From NCBI GenBank assembly GCA_963785235.1, contig CAWAUM010000001.1, forward strand, positions 96,001-160,000: a stretch of 64,000 nt of DNA. Reading direction: 5' to 3'. The translations under genes and the position numbers were made by a program. The first letter of the stretch is position 1; the number at the start of each line of letters is the position of its first letter. Positions 1 through 64,000 of this stretch are shown in pieces. Source of the DNA: an uncultured delta proteobacterium. Its GTDB lineage: Bacteria; Desulfobacterota; Desulfomonilia; UBA1062. Below the pieces are notes generated by a model. It was not told where the DNA came from and ran no database searches. It worked only from the letters and a program-made list of their open reading frames with translations.

Positions 1-726
1 AATACAGCTATTCTTTCCCAGTCCGGAGGAAGTGTGGGTATAGGGTTTGCAATCCCCATAGACCTCGTAATGGGCATCAAGAAGAGCATCGATAAGTACG
101 GCAAAGTGGTGCGAGGCTGGCTTGGGGTCAGTGTACAGGAAATCACGCCCGAACTCGCCAAGGGTCTTGGGCTGAGCACGGCCAGAGGCGCGCTTGTCTC
201 TGAGGTTATGAAGGCTTCTCCGGCGGAAAAGGCCGGCCTGAAGCAGGGAGATGTCATTATAGGAATTGATGGGAAGACGGTGAGGAATACCTCCTCCATG
301 AGATTCCAGATATCCGAGGTCCTGCCGGGTGCATCAGTGAAGGTCAAGGTCTTGCGGGACGGAAAGGAAAAGGTCTTTACCGTTGTGGCCGGTGACCTTG
401 CCAAGGCCAAGATACCAGAGCACATGCTCGCGATACAGGACAACAAGTTTCTCGCCGGCGCAACTGTTGCAGACCTCACCCCTGCCACGAGGGAGACACT
501 GGGTCTCAAGCCCGATATACAGGGTGTGGCAGTCATCGAGGTGGTGAACAATTCGGCAGCGGCAAAGACAGGCCTCAGGCCCGGAGATATCATCCTGTCC
601 TTGAACAATAAGGCCACCAGGACCCTTGAGGAATTCAAGAAGCTGGCCGATGACCTCAAGGGCATCAAGATGAGCATCAGCATCTACCGGCAGGGCATGG
701 TCATGACCATGACCATCATCAGATAG
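1..726 (+). CDS. DegP/DegQ (HtrA) family serine protease, C-terminal part (5' end outside window)
   Basis: Frame open from base 1 (NTAILSQSGGSVGIGFAIP); GKVVRGWLGV linker followed by two PDZ domains (SPAEKAGLKQGDVI; SAAAKTGLRPGDII). Confidence 0.92.
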   Translation, partial: NTAILSQSGGSVGIGFAIPIDLVMGIKKSIDKYGKVVRGWLGVSVQEITPELAKGLGLSTARGALVSEVMKASPAEKAGLKQGDVIIGIDGKTVRNTSSMRFQISEVLPGASVKVKVLRDGKEKVFTVVAGDLAKAKIPEHMLAIQDNKFLAGATVADLTPATRETLGLKPDIQGVAVIEVVNNSAAAKTGLRPGDIILSLNNKATRTLEEFKKLADDLKGIKMSISIYRQGMVMTMTIIR

Positions 727-734
727 CATTTTCC

Positions 735-761
735 GAAGGCCCCCTCATGAAGGGGGCCTTC
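735..761 (+). terminator. GC-rich stem-loop after the degP-like gene
   Basis: GAAGGCCCCCT-catga-AGGGGGCCTTC, perfect 11-bp stem just after the stop codon; no immediate U-tract. Confidence 0.55.
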
Positions 762-790
762 CCAATCAATATTTTTAAGAGCAAGAAGAG

Positions 791-1243
791 ATGCGTGCAG
801 TGGTCCAGAGGGTAAAGGGGGCATCCGTAACCGTGGATGGTTCGGTGCTGTCGAGGATCGGCATGGGCCTGTGCTGCCTGGTTGGGATTGAGGCAGGTGA
901 CGGGCCCTCCGACATTGACTACCTTGCCCGGAAGATCTGCAGCATAAGGATATTCGATGATGAAAACGGGGTGATGAACCTCGACGTGTCAGACATAAGC
1001 GGGGAAATCCTTCTCATATCACAGTTCACCCTGCACGGAGATGCCAGGAAGGGCCGGAGGCCGTCTTATTCGCGTGCTGAGGCGCCTGAAACCGCCAGGG
1101 AGAAGTTCGAAGGTCTTGTTGTAAAGATCAAAGGAATTTTTCCCGGCAAGGTGGAGACCGGAAAATTCCAGGCCACGATGGACGTTTCAATCATCAACCA
1201 TGGCCCGGTCACCATACTGCTTGACAGCAAAAGGCTTTTTTAA
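791..1243 (+). CDS. dtd: D-aminoacyl-tRNA deacylase
   Basis: MRAVVQRV start, SQFTL motif, GRRPSY, NHGPVT. Confidence 0.97.
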   Translation: MRAVVQRVKGASVTVDGSVLSRIGMGLCCLVGIEAGDGPSDIDYLARKICSIRIFDDENGVMNLDVSDISGEILLISQFTLHGDARKGRRPSYSRAEAPETAREKFEGLVVKIKGIFPGKVETGKFQATMDVSIINHGPVTILLDSKRLF

Positions 1244-1261
1244 AGTTTAAAGGATTGCCGT

Positions 1262-1612
1262 TTAACCTTTCAAAGCGTTGATGCGCTCAATGAGTTTTGC
1301 CTCGGGCAGGGCGCCTACTATGTCCCCCACCTTCTGGCCGTTTTTGAAGACCAGGAGATTCGGAATAGAACGGATGCCATATTTTTTAGCAGTATCGGGA
1401 TTTTTATCCACATCCAGCTTTCCGAAGACAATCTGCCCTGCATGCTTTTTTGCAAGGTTCTCCACGATGGGACCCAGCATCTTGCATGGGCCGCACCACT
1501 CCGCCCAGCAATCCACCACGATGAATGGATACTTGGCCACTGCATCGTTGATATCCTGATCCGTCAGGGTAATGGCAGTATCCGGATTATCCACAAATTT
1601 TGCTTCCGGCAT
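1262..1612 (-). CDS. trxA: Thioredoxin
   Basis: WAEWCGPC active site, YGIRSIP cis-Pro motif. Confidence 0.96.
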   Translation of the reverse strand: MPEAKFVDNPDTAITLTDQDINDAVAKYPFIVVDCWAEWCGPCKMLGPIVENLAKKHAGQIVFGKLDVDKNPDTAKKYGIRSIPNLLVFKNGQKVGDIVGALPEAKLIERINALKG

Positions 1613-1629
1613 GATCTCCTCCTTTTCCT

Positions 1630-2607
1630 TTAAGGGGTCTTGGTCCTGTCGTACGAAGTACCCTTGAGTGTGCTGACATACTCGTATGCAGCAAAGGCTG
1701 CGGTAGCTCCATCCCCGCAGGCCGTGACCACCTGCCGCAGGAGTTTGTCCGTGCAGTCTCCGCCGGCGAATATTCCTTTGGCGGATGTATTCATATGTGC
1801 ATTCACCTTTATGTAGCCCTGCGTATCCATGTCAACAATTCCCTTGAAGATTTCAGTGTTGGGGATAGTGCCGGTGAAGATGAAAACCCCGTCCACGTCA
1901 ACAGTCGTTATCTTCCCGGGGTCTCTGACATCCTTGAGCCTGACGGTCTTCACCACCGAGTCTCCGGCGATATCTTCGATAACGGCGTTCCAGGCAAACG
2001 CTATCTTGACATTGGCAAACGCCCGGTCCTGCAGTACAGCTGTTGCCCTGAGCCTGTCTCTTCTGTGGACAATGGTGACTCTCGAAGCAAAATTTGTGAG
2101 ATAGAGGGCCTCCTGTACCGCAGTATCTCCACCGCCTACCACGATAAGCTTGCCATCACGGTAAAAAGGACCATCACACGTAGCGCAGTAGGATACCCCT
2201 CTGCCCGTGAATTCGACCTCGCCAGGTACATTGAGGTGCGCATATTCCGTGCCGGTAGAGATGATCAGGGACAATGCCTGGTGAACAGAGCCCGATGTGC
2301 TTACCTCCCAGGCATCATGACCTTCTGCACTGGTCTTTGCAACAGCTATGATATCTTCGTCAAGGATGGATAGGCCGAATTTGAGTGCCTGCTGGGCAAA
2401 GCGTTCAATAATCTCGAACCCGCCTATTCCATCAGGAAACCCGGGGTAATTTTCGATGAGGTCAGTGGTCGTGATAAGGCTTGTTTTGAAGGCGCTGCGT
2501 ATGAGCAGCGTCTTCATGTTCGACCGTGTTGCATAGATGCCTGCGGTAAGTCCTGCAGGCCCGCCTCCGATAATGATCACATCATACATGACTTGAAATC
2601 CTTCCAT
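1630..2607 (-). CDS. trxB: Thioredoxin-disulfide reductase
   Basis: GGGPAG FAD motif, IENYPG, GVSYCATCDG, GGGDTA, HRRDRLRA; directly upstream of trxA. True start may be 2589 (MYDVII). Confidence 0.96.
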   Translation of the reverse strand: MEGFQVMYDVIIIGGGPAGLTAGIYATRSNMKTLLIRSAFKTSLITTTDLIENYPGFPDGIGGFEIIERFAQQALKFGLSILDEDIIAVAKTSAEGHDAWEVSTSGSVHQALSLIISTGTEYAHLNVPGEVEFTGRGVSYCATCDGPFYRDGKLIVVGGGDTAVQEALYLTNFASRVTIVHRRDRLRATAVLQDRAFANVKIAFAWNAVIEDIAGDSVVKTVRLKDVRDPGKITTVDVDGVFIFTGTIPNTEIFKGIVDMDTQGYIKVNAHMNTSAKGIFAGGDCTDKLLRQVVTACGDGATAAFAAYEYVSTLKGTSYDRTKTP

Positions 2608-2696
2608 TTAGGATTAACATAAAGCAACTTGATTTTAACTCATGCCAATGACTATTGTATATTTAAAATAGAAACGATTTCACAGGAGGTCAAGAT

Positions 2697-3170
2697 ATGA
2701 AGAAGATTATTCTCATAACACTTGTCATGATAGTCCTTCCTGTAATTTCACATGGGGCAGGGTATATCCTTGCAAATTACGGCGATGGAGGCAAGGTTCA
2801 TGCGGCAAGCTATGGGCTCGAACTGGGCGGGATATTCCTTTCTCCCTACCACCCCAATGGCGGGGCTTTCAGCCTCGGGATCGGAGGAAGCATAGCAGAT
2901 ACCGACGAGACTGTCTCAGACAGGAAATACAACAATGGAAACGAGCAGGAGATCTGTGCAATATTCGGGGCTGAGATTGTGCCTGCCTTCTTTGGTGTCG
3001 CAGGGGTAGGGTTTGCAACCCAGGATGTCATTAACCCTGATAGGACAAAAAGCACGGACAATAATGTCAGTTGGATGCTCGGCATGCGCTATGTGGTAAA
3101 GGCATTCAATGTAGGTCTAGGTTATGATTATCGACGCGGAATAACTGCAAACCTAGGGGTGGCCTTCTGA
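2697..3170 (+). CDS. Exported protein, probable small outer-membrane beta-barrel
   Basis: AGGAGG RBS, signal peptide, alternating Gly/aromatic strands, C-terminal ...LGVAF. Confidence 0.7.
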   Translation: MKKIILITLVMIVLPVISHGAGYILANYGDGGKVHAASYGLELGGIFLSPYHPNGGAFSLGIGGSIADTDETVSDRKYNNGNEQEICAIFGAEIVPAFFGVAGVGFATQDVINPDRTKSTDNNVSWMLGMRYVVKAFNVGLGYDYRRGITANLGVAF

Positions 3171-3229
3171 TAAGAGGTCGCCATCATTTATCAGCATGTA
3201 AACAATGGCCATGAGTTTTGCATCTATGA

Positions 3230-4648
3230 ATGACAATGAAAGGGTATAGGTTGAGAACGCTTACCTTTGTACCCATTGTCTCTTTGAGCCTCCTGATGGC
3301 GCTTTCCGGATGTTCAAGCCTCCAGAACTATACCCACAAGGTGGCGCCGGCAAGGGCATCGATCTCAACAGGTAATTTTCAAGGGGCGCTTGCAACGTTT
3401 CCCGAAGAGTCCGCAGAAGGGAAAGATGAGATCCTGATACGGTTCGAGAGGGGCAAGATTTTCCAGGATCTCGGAGAGTTCGCACAGAGTGCTGAGGAGT
3501 TTGAAAAGGCCGCCGGCAAGAGAAAAGACATCGATGACAGGGCGGTGATTTCCGCAAGCAACACGGCTTCCCAGGCCGGGACACTGCTTATTAACGAACA
3601 GATCATGCCCTACGAAGGCCAAGATTTTGAGATCATACTCCTGCATGCCCTCAATGCCATGAACTACCTCATGAAGGGCGATCTCGAGGGTGCGCGGGTG
3701 GAAGTCCGCAAGTCCTATGAAAGGCAGACACAACTTTCTGAAAAGCATGAAAAAGAGCTCCAGGAAGCCCGGAAGGACACGCACTCGGCAGACTGGGAGA
3801 ACTCCTTTATGAAGGCTGACCGTCAGGGATACGAGGGTCTCAAGGAAAAGGCCGGAAGTGCCTATGGTGTGTATCACAATGCATTCGCATCCTATATATC
3901 CGCACTGGTCTATGAACTCGGCGGCGAGAACGATGATGCCTATATCGACATGAAAAAGGCCTTTGAAGCATATCCCTCCTGTCCAAGTCTTCAGCGTGAC
4001 CTTATCCGGTTGAGCAGGAAGATAGGTTTCAGACAGGACCAGGAACTCTGGGAGAAAAAATTCGGCAAGGACATGAAGACCGAGAAAGATTCTATTGATG
4101 TATTCGTGGTCTTCAGCTATGGTCTGGCGCCTTATAAAGTGCCGCTGACCCTTCCCATCCCTACTGCCCATGGGTTTGTCTTTGCATCACTGCCCATCTA
4201 CCAATTCAGCCCGTCGGCCATCCATGGCGGACGTGTCACAACGGGCGGCATCAGTGAGGAGACATCCACGGTCTTTGATGTTGATGCCGTGGCAGCGAGG
4301 AACCTCCTTGATGACTTCCCCATTATCTTTACCAAACAGATCGTGAGGTCATATCTCAAGGCCCAGATGACCAGCCAGCTGTCCAAGGATCATGGGATAG
4401 GCGGTGCGATTTTCGGCACACTCTTTTCAGCCATTACCGAGCACGCAGACCTGAGGGCATGGTCCATGCTCCCTAAACAGATACAGGTGGCAAGAATTTT
4501 CGTGCCCAGGTCCACAAAGGACTTCTCAATTGAATATGAGCCTGGACACGCCTCATCAACCGTACAGATTCCCCAAGGGGCATCTCACGTGATAGTATAC
4601 TGCAGGGCCACGGAAAATGGCCTGGCCATATATACGAAATCATTCTAA
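3230..4648 (+). CDS. COG3014-like TPR lipoprotein
   Basis: Lipobox LSGC, TPR-like helices, PYEGQDFE and ADLRAWSMLP motifs; first gene of the usual COG3014-YcfL-LpoB arrangement. Confidence 0.82.
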   Translation: MTMKGYRLRTLTFVPIVSLSLLMALSGCSSLQNYTHKVAPARASISTGNFQGALATFPEESAEGKDEILIRFERGKIFQDLGEFAQSAEEFEKAAGKRKDIDDRAVISASNTASQAGTLLINEQIMPYEGQDFEIILLHALNAMNYLMKGDLEGARVEVRKSYERQTQLSEKHEKELQEARKDTHSADWENSFMKADRQGYEGLKEKAGSAYGVYHNAFASYISALVYELGGENDDAYIDMKKAFEAYPSCPSLQRDLIRLSRKIGFRQDQELWEKKFGKDMKTEKDSIDVFVVFSYGLAPYKVPLTLPIPTAHGFVFASLPIYQFSPSAIHGGRVTTGGISEETSTVFDVDAVAARNLLDDFPIIFTKQIVRSYLKAQMTSQLSKDHGIGGAIFGTLFSAITEHADLRAWSMLPKQIQVARIFVPRSTKDFSIEYEPGHASSTVQIPQGASHVIVYCRATENGLAIYTKSF

Positions 4649-4663
4649 GTAAGGAGGTACGGC

Positions 4664-5089
4664 ATGAGAAAAATCAACAGATTCTATTTTATTCTAACCT
4701 TATTTGTGGTTGCCTGCGCAGGGACAGCCCCCAATATCCTCAATGTTCAGGCGGGTCCCATGGGTGTAAGCGCCAAGCAGATCGAGATCAATGACAAATA
4801 CCTCGAACGGAACCTGAGCTATGGCGATGTGAGCATAAAGCCGCTTGATGGGGTCAACTCCTTTGAGGTGCAGGTTATGCTGAAAAATGAGAGCGACAGA
4901 GACTTGTCCTTTGAGTATCGCTTTATCTGGTATGATGCACGAGGGTACGAGATATCGGTTGTCACCTCATGGATACCTGCCGTGCTCGGGGCGAAAGAAT
5001 CAAAGGGGTTTCGCTCGGTATCACCCGGAGCAGATGCGGCAGGGTTTAAATTAATGGTGCGTATGCCCCACGGTGTGACGGAATCATAA
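4664..5089 (+). CDS. YcfL/DUF1425 family lipoprotein
   Basis: Lipobox VVAC, YRFIWYD.RG motif, located upstream of lpoB. Confidence 0.8.
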   Translation: MRKINRFYFILTLFVVACAGTAPNILNVQAGPMGVSAKQIEINDKYLERNLSYGDVSIKPLDGVNSFEVQVMLKNESDRDLSFEYRFIWYDARGYEISVVTSWIPAVLGAKESKGFRSVSPGADAAGFKLMVRMPHGVTES

Positions 5090-5118
5090 GAAGAGACGAA
5101 CAGAAGGAGAAAAGAGAT

Positions 5119-5712
5119 ATGAAAAGAACAGTGCATTTCCTCAGCCTTGCAGCGCTGGTGGTTTTTTGGGGCTGTGCCAGTACGCCGGAGGTGAACTACG
5201 GCAACCCTGATCAGGTGGAGACGGTCACAGCGGATTTCGGCTCAACGGACCTGCAGATGATCGCCGAAAAAATGGTGAATTCACTGCTTGCAACCCCGGT
5301 GATCTCTTCCGGTAACAGGCCGGTGTTCTATGTCCAGAACGTGAGAAACAGGACGGATGAGCACATTGACACCAAGTCGGTGACCGACAAGATAAAGGTA
5401 ACCCTGCTCAAATCCGGCAAGGTAAAGTTCTCTGCAATCGGAGAGGTGAAGGACGAGATGGTCAACCAGCTTGAATTCCAGGCGAGCTCCGGGATGGTGG
5501 ACCCGAAAACGGCCAAGTCCATAGGCAAACTGGTGGGAGCTGATTATTTCCTCTACGGAGAGCTTGCCTCCATCAGAAAATCAGCCGGTCGCGTCAAGGA
5601 TGTCTATTATAAATTTACGCTGAATCTCGTGAACATCCAGACAGGCCTTATCGAGTGGGCCGATGAGAAAGAGATCAGGAAGCAGGCGAAGAAGCCTCTC
5701 CTGGGCGGGTGA
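5119..5712 (+). CDS. lpoB: Penicillin-binding protein activator LpoB
   Basis: Lipobox FWGC, STDLQMIAEKM, VRNRTDEHIDT, IGKLVGADY, TGLIEWADEKEIRK. Confidence 0.88.
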   Translation: MKRTVHFLSLAALVVFWGCASTPEVNYGNPDQVETVTADFGSTDLQMIAEKMVNSLLATPVISSGNRPVFYVQNVRNRTDEHIDTKSVTDKIKVTLLKSGKVKFSAIGEVKDEMVNQLEFQASSGMVDPKTAKSIGKLVGADYFLYGELASIRKSAGRVKDVYYKFTLNLVNIQTGLIEWADEKEIRKQAKKPLLGG

Positions 5713-5806
5713 TAACCCTGAAAATCAGGTGATCCAGGTTTGGCTTGACGGGGTGGTGAAGAAACGGATACATAGCGTTGTCTAGTTAAGGGTGGAGGTA
5801 TGAAAC

Positions 5807-6352
5807 ATGGATTTGGAGCATAAACTTAGGAAGGTAACAAGCAAAACTGCGGTTCTCTATGGGACCATAGCCCTGCTAGTGATATTTGCCGACCCTTCTT
5901 GGGCATCGTGTTTTATTGGGTTTATCCTTGTCCTGGCAGGTGAAGCGCTGAGGTTCTGGGCCACGGGCCACCTTCGAAAGAACGAGGAGCTTACCACATC
6001 CGGGCCCTATGCGTATCTCCAGTCCCCGTTGTATCTCGGCAGTTTTATTATCGGCACAGGTATGTGTATCATGGCTATGAATGCGGTCATATGGATCCTT
6101 GCCAGCCTCATATTCTTCATCTCCTATGTACCGAGGAAGCAGAAGATAGAATGGGGCAGGCTGGAAGAGAGATTCGGTGAGGAATTTTTCAAGTATAAGC
6201 GTGAGGTGGATTATTTCATGCCCCGGCTAAATCCCTATCCTGATGGGAGCAAGCATTTGTGGTCTTTTGCCCAGACCATCGAAAACACCGAGCACCAGAC
6301 TGCATTGGCTGTCGCCCTTGTGGCCTTCCTCATCATGGTCAGGGTTTTTTAA
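5807..6352 (+). CDS. Isoprenylcysteine carboxylmethyltransferase / phospholipid methyltransferase family membrane protein
   Basis: Multi-TM protein with LTTSGPYAYLQSPLYLG and E..L..RFGEEF..Y motifs. Confidence 0.85.
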   Translation: MDLEHKLRKVTSKTAVLYGTIALLVIFADPSWASCFIGFILVLAGEALRFWATGHLRKNEELTTSGPYAYLQSPLYLGSFIIGTGMCIMAMNAVIWILASLIFFISYVPRKQKIEWGRLEERFGEEFFKYKREVDYFMPRLNPYPDGSKHLWSFAQTIENTEHQTALAVALVAFLIMVRVF

Positions 6353-6401
6353 GATTGCATTAAGAGGCGGGTTCTTCAGGCAAGGCAACTTGTAAACCAG
6401 A

Positions 6402-6436
6402 TAAAAAGGCCGGGAAGTTATTTCCCCGGCCTTTAT
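6402..6436. terminator. Bidirectional intrinsic terminator between convergent genes
   Basis: AAAAAGGCCGGG...CCCGGCCTTTATT, stem flanked by A and T tracts. Confidence 0.8.
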
Positions 6437-6478
6437 TATATGTTTTATGGATAGTCCAGCAGTCCAGGTGCTTCGAGC

Positions 6479-7555
6479 TCAATCCGATATCTTCACGCGC
6501 CAGCCGAAGGGATCTGACTTTTCTCCATACTGGATCTGTAAGATCTCCTTATACAAGCGTTCCGTCAGGGCCCCTGCTTTGCCGCCATTGATGACGTGCT
6601 CTTTCCCCTGATAATAGATCTGGCCGATAGGAGAGACAATGGCTGCCGTACCTGAAGCAAACGCCTCTTTCACTGATCCGTTAGCAATCCCTGCAACAAT
6701 TTCACTCATTGCCGGTGCCTGTTCCTTCACTTTCACGCCCCAACTCCGCGCCAAGGCGATGACGGAATCCCGTGTGACACCGGGGAGGATCGAGCCTGAG
6801 AGCGGTGGAGTAACAAGCTCATCGCCGATCACGAAGAAGGCATTGCTTGTCCCCACCTCTTCAACATATTTCCGCTCAATGGCATCCAGCCAAAGGACCT
6901 GCGTATACCCCATTTCCTTGGCCTTCTGGCTGGCGTAGAGGCTGGCTGCGTAATTCCCCGCATTTTTGCAGTATCCGACACCCCCGCGAACCGCCCGGAC
7001 GTAATCCTCGCTGACATAGATCTTCGTCGGACTGAACCCTTCAGGATAGTAAGCCCCCACAGGACCGACAATGATGAAGAAAAGATATTGATTTGCCGGG
7101 TGGACACCCAGGGCCGGCTCCGTGGCGATCATGGTCGGGCGGATATACAGGGATGTTCCGGCGCCGCGAGGGATCCAGTCCTGTTCCAGAAGGACAAGTT
7201 TTTTCATGGCCTCCATGAACAGCTCAGGACCGATTGTGGCCATGCACAGGCGCTCTGCCGAGGCATTCATCCGCTTGATGTTTTCCATGGGCCTGAACAG
7301 GTAGATACTCCCGTCCTTCCCGTAATAGGCCTTCAGCCCTTCGAAGATTTCCTGACCATAGTGGAGACTCATGGCCGTGGGGTCAAGGACGATCGGACCG
7401 TAAGGGCCGATGACGGGTTCATGCCAACCCTTGCCGTCCATATATTTTACCGTAAACATATGATCCGTGAAGATCTGGCCGAAGCCCAGTTTGGATTCAT
7501 CTGCCGGTTTTGCCTTCAGCTTGTCCGGTGAACACTTTGTGATTTTGATGTCCAT
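6479..7555 (-). CDS. ilvE: Branched-chain amino acid aminotransferase
   Basis: LGFGQIFTDHM, LHYGQEIFEGLKAY, LYIRP, PLP Lys in KNAGNYA, EEVGTSN, ILPGVTR, SGTAA. Confidence 0.97.
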   Translation of the reverse strand: MDIKITKCSPDKLKAKPADESKLGFGQIFTDHMFTVKYMDGKGWHEPVIGPYGPIVLDPTAMSLHYGQEIFEGLKAYYGKDGSIYLFRPMENIKRMNASAERLCMATIGPELFMEAMKKLVLLEQDWIPRGAGTSLYIRPTMIATEPALGVHPANQYLFFIIVGPVGAYYPEGFSPTKIYVSEDYVRAVRGGVGYCKNAGNYAASLYASQKAKEMGYTQVLWLDAIERKYVEEVGTSNAFFVIGDELVTPPLSGSILPGVTRDSVIALARSWGVKVKEQAPAMSEIVAGIANGSVKEAFASGTAAIVSPIGQIYYQGKEHVINGGKAGALTERLYKEILQIQYGEKSDPFGWRVKISD

Positions 7556-7780
7556 AAAGATCTTCCCCTAAAAAGGATATTAAATTAATGTGTTAAATGT
7601 AAACTATGCAATATGGATCTTTTTGAGTTTTGTTACCATAGCATCTACACTTCAAATGGAGTATAGAGAATATCTATCTATTATCTGTGATTTTGACCTT
7701 ACGGTCAATATGAATTCAGATGTTATCCCTCCTTGAAGATGAGTCTGCAGAGATAACCTTTGCTTGTAAGGAGGGAAAAA

Positions 7781-10700
7781 ATGAATATGTGCACTGTATG
7801 CGGTGCTCCCGTGGTCCCGACCGGCCGCTATTGTCATCAGTGCGGTTCGGGTCTTCATGATCACCAGGCCAGATCCGAATACCGCTTTGTTACTATACTC
7901 TGTACGGATTTAAGCGGGTACACCCTGTTGTCGGAAAGGTTGGACCATGAAGAGCTTCGTACATTCATGGCGAAATTATTGAGCGAAACAACGCTGGTCA
8001 TCAGGAGATTCGGCGGCACTGTGGAAAAGTATATCGGCGATGCGGTAGTGGCAATATTCGGCAATACTAAAGCGAGAGAAGACGATCCTATAAGAGGTAT
8101 CCTGGCCGCCAAGGAAATACACAAGATTGTTGAGGGGATGAATATTCTCCTCCCGGAAACCTGCAACATCCGTCTGAATATGCATACCGGTATCAATACA
8201 GGTGAGGTTCTGATGGACACCGGTATGCCTACCGACTCCATCCACGGAACACTGGGTAAACCTATCAATATTGCATCCAGGCTGTGCGATTTAGCCGCCG
8301 ATGGAGAGATACTGATAAGTGAGGCGCTCGTAACAGAAACCATGCGTTATTTTCAGCTCGAATGGTTAGGCAGAAAGATGCTCAAAGGATTCCGAAAACC
8401 TCTCCATGTGTATAAGGTTATCCATGAGAGATCCGTCCCGCTTGCAGTGCATAGGATTGGCGGTGTTACCTCGCCCATGGTGGGCCGCGAGCATGAACTG
8501 TCTATGCTTCTATCGAAGGCGAGGGATCTTCAATCAGGGAGAGGCGGTGTAACGTGCATCATCGGCGATGCAGGTGTTGGTAAAAGCAGGCTGATTGAAG
8601 AATTTAAGGTAACTCTTGATGAGAGTGTACCATTTATAACAGCAACCTGTTTCGATCATACAAGCTCTAAGCCGTACTTTCCCTTTTCGAGACTCATACA
8701 GGTATTATTGGGGCTCGATAGTATGCATGGCAGCAAAGAAGAAATTGCTAAGGCCTTAACCCGACATGGACTGTCCGGGGAGTATGCCGCTCACCTTGTC
8801 TTATTCATGGATTGTGCACTACCTCCGGTGGTGAATCTCCCGATATCTTCAAGGAGAAAGGCAGTGATGCCATGCTATGGCTGCTCAGTTCTGCGGCTTT
8901 GAATCAGCCTACAGTTTTCTGCATTGAGGATATCCATTGGGCTGACCAGAGCACACTTGATCTTCTGACGTATCTAATCCATAGGTGGGATAAGTCCTGT
9001 CCAAGTCTGCTGCTCCTTACGCACCGACATGGCGTGGCGAGCCCCTTTTTAGCTGCCCGCCTTGTCCTGCGGGAGCTCGGTGAGCTAGAAGTGGGCACGA
9101 TGCTTAATAATATGCTTAATGCCGTCCGGGTCCCTGATACGACGGTTAGCTCTCTGGCAGAAGCAACGGGAGGCAACCCATTCTTTGTTGAAGAGATGGT
9201 CAACTACCTCCTGGAAAAGGGGGTGGATCTATCCGACCATTGCCAAATCGGCCGGTTGGCTGAGCTGCCCACAACCTTACATGGTCTCATCTCTTCGCGG
9301 CTTGATCATATGGGGGCTGCTTCCAAGAGGATACTCCAGGAAGCGGCACTCATTGGAAGGATATTTACTGAAACCCTATTGGCCTTGGTTTGTTCAGAAA
9401 AAGATGTCTTGAAAGAGGGCTTGGATGAATCAGTCAAACACGGATTCATCCAATCTGTCAGTAAGGGGGAATACATCTTCAAGCATGAGATTACCCGTGA
9501 TGTAGCAAGCAGGACCCTCTTGAAGAAAGAGAGGATCAGGCTGCACAGGAAGATCGCCCTGGCCATAGAAGATAGTTGCGGAATATGTTTAAAGGATCAT
9601 GCCTCAGAACTTGCCTATCACTTCGGGAAGGCGCAGGAACATTTAAAGGCGCTTTATTATCATATGGAAGCCGGCAAACACTGCCAGGCAACAGGTGCCT
9701 GGGTCGAGGCCGGTGCGCATTTTTTATCAGCAGAACAATATCTCCATGCCGACAAAACACTGCCCGGTGGAGAAGAGCTGCTTGTGGCCATACAAGAAGG
9801 GATCTGGAGATGCTATCGTGTGTTCAATCCGGGCCGGGCTATTGTTGCCCTGGAAGAGCTTGCGGGCTATTACCGTCTTAAGGGCCTTCATGAGGAAGAG
9901 GCCTTTTGTTCCATCCGGCTCATTAATCTCTATTCCCAGAAGGGTCTTTTTCATAAGGCAAAAGAGAGCTATGACTTTGCCTTAGCCATCATCCGTGACA
10001 ATCCGGTATTGATTGCGGCAACACATACTGTCTATGCCTACACCTACACCTTTCTCGGTAAGCCCCTTGATGCGTTGCGCCTGCTTGATGAGGCCCGGCC
10101 TGCTCTCGATGCATCGGACCGGTTCCTTTATACCATCAATGTCCTGACTACTTTGGCTGCAAGCGTATGGAAGGGTGATATGGAGGGTTCACGTTCCTGG
10201 TACGAACAGCTAAAGAGATTCAGTAGTGCATATATGGATATTGATCTCATGGCCGATATGTGGCTTGCCCACATATATTGCCTTGAAGGGAGATTTGAAG
10301 AGGCCCGTAGGGTTTTTGAGGATGTATCTTCGCGGGAGATGAAGATTGGGATGCTCGCAGGTGGGCTTTCCTATTTGAGGATCCAGGGCTCCATCTATTT
10401 CCGGTGTCGGTATTTCGGAGACATAAAAGGCGCCAGTGCAGACCTGGAGGCATTTAATGCGCTGGATGGAGAAATATACTACCCGGGCTCGTTAAAGGAT
10501 CTATACCGTGCATGGATTGCATTGGAAAAAGGCAATCCGTCGCAGGCAAAGGAGCTCATCAATACTGCACTACCAGGCCTACGGGATGGTGTTGCCAACC
10601 GTGTGCCCTATGCCCTGAACGCACTGGCTGAGGCATACTGCCTCCTGGGTGATTATAACGCTGCACAGAGTACTGTCCGGGAAAGTATAACCTGGAATGA

Positions 10701-10995
10701 GCAAAGGGGCAATGTGGACCAGCTCATCTGGGCATTAAGGGTATTTGCCGAGATATGTACCTCACAAGGTCAATATGATACTGCCCATAAAGCGCTATCG
10801 CGGGCATATCCCCTTGCCTGTTCATCCATGATGAAACCGCATAAGGCTTGGATCATTGGTTCATGGGGGAATCTCCTCAAGGCGGCCGGTAAGTCATTAA
10901 AGGCGCAGCGGTGCTTTGGTAAATCGCTCAAGCTCTGGAAAGAGATGGGCAATCCGCTCCAGGAAAAACAAATGGCAAAAGAACTTAAATCCTGA
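7781..10995 (+). CDS. Zn-ribbon + class III adenylate/guanylate cyclase + STAND AAA ATPase + TPR protein (frameshift near 8800)
   Basis: CTVC..CHQC; cyclase motifs TDLSGYT, EKYIGD, GINTG, NIASRL; VGREHEL, Walker A GDAGVGKS; ORF 8812-10995 continues with EDIHWAD, GGNPFF, winged helix and TPRs. The two ORFs read as one gene split by an indel. Confidence 0.88.
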
Positions 10996-11251
10996 TTTTG
11001 AAATAAATACACTATACACGACAGGTGGCCTTAAGCGCAAAATCCGGGATAAATATCACAGACATTCCGGATGTTGCTTAAAACCTATGGACTGCAGTTC
11101 CTTTTTTGTAATCCAAGGGGCTCTTAATCCTTTAATCAAAGCGGTCTTACACGCCCTTCCCAGCTCACTTTTGCGGCGTTGCTGAAACACTGTTTTATTT
11201 ACATCACAGGGCTAATGTTTTTGTCATTGTGCTCGATAGGTTAAATTATAG

Positions 11252-11286
11252 CAGGGCTTTCATGCCTGAACTGTTCTTTGACAACT
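11252..11286 (+). promoter_or_regulatory. Putative boxB-like hairpin plus boxA antitermination motif in the riboswitch leader
   Basis: CAGGGC-tttcat-GCCTG hairpin then TGTTCTTTGACAAC, close to the rrn boxA consensus TGCTCTTTAACA. Confidence 0.45.
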
Positions 11287-11430
11287 TATGAAAGAGCCAT
11301 GTGTGCTCTTTGGCTCCAGAGGCCACACATGGGTAAAAGAGTAACTTAAAGCAGCAAAAAGCGCCCTTCAAGAGAAACAAAGAGGGAAAACTTGAGCCAG
11401 GATCTCCTTGAGAGGTCCCTCGGGCACTCC

Positions 11431-11515
11431 TTCACAAGCCAAACCACAGGTAACTGTGGGACGGAAAGCCACGGGTCCATACCTAACGTAGGGTGGACAG
11501 CCGGGTCGCCTCCTT
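11431..11515 (+). ncRNA. GEMM-I (c-di-GMP-I) riboswitch aptamer 1; G at specificity position
   Basis: G(11438)-CC-AAA-CCACAG-GTAA-CTGTGG-GAC-GG-AAAGCC-ACGG-GTCCAT...GTGGAC-AGCCGGGTCGCC; GNRA-capped P2 and P3 as in Geobacter-type aptamers. P1 is not obvious. Confidence 0.92.
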
Positions 11516-11596
11516 CAGAACCACACCATGGGTAACCATGGGCCGGAAAGCCACGGGTCCGAAAAAGTGCTCGGACAGCCGGGTTGCCTGAAAAGG
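11512..11596 (+). ncRNA. GEMM-I riboswitch aptamer 2; A at specificity position (predicted c-AMP-GMP / GEMM-Ib type)
   Basis: TTCA-GA-A(11520)-CC-ACA-CCATGG-GTAA-CCATGG-GCC-GG-AAAGCC-ACGG-GTCCGA...TCGGAC-AGCCGGGTTGCC-TGAA; P1 TTCA/TGAA. Confidence 0.92.
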
Positions 11597-11611
11597 ATTC
11601 ACCAGCACAGC

Positions 11612-11690
11612 TACACCAGCCACACCATGGGTAACCATGGGCCGGAAAGCCACGGGTCCACACGGAGTGTGGACAGCCGGGTCGCCTGGA
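11612..11690 (+). ncRNA. GEMM-I riboswitch aptamer 3; G at specificity position
   Basis: CCA-G(11619)-CC-ACA-CCATGG-GTAA-CCATGG-GCC-GG-AAAGCC-ACGG-GTCCACAC-gga-GTGTGGAC-AGCCGGGTCGCC-TGG; ends 25 nt before the ATG. Confidence 0.92.
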
Positions 11691-11714
11691 GAACCTCATC
11701 AGAAAGGAGTTCCA

Positions 11715-12221
11715 ATGAATAGAACAAATCTACTTGCTGCCCTGTGTATGATCGCGATGCTCATACTACCGCAGGCAGGATTAGCCAAGATGGTGGCTTT
11801 GTCCGATGCCGATTTAAGCGAAGTCATCGGTCAGGCAGGTTTTGCTGAAGATACAACTACGACATTCAATTCGCATATTGACAACATGCCTACACAGTAC
11901 GGACTCTTGAATCTCAGCGACGTAACTATGCAGGGCTCCATTGTCAATAGGGCTCCCACGGCCACGATCACGAATACAGCCATGACCAATTTAGCTGTTC
12001 CTGGCTTCGTTCCTGGCTTCGCTATGCCGGGTCTCGGATTGATGGGTCTCGGGTCTATGGGTCTCGGCACACACCTGATCGATATGACCATCAACATCGA
12101 CAAATACACCATCGGCGCCATTCGCATAGGGAACGATACGACTGGACCGAGCTTGGGCGATTTCGCGATGTACGGATTTAAGGCAGATATCAAAGGGACA
12201 GTATCAATCACGGCGCATTGA
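11715..12221 (+). CDS. Secreted DUF6160/FilA-like protein
   Basis: AGGAG RBS, signal peptide, M.ALSD..LS.V.GQAG motif, C-terminal SLGDF...GTVSITAH. Family assigned from remembered motifs, not from a search. Confidence 0.75.
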   Translation: MNRTNLLAALCMIAMLILPQAGLAKMVALSDADLSEVIGQAGFAEDTTTTFNSHIDNMPTQYGLLNLSDVTMQGSIVNRAPTATITNTAMTNLAVPGFVPGFAMPGLGLMGLGSMGLGTHLIDMTINIDKYTIGAIRIGNDTTGPSLGDFAMYGFKADIKGTVSITAH

Positions 12222-12304
12222 AGCGCATGATGTTACTCTTTTACCTAATCTTTCCCTTGTAATCCCAAGGAGACTATCTTTTGAAAGATCTTCAAAGGTG
12301 GGCA

Positions 12305-13105
12305 CTATTGGCGGATGAGCCTTGCCCTGTCGATATCATCTGTGTCTTTCGGGTGAGAGCTCCTCAAGGGATTTATATCGATGCCGCCCCGCCTGGTATA
12401 AAAACACCTGACAGTTAACTTGTCCGGCTTGCATCTCTCCATAATATCTAAAAATATCTGCTCGCACACCTCTTCTGCAAATCCTTCGTGATCACGGTAG
12501 GAGCAGATATATTTCAGCAGCGCCTCGTGATCGATGGTCCTTCCCTGGTAGCATATGGCCACACTCCCCCAGTCCGGCTGGCCTGTGATAGGGCAGTTGG
12601 TCTTCAATAAATCCGAGTAGAGTTCCTCCTCAGATAAGCCTTGTGAGCATGAGAGCAGGGCAGGGTCCCTTTGGAAGGTAGTAATCTGAATATCCCGGTT
12701 GTCCAGGCAGGTGCCAGCCGGATGAGGCCGACAGGTCATCTCGGGGAAGCCAGCCTGTTCAATGATTCGCACCGAGATCCATTCGGTTGACAGGATATGC
12801 TCAAGGTCATGCCGGATGATTTCTTCAACCCCTTTGGCCGAATCGAAATTCTCGAATGAGAGGCCGCCTAAGTAGAGCTTGAGGGATTTCGACTCCACAA
12901 TGCATTTGCTTTCAACGGGATAGACGATCTCGAGGATACCTATCCTGGGTTTGCCTTTGCTGTTAAGCCAGGATAGCTCATAAGACCGCCAGAGGTCATA
13001 CCCGTAGAGCTTATACCCGCAGGGCTTTCTTGGTATGGGATAAAGCACTGAAGGATCATGACCCTTGGGGTGAGGGATTTTATTGCCAAGCGGCATTTGG
13101 TTCAT
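12305..13105 (-). CDS. queF: NADPH-dependent 7-cyano-7-deazaguanine (preQ0) reductase, bimodular type
   Basis: DLWRSYELSWLN.KGKP, IVESKSLKLYL, CPITGQPD, YTRRGGIDINP. Confidence 0.96.
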   Translation of the reverse strand: MNQMPLGNKIPHPKGHDPSVLYPIPRKPCGYKLYGYDLWRSYELSWLNSKGKPRIGILEIVYPVESKCIVESKSLKLYLGGLSFENFDSAKGVEEIIRHDLEHILSTEWISVRIIEQAGFPEMTCRPHPAGTCLDNRDIQITTFQRDPALLSCSQGLSEEELYSDLLKTNCPITGQPDWGSVAICYQGRTIDHEALLKYICSYRDHEGFAEEVCEQIFLDIMERCKPDKLTVRCFYTRRGGIDINPLRSSHPKDTDDIDRARLIRQ

Positions 13106-13764
13106 TCCAGGTACCTCGTTGGGTCAAGGCCCGCATCATATTCCAGGGCATATTTTCTTTCCAGGCAGGTTGCGCAGGCCCCGCAGTGAAGCTCCAAGCC
13201 TTTGTAACAGGACCAGGTCCGGGTGAAATCAAAGTCCAAATCACGGCCTATTCCGGCAATCTGTTTCTTATCAAATCCTGTAAAGGGGGCATCGACCTTC
13301 ACATTGGCAAAGGTGCCGAGTGTCGCAGCCTGTGACATGGCCTCGGTAAACTCCAAGGTACAGTCAGGATATATGGGATGGTCTCCTGAATGTGATGCAA
13401 TGAGCACAAGTGGGATTTGGCGGGTTTCGGCATAGCCGACAGCAACCGAGAGCATGATCCCGTTTCGGAATGGGACTACAGTGGATGATATGGAATCCGC
13501 TCTGTAAGGGCCGTCCGGGATCTCTTCTCCTGATTGTAACAGACTGGAAGAGAACAGGGTGTTGACAAACGGCAGTTCCACCTTTGTAAAGCGGGCACCG
13601 TATACTTCTGCAAGAAGTTGAGCCATGATGAGCTCTTTTGCAGCATGCTTTGAACCATAATCAAAGCTCAAGGCATGTAAATGGTTGAAGCGGGGCCTTG
13701 CCCAGGCCAGCATCACACCAGAGTCCATGCCGCCGGAGAGGAGTATTACCGCACTTTCCATCAT
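13102..13764 (-). CDS. queC: 7-cyano-7-deazaguanine synthase
   Basis: SGGMDS, VPFRNGIML, YPDC, TWSCY...HCGACATC. Confidence 0.96.
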   Translation of the reverse strand: MMESAVILLSGGMDSGVMLAWARPRFNHLHALSFDYGSKHAAKELIMAQLLAEVYGARFTKVELPFVNTLFSSSLLQSGEEIPDGPYRADSISSTVVPFRNGIMLSVAVGYAETRQIPLVLIASHSGDHPIYPDCTLEFTEAMSQAATLGTFANVKVDAPFTGFDKKQIAGIGRDLDFDFTRTWSCYKGLELHCGACATCLERKYALEYDAGLDPTRYLE

Positions 13765-14395
13765 ACCCCCCTTTTGTTGTCAAAGATCAGTACATGGAGT
13801 CTTGGGGACATGATGTAACCATTATCCCTGCAGAAGGAGAAGACCGGCTCCATCCTTTTAAACTGTTCGGCCCTGGTCATACCTTGGGGCATTATAAACA
13901 CACGATCCTTGGATATGGCATGGTCCTTCACGAACCGGTCGATCTCGCAAAGCCCTTCAGCATCTTCGGCCACAAATTTATAGTAGTGGGCCTTGGGGAT
14001 GTTTTCCAAAGGGAGATGCCATTTCCCCTCAATATATTTCGGACTCATGACAATAGTAGCATCTTCAAGTGCTGGGATATCAATCTTGCCGCTGGTCTCA
14101 TAAGACAGGCGGTATCCGGACCGGACCAGTTCTTCATGAAGGTCTTTAAGCCCTGTGGTCCACTGGAGAAAAGGCTCCCCTCCGGTGATGACGACATTCC
14201 TGCAGTCATATCGATTCATCTCTGCGAGATCTCGTTGATTCCCATCTCGCTGAATTCATGCCAGGTATACTCGGTGTCACACCATGGGCACAGGGGATCT
14301 ATGCATCCGCCCAGGCGTATGAAGACCGACGGAGAGCCGATAAAAGGCCCTTCGCCCTGGAGGGAATAAAAGATCTCAGTTACCACCAGCTTCAT
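13761..14395 (-). CDS. queE: 7-carboxy-7-deazaguanine synthase, radical SAM (frameshift near 14230)
   Basis: From ATG 14395: [41 protein letters not shown]; continues in another frame with [21 protein letters not shown]. Confidence 0.92.
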
Positions 14396-14756
14396 GTTAT
14401 GTTCTTCGTTGCCTCGTTTGTATGATTTTTATAATTAATGAACATTGTGTGCATGATTGGTTAAGTATACCGGGAGTCGTGGTTCGTCAAGGATGGGCGT
14501 GGTAACACTAAAATGTGTAATGGAAAACGGGAAGGATCCTATTGAAGAGATCTTTCCATAACTGCAGAATAGTCAGACTGAAACATTGGCATGTTCTGAA
14601 CGAGGAAGGGTTTTTCCATTGATGAAATGACAGCTAGAGGAAACTAACACTCAGGGAGTGCTCCATTGTTACGGCTGTTCTCAGATAACCATTCACATGG
14701 ATTGTATTTTCTGTTAGTACTACAGTAGTCTTTGAAAGTAAGGATAGGGAGATACT

Positions 14757-15440
14757 ATGAAGATCATTGAAGATGCACTGAAAAGAGGTGACAAGGCCCT
14801 CAACGAATACGAATCCAAGCGCCTCCTGGACGCATACTCCATCCCGGTGACCAAGGAGTTTGTTGCAACCAGCATCACGGAAGCCCTCTCGTTTGCCAAG
14901 CAGATCGGCTACCCGGTGGTGCTCAAAGGCTCTTCCCGTACGCTCACTCACAAGACCGAGCACAAGCTCATCGAGCTCGGCATTGATAGCGATCAGGCCC
15001 TCGAGAAGGCGTATGCAGCCCTCACAGAGCGCGGTATGGGCCAGCTCGACGGCATACTTGTCCAGCAGATGGTCAAGGGTGAGCGCGAGCTTGTGGCAGG
15101 TCTTATCCGCGATCCCCAGTTCGGCCCCTGCGTGATGTTCGGCCTTGGCGGAATCTTCACCGAGGTCTTGAAGGATGTCACCTTCAGGGTCGCCCCCCTA
15201 GAGATGCGCGACGCCCTGGAGATGATGGACGAGATCAGGGCCAGAAAGCTCCTGGACGCCTTCAGGGGCAAGCCTGCCGTGAACAGGGAAGTCCTGGCGC
15301 ATGCACTCATCAACCTTGGCAGGATAGGGCTTGAGGTTGAAGAGGTGGCCGAGATAGACATAAACCCCATGATCATCCACGATGACATGCCCATAGCCGT
15401 GGATGCTTTGGTGATACTGAGGAACCCCAAGGCATCATAG
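14757..15440 (+). CDS. ADP-forming acyl-CoA synthetase beta subunit (ATP-grasp)
   Basis: LNEYESKRLL..YSIP, IGYPVVLK, HKTE, DPQFGP.VMFGLGGIFTE, EIDINP; no alpha subunit adjacent. Confidence 0.9.
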   Translation: MKIIEDALKRGDKALNEYESKRLLDAYSIPVTKEFVATSITEALSFAKQIGYPVVLKGSSRTLTHKTEHKLIELGIDSDQALEKAYAALTERGMGQLDGILVQQMVKGERELVAGLIRDPQFGPCVMFGLGGIFTEVLKDVTFRVAPLEMRDALEMMDEIRARKLLDAFRGKPAVNREVLAHALINLGRIGLEVEEVAEIDINPMIIHDDMPIAVDALVILRNPKAS

Positions 15441-15444
15441 GGGA

Positions 15445-16397
15445 ATGCCGCTGTTTAAAAAGAACGCGCTCTTCATGGCGCCCATGGTGGACTTGAGCCA
15501 TGTGGCGTGCCTGGATCTCATACGATCATTCACCGGTTGCGACCTCCTCTATTCCGAGATGCTCAATGCCCGCATCGTGCCTTGTGAAAAGCCCGGGGTA
15601 TCGGTTTACCTGAAATGGAGCAGGCTTGACGACCTCATCTTCCAGATAGCAGGCAATGATCCTGAAAAGATGCAGGAGTCTGGGGCCAGGCTCGATGGTT
15701 TCGGGCCCTTTGGTGTGGATATCAACATGGGATGCTGGCTCAAGAAGGTAACCTGCCATGGATGGGGTGCAGGGCTCATGAAGGACCCCTCCTTGGCGCA
15801 CAGAGGTCAGTTACAGCGGTAAGGAAGGTGGTAAAGCATTCCCTGTCCGTCAAGATGAGGATCGGCCACAGCCCGGATGTAAAGGCCATGCTGGATTTCG
15901 CCGCCATGCTGGTGGAGTCCGGGGTCGACTTCATCGTTCTCCATGCCAGAACCGTAGAAGACGGCATGTCGCGCAGGGCAAAGTGGGAATATATCGGAGC
16001 GCTCAAGGATGCCCTTAAGATACCGGTGGTGGGAAACGGAGATGTGAGGTCTGCGCAGGATGCGATCGCAATGTTCCAACAGACAGGCTGCGACGGCGTG
16101 ATGATCGGCAGACAGGCACTTATCAGGCCCTGGATCTTCAGGGATATCAAGACGCTCCAAGCTGGTGCCATACAGCATAATCCACCGGCGCTCATGGATG
16201 TGATGCTTGAGCTGCACCGGCTCCTCTTGGTCCATTTCACCCCTGATGTGGCACTTAAAAGATTCAAGATCTCATTGTTCTGGCTTTCCCAGAATCTCAC
16301 CTTCGGCCACCACCTGTGTAAAAACGTGGGCAGGGAGAAGACCATGGACGGTGCCAGGGCATGTATTGAAAAGGCCTTCGAGCAGGGCATTACCTGA
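15445..16397 (+). CDS. tRNA-dihydrouridine synthase family protein (frameshift near 15800)
   Basis: MAPM, DINMGC, GAGLM in ORF 15445; SVKMRIG, LHART, VGNGDV, DGVMIGR in ORF 15732. Confidence 0.88.
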
Positions 16398-16493
16398 TCA
16401 AAGCTTGATATTTTCCCCAAAGCCTGTATATGTTTTTCTTCGGTATCTGCACCTTTTCCGGTACCTATTCTTCCCAATGCCAAGGAGTGATGC

Positions 16494-17699
16494 ATGAAAC
16501 AGATCGATCTGATGAAAGAACTCCATGTCCCTTCTGACAAGAAGATCCTCATGCTCGTTCTGGACGGCGTCGGAGGCCTGCCGAATGAGTACGGCAAAAC
16601 CGAACTGGAGGCCGCCCGCACCCCGAATATGGACAAGCTCTGCAAGGAGTCCATCTGCGGGCTCTCGACGCCGGTGGGTGTCGGCATCACCCCGGGCAGC
16701 GGACCCGGCCACCTTGGGCTGTTCGGCTATGATCCACTGGAGTACGCCATCGGCAGGGGTGTCCTGGAGGCCCTGGGCATCGGGCTGACGTTGACTCCCA
16801 AGAGCCTGGCTGCACGCGGCAACTTCTGCACCCTTGATCCGGCCAGCGGGGTAATCACCGACCGGAGGGCGGGCAGGATCGCTACCGAGAAGTGCGCAGA
16901 GCTCGTGAACAAGCTCAAGTCGATTACATTGGAAGGGGTCAAGGTTATTGTGGAGCCTGTCAAGGACTACCGGTTCGTGCTCATACTCGAAGGAGAAGGG
17001 CTGGAGGAGGGCTTAAGCGAGACAGACCCCCAGAAGACAGGCCTGAAACCGCTCAAAGTGGAGCCCCTTCACGCGGGTGCTAAGATGAGCGCGATGCTTC
17101 TGAATTCCTGGTTAGAAAAGGCCTTTGTCCTGCTTCGCGACGAGAAGCCTGCCAACGGGTGCACCCTGCGGGGTATTGCCAAGGATCCGGGTCTGCCATC
17201 CTACAAGGAGGTCTACGGGCTCAAGTCATGCGCCATTGCCACATACCCCATGTACAAAGGTCTTGCCCGTCTGGTGGGCATGGATGTACTGGATGCAGGC
17301 GAGACACTGGCCAGCGAGGTTGCGACATTGAAGGACTCATGGGGAAAGTACGACTTCTTTTTCTTCCACGTGAAGAAGACCGATTCGGCAGGCGAAGACG
17401 GCAACTTCGATGCCAAGGTGAAGGTCATCGAGGAGGTGGACAGCCTCATGCCCGAGATTATGTCCCTGATGCCGGATGTCGTTCTCATATCCGGCGACCA
17501 TTCCACCCCGGCTGCCTTAAAGTCGCACTCCTGGCATGAGCTGCCCGTGCTTCTGTATGCGAACAACATACGCAAAGACGCGGTGGTGGAGTTTGGTGAG
17601 CGCCCATGCATGGCAGGCGGCCTCGGGCATATACGCCATGTGGACCTTATGCCCTTGGCACTGGCACACGCCGACAGGCTCACCAAGTATGGTGCCTAA
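16494..17699 (+). CDS. apgM: 2,3-bisphosphoglycerate-independent phosphoglycerate mutase (ApgM type)
   Basis: LVLDGVGG, TPNMD, PGSGPGHL, DRRAGRI, HVKKTD.AGEDG, GDHSTP, HSW. Confidence 0.94.
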   Translation: MKQIDLMKELHVPSDKKILMLVLDGVGGLPNEYGKTELEAARTPNMDKLCKESICGLSTPVGVGITPGSGPGHLGLFGYDPLEYAIGRGVLEALGIGLTLTPKSLAARGNFCTLDPASGVITDRRAGRIATEKCAELVNKLKSITLEGVKVIVEPVKDYRFVLILEGEGLEEGLSETDPQKTGLKPLKVEPLHAGAKMSAMLLNSWLEKAFVLLRDEKPANGCTLRGIAKDPGLPSYKEVYGLKSCAIATYPMYKGLARLVGMDVLDAGETLASEVATLKDSWGKYDFFFFHVKKTDSAGEDGNFDAKVKVIEEVDSLMPEIMSLMPDVVLISGDHSTPAALKSHSWHELPVLLYANNIRKDAVVEFGERPCMAGGLGHIRHVDLMPLALAHADRLTKYGA

Positions 17700-17715
17700 A
17701 AGGAGGGTGCATTCT

Positions 17716-18822
17716 TTGAAAGCAAAGATCAAGGTCGCCATTATCTTCGGTGGTGTGTCCACTGAGCACGATGTCTCCATAGTTTCAGCGGACTCCATTG
17801 CCCGCAGCATTGATACGAACCGGTTCGATCCGGTCTATGTCGGCATAGACAAGGCCGGCAGGTGGCTTCTGGGGAAAGGGGCCTTTGACAGCCTGAGGAG
17901 CGGCAAGATTACCAATGCAGAGCCGGTCATCCCCTGTACGGACCCTGATAAGAAAGGTTTCTTTCATATGGGTTCCGGCAAGGTTACCCCAGTAGACGCC
18001 GTGTTCCCGGTGCTCCACGGCCCTAGGGGCGAAGACGGCACCATCCAGGGGCTTTTCGAGCTTGCCGGGATCGCCTGTGTAGGATGCGACACCATGGCAT
18101 CTGCCATTGCCATGGACAAGGACATGACCAAGCGCGTTCTGGCACAGCATGGCATCCCGGTAGTGAAAGGTACATGTGTATCCAGGTGGATGTGGGATAC
18201 CGACCGGGAAGAGGTTCTCAAGGAGATAAAGGAAACGCTGCAATTCCCTGTGTTCATCAAACCCGCCACCATGGGATCGAGCATCGGTATAAGCAAGGCT
18301 GTTGATATGGATGGTGTCATCAAGGCATTGGAATATGCATTGAGCTTTTCCACCAAGGCAGTCGTGGAACTGGCCGTGGAAAGACCGCTTGAAGTCGAGG
18401 TGGGGGTCCTCGGCAACAACGAGCCCCAGGCATCCGTCCCGGGCCAGGTTGTCCCCAGCAATGAGTTCTATGACTTCAATGCCAAGTATGTGGATGGCGC
18501 AAGCGAGCTCATCATCCCTGCAAAGATCGGCAAGGCAATGAGCGAGGAAATTCAGTTCGCGGCCGTGGATGCCTTTGTGGCCATCGGCGGTTCAGGCATG
18601 GCACGCATCGATTTCCTCGTATCACACGATACCTTCTATCTCAATGAGATCAACACCATCCCCGGGTTCACCAGCATCTCCATGTACCCCAAGCTCTGGG
18701 AGGCAACAGGTATCCCATACACTACCCTGATCACAAAGCTCTTCGAACTGGCGCTCAAGCGCCATGAAATGAACCAATCCCTCACCAAGACCATTGTGCT
18801 GGAAAAGGGGCTGGGGGTGTGA
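17716..18822 (+). CDS. ddl: D-alanine--D-alanine ligase
   Basis: TTG start after AGGAGG; FGGVSTEHDVS, LHGPRGEDGTIQG, MGSSIG, FYDFNAKY, NEINTIPGFT. Confidence 0.96.
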   Translation: MKAKIKVAIIFGGVSTEHDVSIVSADSIARSIDTNRFDPVYVGIDKAGRWLLGKGAFDSLRSGKITNAEPVIPCTDPDKKGFFHMGSGKVTPVDAVFPVLHGPRGEDGTIQGLFELAGIACVGCDTMASAIAMDKDMTKRVLAQHGIPVVKGTCVSRWMWDTDREEVLKEIKETLQFPVFIKPATMGSSIGISKAVDMDGVIKALEYALSFSTKAVVELAVERPLEVEVGVLGNNEPQASVPGQVVPSNEFYDFNAKYVDGASELIIPAKIGKAMSEEIQFAAVDAFVAIGGSGMARIDFLVSHDTFYLNEINTIPGFTSISMYPKLWEATGIPYTTLITKLFELALKRHEMNQSLTKTIVLEKGLGV

Positions 18823-18911
18823 GTGTCAAAGAAGCTTAAGATGTAAATGAGAAAAATTAAGATACCAATGCAGTGCAATTTGAATCAAAACCTTTTCACT
18901 GACTGATATCC

Positions 18912-18940
18912 ATGTGCCGGGACAAGCTGCCCCGGCGCAT
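18912..18940. terminator. Stem-loop between convergent genes
   Basis: ATGTGCCGGG-n9-CCCGGCGCAT. Confidence 0.5.
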
Positions 18941-18950
18941 TAATGCATGA

Positions 18951-19289
18951 TTAATAATGGAGCTTATTAAGAGGTATGCTCAGATTGAGCCCGTACACAT
19001 GCTCTTTCTGCCCTGATGGGGTGGTGTAAGACGAGAACATGGGCCGGATCTCGTAAAGGCCGAAGGCAACCCCGCAGATGACGCCAATCGCAGCGCCCTG
19101 ATAGACGCGCTCCCAATGGTCGCCAGGGTGGTCCATGAAGGCCAGTGTAGCGCCGCCCACCAGCCCACCAATACCTGCACCCCAGAGGGAATCCACGAGG
19201 ACAACCTCAAGGGTGGCTGCGGCTTGGGACTGAGCTGGCAGTGTAAAAAATGCAAGACACAATGAAATAATAATCAAGCCCTTCTTCAT
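18951..19289 (-). CDS. Small exported glycine-zipper membrane protein
   Basis: Signal peptide, GAGIGGLVGGA and GAAIGVICGVAFG helices; overlaps the glpC stop by 4 nt. Confidence 0.7.
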   Translation of the reverse strand: MKKGLIIISLCLAFFTLPAQSQAAATLEVVLVDSLWGAGIGGLVGGATLAFMDHPGDHWERVYQGAAIGVICGVAFGLYEIRPMFSSYTTPSGQKEHVYGLNLSIPLNKLHY

Positions 19290-20530
19290 ATCTTCTCCTT
19301 ATTATGGTGTTTATGAAACCAGTGATTTATTCCATGCCCGGTTTTTTTCTTGTTGTCTATACTGTTTGCCATGGCCTCTGCAATTATTTCCACAGGGTCC
19401 ATGGCATTAAGTCCGGTAAAGTGGCCCAGCTGCATGCGGCACGCCCCGCAATCAGCCACTATGGCATCTGCATTTAAAGCCCGGATGGGTATTGAAGCAA
19501 TCTCGCCGAGCTTATGGGCTGTGTCCTGATTACGCTTCTTGAAGCCATAGGTACCTGCCAGGCCGCAGCAGTTGTCATCAAGTACGAAGCATTCAAGTCC
19601 CTCGATCTGCTCGAATATCTTTACTGCGGGGTAGCCGATCCCCAATGCACGCAAATGGCATGGTATGTGGTAGGCAATCTTTTTCTCCAGGCGTCCCAGA
19701 GGTCTCTTTTCCTTATCCCCCTGCAGAAGGGAGAGCATGTACTCATTCACATTATATGTGTTCTCTGCAATCTTTTTCCCCCCCGGTGCCTCCAGTATAC
19801 CGGGATAGTCCTGGATAAGGGTAAGCCCGCAGGAGGTGCAGGCATACACTACGTCGAACCCCTTGTTGATGAATGAGGTCAATACCGAGGCGTTTTTCAG
19901 GGCATATTTCCTTGCCATGTCCAAATCGCCGTTTCCCAAAGCCGGCAGCCCGCAGCAGGTTTGCCGCGGCATGACCACCCGACAGCCCATGGATACCAGC
20001 ATGTCCCTGATCTTCCAGCCGATGTCGGGCCTGTTGAAGTTCAAGTGGCACCCATAAAAGAAGGCCACCTTTCTCCCTTTACCCTTTCTCCTCCTGCCCC
20101 TTTCCATATTGAAGAACCGGAATTCCGGGAGGTCAGGCTCGCGGGATATCCCCAGGAGGCTCAGAACTGCCTTTGCCGCATTGAATGAAGCAGCCTTGTT
20201 GGCAATCGGGGCAAAGGTCGAGCCCAAGGCGTTCAGGTGATATGCATTGGCGAACAGATGGGCGGTAAAGGGGCTTAAATGTTCTATTCCATACTTGAGC
20301 TGGGCCTTCAGGATTATTTCTGCTACGTCTACGCCATAGGGACAGGCGACTTGGCACCTTCGGCACTGGCTGCAGTACTTGACCCACTGGTCCACGGACT
20401 TCTCGCCGTCGAGGCGAAAACGCTGGGCATCGGGGCCCGACTGTTTGGGCCCCGGGAAGCGCGGCTCCACCTTATAGACCGGGCAGTTTTCCACGCAGAT
20501 GGTGCAGCGTACGCAATGCTCGAAGGTCAT
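19286..20530 (-). CDS. glpC: Anaerobic glycerol-3-phosphate dehydrogenase subunit C
   Basis: Two CxxCxxCxxxCP motifs, FPGPKQSGPD, two CCG domains. Confidence 0.94.
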   Translation of the reverse strand: MTFEHCVRCTICVENCPVYKVEPRFPGPKQSGPDAQRFRLDGEKSVDQWVKYCSQCRRCQVACPYGVDVAEIILKAQLKYGIEHLSPFTAHLFANAYHLNALGSTFAPIANKAASFNAAKAVLSLLGISREPDLPEFRFFNMERGRRRKGKGRKVAFFYGCHLNFNRPDIGWKIRDMLVSMGCRVVMPRQTCCGLPALGNGDLDMARKYALKNASVLTSFINKGFDVVYACTSCGLTLIQDYPGILEAPGGKKIAENTYNVNEYMLSLLQGDKEKRPLGRLEKKIAYHIPCHLRALGIGYPAVKIFEQIEGLECFVLDDNCCGLAGTYGFKKRNQDTAHKLGEIASIPIRALNADAIVADCGACRMQLGHFTGLNAMDPVEIIAEAMANSIDNKKKTGHGINHWFHKHHNKEKI

Positions 20531-21723
20531 GTGATCAACCTCTCACACATCTTGGCGGCCTTCAGGCCTGTGGCCAGTGCAAGGCCGTGGCCGCAGTGGT
20601 TCTTCATGACCTCGCTTCGGGCAAGGATGCTTCCGCATACGAAGAGATTCTCCAGGCCAGCGAGTTTCGGCCTGAGGGATGAATCCACCTCGATCCCGGC
20701 CTCTTCGATGGGATGCCCGGCAGTGAAAAAGTCGTTCCAGAACCAGTCTTTCCTGGCCCCTGGTACATGCACGGGGATGCCGAACACGGCCTCGTAAACC
20801 GAATCCCTTGTGGCAAAAAGACCCCCGCTCACGAAGGAGCCTGTTGCCAGGATAAAGGCCTTGCCCTGCACACGCGTAGCCCTGGCCGGGGTGGCCAGGG
20901 TCACGGCCTCTATGATACGGCCATGTCGCTCCACGCTGCTTATGGGCATACCCCAGAAGACATCTCCGCCAAGGTCCTGGAGAGCGGCCTTAAGCCCCCG
21001 GAAAAGCCTCAGGCCGGGGATGGACGGCGGTAGGGTGGGGATTTCGAACACCTCCCTGCCGATGCGTGAGGAGATCTCCTCCATGATGGCTACAGGATTA
21101 TTGACCCCCAGAACCGCCGGCAAGGCCACCTTGCCAGGCGGCAGCTCGAGGCCTGCGATCCATGTGGCAAAGTCCGCGGCAAAGCCCTTTTCTTCGAACC
21201 GGGCGGCAATGGCAAGGGTTGAGGGCACGCCGGCATCGTAGAGGGAAAACCCGGTGTTGGTCAGCTTGGATGTGATATAGGAAGGGTAAAAGTCTTTGAT
21301 CCCTTTAAAGGATATCACATGCACGTATTCATCCCTGCACCCAGAGGATGCCGCCATGGTTTGGGGAACCAGGCACGTGGTCTTGAACGTGCCTATGGGC
21401 GTAAGGATCTCCCGGTTCTTTCTGATACTGCCCACATAGGGGATGGGGCTCTTCGACATGATCTCCTTGAATAACTTGCAGGCCTCCTCAACACCCTTCT
21501 TGCCCACGAGATGGTAGGGGTGCATCTCGGGCAGATCACCGAAACCATCCAGCGGGTGAGGGGCGGTGGAAAGTACGTCGATGCAGCCTGTGGAAAGGCA
21601 GCACACCGGGTCCCCCCGGGAGATGAGCGCTGTCCTGAATCCCTTGCCTGCAAGGTAGATGGACGCCATGAGCCCGGATATACCGCCTCCGATGACTACC
21701 ACATCGTGCATAAGCGTATTCAC
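20527..21723 (-). CDS. glpB: Anaerobic glycerol-3-phosphate dehydrogenase subunit B
   Basis: GGGISG, LPAVLG, EIPTLPPSIPGLRL, LATGSF.SGGL; between glpA and glpC. Confidence 0.93.
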   Translation of the reverse strand: MNTLMHDVVVIGGGISGLMASIYLAGKGFRTALISRGDPVCCLSTGCIDVLSTAPHPLDGFGDLPEMHPYHLVGKKGVEEACKLFKEIMSKSPIPYVGSIRKNREILTPIGTFKTTCLVPQTMAASSGCRDEYVHVISFKGIKDFYPSYITSKLTNTGFSLYDAGVPSTLAIAARFEEKGFAADFATWIAGLELPPGKVALPAVLGVNNPVAIMEEISSRIGREVFEIPTLPPSIPGLRLFRGLKAALQDLGGDVFWGMPISSVERHGRIIEAVTLATPARATRVQGKAFILATGSFVSGGLFATRDSVYEAVFGIPVHVPGARKDWFWNDFFTAGHPIEEAGIEVDSSLRPKLAGLENLFVCGSILARSEVMKNHCGHGLALATGLKAAKMCERLIT

Positions 21724-23226
21724 TTAAGCGTTCTCCATGTTGAGTATGCCAAGGTAGATATACTCGATCAGCTGCTCTTCCCGGAGCTGGTCGCCCCACA
21801 GCGCAGGCCTGATCCCCTTGAACCGCCTCTGAAGAAATTCGGTCAGGATCTTGATCGACAACTCGGGGCTTACCTTGCCGAGCTCCTGCATGATGCCGAG
21901 CGCACGATAAGTGCAGAAGCCCCCCTGGCAGGGACCCATTCCCAACCGGGTCCGGTGCTGTATATCTCCCACATAATGGGTACCCATGGTGTTGATGGCG
22001 TGCTCAACAATGCGCCGTGGCACAAGCTCGCACTCGCACACAATGTCGTCCATGCTGGAGAGTCTCTTTGAAAGCGGATAGCCGCTGAGCTCATCCTGGC
22101 CCTCCAGAGGCAGATCTGCGGTCCTGCAGGTCGCCCTCATGGCGAATTTTTCCATAATGACATCCACCATCTTCTCTGCCATGAGGCGGTAGGTGGTCAG
22201 CTTGCCGCCCAGGATGCTGTACATGCCGTTTTCATGGTCGATGATCTTGAAGCCGCGTGAGATGGACCTGCCGTCGGTGCCGGAAGCCTTGAGCAGCGGC
22301 CTTACCCCGGTGTAGGCCCGGATCAGCCTGGTCGTCCCGAAACTGGGGATCATCTTCTCGGCCTCATTGGCCACGACATCCACCTCTGAGGGGTCAATCT
22401 CCAGCACATCCGGATTTTGGACGGTGATGGATGTGGTACCTGCAAGGCACACCGCCTCGTTTGGTACGATTATGTCACCGTCCGAAGGCACCCGGAGCCT
22501 GTTTATAACCATATTGGTGAGACGGTGGTTCGAGATGATAAGGCTGCCCTTGGACAGGGTCATGGGGACTTCAGAACCGCCTAGGCGGGCCAGTTTGTCG
22601 CCCCATGCGCCGGTGGCATTGATAATGATGCGCGCTCTGATCTCCTTGATCTGTGCGGTAAGGCGTTCTCTGGCCTTCACCCCTACGCATATGCCCTTTT
22701 CCTTGATGATCTCGATGACCTCATGGTGGGTCAGGATGTCGCCGCCCCTGTGCCTGGATGTGTAGGCGTTCAGCATGCAGAGCCTGAAGGGGTCGATGGA
22801 GCAGTCGGGCACCATAATGGCCTCTTCCATGGCCGTGTTCAGGTTCGGCACCAGGTCGAGGGCCTTGCTCGGGGAGAGAACGGTGGTTTCAATCCCTACC
22901 TCTTCGCAGCCCTTCAGGAACCGGTCCCTATAGCGCTTGGAGTCGCCGGGCAGGCGGACGAACAGGCCACCGGTTTTCTCCACGCACTTCTGGGCGATTT
23001 TTCTGAGGATCGTGTTTTCGGTAATGCATTCGTGTGCCGCTTCAGGGTCGTTCACCACATAGCGGCCCCCGCTGTGGAGCAGGCCGTGGCATGCCCCGGT
23101 GGCACCCGAGGCGAAGTCGCCCTTTTCCACCAGGCAGTGGTGCACCCCACGCAGCGCCAAGTCCCGGGCTATCCCGCATCCGGTGGCGCCACCCCCGATA
23201 ATGATCACGTCGGTCTTGATGGACAA
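21724..23226 (-). CDS. glpA: Anaerobic glycerol-3-phosphate dehydrogenase subunit A
   Basis: IIGGGATG, GATGACHGLLHSGGRY, GVRPL, GGKLTTYRLMAE, C-terminal BFD-like CECE...RLGMGPCQGGFC. Confidence 0.95.
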   Translation of the reverse strand: MSIKTDVIIIGGGATGCGIARDLALRGVHHCLVEKGDFASGATGACHGLLHSGGRYVVNDPEAAHECITENTILRKIAQKCVEKTGGLFVRLPGDSKRYRDRFLKGCEEVGIETTVLSPSKALDLVPNLNTAMEEAIMVPDCSIDPFRLCMLNAYTSRHRGGDILTHHEVIEIIKEKGICVGVKARERLTAQIKEIRARIIINATGAWGDKLARLGGSEVPMTLSKGSLIISNHRLTNMVINRLRVPSDGDIIVPNEAVCLAGTTSITVQNPDVLEIDPSEVDVVANEAEKMIPSFGTTRLIRAYTGVRPLLKASGTDGRSISRGFKIIDHENGMYSILGGKLTTYRLMAEKMVDVIMEKFAMRATCRTADLPLEGQDELSGYPLSKRLSSMDDIVCECELVPRRIVEHAINTMGTHYVGDIQHRTRLGMGPCQGGFCTYRALGIMQELGKVSPELSIKILTEFLQRRFKGIRPALWGDQLREEQLIEYIYLGILNMENA

Positions 23227-23351
23227 GGTGATCCTTTTACCCCATGATTTTCTTCCGTACCTTATACATGGTGTGTCAGGCAGGTCAAGAGCGGGGAAGG
23301 GATGGTATGTGAACCTGCCACCACGGTTCTTGACTCGGAATTTGCTTTTAA

Positions 23352-23480
23352 TTCGGATTTTGCGTTTGAGATGCGTAAAAACCTGATCCGTTAAAAACCA
23401 CCATCTCGCAGCCTTTGCGGAACGCTGAATATCTCGGTCCCGGGGGCTGCGAGATGATGGTTTTTAACGGACCTATTTTA
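23352..23480 (-). repeat. Diverged copy E of the dispersed hairpin element
   Basis: AAAAACCTGATCCGTTAAAAACCACCATCTCG resembles the reverse complement of copy D; 27-bp inverted repeat (23387-23413 / 23445-23471) with one mismatch. Confidence 0.7.
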
Positions 23481-23562
23481 AAAAACAAATCCAGCGCAAT
23501 ATGAGTTTTTACTCTTAAGACAATGCATAGGGTAGTTATAGACTCTTTCACTCTGGGATTGG

Positions 23563-24762
23563 TCAGCCCTCCACAATATCAACCAGTTCTGATGTTATAC
23601 CCGGCAATGCCGAACTCGCCCGGGACCAGCTTGGGATGAAGTGGACTACCAGGGGATCTTCCATGAATTCCATGATAGCAATGTGAAGGCCCTTGGTGAA
23701 GGTCTCTACCGCGATTTCCTCGGAATGCCTGTCAAAGAGCAGGCCATTGATGGCTGCATCGTCTTCGTAGTATCTTATCATGTCCTGGGCGATAAGCTGA
23801 TAGGCCACCGTCAATGATCTGAACGTTGCTTCGCTGAAAGAGGAGCCCTCTGCCGCAAGTGCATGGAACAAGGTGCAGGCGATGTCGATACACATCTTAT
23901 GGAGCCCCTTGCTGGCGTCTTTATCCGATAATTCCAGATGGACGTGCTCATATTCGATAGAGAGGTCCACCTGGCAGATGCGTCTTGGTGCGCAGTTGCG
24001 GTAAACCTCTTCCAGCATGCCTATCTCCAGGCCCCAGGAGGCCGGCACTCTGCTTACGCGCATTAGGTCGGCGTGGCCGGCAAACTCGCCGGATATGGGG
24101 TAGCGGAACGAGTCCAGATATTCCAGGTATGGCAGCATCCCCAAAGTGGTTTTCAGCGCCCTGATGAGCGGGATTACGAACAACCGCATGACCCTGCCAT
24201 GGAGACGGTTGGTCGCACGGGCATAGTAGCCTTTTGCAAACTCATACTCCATGCTCGGGTGCACAAGCGGATAGATGAGCCGGACCAGGAGCGAGCGTTC
24301 GTAAGTGAGGATATCGGAATCGTGCACGGCAATCACCTCTGTGTCGTGGCGGGCAAGGAGGTAGCCGATTGCCATCCAGAGGCTCCTTCCCTTGCCGCTT
24401 GCCGTATCCACCAGGCCTTCGGTCCTCAGGCGCGAATAGAAGGACTCCATGGAAGGCGAGTTATTCCAGATGATCACGGTTTCCTGTGGCAGGTCCGAGA
24501 AGAATGCCTTTGTCCTGGCAAAGCCATCTTTTTTTGCACCGTCCAAGGTCACCACAATACGCTTCACATAATCTGCGCCTTTCAAGTGCTCTACGATTCC
24601 GGACAATGCAGTGCCTGTGATCTCGGAATACTGGCAGGGCAGGATCAGCGAGACAGGCTTAAAGCGGACATACTGCCGAAGCTCGTCTTCCAAACGTTCG
24701 AGTTTTACCGAGCTGATCTGGTGGAGCGTACCGATACGACCGCATTGAAAGAAATCACTCAT
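23563..24762 (-). CDS. Glucosyl-3-phosphoglycerate synthase-like glycosyltransferase
   Basis: MSDFFQ.G.I.TLH start, GKGRSLW, HDSD (DxD), KGYYAR, GRV.RL, YPISGEF, WGLEIG. Confidence 0.8.
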   Translation of the reverse strand: MSDFFQCGRIGTLHQISSVKLERLEDELRQYVRFKPVSLILPCQYSEITGTALSGIVEHLKGADYVKRIVVTLDGAKKDGFARTKAFFSDLPQETVIIWNNSPSMESFYSRLRTEGLVDTASGKGRSLWMAIGYLLARHDTEVIAVHDSDILTYERSLLVRLIYPLVHPSMEYEFAKGYYARATNRLHGRVMRLFVIPLIRALKTTLGMLPYLEYLDSFRYPISGEFAGHADLMRVSRVPASWGLEIGMLEEVYRNCAPRRICQVDLSIEYEHVHLELSDKDASKGLHKMCIDIACTLFHALAAEGSSFSEATFRSLTVAYQLIAQDMIRYYEDDAAINGLLFDRHSEEIAVETFTKGLHIAIMEFMEDPLVVHFIPSWSRASSALPGITSELVDIVEG

Positions 24763-25039
24763 ACACTACCTCATTTATCAATCAAATACATCTAGCAGCG
24801 GCTTTTTTGGATGCTGTGGATAATAATACGCTTTGAATGATAATGATGTCTAGATGATAGGAGAGAGCTGTTTTAAAATCATGATTACTACCTATTCATG
24901 GTTCATAAATAGTAACCTCTGTGCCGAAAGAAAGGGAAGGGTTGAACATGCAAGGGCATTCAAATTACAATTATGCACGGATAATGTATACCGGTGATAC
25001 CTCTGTGCCCCTGTCTGGCTTCTATGCAGGGATCTCACC

Positions 25040-25768
25040 ATGATCTGTTCAAAATGCGGGCATGAGCAGTCGGATGGATATTTTGAATGCCAAAAGTGTG
25101 GTGTTATTTTCGGAAAGATTCATCCCTATGCTGATAACCAGCAAGGCCATCTTGATGAAGACATCAAGATAGACGCAACTTACCCAACCGGTACATTGAA
25201 CAGTCTTCTCTTTTCTGTAAAGGCAGATCCCGATCCCATCATCCTCGCCATGAAAACCGCCCTTATAGCGGCCATTTTTGCCTGGGGTCTTAAACTCTTT
25301 TTTGTCCCCATTGAAGAGGCCGGCAACAACATTCTCCACTATGTGAACGTACCCTTCCATGAGGCAGGGCATATCTTTTTTGGGCTATTCGGAGAATTCT
25401 TGACCGTGCTCGGCGGGAGCCTGTTCCAGCTCATTATGCCCATGATTTGTGTTGTTGTTCTTCTCCTGAAAACGCGTGATCCCTTTGGTGCATCAGTGGC
25501 GCTGTGGTGGTTTGGTGAGAACTTCATTGACATGGCCCCATACATCAATGATGCCCGCAGCCTGGAGCTCATGCTTCTGGGTGGGGTGACCGGCAAGGAG
25601 AAACCCGGATTCCACGACTGGGAGAATATTCTTGGAACACTGGGTATTCTGCCCTATGACCACATCATCGCAACAGGGGCCATGTGGTTCGGCCTGATCT
25701 GTATGGTGTTAGGCTGCTCCTGGGCAGGTTACCTGCTCTTTAAGGAATTATCCCGAATTTTGCGTTGA
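25040..25768 (+). CDS. Zinc-ribbon membrane protein with HExxH motif (M50-like)
   Basis: CSKC...CQKC, FHEAGH, GGSLFQ, YINDAR, HDW; several TM helices. Confidence 0.8.
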   Translation: MICSKCGHEQSDGYFECQKCGVIFGKIHPYADNQQGHLDEDIKIDATYPTGTLNSLLFSVKADPDPIILAMKTALIAAIFAWGLKLFFVPIEEAGNNILHYVNVPFHEAGHIFFGLFGEFLTVLGGSLFQLIMPMICVVVLLLKTRDPFGASVALWWFGENFIDMAPYINDARSLELMLLGGVTGKEKPGFHDWENILGTLGILPYDHIIATGAMWFGLICMVLGCSWAGYLLFKELSRILR

Positions 25769-25799
25769 AGAAGCGTGAAAACTTGTTCCGTTCAAAACA
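25750..25799 (-). repeat. Partial copy F of the dispersed hairpin element
   Basis: ATCCCGAATTTTGCGTTGAAGAAGCGTGAAAACTTGTTCCGTTCAAAA aligns with 23352-23397 and 33310-33357. Confidence 0.6.
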
Positions 25800-27122
25800 C
25801 TATTCAATCGACTTCAAATAGGTTTGTAGATTGACCCGCTTGTTTTTTATTTTCAGCTTATTGCGGATATTATCCCTGTGAAAGTCGACGGTGCTGGTGG
25901 CGATGTTAAGAAGCTCGGCAATTTCTTTTGTTGTTTTTCCCTGTTTGATGAAATTGACCATGTGAATTTCACTGGGCGTCAAATCTAAAAAACCTTGAGG
26001 AACGCCTTTCAGCAGGGGTTTGACAATTTCATTCAGGTTTTTGGCCATACTCTCCACATAGGTTTTCTGTTTGCCGGAAAGCCCGCTGTGTTGCAGTTTG
26101 GCCAGGACCGGCATTACCAGCTCATTGACGTTAAAACGTACAGTTTCTTCAAGCTGAGTTCTCGTTTCAGCTTTTTTTTCCAGGAGGACTTGTAAGGCAA
26201 TATTTGTTTTTTCAAGGGTTTTATTGGTTTGTATGAGGTCTGAGGTTCGTTCCTTCAGGAGAGTATTGAGGCGCTCTTTTATTTCTTTGCGCTCGGTTAT
26301 GTCTCTTGCAAAACCACAAAAGCCCGTGGGTTGCCCGGCTGCATTTTTCAACAGCAACACGGCCAGATCAAGCTGTTTTCGAACTCCTTTCATGTCTTTA
26401 ATTTCGAACTCAAATCCTTTTACAGGATGGTGTGTTCGATACACCCGGTTAAAAACCTCATAAACTGCTTTTGTGTTGGCCTCATCTAAAAAATGTTTGA
26501 AATTTTTACCCATAAGCTCATCTTGGGTATAACCGGTAATAACGGCTGTGGCATCGTTGCAGTAAAGGAGATTGCCGGCGAGGTCGACTTCACAATAGGC
26601 CTCGTTGATATTGTCTATAATATGACGATATTTTTCTTCGCTCTGGCGTAACTTTATTTCCGCCTCCTTGCGCATGGTGCAATCCCGAGCCACGCCCACG
26701 ATGCCGATGGCCTTTTCCTTATCGTTCCGGTAGAAACAGGCTGAGGCTTCCAACCATATCAGGTGCCTGTCTTTATGATAGACCTGAAAATCGAGCGTTC
26801 TCGGATTGGATTGATTGTTTTTTTCTTTCTCGTATTCCTGAACAAAAACGTTTTGGATGCTTGTTAATCCTTCAGGTGTTACAAACCAATCCAAGCGGGC
26901 GCCGATAGACTCTTCAGCTGTATATCCAGTGACACGTTCCGCAGACGGGCTCACATATTCCAGTCGGAATGTTTTGAGATCCAATGCCCAGATAATATCG
27001 GTTATACGATTTGCCAGCAGACGATAATTCCTGTCATTTTCCAGCAACAGTTTTTTGGCATTTTTTCTGTTTGATGAGTTTTTTCTTCGGCTGGCATGAT
27101 TCGTAGATGATAACATGAACAC
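25800..27122 (-). CDS. PAS-PAS-LuxR HTH transcriptional regulator
   Basis: Two PAS/PAC domains (YVSPSAERVTGY...RDCT.RK; RDITERK) and LTPSE...GKTTKEIA...TVDFHRDNIRNKL. Confidence 0.92.
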   Translation of the reverse strand: MFMLSSTNHASRRKNSSNRKNAKKLLLENDRNYRLLANRITDIIWALDLKTFRLEYVSPSAERVTGYTAEESIGARLDWFVTPEGLTSIQNVFVQEYEKEKNNQSNPRTLDFQVYHKDRHLIWLEASACFYRNDKEKAIGIVGVARDCTMRKEAEIKLRQSEEKYRHIIDNINEAYCEVDLAGNLLYCNDATAVITGYTQDELMGKNFKHFLDEANTKAVYEVFNRVYRTHHPVKGFEFEIKDMKGVRKQLDLAVLLLKNAAGQPTGFCGFARDITERKEIKERLNTLLKERTSDLIQTNKTLEKTNIALQVLLEKKAETRTQLEETVRFNVNELVMPVLAKLQHSGLSGKQKTYVESMAKNLNEIVKPLLKGVPQGFLDLTPSEIHMVNFIKQGKTTKEIAELLNIATSTVDFHRDNIRNKLKIKNKRVNLQTYLKSIE

Positions 27123-27148
27123 TCCTTATTAAAGCTAATGCCTGTTGC

Positions 27149-27167
27149 TATGGGGGAATACCCCATA
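27149..27167. promoter_or_regulatory. Palindromic candidate operator in divergent promoter
   Basis: TATGGGG-gaata-CCCCATA perfect 7-5-7 inverted repeat in an AT-rich spacer, upstream of the LuxR-type gene. Confidence 0.45.
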
Positions 27168-27338
27168 TTATGCCCCAATTTATATCATGTTGTCATTCAA
27201 ATTTATTATCATATAATAGTAACATAGACAATTATTAATATATGACTTGCAATGATTTTGTAATACATTTTGATGAGTTACATAACAAGCGGCACAACTG
27301 TCATATCAGTTAAGACATACCAATAAAGGGGAGGTATC

Positions 27339-28031
27339 ATGAAACTAATCAGGATTTTATTAGCGATCGGCATGTTAGCAGGAATGACCCTGGCCACGAT
27401 TGGATGCTCATCATTTGATTTTCATAATCCAACGGCAACCGAACAGAATGTCCAGATCGTAGGTGATTCGGTTTTTGATCTGTCGGGTGAAATCCAGACA
27501 AAGCTGAAGACCTTATCCGGCAAAATGTACAAAGACAGATCGGTGAGCGGCGCTAAGATCGCAGCGATCCAGAGCCAGTTAAACACGGCACTCGGCAGGA
27601 CCACACTGCATACGGTCATTGCCGACGGCGGTGCCAATGATATCCTTCAGGGGAGCGCTGACTGCGATTCGGATCCGTTGACCCAGGGCTGTATCGATGT
27701 CCTCGATTATCTCGGCGATAAAATGGATGCCATGTTATATTCCATGTACACCAAGTCGCCCGACTACTGTGTGTGGCTCGGCTATTATCACGTGAAAGGC
27801 TCTGAGATTGAAAAGAACGAAGCCATCGATTTTGCCTATTCCGATATTTATCCGGGTATTTTCTCACCATACGCACCCGGAAGCGGTGTGATATACGTCT
27901 ACGTAGACCCGAGATCCATCATCGTGCCGGCGGATATCAAATCGGATGATATCCATCCAACGTCTAGTGGGTCACAAAAATTGGCCAACCTGATCTGGAA
28001 TACGATGGTTGCGCAGAATATGTATCGCTAA
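27339..28031 (+). CDS. SGNH/GDSL hydrolase lipoprotein
   Basis: GGAGG RBS, lipobox-like TIGC, blocks VGDS, SGA, GGAND, DDIHP. Confidence 0.9.
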   Translation: MKLIRILLAIGMLAGMTLATIGCSSFDFHNPTATEQNVQIVGDSVFDLSGEIQTKLKTLSGKMYKDRSVSGAKIAAIQSQLNTALGRTTLHTVIADGGANDILQGSADCDSDPLTQGCIDVLDYLGDKMDAMLYSMYTKSPDYCVWLGYYHVKGSEIEKNEAIDFAYSDIYPGIFSPYAPGSGVIYVYVDPRSIIVPADIKSDDIHPTSSGSQKLANLIWNTMVAQNMYR

Positions 28032-28051
28032 ACTGATGAACCGCCTGTCCT

Positions 28052-28089
28052 GAAGGTGATGCCGCCGCTCACATGCGGCGGCCGCCTTC
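28052..28089 (+). terminator. GC-rich stem-loop after the SGNH gene
   Basis: GAAGGTG-at-GCCGCCGC-tcacat-GCGGCGGC-CGCCTTC. Confidence 0.55.
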
Positions 28090-28251
28090 TCGCTGCCTAT
28101 GGGCGCTCAAGATCAGTTATGTGGTCAGTGCCGTTTACACTATTTGACAGGTACCAAAGATTATTTTACGCTGATTTTCGACGATGTTGGATCGTGGTGG
28201 GCATGTTGATGGCGCTCACAGCGGTTGGAATGTAAGCTTGACGGCAACAAG

Positions 28252-28914
28252 ATGAGAAGTGCAATGAATAAAAATATCGTAAAATATATTATCATCGGTG
28301 TTCTGCTGTTCGCCTGCGGCTGGTATTTCTTTTACGACAAACCCGTTCCCGAAACCAAAGATATACCTGATCCTTCATCTGCACAAAAGCAGACAAATCT
28401 ACCCCCAACAAAGCTCAACCAGTTTACGCATAGAACTGAAACGGCCTCGGAAGAGAACCAGGCTGAAGCTGTCATCTACCATCCGAAAGACATTCAAGAG
28501 ATCAAAAAACAGATTTACAGCCTCAATATTGAATCTGTGGAAGATATCCCTCTGCTCGACAAGGTTGTCCAGACCGGTGATGCACCCACAAGAGATTTCT
28601 GGCAGGGCAACTGGATGAGCGTGGATGACAACAAACAGGATCTCAACGGCTTTTACCTGAGACCCCAGGAAGACGGCACCTTCGTTTTCTTCCCGGACGA
28701 AAAGACCACCCGGACCTATACCTTTTTCGAAACACCTAAAACCTATACTTACGACCCGGTGAAAAAGGAATTCTATTGGGAAATAAATTATTACGGCAAG
28801 ACCATCTCCCACAGAGCCAGATTCATCAATGACAATGTCCTGGCCATGATGTTGATCAGCGGCAACAAGGTGACACTGGATCTCTATGAAAGGGGACCGG
28901 CGGATAACAAGTGA
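28252..28914 (+). CDS. Hypothetical membrane-anchored periplasmic protein
   Basis: N-terminal TM helix then an aromatic-rich beta domain; no family recognised; start uncertain (28252 or 28264). Confidence 0.7.
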   Translation: MRSAMNKNIVKYIIIGVLLFACGWYFFYDKPVPETKDIPDPSSAQKQTNLPPTKLNQFTHRTETASEENQAEAVIYHPKDIQEIKKQIYSLNIESVEDIPLLDKVVQTGDAPTRDFWQGNWMSVDDNKQDLNGFYLRPQEDGTFVFFPDEKTTRTYTFFETPKTYTYDPVKKEFYWEINYYGKTISHRARFINDNVLAMMLISGNKVTLDLYERGPADNK

Positions 28915-28920
28915 TGTATA

Positions 28921-29695
28921 TCAGTCGATCACTTTACCCTGCACACGAATAATAAATTCCGGTCTGGACGGATTGTCCGTCTGCACATAAATCGTATCCC
29001 TGATAACACCGGCTTCTTTCCTTTTATTCTTAGCCGTGATGAGATATCCTTTCTTGCCGGAGTGCTTTATCTCTTTGTATGCATATGTGATATCCAGCCC
29101 TTTCTTCACTTTAAGGCCGGTTATCTTGAACGGATACTCATGGGTAGGAATGATGACTGACGAGCCTTCGATGGTCTCGCGCCAGGATCCGTTCAGCATT
29201 ATGGTAAAGACGGAAATATCGGCAAACTTCTTTACGAAGCAGGAGATGTCGATAGTCCATTCAGGGTGTTTGGGGTCATTGGTTGTTGCCTGGATTGTGC
29301 CTTGTATCTCCTCACCGCCGCGTCGATTTGTCAGCAGTACCGTCTTGATGACACCCTCCTTGCCTGCCGGTATTTCGCGGGTGTAAGTTTCCACAAGACT
29401 GCCGCAGCAAGCCTTCACCTTCTTCAGTTCAAGAATTTGATTCGAGGTGTTTTTGATGATGAAGTCGTGCTGCACCAGGTCAAATTGCAGAACAGGATCA
29501 AATACATAATTGCTCTTCGCTGAATCCACGACAGATTTTGAATAAACAGGTTTTTCAGGGAGGCCGAAATAGAAGTTTAACTTTTGTTTTTTTTCAGCCG
29601 GGAAAGTATCATTTGTTGAACACCAACCCAATGGAATTACGGAAAAATCCTATCAATCCTAACAAAAGACCTGAGAAAAAGAGTTTTTTCTTCAT
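28921..29695 (-). CDS. DUF1573 (Ig-like) domain exported protein (frameshift near 29645)
   Basis: HDF.IKN.S...LEL..V.ACCG...IPAGKEG.I and TND motifs; the signal peptide from ATG 29695 is out of frame at an A5 run. Confidence 0.8.
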
Positions 29696-29878
29696 GACGC
29701 CCCCTTTATGGTCAAGATCTCTCACAACAGAGCAGAGTAAAGGTATTATGATATAAAATTGGTTTGAATATCTCCTGTGATGGGCTCGTTATCTCACCTT
29801 AACCGTATTAAAACTATAACGAAAAAAAGGATATGGCAATACCGGATTGCAAAACACGTTCAAGGTATGATCACAAAT

Positions 29879-31093
29879 CTATTCTGGTTTATGAGGGCAG
29901 GAGTCAAGAGAGGATAGGTTCTCATCCTTAGATGTGCTCAAAGATGGGGCAGGATTTTCGGTAGCAATCATGATCTTGCCAATCCCGTTTTGATAAAGGA
30001 TGTCCGTTTTGAAGCTTTTTGAAATATCCTTCAGATGCGTGATGATCTTTTTTGCCGGGGTTCCGCTGGTCAGCCTGGGTTGGAACCCGACCTCCTGATT
30101 GTTTACATTCAGTGGGTACAGGATCACCTGTACCGGCACATTGTCTTTGAACCTTGTCACTGGTGCAAAACTGAACGTCGCATTATCACTGATGGCGCCG
30201 AAGGCATAGTTGCCAAGGCTGTAAAAGATGGGCCTGCCCTTGAATATCTCTACTGGTTGCGGGACATGAGGGTGGTGGCCGAGGACCATATCTGCGCCCG
30301 AGTTTATAGCATGATGAGCAAAATCGATCTGATACTTCTTGGGCTCGCTCTTCAGTTCCTCTCCCCAGTGGAAACTCACCAAGAGGATGTCTACCCTTGG
30401 TCCGGCATCCCTGATATCCTGGCCCACCTGCGCCCAATCGGGGTGTGCGGTGCCCGGTTTGCCGGGGGTTGCCCAGAACTCCTCGGGAAAGGTAAGGGAA
30501 TAGGCCAGGAGGCCATAGCGAATCCCGCGCCTTTTTATGACAGCGAGCCTGCTTGCTGATGCCAGGTCAGCCCCTGCCCCGGCAAAGGCGAATCTGTTTT
30601 TTCGGCATTGCCTGATGGTATCCCTCAGGCCTTTTTCACCGTAATCCATGATATGGTTATTCGCCAGCGACAGGAGGTCAAATCCGGCCTTTTTGATGGC
30701 TTTGAGCGATTCCGCATCACCCCTGAAGGTGTATTCCTTGTCTTGGTAACGGACGCCCTTCATGGTAATAGGATATTCAAGGTTTGCAAATGCAACATCA
30801 GCAGAGGCAATGAGCCTCGAGAGGTTTTTATCCTGGAAGGGATGGTCATATCCCTTTTCCTGCAGAAGTAATTTTGCGCTCCCGGTGAGCATGATATCGC
30901 CTACAGCAAGCACCCGGTGTACTCGGAGCGCCTTCTCATCAGCTGTCTTGCTGCGAACACCGCCGAATAATGCTTCCGGATTCCAGACAAGAATTGTCAG
31001 TATTATGAAGATGGGCACTATGGGGACCATTGCCCGGGATTTTTTACAGGGCAGGAGAAGACCGTTCTTCTTTCTGTCAACCTCTTGATACAC
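29879..31093 (-). CDS. CapA/PgsA family metallophosphoesterase-fold protein
   Basis: AVGDIM, ANLE, LANNHIMDYG, HWGEE, GHHPHV, YSLGN. Confidence 0.92.
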   Translation of the reverse strand: MYQEVDRKKNGLLLPCKKSRAMVPIVPIFIILTILVWNPEALFGGVRSKTADEKALRVHRVLAVGDIMLTGSAKLLLQEKGYDHPFQDKNLSRLIASADVAFANLEYPITMKGVRYQDKEYTFRGDAESLKAIKKAGFDLLSLANNHIMDYGEKGLRDTIRQCRKNRFAFAGAGADLASASRLAVIKRRGIRYGLLAYSLTFPEEFWATPGKPGTAHPDWAQVGQDIRDAGPRVDILLVSFHWGEELKSEPKKYQIDFAHHAINSGADMVLGHHPHVPQPVEIFKGRPIFYSLGNYAFGAISDNATFSFAPVTRFKDNVPVQVILYPLNVNNQEVGFQPRLTSGTPAKKIITHLKDISKSFKTDILYQNGIGKIMIATENPAPSLSTSKDENLSSLDSCPHKPE

Positions 31094-32399
31094 GGCGTTG
31101 TTTGCCTGCGCTCTTCTTTGAAGGGGGTTTATGTGAGCTGTACTCCATGTTCTCCGGGTTTATATATGTCCCCCGGTGAGTAATCCGGAAATCGAGGTGA
31201 GGACCTGTTGCACGCCCTGTCATGCCCACATAGCCGATGATCTCGCCCTTTCTTACCCTTTTTCCCATGAGGATATTCCGGGAAAAACGTGAGAGATGTC
31301 CATACTGCGAGATGTATCCATTTGCATGCATGATGCGGACGGTCTTTCCATAGCCCCCATCCCAACCGGAAAAATTCACCCTGCCTGGTCCTATGGCATA
31401 CACCGGAGTCCCGGATGGGGCAGAGTAATCAATGCCCAGATGGGGTTGAGCCGAATTGGTAAAGGGATCTATCCTGGAGTAGCTGAATCCGGATGATACC
31501 CTCCGATAGGTGAGCGGCACCTTGAGGAAAGTGGCCTCATCGGCTTTTACTATGCGGCGCTGGTGTGCCTTCCTGGATAGGGCTGCTCTTTGAGGCTTAG
31601 TACCCTTCTTCTTGCCGGGGGCATGGAATTTTGTTGATGACAGGTCCTGATTATCGGCATCTGAAGACGTGCCTTGTTCCGTTGCTGTTAAGGTTTTTTT
31701 GTTCCATGGCGGCAGTTCCGGTAAAAGTACCAGGCCGCTTGCTAATAGCTCGTAAGGGGTCTGGGTGGTTGAGCGAACACTTTCAGGCAGGCCGCAGTTA
31801 TAGGATGAGAATGTTTTCATTGTGTTGCCAGTACTTACTGAGGCAGTGGTTTTTGTTTGAGGAATAGATGCCTTGGCAGGCACCAGTTTATTCTTGTGCG
31901 GCTGATTCAGTTTTGCACCAGATTGTTTTTTTGGAGAGGATACGGTAGTCACTCTTTCCTGAATGAGACTGATAACCTTGCCGTTATACAGGACAACCTT
32001 TTTCCTGCTGGATGGCGAATAGTTAATCTCCTGAAGGGTTGTGCCATCCTGGCTGAAATAGAACTCAAGCTCGCTGCCCGGCCGCATCCTGGTAAGCTTG
32101 TAGACTCGGGATGCCTTTTTCGAGATGTACAGGGCATCTTTCCTTGATACCCCGGTCTTCACCAGGATGTCACAGAATACATCGCCTTGCTGAATTGCAT
32201 ATGCCTTCATGGGTTTTGCTAATGGGGCAGGGGGCAGTTTATGTGAAAGCTGTTCTTTTACCAGTCCGTTCCCGGTTGGCGAAGAAGTTATGCCGGTGCT
32301 GGCGTATAGTACGCAAGGTAGGAAGATTTGCCCCAGGAAACCTGCTATGCATGCAAATAAGAAGCTCCGCACGCAGAACAATTTTATGTCTTTGTTCAT
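31077..32399 (-). CDS. M23 family peptidoglycan endopeptidase
   Basis: GGAGG RBS before ATG 32399; OapA/LysM-like N-terminus; HLGID, YGHL, GRATGPHLDF. Confidence 0.92.
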   Translation of the reverse strand: MNKDIKLFCVRSFLFACIAGFLGQIFLPCVLYASTGITSSPTGNGLVKEQLSHKLPPAPLAKPMKAYAIQQGDVFCDILVKTGVSRKDALYISKKASRVYKLTRMRPGSELEFYFSQDGTTLQEINYSPSSRKKVVLYNGKVISLIQERVTTVSSPKKQSGAKLNQPHKNKLVPAKASIPQTKTTASVSTGNTMKTFSSYNCGLPESVRSTTQTPYELLASGLVLLPELPPWNKKTLTATEQGTSSDADNQDLSSTKFHAPGKKKGTKPQRAALSRKAHQRRIVKADEATFLKVPLTYRRVSSGFSYSRIDPFTNSAQPHLGIDYSAPSGTPVYAIGPGRVNFSGWDGGYGKTVRIMHANGYISQYGHLSRFSRNILMGKRVRKGEIIGYVGMTGRATGPHLDFRITHRGTYINPENMEYSSHKPPSKKSAGKQRRVSRG

Positions 32400-32555
32400 G
32401 GGATGGAACCTCCCCGTAGAAATTCCTGATAAATATATCAGGCTCAATAACATTAACAAGGGCTATACTATGGAGAGGAGAGAAATGCAAGTTCAGTTAA
32501 TAACTAATAATATCATTAGGATATCTAGAATATATGCATTCTCATATTGGTAAGA

Positions 32556-32831
32556 TTAAACCAAGTCGCTGCCGGCTGGTGGCAATTCGTTAGCAGGCTT
32601 GGTGAAGTCGCCTTTGCGCTTGTCTCTGTCGCGCTTCCGCTCCTGGCAGAGGAAAAGCAGTGCAGCGGCGTTGGCCTTTACATGGGCAAACAGGCTTTCC
32701 GGGCCTGTGTATTTGTTATGGTGCTCAAGATTATATTCAAGATCCTTGATGGCCTTGGCCAGGGCCGCCTCATGCATACTGTGCTTTTTCTGTACCAGGA
32801 TCTTTTTGGCTTGTGCTTCAAATTCATCCAT
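32556..32831 (-). CDS. Hypothetical protein
   Basis: 91 aa ORF with GGAGG RBS, co-oriented with its neighbours. Confidence 0.55.
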   Translation of the reverse strand: MDEFEAQAKKILVQKKHSMHEAALAKAIKDLEYNLEHHNKYTGPESLFAHVKANAAALLFLCQERKRDRDKRKGDFTKPANELPPAGSDLV

Positions 32832-32875
32832 GTCAATCCTCCTTTGTTTTTGAATATCGGCAAGGTATGGCCCGG

Positions 32876-33217
32876 TCAGTTTTTAGGCAGAGTGTTCTTC
32901 TCCGTCTTTTCTATCTTCTCGATCTTCTCGGTCTTATCGTTCTTATCAGACTTGTCAACCTTCTCATCAACCGACCACTTGAATTCGGATACCTCGACCT
33001 TCTTCTTGGTTTCTATGCGCTTCACCTGTACCGGCTTGAGGATTATTTCATAGAGCTTGCCTTCGCCCGAGTAATTATCCAAGGCATCTTTTAAGGACTG
33101 ATAGATCTCGATCTTCTGGCTGCCGAACATGGTGTCCTTTATAATTGCAAATTCTTTTGCTGATGCCGCGCTTGTGATGATAAGAACGGCCACGCAAAGC
33201 ATGAATATTTTTCTCAT
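32876..33217 (-). CDS. Hypothetical exported protein with (D/E)K-x repeat tail
   Basis: Signal peptide ending ASA; tail EKV DKS DKN DKT EKI EKI EKT EKN from imperfect 9-bp repeats. Confidence 0.7.
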   Translation of the reverse strand: MRKIFMLCVAVLIITSAASAKEFAIIKDTMFGSQKIEIYQSLKDALDNYSGEGKLYEIILKPVQVKRIETKKKVEVSEFKWSVDEKVDKSDKNDKTEKIEKIEKTEKNTLPKN

Positions 33218-33309
33218 AGCCTATCCCCCTTCATCCTATGTTTTTGTCCGGCATTTTCATAGATATGTCAATCGGAACATGGACATAATGGGTAAAGCCC
33301 GTTCTCTTT

Positions 33310-33388
33310 ATCCCAGATCTTGCGGTTAAGAGGTGTAAAAAACTGATCCGTTCAAAATCTGGGTTTAATAAACATATGAGGTTATGCA
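33310..33388 (-). repeat. Copy G of the dispersed element, hairpin core deleted
   Basis: Left part matches copies E/F (ATCCC...AAAAAACTGATCCGTTCAAAA); right end GAGGTTATGCA matches the reverse complement of the copy A end TGCACAACCTC. Confidence 0.6.
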
Positions 33389-33403
33389 GAGGTCTAATTT
33401 TTT

Positions 33404-34546
33404 TTAAAGCCTGATGCCCAGGGTCTCTTTATATTTTTCAAAACACATCCGTTCTACGGAAGAGAGCCTTTCAAAGGCCTTGGAAAAAGAGGTTGCAGAG
33501 CTTGCAAAGACCCCGTGGCCGTGGACAATGGCTGCATGGTCCGCCTGCATGGCCTGCGGCAATGTGTGTACGAGCCCGTGTCTGCCGGCGCCGACCTCGC
33601 CGGCCACCACGGGCACATGGCCGATGGTTCTCGTATGGCCGAACTGCAAGGGCCCGCCCGCCATGGACATGATCACCGAGAATCGGGGATGGCCGTGCAG
33701 GATCACCCTGTCGCCTGTGAGTTCATATATCTTAACATGGGCCCACAGCTCGGATGATGAAGTGATCTCGCACGTGGAGGAGCCATCCAGGGGCACACAG
33801 TCTATGCGTCCCGGGAGTTCGTCCAGGGAGGAACCCGTCTGGGAGATGTATATGAGCGCGTCTTTCCTGAATGAGATGTTGCCGAAAAAGGAATCCACCA
33901 GCCCTGCTGCTACGGTTGCCTTGCCTGTCTCATCCATGTTCTTGATGATGCCGGCTTCGTCTATGGGAGGGGTTACCGAAAGAGGGTTTGAGAAAGCAGG
34001 AGGTGCGAGCTGTAAAAGGAACCGCTGGCAGGCATCGATCTGCGGTACTGATGGTGGCGCATTTCCTTCAAGGCCTTGCAGGCCCAATAAAATGTCGGTA
34101 AAGAATTTGACAAAGCAGGCAAAACATATGGAGCTCACAACGACAAAGGCCTGCTCAAGTGACACTGTGCCTGTGGTAATGATACCCAGGTCTTTGACGA
34201 TGCACCCCTTCCGGGAATTCAGGGCACAGGCAACGAGGCCCGGATCAAACGATTCGACCACCGGGATATCATGGATAAAGGTGAGGCTCTCGGTGTCCTT
34301 AGGGGAGATGAGGCCCGGGTTTGCCAGGGCCAGTTCGCTGATGATCGCCCACCTGAGTGGATCGGGTCTTGCTATGAGCAGGCTGTTAATAGCGAGATCA
34401 TCGAATAGTGCCCTGACCTCTTCAGGTATCCTGTCGTTGTTGGTGTAAATCTCATCATCCAGGCCATAGAGCTGCGCATCGGCCGGGGAAGTTATGAGGC
34501 CGTGGTCCAGCAATTTCTTAAGATATTTGTTCACCTGATTCTGCAT
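33404..34546 (-). CDS. Class II aldolase/adducin family protein with extra N-terminal domain
   Basis: C-terminal GLVDSFFGNIS, SSELWAH, ILHGHP, HGHGVF; overlaps the AOR stop. Confidence 0.85.
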   Translation of the reverse strand: MQNQVNKYLKKLLDHGLITSPADAQLYGLDDEIYTNNDRIPEEVRALFDDLAINSLLIARPDPLRWAIISELALANPGLISPKDTESLTFIHDIPVVESFDPGLVACALNSRKGCIVKDLGIITTGTVSLEQAFVVVSSICFACFVKFFTDILLGLQGLEGNAPPSVPQIDACQRFLLQLAPPAFSNPLSVTPPIDEAGIIKNMDETGKATVAAGLVDSFFGNISFRKDALIYISQTGSSLDELPGRIDCVPLDGSSTCEITSSSELWAHVKIYELTGDRVILHGHPRFSVIMSMAGGPLQFGHTRTIGHVPVVAGEVGAGRHGLVHTLPQAMQADHAAIVHGHGVFASSATSFSKAFERLSSVERMCFEKYKETLGIRL

Positions 34547-36288
34547 ATGCCCAGGTCCTTCATGCGCATCTCGGTGAGTGTGCCGTCTTCGTTGCATCCA
34601 CGAATCCGGTAGTATCTGGAAAGGGCCTCATCAAAGGCCGCCCTGCTGAGGGGAAGGATATCGATGCCCGGGCCGTTCGTGCCGGGCTCTTTATAGAACC
34701 GTTCCGGGAGCATGTCGTCCTTGCGGGTGAAACCCCTTAGGGTGTTGATATGGCGTTCAAGGGTATAGATATTGTCCCCGATCCGGAGCAGGTCCTGGGT
34801 GTCGTAGGCAAGCCCGGTTACCGCAGCGAATCCCTTTGCATATTCTTCAAGAGAGGCGCCCAGGCATGCAAACTTGCAGGCACCTATGGAATCGATGACT
34901 GCATTGAGGTCCTCTGCTATTTTGATGATCCTTGCCTTGCCGGAAAATGAGAAGCGGTCTGTGGCGACAGGTTTGCAAAGGATTTCGTGTGCGATGGGGT
35001 AGGCCCGCAGGTGGCATCCGCCACGACTTGATGTGCCATAGGCCAGCGCCATGCCATAGGCCCCCCTCGGGTCATAGGCCGGCAGCTCCAGGCCTTTGAC
35101 GCTCATGGATTTCTCCGGAGCACCAAGCTCGCGGGCAAGCACGGCGGACCCCATTTTCAGGAGCCCTGAATCCTGTTGGGCGCCCAGTATGTCGCGCACC
35201 TTTTTCACGAGGCCCTCTCCGGTATAACGCTCGCCTTTTATTTCAGCCAGGCAGGCTAAGGTGGATGCCGCAGTTATGGTGTCCATGCCGGTCTCGTTGC
35301 AGATATGATTTGCTTCTATGATGGACCCGAGGTCGTCATTTTCGTTCAACGCGCCAAAGTGCGACAGGGTCTCGTACTCGGGTATCTCCCTGGCAGACTT
35401 CTGCTTGCAGGCAATGGGGCAGCCGTGGCAGGCATAGTGTTTCGGCTGTTCTCTTGATCGTATGGTCGGGCCGCTGAAGGCTTTGTAACCTTCAAAATAG
35501 GTCCTGCGGAAATTGGCCGTGGGCATCATATAACGCGATGCCATGAGGTCTACCAGGGCACTTGTGCCGTAGGTGCTGATCCCCGACCTTCCCATGATGG
35601 CAGGCGATGCATCAAAGAGCCGTAAGATGTCTTTGCGGGCAATTTCTTCTGCCTGAGGATCGTGGACTTCGGCATGTGCGCTGCCGCTACCTCGTACCGT
35701 AATGGCTCTGAGGTTTTTTGACGCCATGACCAGTCCTAACCCACCCCTGCCTGAGGCAAAACAGGAGTCCACCATGATGGAGGCATACTGGCAGCCCTTG
35801 AATGCTGCCTCCCCAACGGCTGCGGTTGAGCCCTTGAGCGGGTTTAATTGTTCGAACACGGATGACAAAGGTGTTCCGGCTGCCAAAGGGGCTTCTTCAA
35901 ATCTTGCTGTCTCATCCTCGACAAATACTACGAGCTGCCTTTGGCTGTGTCCGGTTATATGGATGATGTCAATGCCCGCTTTCTTCATCTGCCAGGCGAG
36001 CCCGCCGCCCACGGAGCAGCTGCACACCGTGTTGGTAAGGGGAGAGAAGGCAGAGATCATCATGCGGCTCGCAGAAGGGATACGCGAACCTGTGAGTGCG
36101 CCGATGGCAAAAATGAGCGGGGCATCAGCATCACATGCTTTCAGTGATGGTGTATTATTAAGAAAATAGGCGCCTATGCCCCTACCGCCCAAGTATGTCC
36201 GAGCCACGTCAGGGTCGAGCCTTTCCCTGCGGGTACCCCTTGCGGTCATGTCGATAAAGAGGCAGACAAGTGAAAATTCCTTATGCAT
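34531..36288 (-). CDS. Aldehyde:ferredoxin oxidoreductase family protein
   Basis: YLGGRG, SPLT, GRGGLG.VM.SKNL, CHGCPIAC, PEYET, GMDTI, VKGLELPAYDPR, RGGCHL. Confidence 0.94.
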   Translation of the reverse strand: MHKEFSLVCLFIDMTARGTRRERLDPDVARTYLGGRGIGAYFLNNTPSLKACDADAPLIFAIGALTGSRIPSASRMMISAFSPLTNTVCSCSVGGGLAWQMKKAGIDIIHITGHSQRQLVVFVEDETARFEEAPLAAGTPLSSVFEQLNPLKGSTAAVGEAAFKGCQYASIMVDSCFASGRGGLGLVMASKNLRAITVRGSGSAHAEVHDPQAEEIARKDILRLFDASPAIMGRSGISTYGTSALVDLMASRYMMPTANFRRTYFEGYKAFSGPTIRSREQPKHYACHGCPIACKQKSAREIPEYETLSHFGALNENDDLGSIIEANHICNETGMDTITAASTLACLAEIKGERYTGEGLVKKVRDILGAQQDSGLLKMGSAVLARELGAPEKSMSVKGLELPAYDPRGAYGMALAYGTSSRGGCHLRAYPIAHEILCKPVATDRFSFSGKARIIKIAEDLNAVIDSIGACKFACLGASLEEYAKGFAAVTGLAYDTQDLLRIGDNIYTLERHINTLRGFTRKDDMLPERFYKEPGTNGPGIDILPLSRAAFDEALSRYYRIRGCNEDGTLTEMRMKDLGICRIR

Positions 36289-36470
36289 AGGTGCCTACTG
36301 TAATGCAATCTTCCCTCAAGCTCAACTTAGAATGAGCCATGGAATATAAGCATATAATCACGGATTGATATCCAGAAAAGGTACCCGTCCGACTTGCCGA
36401 CATGAGTTGCCATGGCCTGGTAAGTGTGATAATGCTTGTAAGCTACTAGTAATAAGGAGGACAAATAACC

Positions 36471-36665
36471 ATGATTAGCACAACGCATCTTCTCATCTTG
36501 CTGGTTATCGTACTTGTTATCTTTGGCGCCGGCAAACTGCCCGAGGTGGGAGCGGCCCTGGGGAAGGGGATCAAGAACTTCAAATCCGCTGTGGATGAAA
36601 CCCCTTCGAGCAAGGAAGCGAAAGGCGATATCGAGGACAAGAATAAAGGGCAGAAGGCAGACTGA
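36471..36665 (+). CDS. tatA: Twin-arginine translocase TatA/E
   Basis: AGGAGG RBS; TM helix + [20 protein letters not shown]. Confidence 0.93.
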
Positions 36666-36825
36666 CTCCTCCGGTTGGTTCATCCCACCCGAAGTATCTC
36701 TACGGCATCCCACAAGTCTGATCCGGCCAAGCACCGGTCCTTACCTATTCCTATCAGATTTCTTCCATTCGGCAAGCAGCAGCCAAAGGTATGTGCTTTT
36801 ATATCTTTAGATCCTTCAGGCAATT

Positions 36826-38115
36826 CTAAAGGCTGCGGTTGTCGATGACGCGGACGGCCTTGCCCTGGGCCACCGGTATCCCGCCCGGCTCGCACAGGAT
36901 GACATCGGGTGTAATGAGGATCTCGTCTCTCAGCTCCCTGGTGATTCTCTTCCTGAGCGAATCCAGTGTCTTGAAGTCATGGATGGACAGATTGGAGTCT
37001 ATTTCCGCCCTGACGATCATATGGTCATTGTGCCCTTTGGATTCAAGGGTGATCTGGTAGTTCCTGCCTACTCCGGCGATACCGATGAGCACGGCCTCGA
37101 CCTGCATGGGGAAGATGTTGACCCCCTTGAGGATAAGCATATCGTCGCTCCTGCCCGTTATCCTGGTTATCCTGGAGTGAGTCCTCCCGCAGGCACACGG
37201 GCCTTCAATGATAGAGGTGAGGTCCTTGGTGCGGTAGCGGATGATGGGCATGGACTCCCTCTGCAGCGTCGTGATCACCAGCTCGCCCATTTCGCCCGGG
37301 GCAACGCTCTCAAGCGTGTCGGGGTTGATGATCTCCACCAGATAGGCATCCTCCCAGATGTGCTGGCCGTTTTTTTCCGGGCATTCAAAGGCAACACCCG
37401 GGCCGTTCATCTCGGAAAGGCCGTATGAGTTGAATGCATCGATGCCGAAGAATTCCTCCACCTTCTTCCTGGTTGCCTCGGTATGGGGCTCTGCTCCCAG
37501 GAATGCGTATTTCAGTGCAGGGAATTCTTTTTTTGGATCTATTCCCATGGCCTCGATCTCGTCTGCCAGATGCAGTGCGTAGCTCGGGATTACATGGATG
37601 GCGCTCGTGCCGAAGTCCTTCATGAATTTGAGCTGGCGTTTGGTGTTGCCGGGCCCGGAGGGGATGGTGAGACAACCGATACGCTCTGCGCCGTAATGCA
37701 GGCCCAGGCCTCCCGTAAACAGCCCGTAACCGATCATGTTCTGGAATACATCATGCTTTCTCAGCCCGGCCATGAAGAGGCAACGTGCTACAAGCCCGGT
37801 CCAGCGCTCGATGTCCTTCATGGAGTGATAGACAACAGTCGGAGTCCCTGTTGTGCCTGATGATGAATGAAGACGGACCACCTTATCCAGTGAGGTGCAG
37901 ACCATGCCGTATGGATACGCGGCACGCAGATCGTCCTTGGTGGTGAAAGGAAGCTTCCTGATGTCCGATAGATCGGATATGGTAAAGTCCTTGAGCCCAA
38001 GGGCTTTGTAGAAGGGCGACTTGGATGCTCGCTTCACGGTCTTTTTCAACTGTTTGAGCTGGAGTTCACCAAGCTGGTCTCTTGAGATGCATTCATTTTT
38101 TTTGTCCCAGTACAT
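36826..38115 (-). CDS. paaK: Phenylacetate--CoA ligase family protein
   Basis: LPFTTKDDLR, HSSSGTTGTP, YGLFTGGLG, YGLSE, GRSDDMLI.KGVN.FP; true substrate unknown. Confidence 0.9.
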   Translation of the reverse strand: MYWDKKNECISRDQLGELQLKQLKKTVKRASKSPFYKALGLKDFTISDLSDIRKLPFTTKDDLRAAYPYGMVCTSLDKVVRLHSSSGTTGTPTVVYHSMKDIERWTGLVARCLFMAGLRKHDVFQNMIGYGLFTGGLGLHYGAERIGCLTIPSGPGNTKRQLKFMKDFGTSAIHVIPSYALHLADEIEAMGIDPKKEFPALKYAFLGAEPHTEATRKKVEEFFGIDAFNSYGLSEMNGPGVAFECPEKNGQHIWEDAYLVEIINPDTLESVAPGEMGELVITTLQRESMPIIRYRTKDLTSIIEGPCACGRTHSRITRITGRSDDMLILKGVNIFPMQVEAVLIGIAGVGRNYQITLESKGHNDHMIVRAEIDSNLSIHDFKTLDSLRKRITRELRDEILITPDVILCEPGGIPVAQGKAVRVIDNRSL

Positions 38116-38203
38116 GAGGGTTCCCCTTTGCGTTTATCTTATTAATCCTGACCAAGAGCTACCATTAACGCATGCAGGCTGTCAAATGACTGCAGGGGAC
38201 CAT

Positions 38204-38340
38204 TGCACAACCTCAAAAATAATTTTGAGATGCAAACCAAAAATTGGCCTGTTCAAAACATGCGTCTCGGTTTCACCGAGACGCATGTTTTGAACAGGTA
38301 AGGTTTTTTCTTCCGACAACAAAGTGTTAGGAGGAGTTAG
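38204..38340 (+). repeat. Dispersed hairpin (MITE/REP-like) element, copy A
   Basis: GAGATGCAAACCAAAAATTGG + perfect 24-bp stem 38248-38271 / 38275-38298 + TAAGGTTTTTTC; homologous to copies B, C, D. Confidence 0.92.
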
Positions 38341-38392
38341 GGAGTATTTGTAGAACGTCAACCGTCCCAGCTACTAAGGGAGTATATACAAG

Positions 38393-38449
38393 AAACGCTG
38401 CCGTCTCCTTATCCATCAAGTATCCGGATCGTGGAATACGGCAGCGTTT
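38393..38449 (-). terminator. Long stem-loop downstream of secG (probable terminator)
   Basis: AAACGCTGCCGT...ACGGCAGCGTTT 12-bp stem with further internal pairing; ends in TTTCTT on the minus strand. Confidence 0.6.
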
Positions 38450-38454
38450 ACGTG

Positions 38455-38844
38455 CTATTTCGTAGCAGGTGCAGGTGCCTGGGGTGGGGCAGCAGGTGCT
38501 GCAGGGATCACCGCATTGTTGGCCGGTGCTTTTGAAGCCGGTGCGGCACCAGGCGCAACAGGCATTGTCTGGCCGACAGGGGCAGGCCTGGAAGTCATGA
38601 CGCTCTTGGAGGGCCTATGGAGTGCGAAAAATCCTAAGGTGAACGAGGTGAGCATGAATACCACCACCAAGACGCGTGTGGCCTTATTCATGAAGTCTAC
38701 CGGGCCGGAGCTGCCGAATAAGGCCTGGCCGCCGGCCCCTCCGAAAACCGCGCCGATGTCGGCGCCTTTGCCGGCCTGCAGAAGCACGGCCACTATCAGA
38801 CAGATACATGCGAAAACGTGGATTGTTATGAGAAGTGCATACAT
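38455..38844 (-). CDS. secG: Preprotein translocase subunit SecG
   Basis: VLLQAGKGADIGAVFGG, two TM helices, follows tpiA. Confidence 0.95.
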   Translation of the reverse strand: MYALLITIHVFACICLIVAVLLQAGKGADIGAVFGGAGGQALFGSSGPVDFMNKATRVLVVVFMLTSFTLGFFALHRPSKSVMTSRPAPVGQTMPVAPGAAPASKAPANNAVIPAAPAAPPQAPAPATK

Positions 38845-38848
38845 TTTT

Positions 38849-39604
38849 TTACCCTCTATATCGAATTATTCTCTCGAACGAAGTCACATCGAGGCTTGCG
38901 CCCCCTACGAGTGCCCCGTCGATATCTGCTTGAGCCATGAGTACATCAATGTTGTCCGGCTTCACGCTCCCACCGTACAGGATGCGTATTGCGCCTGCAA
39001 TCTCAGGGCCGAAAAGGTCTTTCACCTGTGAGCGTATGAATCCATGGACCTCCTGGGCGATCTCGGGTGTGGCCGTCTTTCCGGTGCCAATGGCCCAGAC
39101 CGGCTCATAGGCGATCACCAGTTGTGCTGCCTGTGTGGTTGAGATATTCTTGAGACCGTTTTTCATCTGGTTACCGATCACGTCCAGTGTTTTGCCGGCC
39201 TCTCGTTCAACCAGGGTCTCGCCCACGCAGACAATAGGAGTGATTCCTGCCTTGAGGCAGGCATTCAGACGCTTGTTGACTGTCTCGTCGGTCTCTGAGA
39301 AATACTGCCTGCGTTCGGAATGACCGATAATGGCAAAACGTGCGCCTGTACTCTTGACCATGGGGGCGCTCACCTCGCCGGTAAAGGCACCCTGATCCTC
39401 CCAGAATATATTCTGTGCCCCCACAAACACAGGTGAACCCGCCAGTGCCTGGATAAGGGGATAGAGGTAAAGGTCCGGAGGGCAGACAAGGATTTCCCTG
39501 TCCGATACGTCCTTAACCTTTAGCGCCAGCTCTTTTGCAAAAAGAACCGCATCTTCCAGCGTCTTGAACATCTTCCAGTTGCCTGCAATGAGAGCTTTTC
39601 TCAT
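38849..39604 (-). CDS. tpiA: Triosephosphate isomerase
   Basis: AGNWKM, GHSERR, AYEPVWAIGTG, YGGSV, LVGGASL. Confidence 0.98.
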   Translation of the reverse strand: MRKALIAGNWKMFKTLEDAVLFAKELALKVKDVSDREILVCPPDLYLYPLIQALAGSPVFVGAQNIFWEDQGAFTGEVSAPMVKSTGARFAIIGHSERRQYFSETDETVNKRLNACLKAGITPIVCVGETLVEREAGKTLDVIGNQMKNGLKNISTTQAAQLVIAYEPVWAIGTGKTATPEIAQEVHGFIRSQVKDLFGPEIAGAIRILYGGSVKPDNIDVLMAQADIDGALVGGASLDVTSFERIIRYRG

Positions 39605-39612
39605 AAGTTCTC

Positions 39613-40797
39613 CTACTTATCCAGAACAGCTACACCGGGAAGCACCCTGCCGCCGAGCATCTCGAGGAAGGCGCCGCCTGCCGTGGACACGAAGCTTACC
39701 TTGTCCGTGAGCCCACTCTTGTGGAGTGCAGCATCTGTATCACCACCGCCCACAATGGTCAAGCCCTTGGATAAGGCCATGTCCTTGGCGATAGCCAGCG
39801 TCCCTGCCGCAAATGCATTTATTTCGAACACACCCATGGGACCGTTCCAGACAATTGTTCCGCACCCGAAGAGGGCCTCGGAGAAAAGGGCTATACTTGC
39901 AGGCCCGAGGTCAAGCCCCATGAGGTTCTCCGGCATTTCCTGGATGGTCGCACATGATGTAGCCTGGCCTTCCTTGGGTTCGGCAGCGCAAAGTGCGTCC
40001 ACCGGCAGGTAGAGTTTTACACCCCTGGCCTTGGCCTTTTCCAGAATGGACCGGGCTGTATCCAGGAGATCCTCTTCCACTATTGACTTGCCGATCCCCT
40101 GGCCCAGTGCCTTCACAAAGGTGAAGGCCATGCCGCCGCCGATAAGGATTTTATCCGCCTTGCCCAGGAGGTTTTCCACCAGTTCGAGCTTATCCGAGAC
40201 CTTGGAGCCGCCCAACACGGCTGCAAATGGCCGCTGTGGAGACAAAAGGGCCTTGTTGATATATTCCACCTCTTTTAAAAGAAGGAAGCCGGCAGCCGTG
40301 TCTTTGATATATGCGCACACGCCCACGTTGGATGCATGCGCACGGTGCGCAGTAGCAAAGGCGTCATTTACAAAACAATCACCTAACGAGGCCAGTTCCT
40401 TGGCGAAATCGGGGTTGTTCTTTTCCTCTTCCAGATGGAAGCGCAGGTTTTCCAACAGGAGGACCTCGCCGGGCTTCAGGGAGTTCACCATGGACTTTAC
40501 CGTGTCACCGATACAGTCAGGCGCCATGTTCACGCTGGTACCGAGCAGTTCGGAGAGCCTCCTGGCCACAGGGATGAGGCTTTTTTTCTTGTCCACCTTG
40601 CCCTTGGGCCTGCCCAGGTGTGACATGAGTATGACCTTCGCCCCCTGGCTGATGGCATACTGAATTGTGGAAAGGGCCCCTTTGATGCGGGCATCATCGG
40701 TGATGTTGATGTTTTCGTCGAGCGGCACATTAAAGTCAACCCTGATCAACACCCGTTTCTGCTTCAGGTCCAGGTCTTTAATGGACTTTATACCCAT
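39613..40797 (-). CDS. pgk: Phosphoglycerate kinase
   Basis: RVDFNVP, SHLGRP, LLENLRF, GGSKVSDK, WNGPMG, GGGDT. Confidence 0.98.
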   Translation of the reverse strand: MGIKSIKDLDLKQKRVLIRVDFNVPLDENINITDDARIKGALSTIQYAISQGAKVILMSHLGRPKGKVDKKKSLIPVARRLSELLGTSVNMAPDCIGDTVKSMVNSLKPGEVLLLENLRFHLEEEKNNPDFAKELASLGDCFVNDAFATAHRAHASNVGVCAYIKDTAAGFLLLKEVEYINKALLSPQRPFAAVLGGSKVSDKLELVENLLGKADKILIGGGMAFTFVKALGQGIGKSIVEEDLLDTARSILEKAKARGVKLYLPVDALCAAEPKEGQATSCATIQEMPENLMGLDLGPASIALFSEALFGCGTIVWNGPMGVFEINAFAAGTLAIAKDMALSKGLTIVGGGDTDAALHKSGLTDKVSFVSTAGGAFLEMLGGRVLPGVAVLDK

Positions 40798-40964
40798 TTT
40801 ATTTCCTCCTTATAGTATATGGCCTGCGCCATGGCGGCGCTTGATTGCATGAAAAAGAAATGATCCTTTATGGGAAAAATAACAGTATGTCAAGAATGAC
40901 CCCTTTACAAACCATTAAACATCCCAGTACATACCACAAGAGGGCAATTTTGTCATGAACGAAC

Positions 40965-41669
40965 ATGAACAATTCCAGCCAGGTACCCATGATGAGTGCA
41001 ATGAACGGGAATGACACTGAAATTTTAAGCGCCATCAGCGGCCGCTTCAGGAGGCTCATCACAGGGCTTCTGAAGGGTAATATCAAACGGGCCCGGGCAC
41101 TTGCGGCACAGGTCCGCCGCGAAATACCTGCAGACGGCGAGCACGTCTCCTTTCAGAACCTCATTGAAGACCTGGCCCAGGGCCAGGCCGTGCGTAACGC
41201 GTTCATCAACCTCCCCTCTGCCTTTCCGGGTATCGGCACTATTATTTCATGGGCACTCATAAGCCTGGAGGATTTCTTTGTCCTGGACCAGAGCGTTACC
41301 CTTATTATGGCCCTTTACATACTTCATGGGCTGGATCCGGAAGATCATGAAGGCATGGAAGAATTTGCCATCAGCGTAATAGGCCGGGCATATGGGATTG
41401 AAACATCAGGCCCTGGGAATGACTCAAAGGCCTATGTTCAGAGATTCATTATAAAATTATTACCCGCACGATATGTAAACTTCGGGCTGGCAAGGTGGGT
41501 CAAGGTTTTCATGAAAAGGCTGCTTCCCTTCAGGAGAAAATCGCGGCTCATGCCCATCGGGTTTGGTATCGTAATGTCTGCATGGGACGCCTATGATACC
41601 ATTGTAAAGGTTGGCCGATTCACGTTGCGCGAACTCCCGGGCAAGAGGCATCAGGGGGAAGTTGGATAG
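40965..41669 (+). CDS. Hypothetical protein, EcsC-like
   Basis: 234 aa ORF with LPSAFPGIG...D...Q...I...YG-like pattern and a C-terminal PIGFG motif; family call tentative. Confidence 0.6.
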   Translation: MNNSSQVPMMSAMNGNDTEILSAISGRFRRLITGLLKGNIKRARALAAQVRREIPADGEHVSFQNLIEDLAQGQAVRNAFINLPSAFPGIGTIISWALISLEDFFVLDQSVTLIMALYILHGLDPEDHEGMEEFAISVIGRAYGIETSGPGNDSKAYVQRFIIKLLPARYVNFGLARWVKVFMKRLLPFRRKSRLMPIGFGIVMSAWDAYDTIVKVGRFTLRELPGKRHQGEVG

Positions 41670-41688
41670 CCTCCTTAAGGGGAAACGT

Positions 41689-42117
41689 TTACAGACGGTA
41701 AATATCCTTGTCCCAGAGCTTGACCCAGTTTCTCTTGAGCACCTCGGTGGCAACCTTGATGTTGTCAACCTCCATGATCATGATGGGGTTGCTTGCCCTG
41801 CCGATATAGGGGTACATGGCAATGGCATTTATCTTGGCATCGCGCAGCGGTTTGAGTACGGCGTTCATGCCGCCCGGATGATCCGGCATCTCCACAGCCA
41901 TTACATCTGACTCCTCGAATTCGACAGCCTCTGATAGGAAGGCGTTTTTTGCCTTTTTCGGGTCATCCACCACGATACAGATGGATGATACCTCTTTGGA
42001 TTCCAGTCCCACCGAGATGGCCCGGATATTCACGCCGTGTTTGGCCAGGACGTCAGAGAGGTATGAGAGCTTTCCGGATACGTTTGCAGACTGGAGCCGA
42101 AATTGTTTGACAGGCAT
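41689..42117 (-). CDS. ACT domain protein (tandem ACT)
   Basis: GKLSYLSDVLAKHGVNIRAI and MPDHPGGM...INA; last gene of the oxidoreductase operon. Confidence 0.85.
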   Translation of the reverse strand: MPVKQFRLQSANVSGKLSYLSDVLAKHGVNIRAISVGLESKEVSSICIVVDDPKKAKNAFLSEAVEFEESDVMAVEMPDHPGGMNAVLKPLRDAKINAIAMYPYIGRASNPIMIMEVDNIKVATEVLKRNWVKLWDKDIYRL

Positions 42118-42120
42118 GAT

Positions 42121-42667
42121 CTACTTCTCCTTCAAAAAATATTCATACCCGACCTTCAGGGCCTCGATATTCTTGTCCTTGAACTTGATCTTCGATTTGC
42201 CAAGTATGATGTCCATTTTGTCTATCATGGTGGAGAACTTTACCTGGTGGGTCCTGTTCACAAAGGCGCCCAGCATGATCATATTGCCATACTGCTCACC
42301 CACGGTCGACCGTCGCAAGATCGTTGACCGGGATCTCTACAAGCTCGATATCTCCCCTGCCCGGCCTGTCTGTGACGATGCTGGAGTTGATAATGATTTC
42401 CCCGCCCGATGCGCACTGATTCTGGAGCCTGATCAGCGACTCGTTGTCCATAACGACCAGATAATCGGGAGATGACGCCACAGGCGACGCGATCTCTTCA
42501 TCCGAGATGGCAACGGTGCACGAGGCAATGCCGCCGCGCATCTCAGCGCCATAAGACGGGAGGTAGGTTACATGATGATCTTCAAGCATGGCCGTCCAGG
42601 CGAGGCACAGGCCGGAAAACAAGATTCCCTGTCCGCCTATGCCGCTCATGATGGTCTTCTTGAGCAT
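42121..42667 (-). CDS. 2-oxoacid:ferredoxin oxidoreductase gamma subunit (frameshift near 42310)
   Basis: GIGGQG, PSYGAEMRGG; C-terminal NMIMLGA...NIEALKVGY in ORF 42121-42318. Confidence 0.9.
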
Positions 42668-42668
42668 A

Positions 42669-43421
42669 TCAGCTATCCTTCTTCTTGGTAATGTCCTTGA
42701 AAACGCCCAGGGGGTATTGTTTTTCCATGATCTCTTCCAGATAGATGAAGGCTTCCTTGGGCGACACCTTCCAATTTGTCGGGCAGGGGGACAACACCTC
42801 TACCAGGGTATATCCCAAGCCCTCAATCTGTATCTCAAAGGCCCGTTTCAATGCCTTTTTCGTGGCCATGACCTTGGCCGGCGTGGCCACCGATGTCCGT
42901 ACCACATATGCAGCACCTTCAAGCTGTGCAATGAGGTCTGTAATCTTCAAGGGGTATCCCTCCACCTTTGACCGCCTGCCATAAGGTGATGTACTGGTCT
43001 TCTGGCCGATCATGGTGGTAGGGGCCATCTGGCCGCCGGTCATGCCGTAGACTGCGTTGTTCACGAATATGCTGGTGATCACCTCGCCCCGGTTGGCTGC
43101 ATGGATTGTCTCTGCAGTGCCGATGGCGGCCATGTCGCCGTCGCCCTGGTAGGTGAAGACGATACGGTCGGGCAGGGCCCTCTTGAACCCTGTTGCAATG
43201 GCGCAGCCCCTGCCGTGGGCCGACTCGCAGGTGTCGATGTCGAAATAGTTGTATGCCAGCACCGCGCATCCTGCGGGCGGGACGCATATGATCCTGCCGC
43301 TCATGTCCATCTCGTCGATGAGTTCCGCCACGAGCCTGTGGATTATGGAATGCCCACACCCCGGGCAGTAGTGGAAGGGGGTGGGTTTCAGGCATTTGGG
43401 TCTGGTGAAAACCTTTTTCAT
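42669..43421 (-). CDS. 2-oxoacid:ferredoxin oxidoreductase beta (TPP-binding) subunit, VOR type
   Basis: YCPGCGH, YQGDGD, NNAVYGMTGGQ, SPCPTNW. Confidence 0.93.
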   Translation of the reverse strand: MKKVFTRPKCLKPTPFHYCPGCGHSIIHRLVAELIDEMDMSGRIICVPPAGCAVLAYNYFDIDTCESAHGRGCAIATGFKRALPDRIVFTYQGDGDMAAIGTAETIHAANRGEVITSIFVNNAVYGMTGGQMAPTTMIGQKTSTSPYGRRSKVEGYPLKITDLIAQLEGAAYVVRTSVATPAKVMATKKALKRAFEIQIEGLGYTLVEVLSPCPTNWKVSPKEAFIYLEEIMEKQYPLGVFKDITKKKDS

Positions 43422-44491
43422 TACAGCTCCCTCTGCAGCCAGTGCCTCTCTATGATCCGGGAGATCTCCTGGGGTGCCGCTACGACGCCGCCGGGCCTGC
43501 CGTAAAATTCGCAGTCCACCTTGCCCTGGGTGGCAAGGCGCACATCGTCGATCATCTGGCCGGTGCTCATTTCAAAGACTAAGAAAAGCTTGGCCTGCTT
43601 GGCGAGGTTGGCAAGGGCCTCATCCGGGAAGGGCCACAGCGTGATGGGCCTGATGAGCCCTACCTTCAGACCATTGTCCCTGACGCGCTTTACAGCCCCC
43701 TTGGCGATCCTGGCAGCCGTGCCATAGGCAACGACGATGAGCTTGGCGTCTTCTGTCATGTACTCCTCGTGCAGGGGGAGGTCCTTTCTCATGAGGTCGT
43801 ACTTGCGCTTGAGCTTCCAGTTGTGCTCTTCCATGGCCCTTGGGTCCAGGATCAGTGATTTAACGATGCGTGAGGGTCTTCCAGAGGCGCCGTCAAGGAT
43901 GTAATCCTTGGGAGGAAGCTCTATTTCTTTCCTTTTGTGCATGACAATGGGCTCCATGATCTGGCCCATCATGCCGTCGCCTAGGATCATGACCGGGGAA
44001 CGGTACATGTCTGCGATGTCAAAGGACTTCATGGTGAGGTCATAGAGCTCCTGGACCGTTCCGGGTGCATAGACCGGCATGCGGTAGTCGCCGTGTCCGC
44101 CTCCCCGTGTGGCCTGGTAGTAGTCACCCTGGCTGGGGGCTATGTTGCCAAGACCCGGGCCGCCGCGGTTGATATTGACGATGACCGCAGGAAGTTCAAG
44201 GGCGGCAAGGAAGGAGAGCCCTTCCTGTTTGAGGCTGATGCCGGGCGATGACGAACTGGTCATTGCACGTGCTCCGCTTGCCGCTGCACCGAGCACCATG
44301 TTGATGGATGCGATCTCGCTTTCTCCCTGGAGAAATACACCGCCCACCTCTTCCATACGTCTGGACATATATTCGGGGATCTCGTTCTGCGGGGTTATGG
44401 GGTAGCCGAAGTAACACAAGCATCCTGCCTGGACAGCAGCCTCGGCAATGGCATCCGTGCCCTTCATCAGTACCTTTTCGGCGTTATCCAC
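43421..44491 (-). CDS. vorB: 2-oxoacid:ferredoxin oxidoreductase alpha subunit (VorB type)
   Basis: GYPITPQ, ESEIAS, TSSSSPGISL, RGGPGLGNI, GGGHGDY. Confidence 0.9.
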   Translation of the reverse strand: MDNAEKVLMKGTDAIAEAAVQAGCLCYFGYPITPQNEIPEYMSRRMEEVGGVFLQGESEIASINMVLGAAASGARAMTSSSSPGISLKQEGLSFLAALELPAVIVNINRGGPGLGNIAPSQGDYYQATRGGGHGDYRMPVYAPGTVQELYDLTMKSFDIADMYRSPVMILGDGMMGQIMEPIVMHKRKEIELPPKDYILDGASGRPSRIVKSLILDPRAMEEHNWKLKRKYDLMRKDLPLHEEYMTEDAKLIVVAYGTAARIAKGAVKRVRDNGLKVGLIRPITLWPFPDEALANLAKQAKLFLVFEMSTGQMIDDVRLATQGKVDCEFYGRPGGVVAAPQEISRIIERHWLQREL

Positions 44492-44696
44492 GGTATACCT
44501 CGATAGCGACTTCCGGGCACATTACTGCGCACAGAGAACATCCCTTGCAGGTTTCAACGATGAACTCTGCAGGATGGTAGCCTCTGTGATTGAAGATTTC
44601 AGCTATGCGGATTGCCTTTTCAGGACATACGGTGATGCACAGCTCACAACTCTTACAGAGTCCCTGGTCGATGGTAATTTTTCCCTTTGCTGCCAT
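44484..44696 (-). CDS. 2[4Fe-4S] ferredoxin delta subunit
   Basis: CKSCELCITVCP and CKGCSLCAVMCP. Confidence 0.93.
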   Translation of the reverse strand: MAAKGKITIDQGLCKSCELCITVCPEKAIRIAEIFNHRGYHPAEFIVETCKGCSLCAVMCPEVAIEVYRG

Positions 44697-44794
44697 AGCC
44701 TTTCAATTACTCTTCTTTTCGGGATTCGCGATTATTAGCATCAAAAAGCTGCGGTGTACAGTAAAGATTTTCTTGCCTTAGGCGCTCATGTTCT

Positions 44795-44827
44795 CCCCCT
44801 TGAAATTTTACAAAGTGACCCTATAAA
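44795..44827 (+). promoter_or_regulatory. Putative RpoH (sigma32) promoter
   Basis: CCCCCTTGAAA-N13-CCCTATAAA upstream of three Hsp20 genes; consensus CTTGAAA-N13-14-CCCCATNT. Confidence 0.7.
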
Positions 44828-44872
44828 TAATTCTGAAAAATCATAACCTACTGATTTTGGGAGGTGAAAAAC

Positions 44873-45313
44873 ATGATAACCATAGCAAGACCAGATTGGA
44901 GATGGGACCCGTGGCGTGAAATTGATCGAGTGCAGCGGGATGCGAGCAGCATCTTTACCCTTCCGAGGCGCCGGCCTGAAGCCGCGTATCCGCCCATGAA
45001 CATTCATACGGGTGAAGAAGACGTCATCATCACTGCCGAGATCCCGGGAATCGATCCGGCCGACATCGATCTTACCGTAACCGGCGACACGCTTACCATC
45101 AGGGGGACAAGGAAGGCACAGGAATCAAAGCAGGGTGAAACCTGGCACCGCAGGGAGCGTGGAGCAGGGAACTTTTACCGGACCGTACAGCTTCCTTACA
45201 ATGTAGACGGCAATAAGGTCCAGGCTGACTATGTAAATGGCGTGCTCAAGATAGAGCTCCCCCGGGCTGAGGCTGATAAGCCCAGGAAGATCAGTGTAAC
45301 GACTGGAAAGTAA
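44873..45313 (+). CDS. Hsp20/alpha-crystallin small heat shock protein
   Basis: GGAGG RBS; AEIPGI, RRER..G.F.R..QLP, A.Y.NGVL.I.LP. Confidence 0.94.
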   Translation: MITIARPDWRWDPWREIDRVQRDASSIFTLPRRRPEAAYPPMNIHTGEEDVIITAEIPGIDPADIDLTVTGDTLTIRGTRKAQESKQGETWHRRERGAGNFYRTVQLPYNVDGNKVQADYVNGVLKIELPRAEADKPRKISVTTGK

Positions 45314-45331
45314 ATAAGGAGGTGATCATTT

Positions 45332-45742
45332 ATGGCAGATACGAGTAAGGCGCTTAATCCCGAAAAGGCGCAGGTGCAAGAAACGCCTGTAGCCGAGAGG
45401 ACCAAGGACCGCAGCACATACATACCGGAGGTGGACATCCTTGAGGATGCCAATAACCTTTATATTTATGCAGACATGCCCGGTGCCGACGATAAGGGGG
45501 TGAATATCACCCTGGAGAACGACGTACTGACTATCGAAGCCCAGGTAGGCGATTTGAAGTTTGACAAACACAATGTCACCTACTCTGAATATGGTATCGG
45601 CGACTACTACAGGGCCTTCACCCTGAACGAGGCCTTTGAGAGGGACAAGATTGAGGCAAAGATGAAAAACGGTGTGCTCAGCATCGTGCTGCCCAAGGCA
45701 GAGGCGGTCAAGACCAGAAATATTCCTATCAAGGTAGGATAA
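45332..45742 (+). CDS. Hsp20/alpha-crystallin small heat shock protein
   Basis: PEVDILE, ADMPG, YYRAFTL, AKMKNGVLSIVLPK. Confidence 0.94.
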   Translation: MADTSKALNPEKAQVQETPVAERTKDRSTYIPEVDILEDANNLYIYADMPGADDKGVNITLENDVLTIEAQVGDLKFDKHNVTYSEYGIGDYYRAFTLNEAFERDKIEAKMKNGVLSIVLPKAEAVKTRNIPIKVG

Positions 45743-45768
45743 AATTAAGGAGAAGGAGGTGAAAAACC

Positions 45769-46272
45769 ATGAGATATCTGACTCCGTTTCGGTGGGGACA
45801 AAAGGGTGTTCCTGTCAACAGGGAACCGGAAGGCAATCCGCTGAATGTTTTCCAGAGGGAGATGAACAGGCTTTTTGACGACTTTTTCAAGGGCACCGGC
45901 ATAAAGCCGTGGGCCAAGAGATGGAATCTCTGGGGGCCTTTACCCCGCAGGTGAACATGACCGAGGATGAGAAATCCATCCAGGTCAGTGCCGAACTGCC
46001 CGGGCTTGACGAGAAGGATCTTGAGATCAGCCTGAGCAAGGACTCCCTGACCATCAAAGGGGAGAAGAAGGAGGAGAACGAGCTCAAGGATAAAGAGTCG
46101 TACTATCTTGAGCGCTCCTTCGGGACCTTTACCAGGGTCTTGCCCATCCCCAAGGATGTGAATACGGAAAAGGCACGAGGCCTCTTTCAAGAAGGGTGTG
46201 CTCACCATAACCCTTCCCAAGCTCGAGAGGGAAAAGCAGGCTCAGAAGAAGATCAGGATCAAGGCCGACTGA
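45769..46272 (+). CDS. Hsp20 small heat shock protein (frameshifts near 45915 and 46178)
   Basis: QREMNRLFDDFF / AELPGLDEKD...ERSFGTFTR / ASFKKGVLTITLPK spread over three frames. Confidence 0.88.
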
Positions 46273-46301
46273 AATAAAGCCTTATAGGACTTGCGGTGAT
46301 A

Positions 46302-46325
46302 GGGGAGGCCATGTACAGCCTCCCC
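46302..46325 (+). terminator. Stem-loop after the Hsp20 operon
   Basis: GGGGAGGC-catgtaca-GCCTCCCC followed by T-rich sequence. Confidence 0.6.
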
Positions 46326-46365
46326 CACTCCTTTAGATTTTCATTTATCAGCTGATTCAGGCCGT

Positions 46366-46502
46366 TGCACAACCTAAAATATTTTTGAGATGCAAACCAA
46401 AAATTGGCCTGTTCAAAACACTCATCTCGGTGAAGCCGAGATGAGTGTTTTGAACAGGTAAGGTTTTTTCCTCACTCAACAAAATGTTTGGAGGGTTCAG
46501 CA
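46366..46502 (+). repeat. Dispersed hairpin element, copy B
   Basis: Same flanks as copy A; perfect 23-bp stem 46408-46430 / 46436-46458, loop TGAAG. Confidence 0.92.
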
Positions 46503-46534
46503 CAGGCTGATATTAAGTTTGTGCAAGGGTCTTT

Positions 46535-48274
46535 TCAATTCTGTGCAACAGTAGGCACAAAGGTGCCCTGCGGGATCCTGTCCGGCTTGCTCCTGGCCTT
46601 TGCCAGGGCTTCCAATTCCAGCGCCTTGGCATTCTTTTCATAAAATATACTCGGCTCATAGGTCCATCCGTCAGCAAGCCTCTGTTGCTCTCTCTTGATG
46701 CTGGCATGTACATATATCCCTAACAACGGGGCAATGATCCTGGTTTTCCATCCGAATTCTTTGTAGATATCACGCAATAGTGAACCCATCATGTCATGCA
46801 TCCGGTGATCATCCCTGTACCATCTCTTCATGGCCCATACTGCTGCGGCATAGGTGGTCTTCAGATACTTTATCTCCCATGCCATGCGCTTGCGTATGCA
46901 TGGGTCAGGATTGTTCTTATACCTTTTCCAGCCGCCCAGCATGGTGCGTATCATCCTGGCAAGGCTGGGGCCGTTCTTTTCGAAGTCACGCAGGAATGCA
47001 CTGCGCAGGTAGCCGGTTTCCCTGCCGTCCCTGATATGCTCATGGCGGTAATTAAAACGGTACTGCCCGTGATTGTCGGCAGCCGGACGCTCGTCCTCAT
47101 TTAAAATGGTTCCATCCTTTTTGTGCTGTTCGTATAAAGGCGTGCCGGGAACAGGGGTATAGAGCATGAACTGGTGGAAGACCGTGTCGTGGCTTATGGC
47201 ATAGTCTATGGCCTGCTCAATAGTATCAGGGGTATGATTCTCCAGGCCGATAATGGTTGATCCCAGCACGCGGATGCCATGGGACTGCAGCTCCTGCACG
47301 AGTTCTTTTGTTTCGACCCCGCTGAGTTTTGCATAAGTGCTCTCTTCGCCTTCCAGTCCCATCCAGGCCCACGATATGCCCAGGCGCATCAATTGCTCCA
47401 TGGTGTATGATTTGAGCACCCTGGCGGAGGAAAAAACGAACAAGGCCCATGATTTGTTGTTTTCCTTCATCAGTTCCAGGAGCCTAAGTGTCCTGTTCCG
47501 GTGAAGAAGGAAGTTCTCATCCATCACGAAAAAGGCGCTGATTTTAAGTTTTGCCTCGATGTCGCACATGACTCTGAAGAGCTCATCCCCAGTTTCATAG
47601 AAATTAATGGACTTGCCCTTGCCCCCAAAGAGGGCGGAGGTGGAGCAGAAATTACACCCTATGGGACACCCTACTGAAGGTATGAGCATTGCCGCGGTGT
47701 TTACCGGCTTGTCGGGAGTGCTGATTCCCAGGATGCGGGTGCCGTAGCCGGAATAGACGTAGGGGTGCTTTATGGGGGCATTTTCATCGACGCCCAGGAA
47801 TTTTCTGAACCAGCGAACCCCTTCACCCTTGCAGACATGGTCAACATCAATAGTATTCTTGAGATCCGGCAGGTTGGCAATATGTCCGCCCACGACAATG
47901 GTTGCCTTGGGCAGGTATGTACGGATCAGTTCGCACATCTTTTTCACCTTGCCCACATTGGGTATGATGGCGCTGATACCGACAATGTCATACGAATTAT
48001 CCTTTAGTTCGTCTGTAAAGCGCTCCAGGCTCGGAAAGTCCAGGAGCGTGCACGGTGCATCGATGTTTTCCTTCAGGAGCATCAAACCGAATGAACGGTG
48101 AAACATGCGCAGAGAAAAAGGCCCCTGCTCTCGCGTGACCTGGTTATGATAGAGCTCCATTGGGTTGATCTTCCTGCTTCCATATTCATCGTCTTGTGCA
48201 TAAGGTCCAAAAACGCTTGCTAATAATATGTTGGCTCGCGATCCGAGCGGATGTACCGGGCTTGTTGTTTCCAT
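46535..48274 (-). CDS. B12-binding domain radical SAM protein
   Basis: DIVGISA...IVVGGH B12-binding domain; GCPIGCNFC; DENF, GLE, TPVPGTPLY. Confidence 0.92.
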   Translation of the reverse strand: METTSPVHPLGSRANILLASVFGPYAQDDEYGSRKINPMELYHNQVTREQGPFSLRMFHRSFGLMLLKENIDAPCTLLDFPSLERFTDELKDNSYDIVGISAIIPNVGKVKKMCELIRTYLPKATIVVGGHIANLPDLKNTIDVDHVCKGEGVRWFRKFLGVDENAPIKHPYVYSGYGTRILGISTPDKPVNTAAMLIPSVGCPIGCNFCSTSALFGGKGKSINFYETGDELFRVMCDIEAKLKISAFFVMDENFLLHRNRTLRLLELMKENNKSWALFVFSSARVLKSYTMEQLMRLGISWAWMGLEGEESTYAKLSGVETKELVQELQSHGIRVLGSTIIGLENHTPDTIEQAIDYAISHDTVFHQFMLYTPVPGTPLYEQHKKDGTILNEDERPAADNHGQYRFNYRHEHIRDGRETGYLRSAFLRDFEKNGPSLARMIRTMLGGWKRYKNNPDPCIRKRMAWEIKYLKTTYAAAVWAMKRWYRDDHRMHDMMGSLLRDIYKEFGWKTRIIAPLLGIYVHASIKREQQRLADGWTYEPSIFYEKNAKALELEALAKARSKPDRIPQGTFVPTVAQN

Positions 48275-48475
48275 TTTTGTTCTCCCTTTGGGCTCAATGT
48301 TAAGGGGTATATCGACTAGATCAAGGACATTAACAATCTAATTATTTGAATTCACATTTGAATTACATTACCTTTGCAAATGATTTACAGAAGGCGTCAT
48401 GCATGAAAATTACAACGGAGTCAAATGGGGTTAATGCAAAGCAAATTACAAGTTGGATAGTATTGACAGGCCCCA

Positions 48476-48578
48476 TTGTTGAGAGAGGAAAAAACCTTTC
48501 CTGTTCAAATCATGCATCTCGGCTTCACTTCGAGATGCATGATTTGAACAGGCCAATTTTTGGTTTGTATCTCAGAAA
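48476..48578 (-). repeat. Dispersed hairpin element, copy C (inverted)
   Basis: Reverse complement reads GAGATACAAACCAAAAATTGGCCTGTTCAAATC...; perfect 22-bp stem 48500-48521 / 48531-48552. Confidence 0.92.
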
Positions 48579-49286
48579 CTAGGTGATATTGAGGCATGAT
48601 CCCATCTTGATACTGTAGGCCCCACCCCTGGTGACGATGAGGTGGTCGTGCAGGCTGATGCCAACCTGCGAACAGATGTCCGTGAGCGCTCGGGTAAGGA
48701 GCATGTCCTGCTCGGAAGCGTGAAGGGTCCCCGACGGGTGGTTATGCACCAGGATCAGGGCAGTGGCATTGTGAGAGATGGCCTCCTTGAGGACCTCTCT
48801 CGGGTAGACATGTGCCGCATCCACAGTGCCCTCTGCCATGACCTTCGAATGCACAAGCCTGCCTGCTGCATTCAGGCAAAGCACCATGAATTGCTCTTTC
48901 GTGCCGCCCCCGATCTCGGCCCTCACATATTCAGCCACATCCTCAGGTCCGGTGATAACAGGTGAATCATCTCTTGAGGGTTCCATATAGCGACTCATGC
49001 AGGCCCTGAAAAGCCCGAAGAGTGTTGATGCATGCTCACCTATGCCATCGATCTCTTCCAGACTTTCATAAGGGGCGTCGAGCACGGCCTGGAAGGTCCC
49101 GAACCTTATAAGGAGGAACTTGGCAAGCGGCTTGGTGTCTCTGCGTGGTATTGCATAGCCGAGCAGCAGTTCCAAAAGCTCATGATCTGAGAATGCCTTT
49201 CTTCCCGACTTTCTCAGGCGTCCTTTCAGCCGGAGCCTGTGGCCTGCATTAAGGTCCTTCTGGCCCCCCATTCCTTTAGCTCTCAT
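48579..49286 (-). CDS. radC: RadC/JAB domain protein
   Basis: GHRLRL, ELLELLL..AIPRRDTKP.AK, HhH GIGE, VYPREV, HNHPSG, DHLIV; GGAGG RBS. Confidence 0.93.
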   Translation of the reverse strand: MRAKGMGGQKDLNAGHRLRLKGRLRKSGRKAFSDHELLELLLGYAIPRRDTKPLAKFLLIRFGTFQAVLDAPYESLEEIDGIGEHASTLFGLFRACMSRYMEPSRDDSPVITGPEDVAEYVRAEIGGGTKEQFMVLCLNAAGRLVHSKVMAEGTVDAAHVYPREVLKEAISHNATALILVHNHPSGTLHASEQDMLLTRALTDICSQVGISLHDHLIVTRGGAYSIKMGSCLNIT

Positions 49287-50832
49287 ACGTATCCTCCCTG
49301 CTGCACTGTGTTGCATAGAAGGACCACGGCAGGATCTCGCCGGCATCCCTTTGCCTCAGTGCATAATAATCAGGGTTGAGCTGCCATTGCTTCAGGAGGC
49401 GCTGCCAGTTGGCCGGATCATGCTTTGCCATTTCCTTGATAAGCCCCAGGAGCTTTCTGTCACCCCGGGCGAAAAGGGCCTGGAGAAAGGCCCACTTGGG
49501 CCCTTCAAACGCAACCGAGATGTTGCTCTCGCCCTTGAGACCTTTCACGATCCTCTTGATGCGGATCTTGGCATCGCCTTGCTCGACCATGGCATGGCGC
49601 TCGAAGGGCGTGTGGGGCTTGGGTACAAAGGTATTGATGCTGACACTCACCGTACCGATCTTCTTATTGCCCCTTGAGACGTGGATGAACGTCTGGCGGA
49701 TGCGCTTTATAAGGTCAATGGTCTCGTCGAGGTGAGCAAGGGTTTCTCCCGGTAATCCCACCATGAAGTAGAGTTTTATGTCCCGTATTCCCGATGCCAC
49801 CAGCACCCTGACATCATCGAAGATGGTGGCGTTGGTGATATGCTTGCCCATGGCAAACCGCAGATCCTGCGAGCCTGTCTCCGGCGCCAGGGTTACACCC
49901 TTGACCTCTGAAATGGCCAGGGCCTCTATAAGATCATTGCTGATCATGCCCGGCCTGAGTGAGGGCGGGGCCACCTTGAGCCCTCGATTCTGTATCTCTT
50001 TAAAGATCTCAGCAGCCCCGGGGTGGTTGTTGAGCGAGGTGCTCACCAGGCCGAGTTTGTTACGGTGTCGTGCCGCCTCGGCGAAGATGGGGACCAGCCT
50101 TTCCATGGGCGCGCTGCGGTAGGGGGCATAGATCTCCCGGGCGCTGCAGAACTTGCAGGAAAAGGGGCATCCCCGCGCAATCTCCACAAGATACATGTCG
50201 CCGAATGCCGTATCCTTCGTGATGATGCTGGTGCAGGCCGGGTTATCCAACTCGGTCTTAAAGGAGAGTTGCGGTCTTTGGCCCTCGAATCCTGCAATGG
50301 CCGGTCCTTCATAGACAGGCCGGGTTCGCGACGGGATATATACCCCCGGCACCAGGTTCATTCTATCAAGAAATTCCTCATATCCGGCGCTTGCGGCATA
50401 GGCTATGTCAAGAAGGGCAGGAAAGGGCTCGCCGTCACCCAGGAAACAGATATCAAAGGCATCCGCAACGGGTTCGGGATTTGAGGTAATGGCCGCACCT
50501 CCTGCCATTACAATGGGCTTGCCTCCCCGGTCACCAGCGGCCACAGGTATGTTGTTGGCCTGAAGGATCTTTACGGCCTCGATGAAATCCAGCTCATAGG
50601 AGATGGAAAAGGCGATGACATGAAAATCGCTTAGAGATCTGTCCGATTCCACTGAGCGCGCTCTGTCCGTAAAGAACCGCTCGCAGAGAATTCCGGGCTG
50701 GTCATTGAACAGGCGGTACATGTGCTGAAGTCCGAGGTTCGACATGCCCACCCAGTACGTGTTCGGGTAGACAAAGGCGATGTTCAGCTTACCGCCGGGG
50801 TCCTTGCGTACTGAGCCTGTCTCATTCCACAT
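49276..50832 (-). CDS. Radical SAM protein with B12-binding-like N-terminus
   Basis: YPNTYWVGMSNLG, EIARGCPFSCKFC, LAPETGS, LYFMVGLP, FVPKPHTPF. Confidence 0.9.
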   Translation of the reverse strand: MWNETGSVRKDPGGKLNIAFVYPNTYWVGMSNLGLQHMYRLFNDQPGILCERFFTDRARSVESDRSLSDFHVIAFSISYELDFIEAVKILQANNIPVAAGDRGGKPIVMAGGAAITSNPEPVADAFDICFLGDGEPFPALLDIAYAASAGYEEFLDRMNLVPGVYIPSRTRPVYEGPAIAGFEGQRPQLSFKTELDNPACTSIITKDTAFGDMYLVEIARGCPFSCKFCSAREIYAPYRSAPMERLVPIFAEAARHRNKLGLVSTSLNNHPGAAEIFKEIQNRGLKVAPPSLRPGMISNDLIEALAISEVKGVTLAPETGSQDLRFAMGKHITNATIFDDVRVLVASGIRDIKLYFMVGLPGETLAHLDETIDLIKRIRQTFIHVSRGNKKIGTVSVSINTFVPKPHTPFERHAMVEQGDAKIRIKRIVKGLKGESNISVAFEGPKWAFLQALFARGDRKLLGLIKEMAKHDPANWQRLLKQWQLNPDYYALRQRDAGEILPWSFYATQCSREDTYES

Positions 50833-52171
50833 CGATACTTAGACTCTTGATCTTCCTGTGCAGATTGCTCCGCTCAACGCCGATCAGATCGGCGGTCTTG
50901 GATATGTTGTTCCCGCATTGCATAAGCTTGCGTTCGATGAAGATCTTCTCGAACTCGGAGCGTGCATCTTTGAACTCTACCAGATCCAGGATCTTGTCCA
51001 GTTCGGAAGCGGGTTTAGATCCGAGCTGCATAATGTCATCGGCCGTTATGGTGTTTCCAGGCGTCATGATGACAAGGCGTTCGATGATGTTCTTGAGTTC
51101 GCGCACATTGCCCGGCCAGTCATGCTGCATGAGTTTCCTGATGGCGCTGTCGGTCATGTTCTTCTTACCCCCCTTTAAGGGGGAGAAGAGCTGGAGAAAA
51201 TGATCAACCAGTTCCGGGATGTCATCCCTGCGGTCAATGAGGCGCGGTACGTTAATGGGTATGACATTGAGCCGGTAATAAAGGTCCTGCCGGAAGCGGC
51301 CCTCCGCGATCTCCTGCTCAAGGTTCTTGTTGGTGGCCGTGAGCACGCGCACATCCACCTGGATGGTCTGGGCGCCACCGACCCGCTCGAAACGCTGCTC
51401 CTGGAGGATGCGTAAAATCTTGGCCTGGGTGGCCAGGCTCATGTCACCGATCTCATCCAAGAAAAGTGTACCGTTGTGGGCCAGGTCGAACTTACCGCGC
51501 TTTCGCTCGGCGGCCCCGGTAAAGGCACCCTTCTCATGACCGAAGAGCTCGCTTTCAATGAGTTCTTCCGGGATGGCGGCGCAGTTCACCTCAACAAAGG
51601 GAAAGCTTGACCTGTTGCTGTTCTTGTGGACCCTGCGCGCCACCAGCTCTTTGCCCGTTCCGTTCTCTCCAAGGATGAGGACCCAGGCATCGGTGGGAGA
51701 ACAGCGGTCGATCTGGGCTTTCAGTTTTAAGATGGCAGGCGACGAGCCGATGATCTCATCATCCTTCTCGGTCTTCTTCTTCAAGAGGGCATTCTCTTCC
51801 TCCAGTGCCCGCAAATGGATAGTGTTGTTCAGCGTGATGATGATCTTGTTGAGGTCGAGCGGCTTCTCTATGAAATCCAACGCACCGAGCCGTGTGGCCC
51901 GGATGGCGGTCTCGATGGAACCGTGGCCTGTCATGATGATGACCGGAATTCTGAATCCGGCATTCTTCATCTCCTCCAAAATCTGGAGACCGTCCTTGCC
52001 CGGCATCCAGATGTCCAACAGGATGAGGTCCACGTCCTGTTTCTCGATGATCTTGAGGGCGTCCTCGCCGGATGCAGCAAGAATGGTATTGTATCCTTCG
52101 TCTTCCAGCCCACCCTTCAGTGAGAGCCTGATATTTTCTTCATCGTCTACAATAAGTATGGTGTGCTTCAT
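50822..52171 (-). CDS. ntrX: Sigma54-dependent response regulator (NtrX-like)
   Basis: Receiver (VDDE, LDIWMP), GENGTGKE, intact GAFTGA, WPGNVREL, Fis-type HTH; follows ntrY. Confidence 0.9.
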   Translation of the reverse strand: MKHTILIVDDEENIRLSLKGGLEDEGYNTILAASGEDALKIIEKQDVDLILLDIWMPGKDGLQILEEMKNAGFRIPVIIMTGHGSIETAIRATRLGALDFIEKPLDLNKIIITLNNTIHLRALEEENALLKKKTEKDDEIIGSSPAILKLKAQIDRCSPTDAWVLILGENGTGKELVARRVHKNSNRSSFPFVEVNCAAIPEELIESELFGHEKGAFTGAAERKRGKFDLAHNGTLFLDEIGDMSLATQAKILRILQEQRFERVGGAQTIQVDVRVLTATNKNLEQEIAEGRFRQDLYYRLNVIPINVPRLIDRRDDIPELVDHFLQLFSPLKGGKKNMTDSAIRKLMQHDWPGNVRELKNIIERLVIMTPGNTITADDIMQLGSKPASELDKILDLVEFKDARSEFEKIFIERKLMQCGNNISKTADLIGVERSNLHRKIKSLSIDVE

Positions 52172-52174
52172 TCT

Positions 52175-54353
52175 TTACCCCTTAACCGGCAGCTCTATGC
52201 TGAAGATGGTGCCTTTCGGCTCGTTGTCTTTGACTCGAATAAACCCGTTATGGTCCGAAATGATCCTGTTCACGATAACCAGTCCCAGTCCCGTGCCGCC
52301 CTTCTTGGTGGAGAAGTACGGCTCAAACATCCGCTCCTTTACGTTCTTGGGGATACCGGGGCCTGTGTCAATAATATCCAGCTTTGCAATGTGCACATCC
52401 TCGTCATAGCCGGTCCTGATCGTAATCTTCTTTACAGGGCTGTCGCTCTCCAGGATGGCGGTAGTGGCATTTTCCAAGAGGTTGGTTACGGCCCTGTTCA
52501 TCTGGGAGCTGTCGATGTCCATTTTGGGCATGCCTTCATCCAGATCGAGAACAAACTCCAAGGCCTGATGGGCCTGCCGGTAAAGCGCCACGGCATCAGT
52601 GACCACCTTGTTGAAATCCTCCGGTCTCGGCATGGACGAGGGCATCCTGGCAAAGGCGGAAAATTCATTCACCAGGCGCTTCATCACATCCACCTCGTTG
52701 ATAATGACCCTTGTGCACTCGTCAAATACCTCCGAATCGTCTCCGAGCTTGTCCAGGTATCTGCGCCTGAGTCTCTGGGCCGAGAGCTGTATGGGGGTGA
52801 GCGGGTTTTTCACCTCGTGGGCGATCCTGCGGGCCACCTCGCGCCATGCAGCCATACGCTGCATCCTCTGGAGCTGGGTAAGGTCATCGAAAAAAAGGAC
52901 CATACCGATACGTTCGAAATTATCCCCATGAAGGACAGAGGCCTGACCGAGGAGCGTCAGCCACTTCCCGTCCAGGGACAGGGTAAGCTGTTTCTGGATG
53001 GAGGATGTCCTTGAACTATTAAGTCCTGAGACCAGGTCAGTGAAGATGGGCAGATATTCACCCGAGAGAACTTCTTCAATCCCTTTTCCCATGGTCTTTT
53101 CTGAAGTGAGTCCGAGCATGGACTCTGCCGAGGGATTGATCCACACAATCTGGTCATCCTTATTGATGGTGATCACCCCTGCGGATATGGTTTTGAGCAC
53201 GGTCTGGATATACCGGTTTCTCATGGAGATTTCATTGTATGCGGTTTCAAGATTTTTGCGTGAGTCCTTGAGGTCATCCACCATGATATTGAAATCGTCC
53301 ACCAGGATCCCCAGTTCATCGTTGGCCTTCATATCGATCTTGAAGCCCAGGTCGCCCTTGGAGATTTTCTGGGTGCCTTCCACGAGCTTCTCGATGGGAT
53401 TGAGAAGGCCCTTGGCGATATTCAATGCGAACCAGACGGCAGAGAAGATTACAAGAAGGGTCACCGATGTCAGCAGGATGATGTAATTCGTCTTGATGGG
53501 GCCTTTCAGCCTGAGACTCTGGGAATAATCCTTGAATGAACCCTTGATGAGACTGATTTTTGCCGAGAGGCTCTCAGGGACATAGTAGTCAGCAACAAGG
53601 ACACCCACAATATCCTTCGGGTTGAAGGACGACTGGATGGGTACAATACCCTCGATGATGTCCGCCTTGCCTTTACGCACAATCTGCGACATTCCCTTGC
53701 CCTGCATGGCGGACCTGACAATGCCGGATTCGGGTCTCGGCATGGCCTCGGCCTGGATGCCGGGCGAGATGATCTTCGCCAGCTCCTCGCCCTGGGCTGA
53801 AAAGACCACCACCGAAGACAGCCGGAACAGGGCCATCTTCTCTTCCAGCAGTGCCTTGAGGATATTAAGGTTGTCTTCTTTGAGTAACCTGCGCTCGGTG
53901 ATCTCCTTGGATATAGAGGCGGCGTAATGGATGGAATTTTCAGAGGCTTCATTATAATAGATGTTGGCCACAGTCATGGATTCTTCAATAGCGGTTTCCA
54001 CCTCGCGTAGAAAGCCATCCTTCCATGCTCCGGTTGAGGAAGACCACACTGGTAAAGAACAGCAATGCAGAGGGTATGGTTGTCAGCGTTACAAAGGCTA
54101 CTACAAGTTTGGTCCTGAGCCTGGTGCCAAGGACCCCCCTCCTGCGTTCGAGCATGAGCTTCACAATATTGCGGATTACCAGGAAAACCACCAGGATAAG
54201 CAGCACTACATTAAGGCTGATTACAGTGAACACAACTGCATTTGAAGATGGTACGAGCCCCAGGGTGCTCAGGTTCGTCTTTGCAATGCTCATGAGGATC
54301 ATCACGATAATGATGCCGCCGACAATGATCATCTCCTTGGTCTTCTTAGACAT
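52175..54353 (-). CDS. ntrY: NtrY-like HAMP-PAS sensor histidine kinase (frameshift near 54040)
   Basis: N-terminal TM region GTRLRTKLV in ORF 53985-54404; AWREVARRIAHEVKNPLTPIQLSA, EFSAFARMP, PYFSTKKGGTGLGL. Confidence 0.9.
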
Positions 54354-54357
54354 GTAT

Positions 54358-55176
54358 TTATCCCTGCCCCTGTTGGCATAGGCCCAAGTGGATCTGTTTC
54401 GCAAGACGAATGTGCAAGGTATGGTTTGCCTTTACCGCAATGATCCGGGCTTCAAGCGGCGAACCCAGAGTCCACAGATCCCCCAATATGTCCAGAACCT
54501 TGTGGCGGACGAATTCGTCGGGAAAACGCAGGCCTTCAGGATTGATGATGCGGTCATGGTCAACCACTACGGCGTTGTGCAGGCCGCCGCCCTGCGCCAG
54601 GCCTGCAGCGCGCATCATCTCTACGTCCTTAAGCCTTCCGAAGGTTCGGGCAGGGGCGATCTGATTTGCATAATCCTCACCAAGGTAGCTGAACCGTTGA
54701 AGCCCTATGGCAGGATCTGGAAAATCGATCTCATAGGACAGGCTGAACGGTCCCGGCATGGCCTCGATGCAGGCATTTCCATCTTCCAAACGGATCGGTG
54801 AAGCAAGTACAATGGGGTCACATGAAGGGCCTAATGACTCGATACCCGACTCTTCCAGGAGCCGGAAAAAGGGCAGGGCCGAACCATCCATGGCAGGCAT
54901 TTCATCGCCTGACACGTAGATATCACAGTCCGTGATACGATGACCATACAAGGCTGACATGAGGTGCTCTATGGTGGAGATGGACACATCATCATCACCA
55001 AGGGTGGTGTTCAACCTGGTGTTGATGATATTCATGGGTGTGGCGGGAATCCTCCTCCCGTCTTTGATGAACACAATCCCTTCTGAATTCCCTTTGAGCC
55101 TTAGCGTGATTGCAGTCCCCTTGTGGAGCCCTGTACCCTCGATTATAAGTTCTTTGCGGATAGTTCTGCGATTCAT
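54358..55176 (-). CDS. lpxC: UDP-3-O-acyl-N-acetylglucosamine deacetylase
   Basis: GTGLHKG, TIEHLMSAL, DGSA, APARTFG, EFVRHKVLD.LGDL. Confidence 0.95.
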   Translation of the reverse strand: MNRRTIRKELIIEGTGLHKGTAITLRLKGNSEGIVFIKDGRRIPATPMNIINTRLNTTLGDDDVSISTIEHLMSALYGHRITDCDIYVSGDEMPAMDGSALPFFRLLEESGIESLGPSCDPIVLASPIRLEDGNACIEAMPGPFSLSYEIDFPDPAIGLQRFSYLGEDYANQIAPARTFGRLKDVEMMRAAGLAQGGGLHNAVVVDHDRIINPEGLRFPDEFVRHKVLDILGDLWTLGSPLEARIIAVKANHTLHIRLAKQIHLGLCQQGQG

Positions 55177-55274
55177 GGCAGGACATAGATTATGTAAGGT
55201 GCTCCCATTAGTCAAATCCTAATACTTCACCCGCATTTGACAGGGCTTGATAAAATGCTTTATAGAGCAATACC

Positions 55275-55562
55275 ATGTTTGAACTCAGCTTCCCGCACAT
55301 ACTCCTTCTCCTTGCCATTGCCTTGGTTGTCATCGGTCCGAAGAAACTGCCCGATATAGCAAAGACCCTGGGCAAGATGTTCGGTGAATTCCAGCGGGCT
55401 GCAGACGATCTCAAGCGCGAGATAAAGACCGCATCCGACATCAAGACAGGCAACGATCCCCAGCAGAAGCCCGCCGAAGAGAAGGCCCCTGAACCTGCAG
55501 CAACCCCTGAGGAGGATGCCGCGGCCCCTGACACCAAGACCCCGCCCGAGAAGAACTCTTAA
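55275..55562 (+). CDS. tatB: Twin-arginine translocase TatB (TatA/B family)
   Basis: TM helix + GPKKLPDIAKTLGK; directly upstream of tatC. Confidence 0.85.
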   Translation: MFELSFPHILLLLAIALVVIGPKKLPDIAKTLGKMFGEFQRAADDLKREIKTASDIKTGNDPQQKPAEEKAPEPAATPEEDAAAPDTKTPPEKNS

Positions 55563-55587
55563 AGATTCTTTAAACGAGGAACCACAC

Positions 55588-56331
55588 GTGGAAGAAGAGA
55601 AACTGCCGGTAACCGATCATCTCGAAGAGCTCAGAGGCAGGATCATCAAGTGCTTCGTCGCGATTATCGTGGGGTTTCTCCTTTCATTTACGTTCTCCCA
55701 GCAGCTCTTTGATTTTCTGACGTATCCCCTGGTCAAGGCTATGCCCGAAGGGGGAAAGCTTATTTACACCTCGCTGCAGGAGGCCTTTGTCACCTATATG
55801 AAGATCGCGTTTTTCGCAGGGCTCTTCATGGCAGTTCCGGTGATCTTCTACCAGATCTGGAAATTTGTGATTCCGGGCCTGTATGAGAAGGAGCGCACCT
55901 ATATAGTGCCCTTTATGATTATGGCATGCGTCTTTTTTATCCTGGGGGCATCCTTTGCCTTTTTTGTAGCCTTCCCCTTTGCATTCAGGTTCTTCCTCAG
56001 TTTCGCGAATGATCGTATCCAGGCCCTGCCCTCCATGAAGGAATACCTGAGCCTCTGCATGAGCCTGATCATAGCGTTCGGCATCACCTTCGAGCTGCCG
56101 GTGGTCATGTTCTTCCTTGCCAAGATGGGGATCGTGGACCATGCCAAGCTGAAGAAATTCCGGAAATACGCATTCCTCATAATTTCCACCGCTGCAGCCT
56201 TCCTTACCCCGCCTGATATCTTGAGCATGATATTGCTCATCATCCCTTTGTATTTCCTCTACGAGATCAGTATCCTGGTAGTCTACTTCACCAGGAAAAA
56301 GAAGGCGGCCCCTGAAGAGGCGGCAGGCTGA
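55588..56331 (+). CDS. tatC: Twin-arginine translocase TatC
   Basis: HLEELR.R, YQIWKF..PGLY..E, FELP, LTPPD, LYEISI. Confidence 0.96.
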   Translation: MEEEKLPVTDHLEELRGRIIKCFVAIIVGFLLSFTFSQQLFDFLTYPLVKAMPEGGKLIYTSLQEAFVTYMKIAFFAGLFMAVPVIFYQIWKFVIPGLYEKERTYIVPFMIMACVFFILGASFAFFVAFPFAFRFFLSFANDRIQALPSMKEYLSLCMSLIIAFGITFELPVVMFFLAKMGIVDHAKLKKFRKYAFLIISTAAAFLTPPDILSMILLIIPLYFLYEISILVVYFTRKKKAAPEEAAG

Positions 56332-56419
56332 CACAATCATTTGAATGAAAACAGTATCATCACAAAAGTGCTAACACCTTGCCTGTAAACTTGATCTGGG
56401 TATACATTAGGATGCACAT

Positions 56420-57284
56420 ATGAAAAGTGCGTTTACCTATGGGTTTTCTTCTTTTGCTGCCATTGTGTTTTCTTTTCTCTCAATCTTTATACCATCATCT
56501 TCCGGCGGCCAGGATCAAGTGCCCGTGAAGGATCGTTTCGCTGGCGCCCAATATCACCAGGGAGATCTATGACCTGGGTGCCCAGAGCCTGCTTATCGGC
56601 GTTACCAGCTACTCTCCGGTAAAAGCCGGCGCCGGCAAGCAGCTGGTGGGCTCGCCTGCGCGCATAAATATCGAGAAGACCTATTCGTTAAGGCCGCAGC
56701 TCGTGCTGGCAAGCACGGACTGCAACAGCAAGTCTGATGTTGAAACGTTGAAAAAGCTGGGATGCAAGGTTCATGTCTTCAATGGATGCGAGAGCTTCGC
56801 ATGCATGTGTCTGGCCTTTAAAGAGCTCGGTGCCATGGTGGGGAGGTCTCAGCGGGCCGAGGATATAATCGCAGAGGTTAGGGTACAGATGAACGACATC
56901 CAGGCAAAGATCCATGGCCGTAAAAGTCTGAAGGTGTTCTGGCAGCTTGGTGATAACCCGCTTGTAACAGCAAGCGGTGCTACCTTTTCAGGCGAGATGC
57001 TCCGCAGGGCAGGGTGCGTCAACATCTTTGGGGATGCACCCATACCCTATCCACGGGTAAATGCGGAAGAGGTCATCAAGCGAAACCCCGATGTCATTGT
57101 GGTGGTAAGCCAGATGGGATCTGGTTCCACCGGGTCTGCTTGGGGCCGATTCGGTGTAATCAGTGCGGTAAGCAGGAAACGGGTCTATGATCTCCCGGCA
57201 GATATGGTCTGCCAACCCACACCGGTAATGTACCTCAAGGGGTATAAAGCGGTAGTGGCCATGCTTTACCCCGGAATTTTATGA
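56420..57284 (+). CDS. BtuF-like helical-backbone substrate-binding protein (frameshift near 56528)
   Basis: Signal peptide from ATG 56420, then RIVSLAPNITREIYDLGA in the frame of ORF 56646; YPRVNAEEVIKRNPDVI. Confidence 0.85.
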
Positions 57285-58267
57285 ACAGGGTTACCTCTTT
57301 TCTTATCCTGGTTTTTCTGCTGGCATGTGCGATTTTACTCTCAGTTTTCATGGGAGGCTCTGAGCTGCCGGCAGCTGCAGTCATCGATGCGCTGATCCAC
57401 CCGGGGTCTTCCGGCACCGCTCATACCCTCATCTGGGAACTGCGCATCCCGCGTATCATAAGGGCGCTCGTGGTGGGCGCAGGTCTTGCTGGATGCGGGG
57501 TGGCATTTCAGGCCGTGCTCAGAAATCCGTTGGCTGAGCCCTTTACATTGGGGGTATCTGCGGGCGGGGCCCTCGGGGCTACCATTGCCATAACCCTGGG
57601 GCTTTCAGGTCTGTCCATGGTGGGGCTGTGCTTTGCAGGTTGCCTCATGAGCATTACCGCGGTGATCTTCATGTCCACCCTGAAGGATTTTTCCACCACG
57701 ACCATCATATTAAGCGGTGTGGTCCTGAGCTTCCTTCTCTCCTCGGTAGTAATGTTCATCTTCACCATAGCCACTGCACGGGAGGTCCATACATCCATCC
57801 TCTGGATCATGGGCAGCCTCAGCTCTACCGATACCGTCTCAACGCCCGTGATCATCCTGATCGTGGTTCCCCTGATCCTTCTGCTCAGCTTCTTGACAAG
57901 GGACATGAACCTCATCTCGCTTGGAGACGAAAAGGCTCACCTCTTAGGCTTTTCTCCAGGCATGCTCAAGACTGTGCTGCTCGGGGTCGCTTCGTTGATC
58001 ACCGGGGTCTGTGTGGCCATATCCGGTATCATAGGTTTCGTGGGGCTCATCATCCCCCATGCCATGCGCCGGGCTGTAGGGGCAGACCATCAGGTGCTTT
58101 TTTCTGCATCCATGCTCGCAGGGTCTACCTTCCTGCTGTTGTGTGACACGCTCTCCCAGGTCATTATCAGGCCCTATGAGCTGCCTGTGGGGGTAATTAC
58201 CGGGATCGCAGGCGGCGTCTTCTTTCTGGCATACCTGCTCAAGGCGTCTCCCCCGGAGGTTATCTAG
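57281..58267 (+). CDS. BtuC/FecCD family ABC permease
   Basis: LRIPR, RNPLAEPFTLGVSAG, LGDEKA..LG, GIIGFVGLIIPH, ELPVGVIT. Confidence 0.94.
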   Translation: MNRVTSFLILVFLLACAILLSVFMGGSELPAAAVIDALIHPGSSGTAHTLIWELRIPRIIRALVVGAGLAGCGVAFQAVLRNPLAEPFTLGVSAGGALGATIAITLGLSGLSMVGLCFAGCLMSITAVIFMSTLKDFSTTTIILSGVVLSFLLSSVVMFIFTIATAREVHTSILWIMGSLSSTDTVSTPVIILIVVPLILLLSFLTRDMNLISLGDEKAHLLGFSPGMLKTVLLGVASLITGVCVAISGIIGFVGLIIPHAMRRAVGADHQVLFSASMLAGSTFLLLCDTLSQVIIRPYELPVGVITGIAGGVFFLAYLLKASPPEVI

Positions 58268-59058
58268 ATGACAGGGCTCAGGGTGGAAAACCTGAGTGCC
58301 GGGTATCAGGACCACCCGGTGGTAGACGGGGTCTCCTTTGCTGCCGATCCCGGGGGGCATCTTCGGACTTATCGGGCCCAACGGGAGCGGCAAGACTACC
58401 CTGTTCAAGTGCATCTATGGCCTCATGAAACCCTGGCAGGGGAATATTTTCCTGGGTGATGAAAACCTTTTCACAATGCCCAGGAAGAAGCTTGCCCAGA
58501 AGGCCGCCTTCATCCCCCAGATCCACTCGCTGTCCTTCCCCTATACCGTGGAGGAATATGTGCTCATGGGAAGATACCCCCACCGGGGCAGGATGATGCC
58601 CTTCACCCCGGCAGACCGGCAGAATCGTTGAAGATACGCTTACCCTGCTCGACCTCACCGGGGTCAGGTCACAGCGTATCCAGCGGCTCTCGGGAGGAGA
58701 GATGCAGCGGGTGTTCCTTGCATGCGGCCTCGCCCAGAAGCCCGAGATCCTCCTCATGGATGAACCCACCACGCACCTGGACATCGGCCACCAGATAAGG
58801 CTGCTGGACCTGGTAACAGGGCTCTCCGGCAACTACGGGCTCACCGTGCTCGTAACCCTGCACGACCTCAACCTGGCCAGCCTCTACTGCACATCCATCG
58901 CACTCATGGACCATGGCCGCATCCACGCCCAGGGGAGTCCGGAAGAGGTTCTTACTGCAGAGAATATCGAACATGTATACCGGGCCCGTGTGAAAGTAGG
59001 GGAAGACCCGGTATTGCTGAAGCCGCATATATTTTTTGTGCCGGGACAGGAATTGTAG
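58268..59058 (+). CDS. Cobalamin/iron-siderophore ABC ATPase (frameshifts near 58355 and 58625)
   Basis: GPNGSGKTT, LSGGE.QRV, MDEPTTHLD, HDLNLA spread over three frames. Confidence 0.9.
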
Positions 59059-59208
59059 GATCTCACATTTCATTCAATGCCTTTGAACATTCTTTTCAAT
59101 GGATCATGGTTTTCTCAGGTCCGGGCCAGTGCATTCTTGAGCGGCTATTCAGTTAATCGTACGCAATATTAATAGGTTATCTAGCATTATTCATTCTGTC
59201 CGAACAAT

Positions 59209-59224
59209 TGGCACGGTTAGTGCT
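59209..59224 (+). promoter_or_regulatory. Sigma54 (-24/-12) promoter
   Basis: TGGCACGGTTAGTGCT with exact GG-N10-GC spacing, about 40 nt before the start codon. Confidence 0.75.
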
Positions 59225-59266
59225 CAATACATAATCATTAAGCAATCATGAAGGAGGGCAGTGACA

Positions 59267-59542
59267 ATGAAAAAGACAATCCAGACAATAATCGTAGCAA
59301 TGTTCGTGGTGATGATTACCGGTACCTTTGCCTTTGCAGCAGCAGCGACTTCCGGCGGCAACAGCTTCCCCTACTTCCACCTCGGCTGTCTGATCATGGG
59401 CGGGCTCACCATCATCTCTTTGAAGTATCGCTATGAGAGGATGTACTTAAGCGAGGCAGTGGGATCTTTCGCACTGTATGCAGTGCTCGTAGCCCTGTTC
59501 ACCGCACCGGTCATCGAGGCAGTGAAAGGCCTGGTCAGCTGA
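59267..59542 (+). CDS. Small membrane protein of unknown function
   Basis: AGGAGG RBS, signal peptide ending AFA, two further hydrophobic helices. Confidence 0.75.
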   Translation: MKKTIQTIIVAMFVVMITGTFAFAAAATSGGNSFPYFHLGCLIMGGLTIISLKYRYERMYLSEAVGSFALYAVLVALFTAPVIEAVKGLVS

Positions 59543-59630
59543 GCAGGTCATATATAGGTAAGGTTTTCAAGCCCTGAAAGTCTTTAATGCCGGGAACTGC
59601 AGGGCTAAAAAAGGAGAGGAGGTAAGAGCC

Positions 59631-59894
59631 ATGAAAAGGGTTGGAAAAGACAAGCTCAATAACAAGAATCTCAACCATATCATCCTTATGAGTGCGTGGA
59701 GCTTCACCCTGGTTATCTCCTCATTCCTGTTCCTGTTTGTCGGACGGTGGATCGATATCCGATTCAATACCGAGCCGGCATTCATGCTTGGTTTGTTTGT
59801 ATTGGCAATATCGTTGTGCATCGGGAGAATATATATGGATTTCACCAAGACACGAGATCAGATCAGTTCAAGGGTAAGGCATCATCAGGCATAG
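59631..59894 (+). CDS. AtpZ/AtpI (ATPase gene 1)-like small membrane protein
   Basis: Two TM helices around G.WID.RFNTEP.F; GGAGG RBS; no atp genes adjacent. Confidence 0.72.
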   Translation: MKRVGKDKLNNKNLNHIILMSAWSFTLVISSFLFLFVGRWIDIRFNTEPAFMLGLFVLAISLCIGRIYMDFTKTRDQISSRVRHHQA

Positions 59895-59942
59895 GTAATT
59901 GATTGAAACAAGCGTAAAAAGAACCCTGAATCATCGCACACC

Positions 59943-59983
59943 AAAAATAACGGGCCGGGGAAATATCCGGCCCGTTATTTTTT
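59943..59983. terminator. Bidirectional intrinsic terminator
   Basis: AAAAATAACGGGCCGG-n8-CCGGCCCGTTATTTTT. Confidence 0.88.
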
Positions 59984-60017
59984 ATTAGTAGTTTCGAAAA
60001 GATATTTCGATCTCATC

Positions 60018-60137
60018 AATTTCGAGATGCAAACCAAAAATTAGCCTGTTCAAATCATGCATATCGGTGAAGCCGATATGCATGATTTGAACAGGTCAGG
60101 TTTTTTCTCTCGTAACGAAGTATTTTGGGATTATGCA
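60018..60137 (+). repeat. Dispersed hairpin element, copy D
   Basis: GAGATGCAAACCAAAAATTAG + perfect 23-bp stem 60045-60067 / 60073-60095, loop TGAAG; ends ATTTTGGGATTATGCA. Confidence 0.92.
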
Positions 60138-60231
60138 TGAGCCGCGTTTTATCAGCTCGACATGCAAAAGGTTAAGTCTGGAGGGTCTTTTTGTTAAATG
60201 GGCAGGAGGTTCAGCAGGATCCGTAGACTGT

Positions 60232-60606
60232 TTACCGGTCCGCCTCCAGCAGGCTCATCACCTTGAAAAGGATGATGTGTGCAGGTGAAGGCTTTACGAG
60301 ATAGAGGTTTGCCCCTGAATCATAGGCGAGCTTCTTGTTTTCCTGTGTTGAGTCTGTGGTGAGCATGATAATGGGGAGATCCCTGTACAGGGGGTCCTGC
60401 CTTACTGAAGTGATGAATTCGATGCCGTCCATGTTGGGCATGTTCAGGTCTGAGATGATGAGCTTGATCTCCGGGTTCTGTGAGAGTTTTTCCAGTGCGT
60501 CGAAACCGTCCGAGGCCTCGATGCATCTTAGATTCTTTGTCTTGAGGGTATGTGTGAGAAATTTCCTCACTGTACTTGAGTCATCAACAATCAGGACCGT
60601 TTCCAT
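60232..60606 (-). CDS. CheY-like single-domain response regulator
   Basis: VDDS, SDLNMPNMDG, MLTT, YLVKP; GGAGG RBS before ATG 60606. Confidence 0.92.
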   Translation of the reverse strand: METVLIVDDSSTVRKFLTHTLKTKNLRCIEASDGFDALEKLSQNPEIKLIISDLNMPNMDGIEFITSVRQDPLYRDLPIIMLTTDSTQENKKLAYDSGANLYLVKPSPAHIILFKVMSLLEADR

Positions 60607-60622
60607 GAACGATAACCTCCGC

Positions 60623-61483
60623 CTATTCCTTCTTATACCCCAGAGCCCCGGGGAAATGTACAAGCTTGAAAGCCCTTGAAATATTGTGCAAAGATTCCGA
60701 GTGGCCGATGAAGAGATAACCGCCATGGTTCAGGCTGTCATAGAGCTGAGAAACAAACCTCTTCCTGGCTGAGTCATCGAAGTAGATGAGAACGTTTCTG
60801 CAGAAAATGACGTCAAACCCCTTCATGATCTGTACCCGCTTGACATCATTGAGGTTGAGGTACTGGAGATCCACCAGGCCGTGAACATCCTCAATGAGTC
60901 GGTATGAGCTCCCTTCCTGAATGAAAAATGTCTGCTTCACCTCAGGCGGTACCGAGCGCAGTGCGTAGTCACTGTACATGGCAGCCTTGGCCGAGCGCAG
61001 TGCCTTTTCACTGATGTCACTGGCAACGATCTTTATGTCCCAGTTGGGACACCGGTTATTCAAGACCTCCTTGATCACGATGCCCATGGTGTAGGGTTCC
61101 TCACCCGTAGAACAACCGGCAGACCAGAGGCGGAGCTGGGGGTCTTGCTGCTTATCTTTGCGGGCGATGATATCGGGAAGCACCTTTTCCTGGAACGCCT
61201 GGATCTGTGGCGGGCTCCGGAAGAAGCTTGTCTCGTTGGTGGTCACCGAGTCAAACAACGCCATCAGTTCACGTGCTGCCTGGGGATCATATCTGAGCAG
61301 GTAATAGTATTTATCATAATTGGCAAGGTTGTTGGCCTTCAATCGCGTGGCGAGCCTGGTCTCAAGCTGGCCCTTTTTGGTGTCGGCAAAGTAGATGCCG
61401 GACTGTTCATAGATAAAGTCGCGTAACAGGATGAAGGTCTCGTCAGTCATTTTTGGGCAGGTGCCCCCTGAGCTCTCATCCAT
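60623..61483 (-). CDS. cheR: Chemotaxis protein-glutamate O-methyltransferase
   Basis: TTNETSFFR, WSAGCSTGEEPY, SDIS, FCRNVLIYFD, IGHSESL. Confidence 0.95.
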   Translation of the reverse strand: MDESSGGTCPKMTDETFILLRDFIYEQSGIYFADTKKGQLETRLATRLKANNLANYDKYYYLLRYDPQAARELMALFDSVTTNETSFFRSPPQIQAFQEKVLPDIIARKDKQQDPQLRLWSAGCSTGEEPYTMGIVIKEVLNNRCPNWDIKIVASDISEKALRSAKAAMYSDYALRSVPPEVKQTFFIQEGSSYRLIEDVHGLVDLQYLNLNDVKRVQIMKGFDVIFCRNVLIYFDDSARKRFVSQLYDSLNHGGYLFIGHSESLHNISRAFKLVHFPGALGYKKE

Positions 61484-62379
61484 TGGCCTTCTCCGCCGTG
61501 GTGGGATCCATGACCATGTCGATATAATTCTTCACCTGGTCGCCGATTGACTCCATCTCAAAGGTTATACGTTCTATGTCAAGGTCATCAACGGCATAGC
61601 CTCTTTCTTTGAGGACATTCCAGGCCTCTTCATCGGTCAGGATAAAGGACATCCGGTCGCCCCCGCAGGATAGCTCCTTGGCCTTTGCCAGGAGGTTCGA
61701 CATGGAGATGAGCGCAACCATATCCCGGTGCGTAGCCTGGGACGGCTGATGATGCCAGAGTATGACATCCCCGAGGTAGGCGGGCAGGTTCCATTTCTGG
61801 GCCAGGTAATAACCGACCTCCATATGGTTTGTCCCGCATAACTCCATCTCCGTCTCGTACATGGGCCTGTCCTTTTCAATGGACAGGTTATAGGCTGCAA
61901 CGAATTCGTCATGGAAGTACTGGTCGAGGACGATCTTGCCGATATCGTGCAGGAGACCGGCTACGAACTCCCTGCCCAGGGACCTCATGCCAAGCTTCTT
62001 GTCTATATATCTTGCAATAAGACCCGTGGCGACACTGTGATCCCAGAAACTCTCCCTGATGGAGACCTCTTTTGCGCGGTGGGACTTGAGTGCGGAAAAG
62101 ACCGAAAGCGAGGTGGTAATGTTGATGATCTCGGCCAGCCCCAGAAAAATAATGGCATGGTGCAGGGTCTCTACCTTCCGGTCACCCCTGCGGTAGAAGG
62201 TGGAATTGGCCATCTTCAGCACCTTTGCGGCCAGAGGGGGATCTTTGTGGATGGACTCGGCAATGCTTTGGATCGACACGTCCGCTTGGTGGGCAAGGCT
62301 CAAGACCTCAAGAGCTACAGAGGGTAGAGTAGGGAGATCGTCTATATTATTGATTCGCGTCGAGTATATGGGCCTGCAT
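61476..62379 (-). CDS. HDOD domain protein (frameshift near 62360)
   Basis: DLPTLPSVA, DPPLAAKVLKMANS, FWDHS, GLLHDIGK, WNLP...HH; ATG 62379 is out of frame by 1 nt. Confidence 0.9.
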
Positions 62380-62381
62380 CT

Positions 62382-64000
62382 TTAGAAGCTCACCCCCTGA
62401 AGCCTGTCAATGGCATCAACGATGGCGCGGGCCACATCCGGGTTCGGATCGTCAATATACTCTTCCAGTTCTGCAGCAAGTGCCTCTTCGTCCCACCCGG
62501 CAATGGTTTTTATTGCGGAGATCTTCAAAAAGTCCGACCCGCAGGTTAAGAGATCGAGGAGTTTTGTCTTGGCAGAAGCGTCTTTGAAGCTACCCAGCGC
62601 CTCAATGGCATGGGATGCAGCCCACATGTCATCACCGTCAATGGCGGCATGAAGGTTTTCTTTGAGTTCTTCGACCTTTTTCATCCCTATGATATCGAGC
62701 GCAGCGTACCTGATCTGCTCATGTGTATCAGCGAGCAGGGATTTGAGCATATCCGTGGTGATCGGCAGGTCCTTATCCCTGATGACCTTTACCGCCTCTG
62801 CCCTTACCTCCCAGTTTTCATCCTGCAACAGTTTTTCGGAAACCTGGTGGAGGCAGGGACTTTCCATGTGCTCAAGACCCCTTAATCCCGTGATGCGTTT
62901 GCCCTGATCGGAAGTTGAGGCCATATGCATGAATACCTCATGGGCACGCCCGGTCCCGATCATGACCACGGAAATCAGTGCCGTTTCACGCACATCGGGA
63001 TATTTATGACTTAAGTATGGCTCCATTACACTGATATCATCCGGATCGCCGTTTCTCGCAAGGGCCAGGAGTGATGACGAGATGACATGGCCATCAGAAT
63101 CCATGAGGAGCCTTCGGAACGTATCACATAAAGATGCCCCCCCGATGGATGCCAAGGCATCGGTCATGGCACGTTTTACATAGCCCTGGGCTGTAAAGAT
63201 CCTCTCGCATATCCGCGTGGCACCTTCATCCTTACCTATTCCTGCCAGGACGTTCGCAGCGAGGATTTTCAGTTTGTCTTCGGCATCGAGAAGTTTCACC
63301 ATAGCCTCTACGTCTCCGATCCGGCACAGGGCATCAGTGACTATTCCGAACTTCTCAGGGTGGGTGTCCGGGTCTGTGTTGCGGGCGAGCTCTACCATTG
63401 CCTGCACGCTGGCCTCATCGCCGATGCGGGGTAGTACCATGAGCATCTCGCTGAGCAGCTCTTCCTCAACATCGTTCAGATGCATATCGATGATGGTCTT
63501 GATGATGTGTGCGTCTTTATCCGGCAGTGAGGCGATTTCGTCAGGGGAGAGGATCTTCAGCAGGGCCTTGACGATCTCGGTTTCAATATATGCATTTGCG
63601 GTTTCGAGCATGGCGATCAGGGCGTTCACACACTGTTTGGGTTTTATCTTGCCGATTGTTTCCAGCAGTGCGGATACGGTGAGCTCGTCAAGACTCCACC
63701 TTTCGAGCTGTTCAAGGAGAAAACCAGCCGTATTCTCATGGGGTATCTGAGACAGGGCCTCTATGGCGGAGAAGCGGATCCATTCCTCGTCTTCGATCAG
63801 AGGCTTTATATATTCAAAGGCCTTTGGGTCTCCAAGGAGGCCAAGAGAAACTATTGCGGCATTGCGTATATTGGGATTCGGATCGGCGAGCCCTCCGATG
63901 AGCACGTCCACGCTCTCGGGGTTGCCGATGGTGCCTAAAATATCGAGCACAAAGAGCCTGATATCAGGATTTTCATCAACTGCAAGCCTGTGCATGACAT
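62382..64000 (-). CDS. HEAT-repeat protein (5' end outside window)
   Basis: Many D.....R..A...LG PBS-lyase-type HEAT repeats; upstream of HDOD-cheR-cheY. Confidence 0.92.
   Translation of the reverse strand, partial: VMHRLAVDENPDIRLFVLDILGTIGNPESVDVLIGGLADPNPNIRNAAIVSLGLLGDPKAFEYIKPLIEDEEWIRFSAIEALSQIPHENTAGFLLEQLERWSLDELTVSALLETIGKIKPKQCVNALIAMLETANAYIETEIVKALLKILSPDEIASLPDKDAHIIKTIIDMHLNDVEEELLSEMLMVLPRIGDEASVQAMVELARNTDPDTHPEKFGIVTDALCRIGDVEAMVKLLDAEDKLKILAANVLAGIGKDEGATRICERIFTAQGYVKRAMTDALASIGGASLCDTFRRLLMDSDGHVISSSLLALARNGDPDDISVMEPYLSHKYPDVRETALISVVMIGTGRAHEVFMHMASTSDQGKRITGLRGLEHMESPCLHQVSEKLLQDENWEVRAEAVKVIRDKDLPITTDMLKSLLADTHEQIRYAALDIIGMKKVEELKENLHAAIDGDDMWAASHAIEALGSFKDASAKTKLLDLLTCGSDFLKISAIKTIAGWDEEALAAELEEYIDDPNPDVARAIVDAIDRLQGVSF

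Follow-up and report, generated by a model that had tools for sequence, protein, structure and literature searches.

A conserved three-aptamer GEMM-I leader with a recent pocket change in its middle sensor, upstream of a DUF6160 gene in uncultured Desulfomonilia

Three GEMM-I aptamers upstream of a DUF6160 gene

The window, by which we mean the whole 64,000-nucleotide stretch of DNA from an uncultured delta proteobacterium that was analysed, contains three consecutive GEMM-I (c-di-GMP-I, RF01051) aptamers on the forward strand, followed by a gene for a small protein:

11428-11513, + strand: aptamer 1, GEMM-I, pocket G11438/A/C (RF01051, 63.7 bits; covariation in P2 and P3)
11510-11591, + strand: aptamer 2, GEMM-I fold, pocket A11520/A/C, a GEMM-Ib-type signature (RF01051, 55.6 bits)
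11609-11689, + strand: aptamer 3, GEMM-I, pocket G11619/A/C (RF01051, 53.6 bits; covariation in P2 and P3)
11715-12221, + strand: putatively regulated gene for a 168-aa protein with Pfam DUF6160 and a signal-peptide-like N-terminal stretch; a homologue lies behind the array in relatives

The initial annotation had proposed three such aptamers within 260 nucleotides and a covariance-model scan as a check. All three scores lie above the RF01051 gathering cut-off of 35 bits, and the trio is genuine. A filtered whole-window Rfam cmscan at gathering thresholds yielded aptamers 1 and 3 (RF01051 E-values of 3.8e-10 and 1.1e-7, respectively) and missed the middle aptamer. The latter was recovered with laxer filters at 11515-11592, where the best model was the clan member RF03167 (51.7 bits, E 2.3e-11, which falls under that model's cut-off of 59), and scored its 55.6 bits (E 5.2e-10) in a whole-genome search with RF01051. 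In the 3.9-Mb genome to which the window belongs (denoted G000; 93% complete), the array trio accounted for all RF01051 matches among the 150 scored of 249 candidates.

Each of the three aptamers has a P2 helix capped by a GTAA (GUAA) loop, the GGAAAGCC junction and a AGCCGGGTYGCC 3' side. An RNAalifold analysis of 20 leaders revealed compensatory changes at 14 of 76 predicted pairs, all of them in P2 or P3. We located the pocket columns from the consensus lines of the Rfam variant models RF03167 (GGC) and RF03168 (UAU), whose three-letter names we take to denote positions 20, 47 and 92. The base 5' of the CC pair corresponds to model position 11 in each full-length match and is G11438, A11520 and G11619 in aptamers 1, 2 and 3; at the sites equivalent to A47 and C92, each aptamer has A and C, in agreement with the bases that had been read from the letters at the outset. 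Aptamers 1 and 3 hence present the pocket G20/A47/C92, whereas aptamer 2 presents A/A/C, that is, the GEMM-Ib hallmark of an A at position 20 within a GEMM-I fold. A11520 occupies the position by which c-di-GMP-type and cGAMP-type pockets are told apart, and the pockets differ within one leader.

The array is conserved beyond the window's genome. RF01051 matches were found in 34 of the 52 genomes of the family and in none of the 24 genomes of the sister family. Three adjacent aptamers are present in 25 of the 34 matching genomes, namely in 12 of 15 from the window's genus (g1) and in 8 of 12, 4 of 5 and 1 of 2 from the genera g5, g11 and g12. The hosts thus comprise four genera of one uncultured Desulfomonilia family, in which the named relatives are metagenome-assembled genomes called 'Desulfomonilia bacterium' or 'uncultured delta proteobacterium'. 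Judged by this distribution, the triple array predates the window's genus. The number of aptamers is nevertheless variable and can fall below three: one relative (G014) carries two, with its first and second slots fused, and in another (G001) slot 1 is degenerate, with an A at position 20, a broken CC:GG pair and a score under the search threshold.

The gene behind the array is conserved as well. The 168-aa protein matches Pfam DUF6160 with 30.6 bits (cut-off 27), and of 23 oriented loci 20 have a DUF6160 gene downstream of the array; the remaining three are one contig end and two single aptamers located elsewhere in their genomes. NCBIfam named the protein only through a sub-threshold bacteriocin-like-leader match (E 0.089, residues 24-39), and a literature search for DUF6160 by that name returned nothing relevant.

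History of position 20 in the middle aptamer

A sequencing error at 11520 is ruled out. The initial annotation had suggested a read pile-up at this base, a check that was answered by contigs of four runs from four studies (X1, X2 and X3 from DNA, X7 from a metatranscriptome): all of them carry the A and no other letter, with the qualification that one of the runs may be the window's own source sample and that contigs conceal rare variants. The RNA-library contigs of X7 leave 11300-11435 uncovered. The same A is present in aptamer 2 of G011, a different species representative of the window's genus, whose aptamer 2 differs from that of the window by one loop base.

Among 89 RF01051 matches from 33 genomes of the family, position 20 is G in 87 (86 identified by pattern and one by eye) and A solely in aptamer 2 of G000 and G011. 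For the second slot taken separately, 2 of 29 aptamers have the A and the other 27 a G, so that the A is not conserved among orthologous slot-2 aptamers. Because G occupies position 20 in 87 of 89 aptamers, the ancestral array was G/G/G and the A is a recent change. At this site the sequence is CAGAGCC in the sister genomes G002, G008 and G013 but CAGAACC in G000 and G011; besides the A, aptamer 2 differs from the G-type copy in G002 only in the first P3 pair and in one P3 loop base. The A goes back to one recent G>A transition in a c-di-GMP-type aptamer that survived one speciation.

An identical tract of 40 nucleotides is common to aptamers 2 (11521-11560) and 3 (11620-11659); it begins directly 3' of position 20, which therefore sits immediately outside it. 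Within a given genome the P2 sequences of slots 2 and 3 tend to match, which suggests that the two slots have been homogenised. The near-identity of the two cores had originally been explained by a duplication followed by a specificity switch. Half of that proposal stands: the triple array is older than the genus, the two slots look homogenised, and the switch is a point change that came late and is lineage-specific.

A predicted shared expression platform

The junctions between the aptamers and the segment that leads from aptamer 3 to the start codon contain a set of mutually complementary elements:

11382-11433, + strand: stem-loop domain directly 5' of aptamer 1, GAGGGA : UCCUUC (first CUCCUU-type element), from the single-sequence minimum-energy fold
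11510-11518, + strand: CUCCUUCAG, the 3' tail of aptamer 1, which doubles as 5' strand of the helix closing aptamer 2 and as putative anti-Shine-Dalgarno (RNAalifold)
11588-11605, + strand: CUGAAAAGGAUUCACCAG, the Shine-Dalgarno mimic, which supplies the 3' strand of the helix closing aptamer 2, then the 5' strand of the one closing aptamer 3
11686-11709, + strand: shared platform CUGGAGAACCUCAUCAG AA AAGGAG, with the Shine-Dalgarno at 11704-11709

Aptamers 1 and 2 overlap by 4 nucleotides (11513/11510), and the invariant CUCCUU of their junction occupies 11510-11515; the mimic lies at 11593-11597 and the tail of aptamer 3 at 11694-11702. From the end of aptamer 3 to AAGGAG there are 15 nucleotides, and the ATG follows at 11715. 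In 20 of 20 leaders, drawn from four genera, the 25 nucleotides between aptamer 3 and the Shine-Dalgarno show hardly any variation, while identity of the protein drops to 37% across the set. Terminator-based control was considered and rejected: on the + strand we found no terminator-like site between 10900 and 12400, and the one such site on the - strand is the P2 hairpin of aptamer 1 in reverse. In place of a platform or terminator for each aptamer, the leader has one Shine-Dalgarno platform. Given the lack of terminators in this interval, the abutting aptamers and the capacity of CUCCUU to pair with either the Shine-Dalgarno or its mimic, we read the array as one shared translational switch, as modelled in the following.

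RNAalifold on the 20 leaders recovered the three aptamer cores together with two invariant long-range helices. The first is formed between CUCCU of the junction and AGGAG of the Shine-Dalgarno (19-20 of 20 leaders), the second between the tails of aptamer 2 (CUGA..AGG.UUC..CAG) and aptamer 3 (CUG..GAA.CCU..UCAG). The tail of aptamer 2, which is a Shine-Dalgarno mimic, is predicted to pair alternatively with UCCUUCAG, thereby forming a canonical aptamer 2 closing helix. Two alignment columns, 209 and 293, change together, with A293 in four of the five rows that have G209 and G293 in the other 15 rows, a pattern that fits a shift of register within the helix closing aptamer 2.

For G000, the sequestered fold computed with enforced cores has an energy of -138.5 kcal/mol and an unpaired probability of the Shine-Dalgarno of at most 0.23. 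Enforcing the closing helices of both aptamer 2 and aptamer 3 yielded -131.8 kcal/mol, a cost of 6.7 kcal/mol, and raised the unpaired probability to 0.47-0.93. With the aptamer 2 helix alone the energy was -133.9 kcal/mol, corresponding to a cost of 4.6 kcal/mol. Since costs of 4.6-6.7 kcal/mol are below the energy of nanomolar ligand binding, a ligand-driven switch is plausible in these models.

Our preferred reading, which we hold with moderate confidence, is that the conserved three-aptamer leader gates translation of the small secreted DUF6160 protein through the single shared platform, and that the A retunes the middle sensor. The data directly show the aptamers and how well they are conserved, that the A is both real and recent, that terminators are lacking and which pairings are possible. 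Which way the switch works, what aptamers 1 and 3 contribute and which ligand is preferred are inferred; on the basis of the fold models we favour an ON switch operated by ligand-bound aptamer 2. Without ligand, the junction CUCCUU would pair with the Shine-Dalgarno AAGGAG and the tail of aptamer 2 (CUGAAAAGGAUUC..CAG) with that of aptamer 3 (CUGGAGAACCUCAUCAG), and translation would be off. Ligand, above all on aptamer 2, would stabilise the closing helix UCCUUCAG : CUGAAAAGGA; this helix would capture the anti-Shine-Dalgarno, free the ribosome site and turn translation on, with aptamers 1 and 3 sharpening or biasing the choice between the two states. In the ancestral array all three aptamers would have read c-di-GMP. 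With the G20>A change, aptamer 2 would have become a weaker, bispecific binder of c-di-GMP and cGAMP with a retuned threshold; a dedicated input for a second messenger of its own appears less likely.

Several observations weigh against an ON switch of this kind. The long-range helices are almost invariant, so that covariation cannot prove them, and their conservation could serve another purpose. When the aptamer 2 helix alone is enforced, the two G of the Shine-Dalgarno remain largely engaged in local pairs (unpaired probability 0.06-0.08). In addition, inspection by eye of the flanks of aptamer 1 revealed no canonical closing helix; in the predicted fold of 11382-11433 its 5' flank, a second CUCCUU-type element, instead pairs with an upstream purine run. 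The inner hairpin of that stem-loop domain varies in sequence among relatives (by eye, uncounted).

The same folds can also be read with reversed polarity, in which case ligand would lock the nested fold with its three formed cores, its helix between the tails of aptamers 2 and 3 and its anti-Shine-Dalgarno : Shine-Dalgarno pairing, and high c-di-GMP would repress the protein. Consensus and single-sequence minimum-energy folds both combine three cores with a sequestered Shine-Dalgarno, and in the nested fold the CUGA:UCAG helix abuts the pocket of aptamer 2 and the closing helix of aptamer 3 extends over 13 bp. As the predicted off fold already holds all three folded cores and this long helix, ligand could stabilise the off state. 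An off fold that is always stable would, however, leave the ligand no role, and the joint change of columns 209 and 293 finds its only explanation in the closing helix of aptamer 2. Moreover, genes for secreted and surface proteins behind c-di-GMP-I riboswitches are usually switched on. We therefore regard the reversed polarity as rather unlikely and retain the ON switch as the favoured direction.

Ligands, related systems and flanking elements

The claim that one leader integrates two second messengers, which had accompanied the first description of the pockets, fared less well than the pockets themselves: no known cGAMP synthase was found in G000 or G011. The genome search for a Hypr-type GGDEF (GacA-like) enzyme that had been recommended along with it gave 16 GGDEF matches in G000, of which 11 have a readable specificity site (9 D, 1 N and 1 M, the last in a sub-threshold fragment); in G011 there are nine sites (8 D and 1 N). 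Neither genome thus has a Ser or Thr among its readable sites. A search for SMODS/CD-NTase domains gave no match in G000, G011, G002, G008 or G013; the DncV-like Pfam family PF21654 was also without a match, which is uninformative because control genomes gave none either. With G000 93% and G011 88% complete, these searches leave the absence of a cGAMP synthase unproven.

One GGDEF protein deserves separate consideration. In 19 of 19 loci of the family, a REC-GGDEF protein carries Asn in place of Asp at the base-reading site. Its signature motif is GGEEF rather than GGDEF, its gene contains an in-frame TAG in G000, and GGDEF proteins of this Asn type also occur in genomes with G/G/G arrays and in genomes without an array.

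Published measurements on related aptamers bear on how the A should be understood. The G20A mutant of Vc2 binds c-di-GMP with a KD of 53 nM and cGAMP with a KD of 120 nM, as compared with picomolar and 10 uM for the wild type, and several natural A20 riboswitches are bispecific (PMC6140456). In an A-variant from Desulfobacca acetoxidans, affinity for cGAMP was gained while that for c-di-GMP was perhaps slightly reduced (PMC9481103). Conversely, the A20G change in Gmet_0970 converts selectivity for cGAMP into selectivity for c-di-GMP (PMC6456294).

Since the A resides in an otherwise G-type aptamer and no cGAMP source was found, we read aptamer 2 as a bispecific, weaker c-di-GMP sensor that would retune the threshold of the switch, an assignment by analogy to which we give roughly an even chance. 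Against it may be held that the A persisted through a speciation, which could mean that it is adaptive; that a synthase could be absent from the incomplete assemblies of G000 and G011; that a REC-GGDEF protein with Asn at the specificity site is present; and that A20 aptamers of Geobacter can be highly cGAMP-selective and are flipped by A20G (PMC6456294).

Several of these points are shared by a two-input gate, in which aptamer 2 would be a cGAMP-selective GEMM-Ib aptamer, aptamers 1 and 3 would bind c-di-GMP and production of the protein would require a particular combination of the messengers. The source of cGAMP would be a synthase that has escaped recognition or one whose gene is missing from the assemblies. 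Such a gate would account for an A20 that stands beside a canonical A47 and C92, that is fixed in two species and present in four runs, and that lies in the very aptamer whose closing helix is predicted to compete directly with sequestration of the Shine-Dalgarno; the role of A20 in deciding between cGAMP and c-di-GMP in Gmet_0970 (PMC6456294) and the conserved Asn-type REC-GGDEF point in the same direction. It is opposed by the lack of Hypr Ser/Thr sites among the readable GGDEF domains of G000 and G011, by the negative SMODS search in the five genomes and by the features of the Asn-type protein, namely its GGEEF motif, its in-frame TAG in G000 and its occurrence alongside G/G/G arrays or no array. 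Furthermore, aptamer 2 is nearly the G-type copy of G002, a context in which G20A yields bispecific binding (PMC6140456). A two-messenger logic gate is therefore a possible reading, not the best-supported one, and in the specific form given here we consider it unlikely.

Alternatively, the G>A change might weaken or inactivate aptamer 2 by neutral drift or early decay, leaving the two other sensors to run the leader. The variable number of aptamers, as seen in G014 and in the degenerate slot 1 of G001, would be in line with this, as would the restriction of the A to two of 29 slot-2 aptamers. Apart from the A, though, aptamer 2 retains every conserved position and pair and scores 55.6 bits, and Vc2 G20A retains a nanomolar KD (PMC6140456). 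In our fold model, moreover, the aptamer 2 closing helix frees the Shine-Dalgarno, so that its loss should be costly. For these reasons decay seems to us distinctly improbable, and we continue to read aptamer 2 as a retuned, bispecific sensor.

Riboswitch triplets of the c-di-GMP-I class and the G20/A20 pocket rule are already known. A survey of tandem c-di-GMP-I riboswitches lists 347 doublets and 12 triplets (Sherlock et al. 2022, PMC9481103), a triple arrangement has been reported for the yebA case in Bacillota (PMC12452182), and a tandem GEMM-Ib pair occurs in Geobacter at GSU2885 (PMC6456294). A close likeness is Bc3-5 from Bacillus thuringiensis CT-43 (Zhou et al. 2016, PMC4759541), where likewise three GEMM-I aptamers share one 5' UTR. 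A more stringent, more digital response is expected of such an arrangement, and tighter, more digital control is reported for Bc3-5, the abstract stating no polarity. Bc3-5, however, is described as three complete riboswitches, whereas the aptamers of the window abut or overlap, feed one Shine-Dalgarno platform without a terminator-like site and include one with a different pocket. The tandems of the 2022 survey are also multiple copies of one riboswitch class and are treated there as pseudo-cooperative independent switches; its logic-gate table contains no c-di-GMP-I/c-AMP-GMP pair (PMC9481103).

With the GEMM-Ib riboswitches of Geobacter (Gmet_0970, GSU1761 and GSU2885) the array shares the A20 in a GEMM-I fold, tandem copies and a deltaproteobacterial lineage (PMC6456294). 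Geobacter possesses GacA, a Hypr GGDEF, along with many A20 riboswitches that act through terminators, in contrast to the window's genome with its one A20 aptamer, G20 neighbours, predicted translational control and no Hypr GGDEF found. Near-identical aptamers that differ at the same pocket base alone are known from the Desulfobacca acetoxidans set (PMC9481103) and from Vc2 G20A (Keller et al. 2018, PMC6140456); in both cases the A version acquires the ability to bind cGAMP without giving up c-di-GMP. In Desulfobacca the two versions belong to separate leaders and Vc2 G20A is engineered, whereas in the window G and A versions are neighbours within one leader. Finally, the tandem glycine riboswitch resembles the array in connecting several aptamers to one expression platform (PMC4759541, PMC9481103), but it belongs to a different class and has two aptamers with known inter-aptamer contacts.

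A mixed G/A/G triple array was not found described in the literature passages searched. Less described than triplets as such is the convergence of three abutting aptamers on one switch at the ribosome site that is assembled from recurring mimics of the Shine-Dalgarno and the anti-Shine-Dalgarno. The leader also constitutes a natural experiment, as sister species carry it with either G or A at the specificity base; such a pair allows the effect of one pocket change on ligand choice and gene output to be measured directly in its native setting. Should these bacteria prove to contain cGAMP, the leader would represent a naturally occurring RNA gate for two messengers beyond the Geobacter group.

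Further conserved elements flank the array and the gene:

11213-11239, + strand: conserved upstream block TAATGTTTT-N-CTCGATAG, candidate sigma-28-type promoter (TAAA-N15-GCCGATAA-like), in 20 leaders from four genera
11274-11284, + strand: conserved block TTCTTTGACAA, invariant in the leader alignment, with 8 occurrences in the genome
11297-11332, + strand: 5' hairpin of about 15-16 bp, an inverted repeat with compensatory changes among relatives
11332-11345, + strand: 5' arm GGUAAAAGAGUAAC, complement of the 3' arm downstream of the gene
12232-12245, + strand: 3' arm GUUACUCUUUUACC, 11 nucleotides past the stop codon, complementary to the 5' arm

The block at 11213-11239 is a possible sigma-28-type promoter, as judged against the sigma-28 consensus, and a FliA gene is present in G000; the loose sigma-28 pattern has 119 matches in the genome and is too common to validate this assignment by itself. 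The 5' hairpin folds in 21 of 21 relatives with energies of -19.8 to -24.7 kcal/mol, and paired changes are seen, for example, in G006 and G014. One further reading combines the outer arms with the ligand question: the switching aptamer would have become a cGAMP input, supplied by a kind of GGDEF so far unrecognised as a cGAMP synthase, for instance the Asn-type REC-GGDEF of the family, and the mRNA would be clamped by a conserved 14-bp helix between its 5' and 3' UTRs. A leader of this kind would compute on c-di-GMP and cGAMP jointly; we consider this combination very unlikely. The 14-mer of the arms has only these two sites in the 3.9-Mb genome, and 14 pairs between them are possible in 20 of 20 arrays, with Watson-Crick pairs throughout in 12, one G-U pair in 7 and two G-U pairs in 1.

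Paired elements around the leader and its gene

Upstream of the three aptamers, the leader carries a 5' hairpin, which is followed on its 3' side by a 14-nt arm.

11297-11332: conserved hairpin of ~15-16 bp, with compensatory changes
11332-11345: upstream 14-nt arm
12232-12245: downstream 14-nt arm, starting 11 nt beyond the stop codon of the DUF6160 gene

The two arms are perfect complements, and in the genome holding the window the 14-mer is absent outside these two sites. All 14 pairs are kept in 20 of the 20 arrays, and the changes in the arms are exclusively transitions yielding G-U pairs. Because of this substitution pattern, a helix joining the 5' and 3' untranslated regions of the RNA would fit the sequences better than an inverted repeat acting in the DNA. 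The hairpin was present in 21/21 relatives; a search of Rfam with it gave no family match. Hairpin-like direct repeats of the form TTGTAATCC(C)AAGG (11106-11119 and 12257-12270) enclose the entire leader-gene cassette.

Putative promoter and FliA

11213-11239: conserved blocks TAATGTTTT and CTCGATAG, upstream of the leader

The spacing of these blocks is like that of a sigma-28 (FliA) promoter, and they may possibly represent the promoter of the leader. The genome contains a FliA gene (C1:161457-162134; 276.7 bits at a cut-off of 189.6) located ~1.5 kb past the window end. A loose sigma-28 pattern yielded 119 matches genome-wide.

Array variation among relatives and samples

The array differs among other genomes of the family. 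In G001 (locus L015) the first aptamer is degenerate, with A at position 20, the pocket base, and a broken CC:GG pair. Only two aptamers were found in G014 (locus L017), where slots 1 and 2 have apparently fused. Contigs from other samples (DNA run X2 and metatranscriptome run X7) displayed two types of junction: the upstream hairpin region joined straight to aptamer 3-like sequence (11345/11619), and aptamer halves joined to each other (11478/11573). These contigs are likely to derive from relatives with shorter or recombined arrays.

Proteins and split genes

11787-11834: motif LSDADLSEVIGQAG, residues 25-40 of the DUF6160 protein
7760-8902 / 8812-10995: adenylate/guanylate cyclase-AAA-TPR protein gene, split into overlapping frames
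15445-15822 / 15732-16397: dihydrouridine synthase gene, split into overlapping frames
G000:C11:289969-290874, outside the window: REC-GGDEF protein gene (family loci L060-L078)

The motif of the DUF6160 protein comes after an N-terminal signal-peptide-like stretch and resembles a double-glycine bacteriocin leader, with a weak NCBIfam match (E 0.089). Like the two window genes, several GGDEF genes outside the window are split, which suggests assembly indel errors or pseudogenes. In the REC-GGDEF protein, Asn replaces the guanine-reading Asp (GHExGN ... GGEEF) at all 19 of the 19 loci of the window's family; among the nearest homologues from the sister family, the residue is Asp in 9/9. The gene in the genome holding the window contains an in-frame TAG at a codon that is Ser in G011, a sister species of the same genus.
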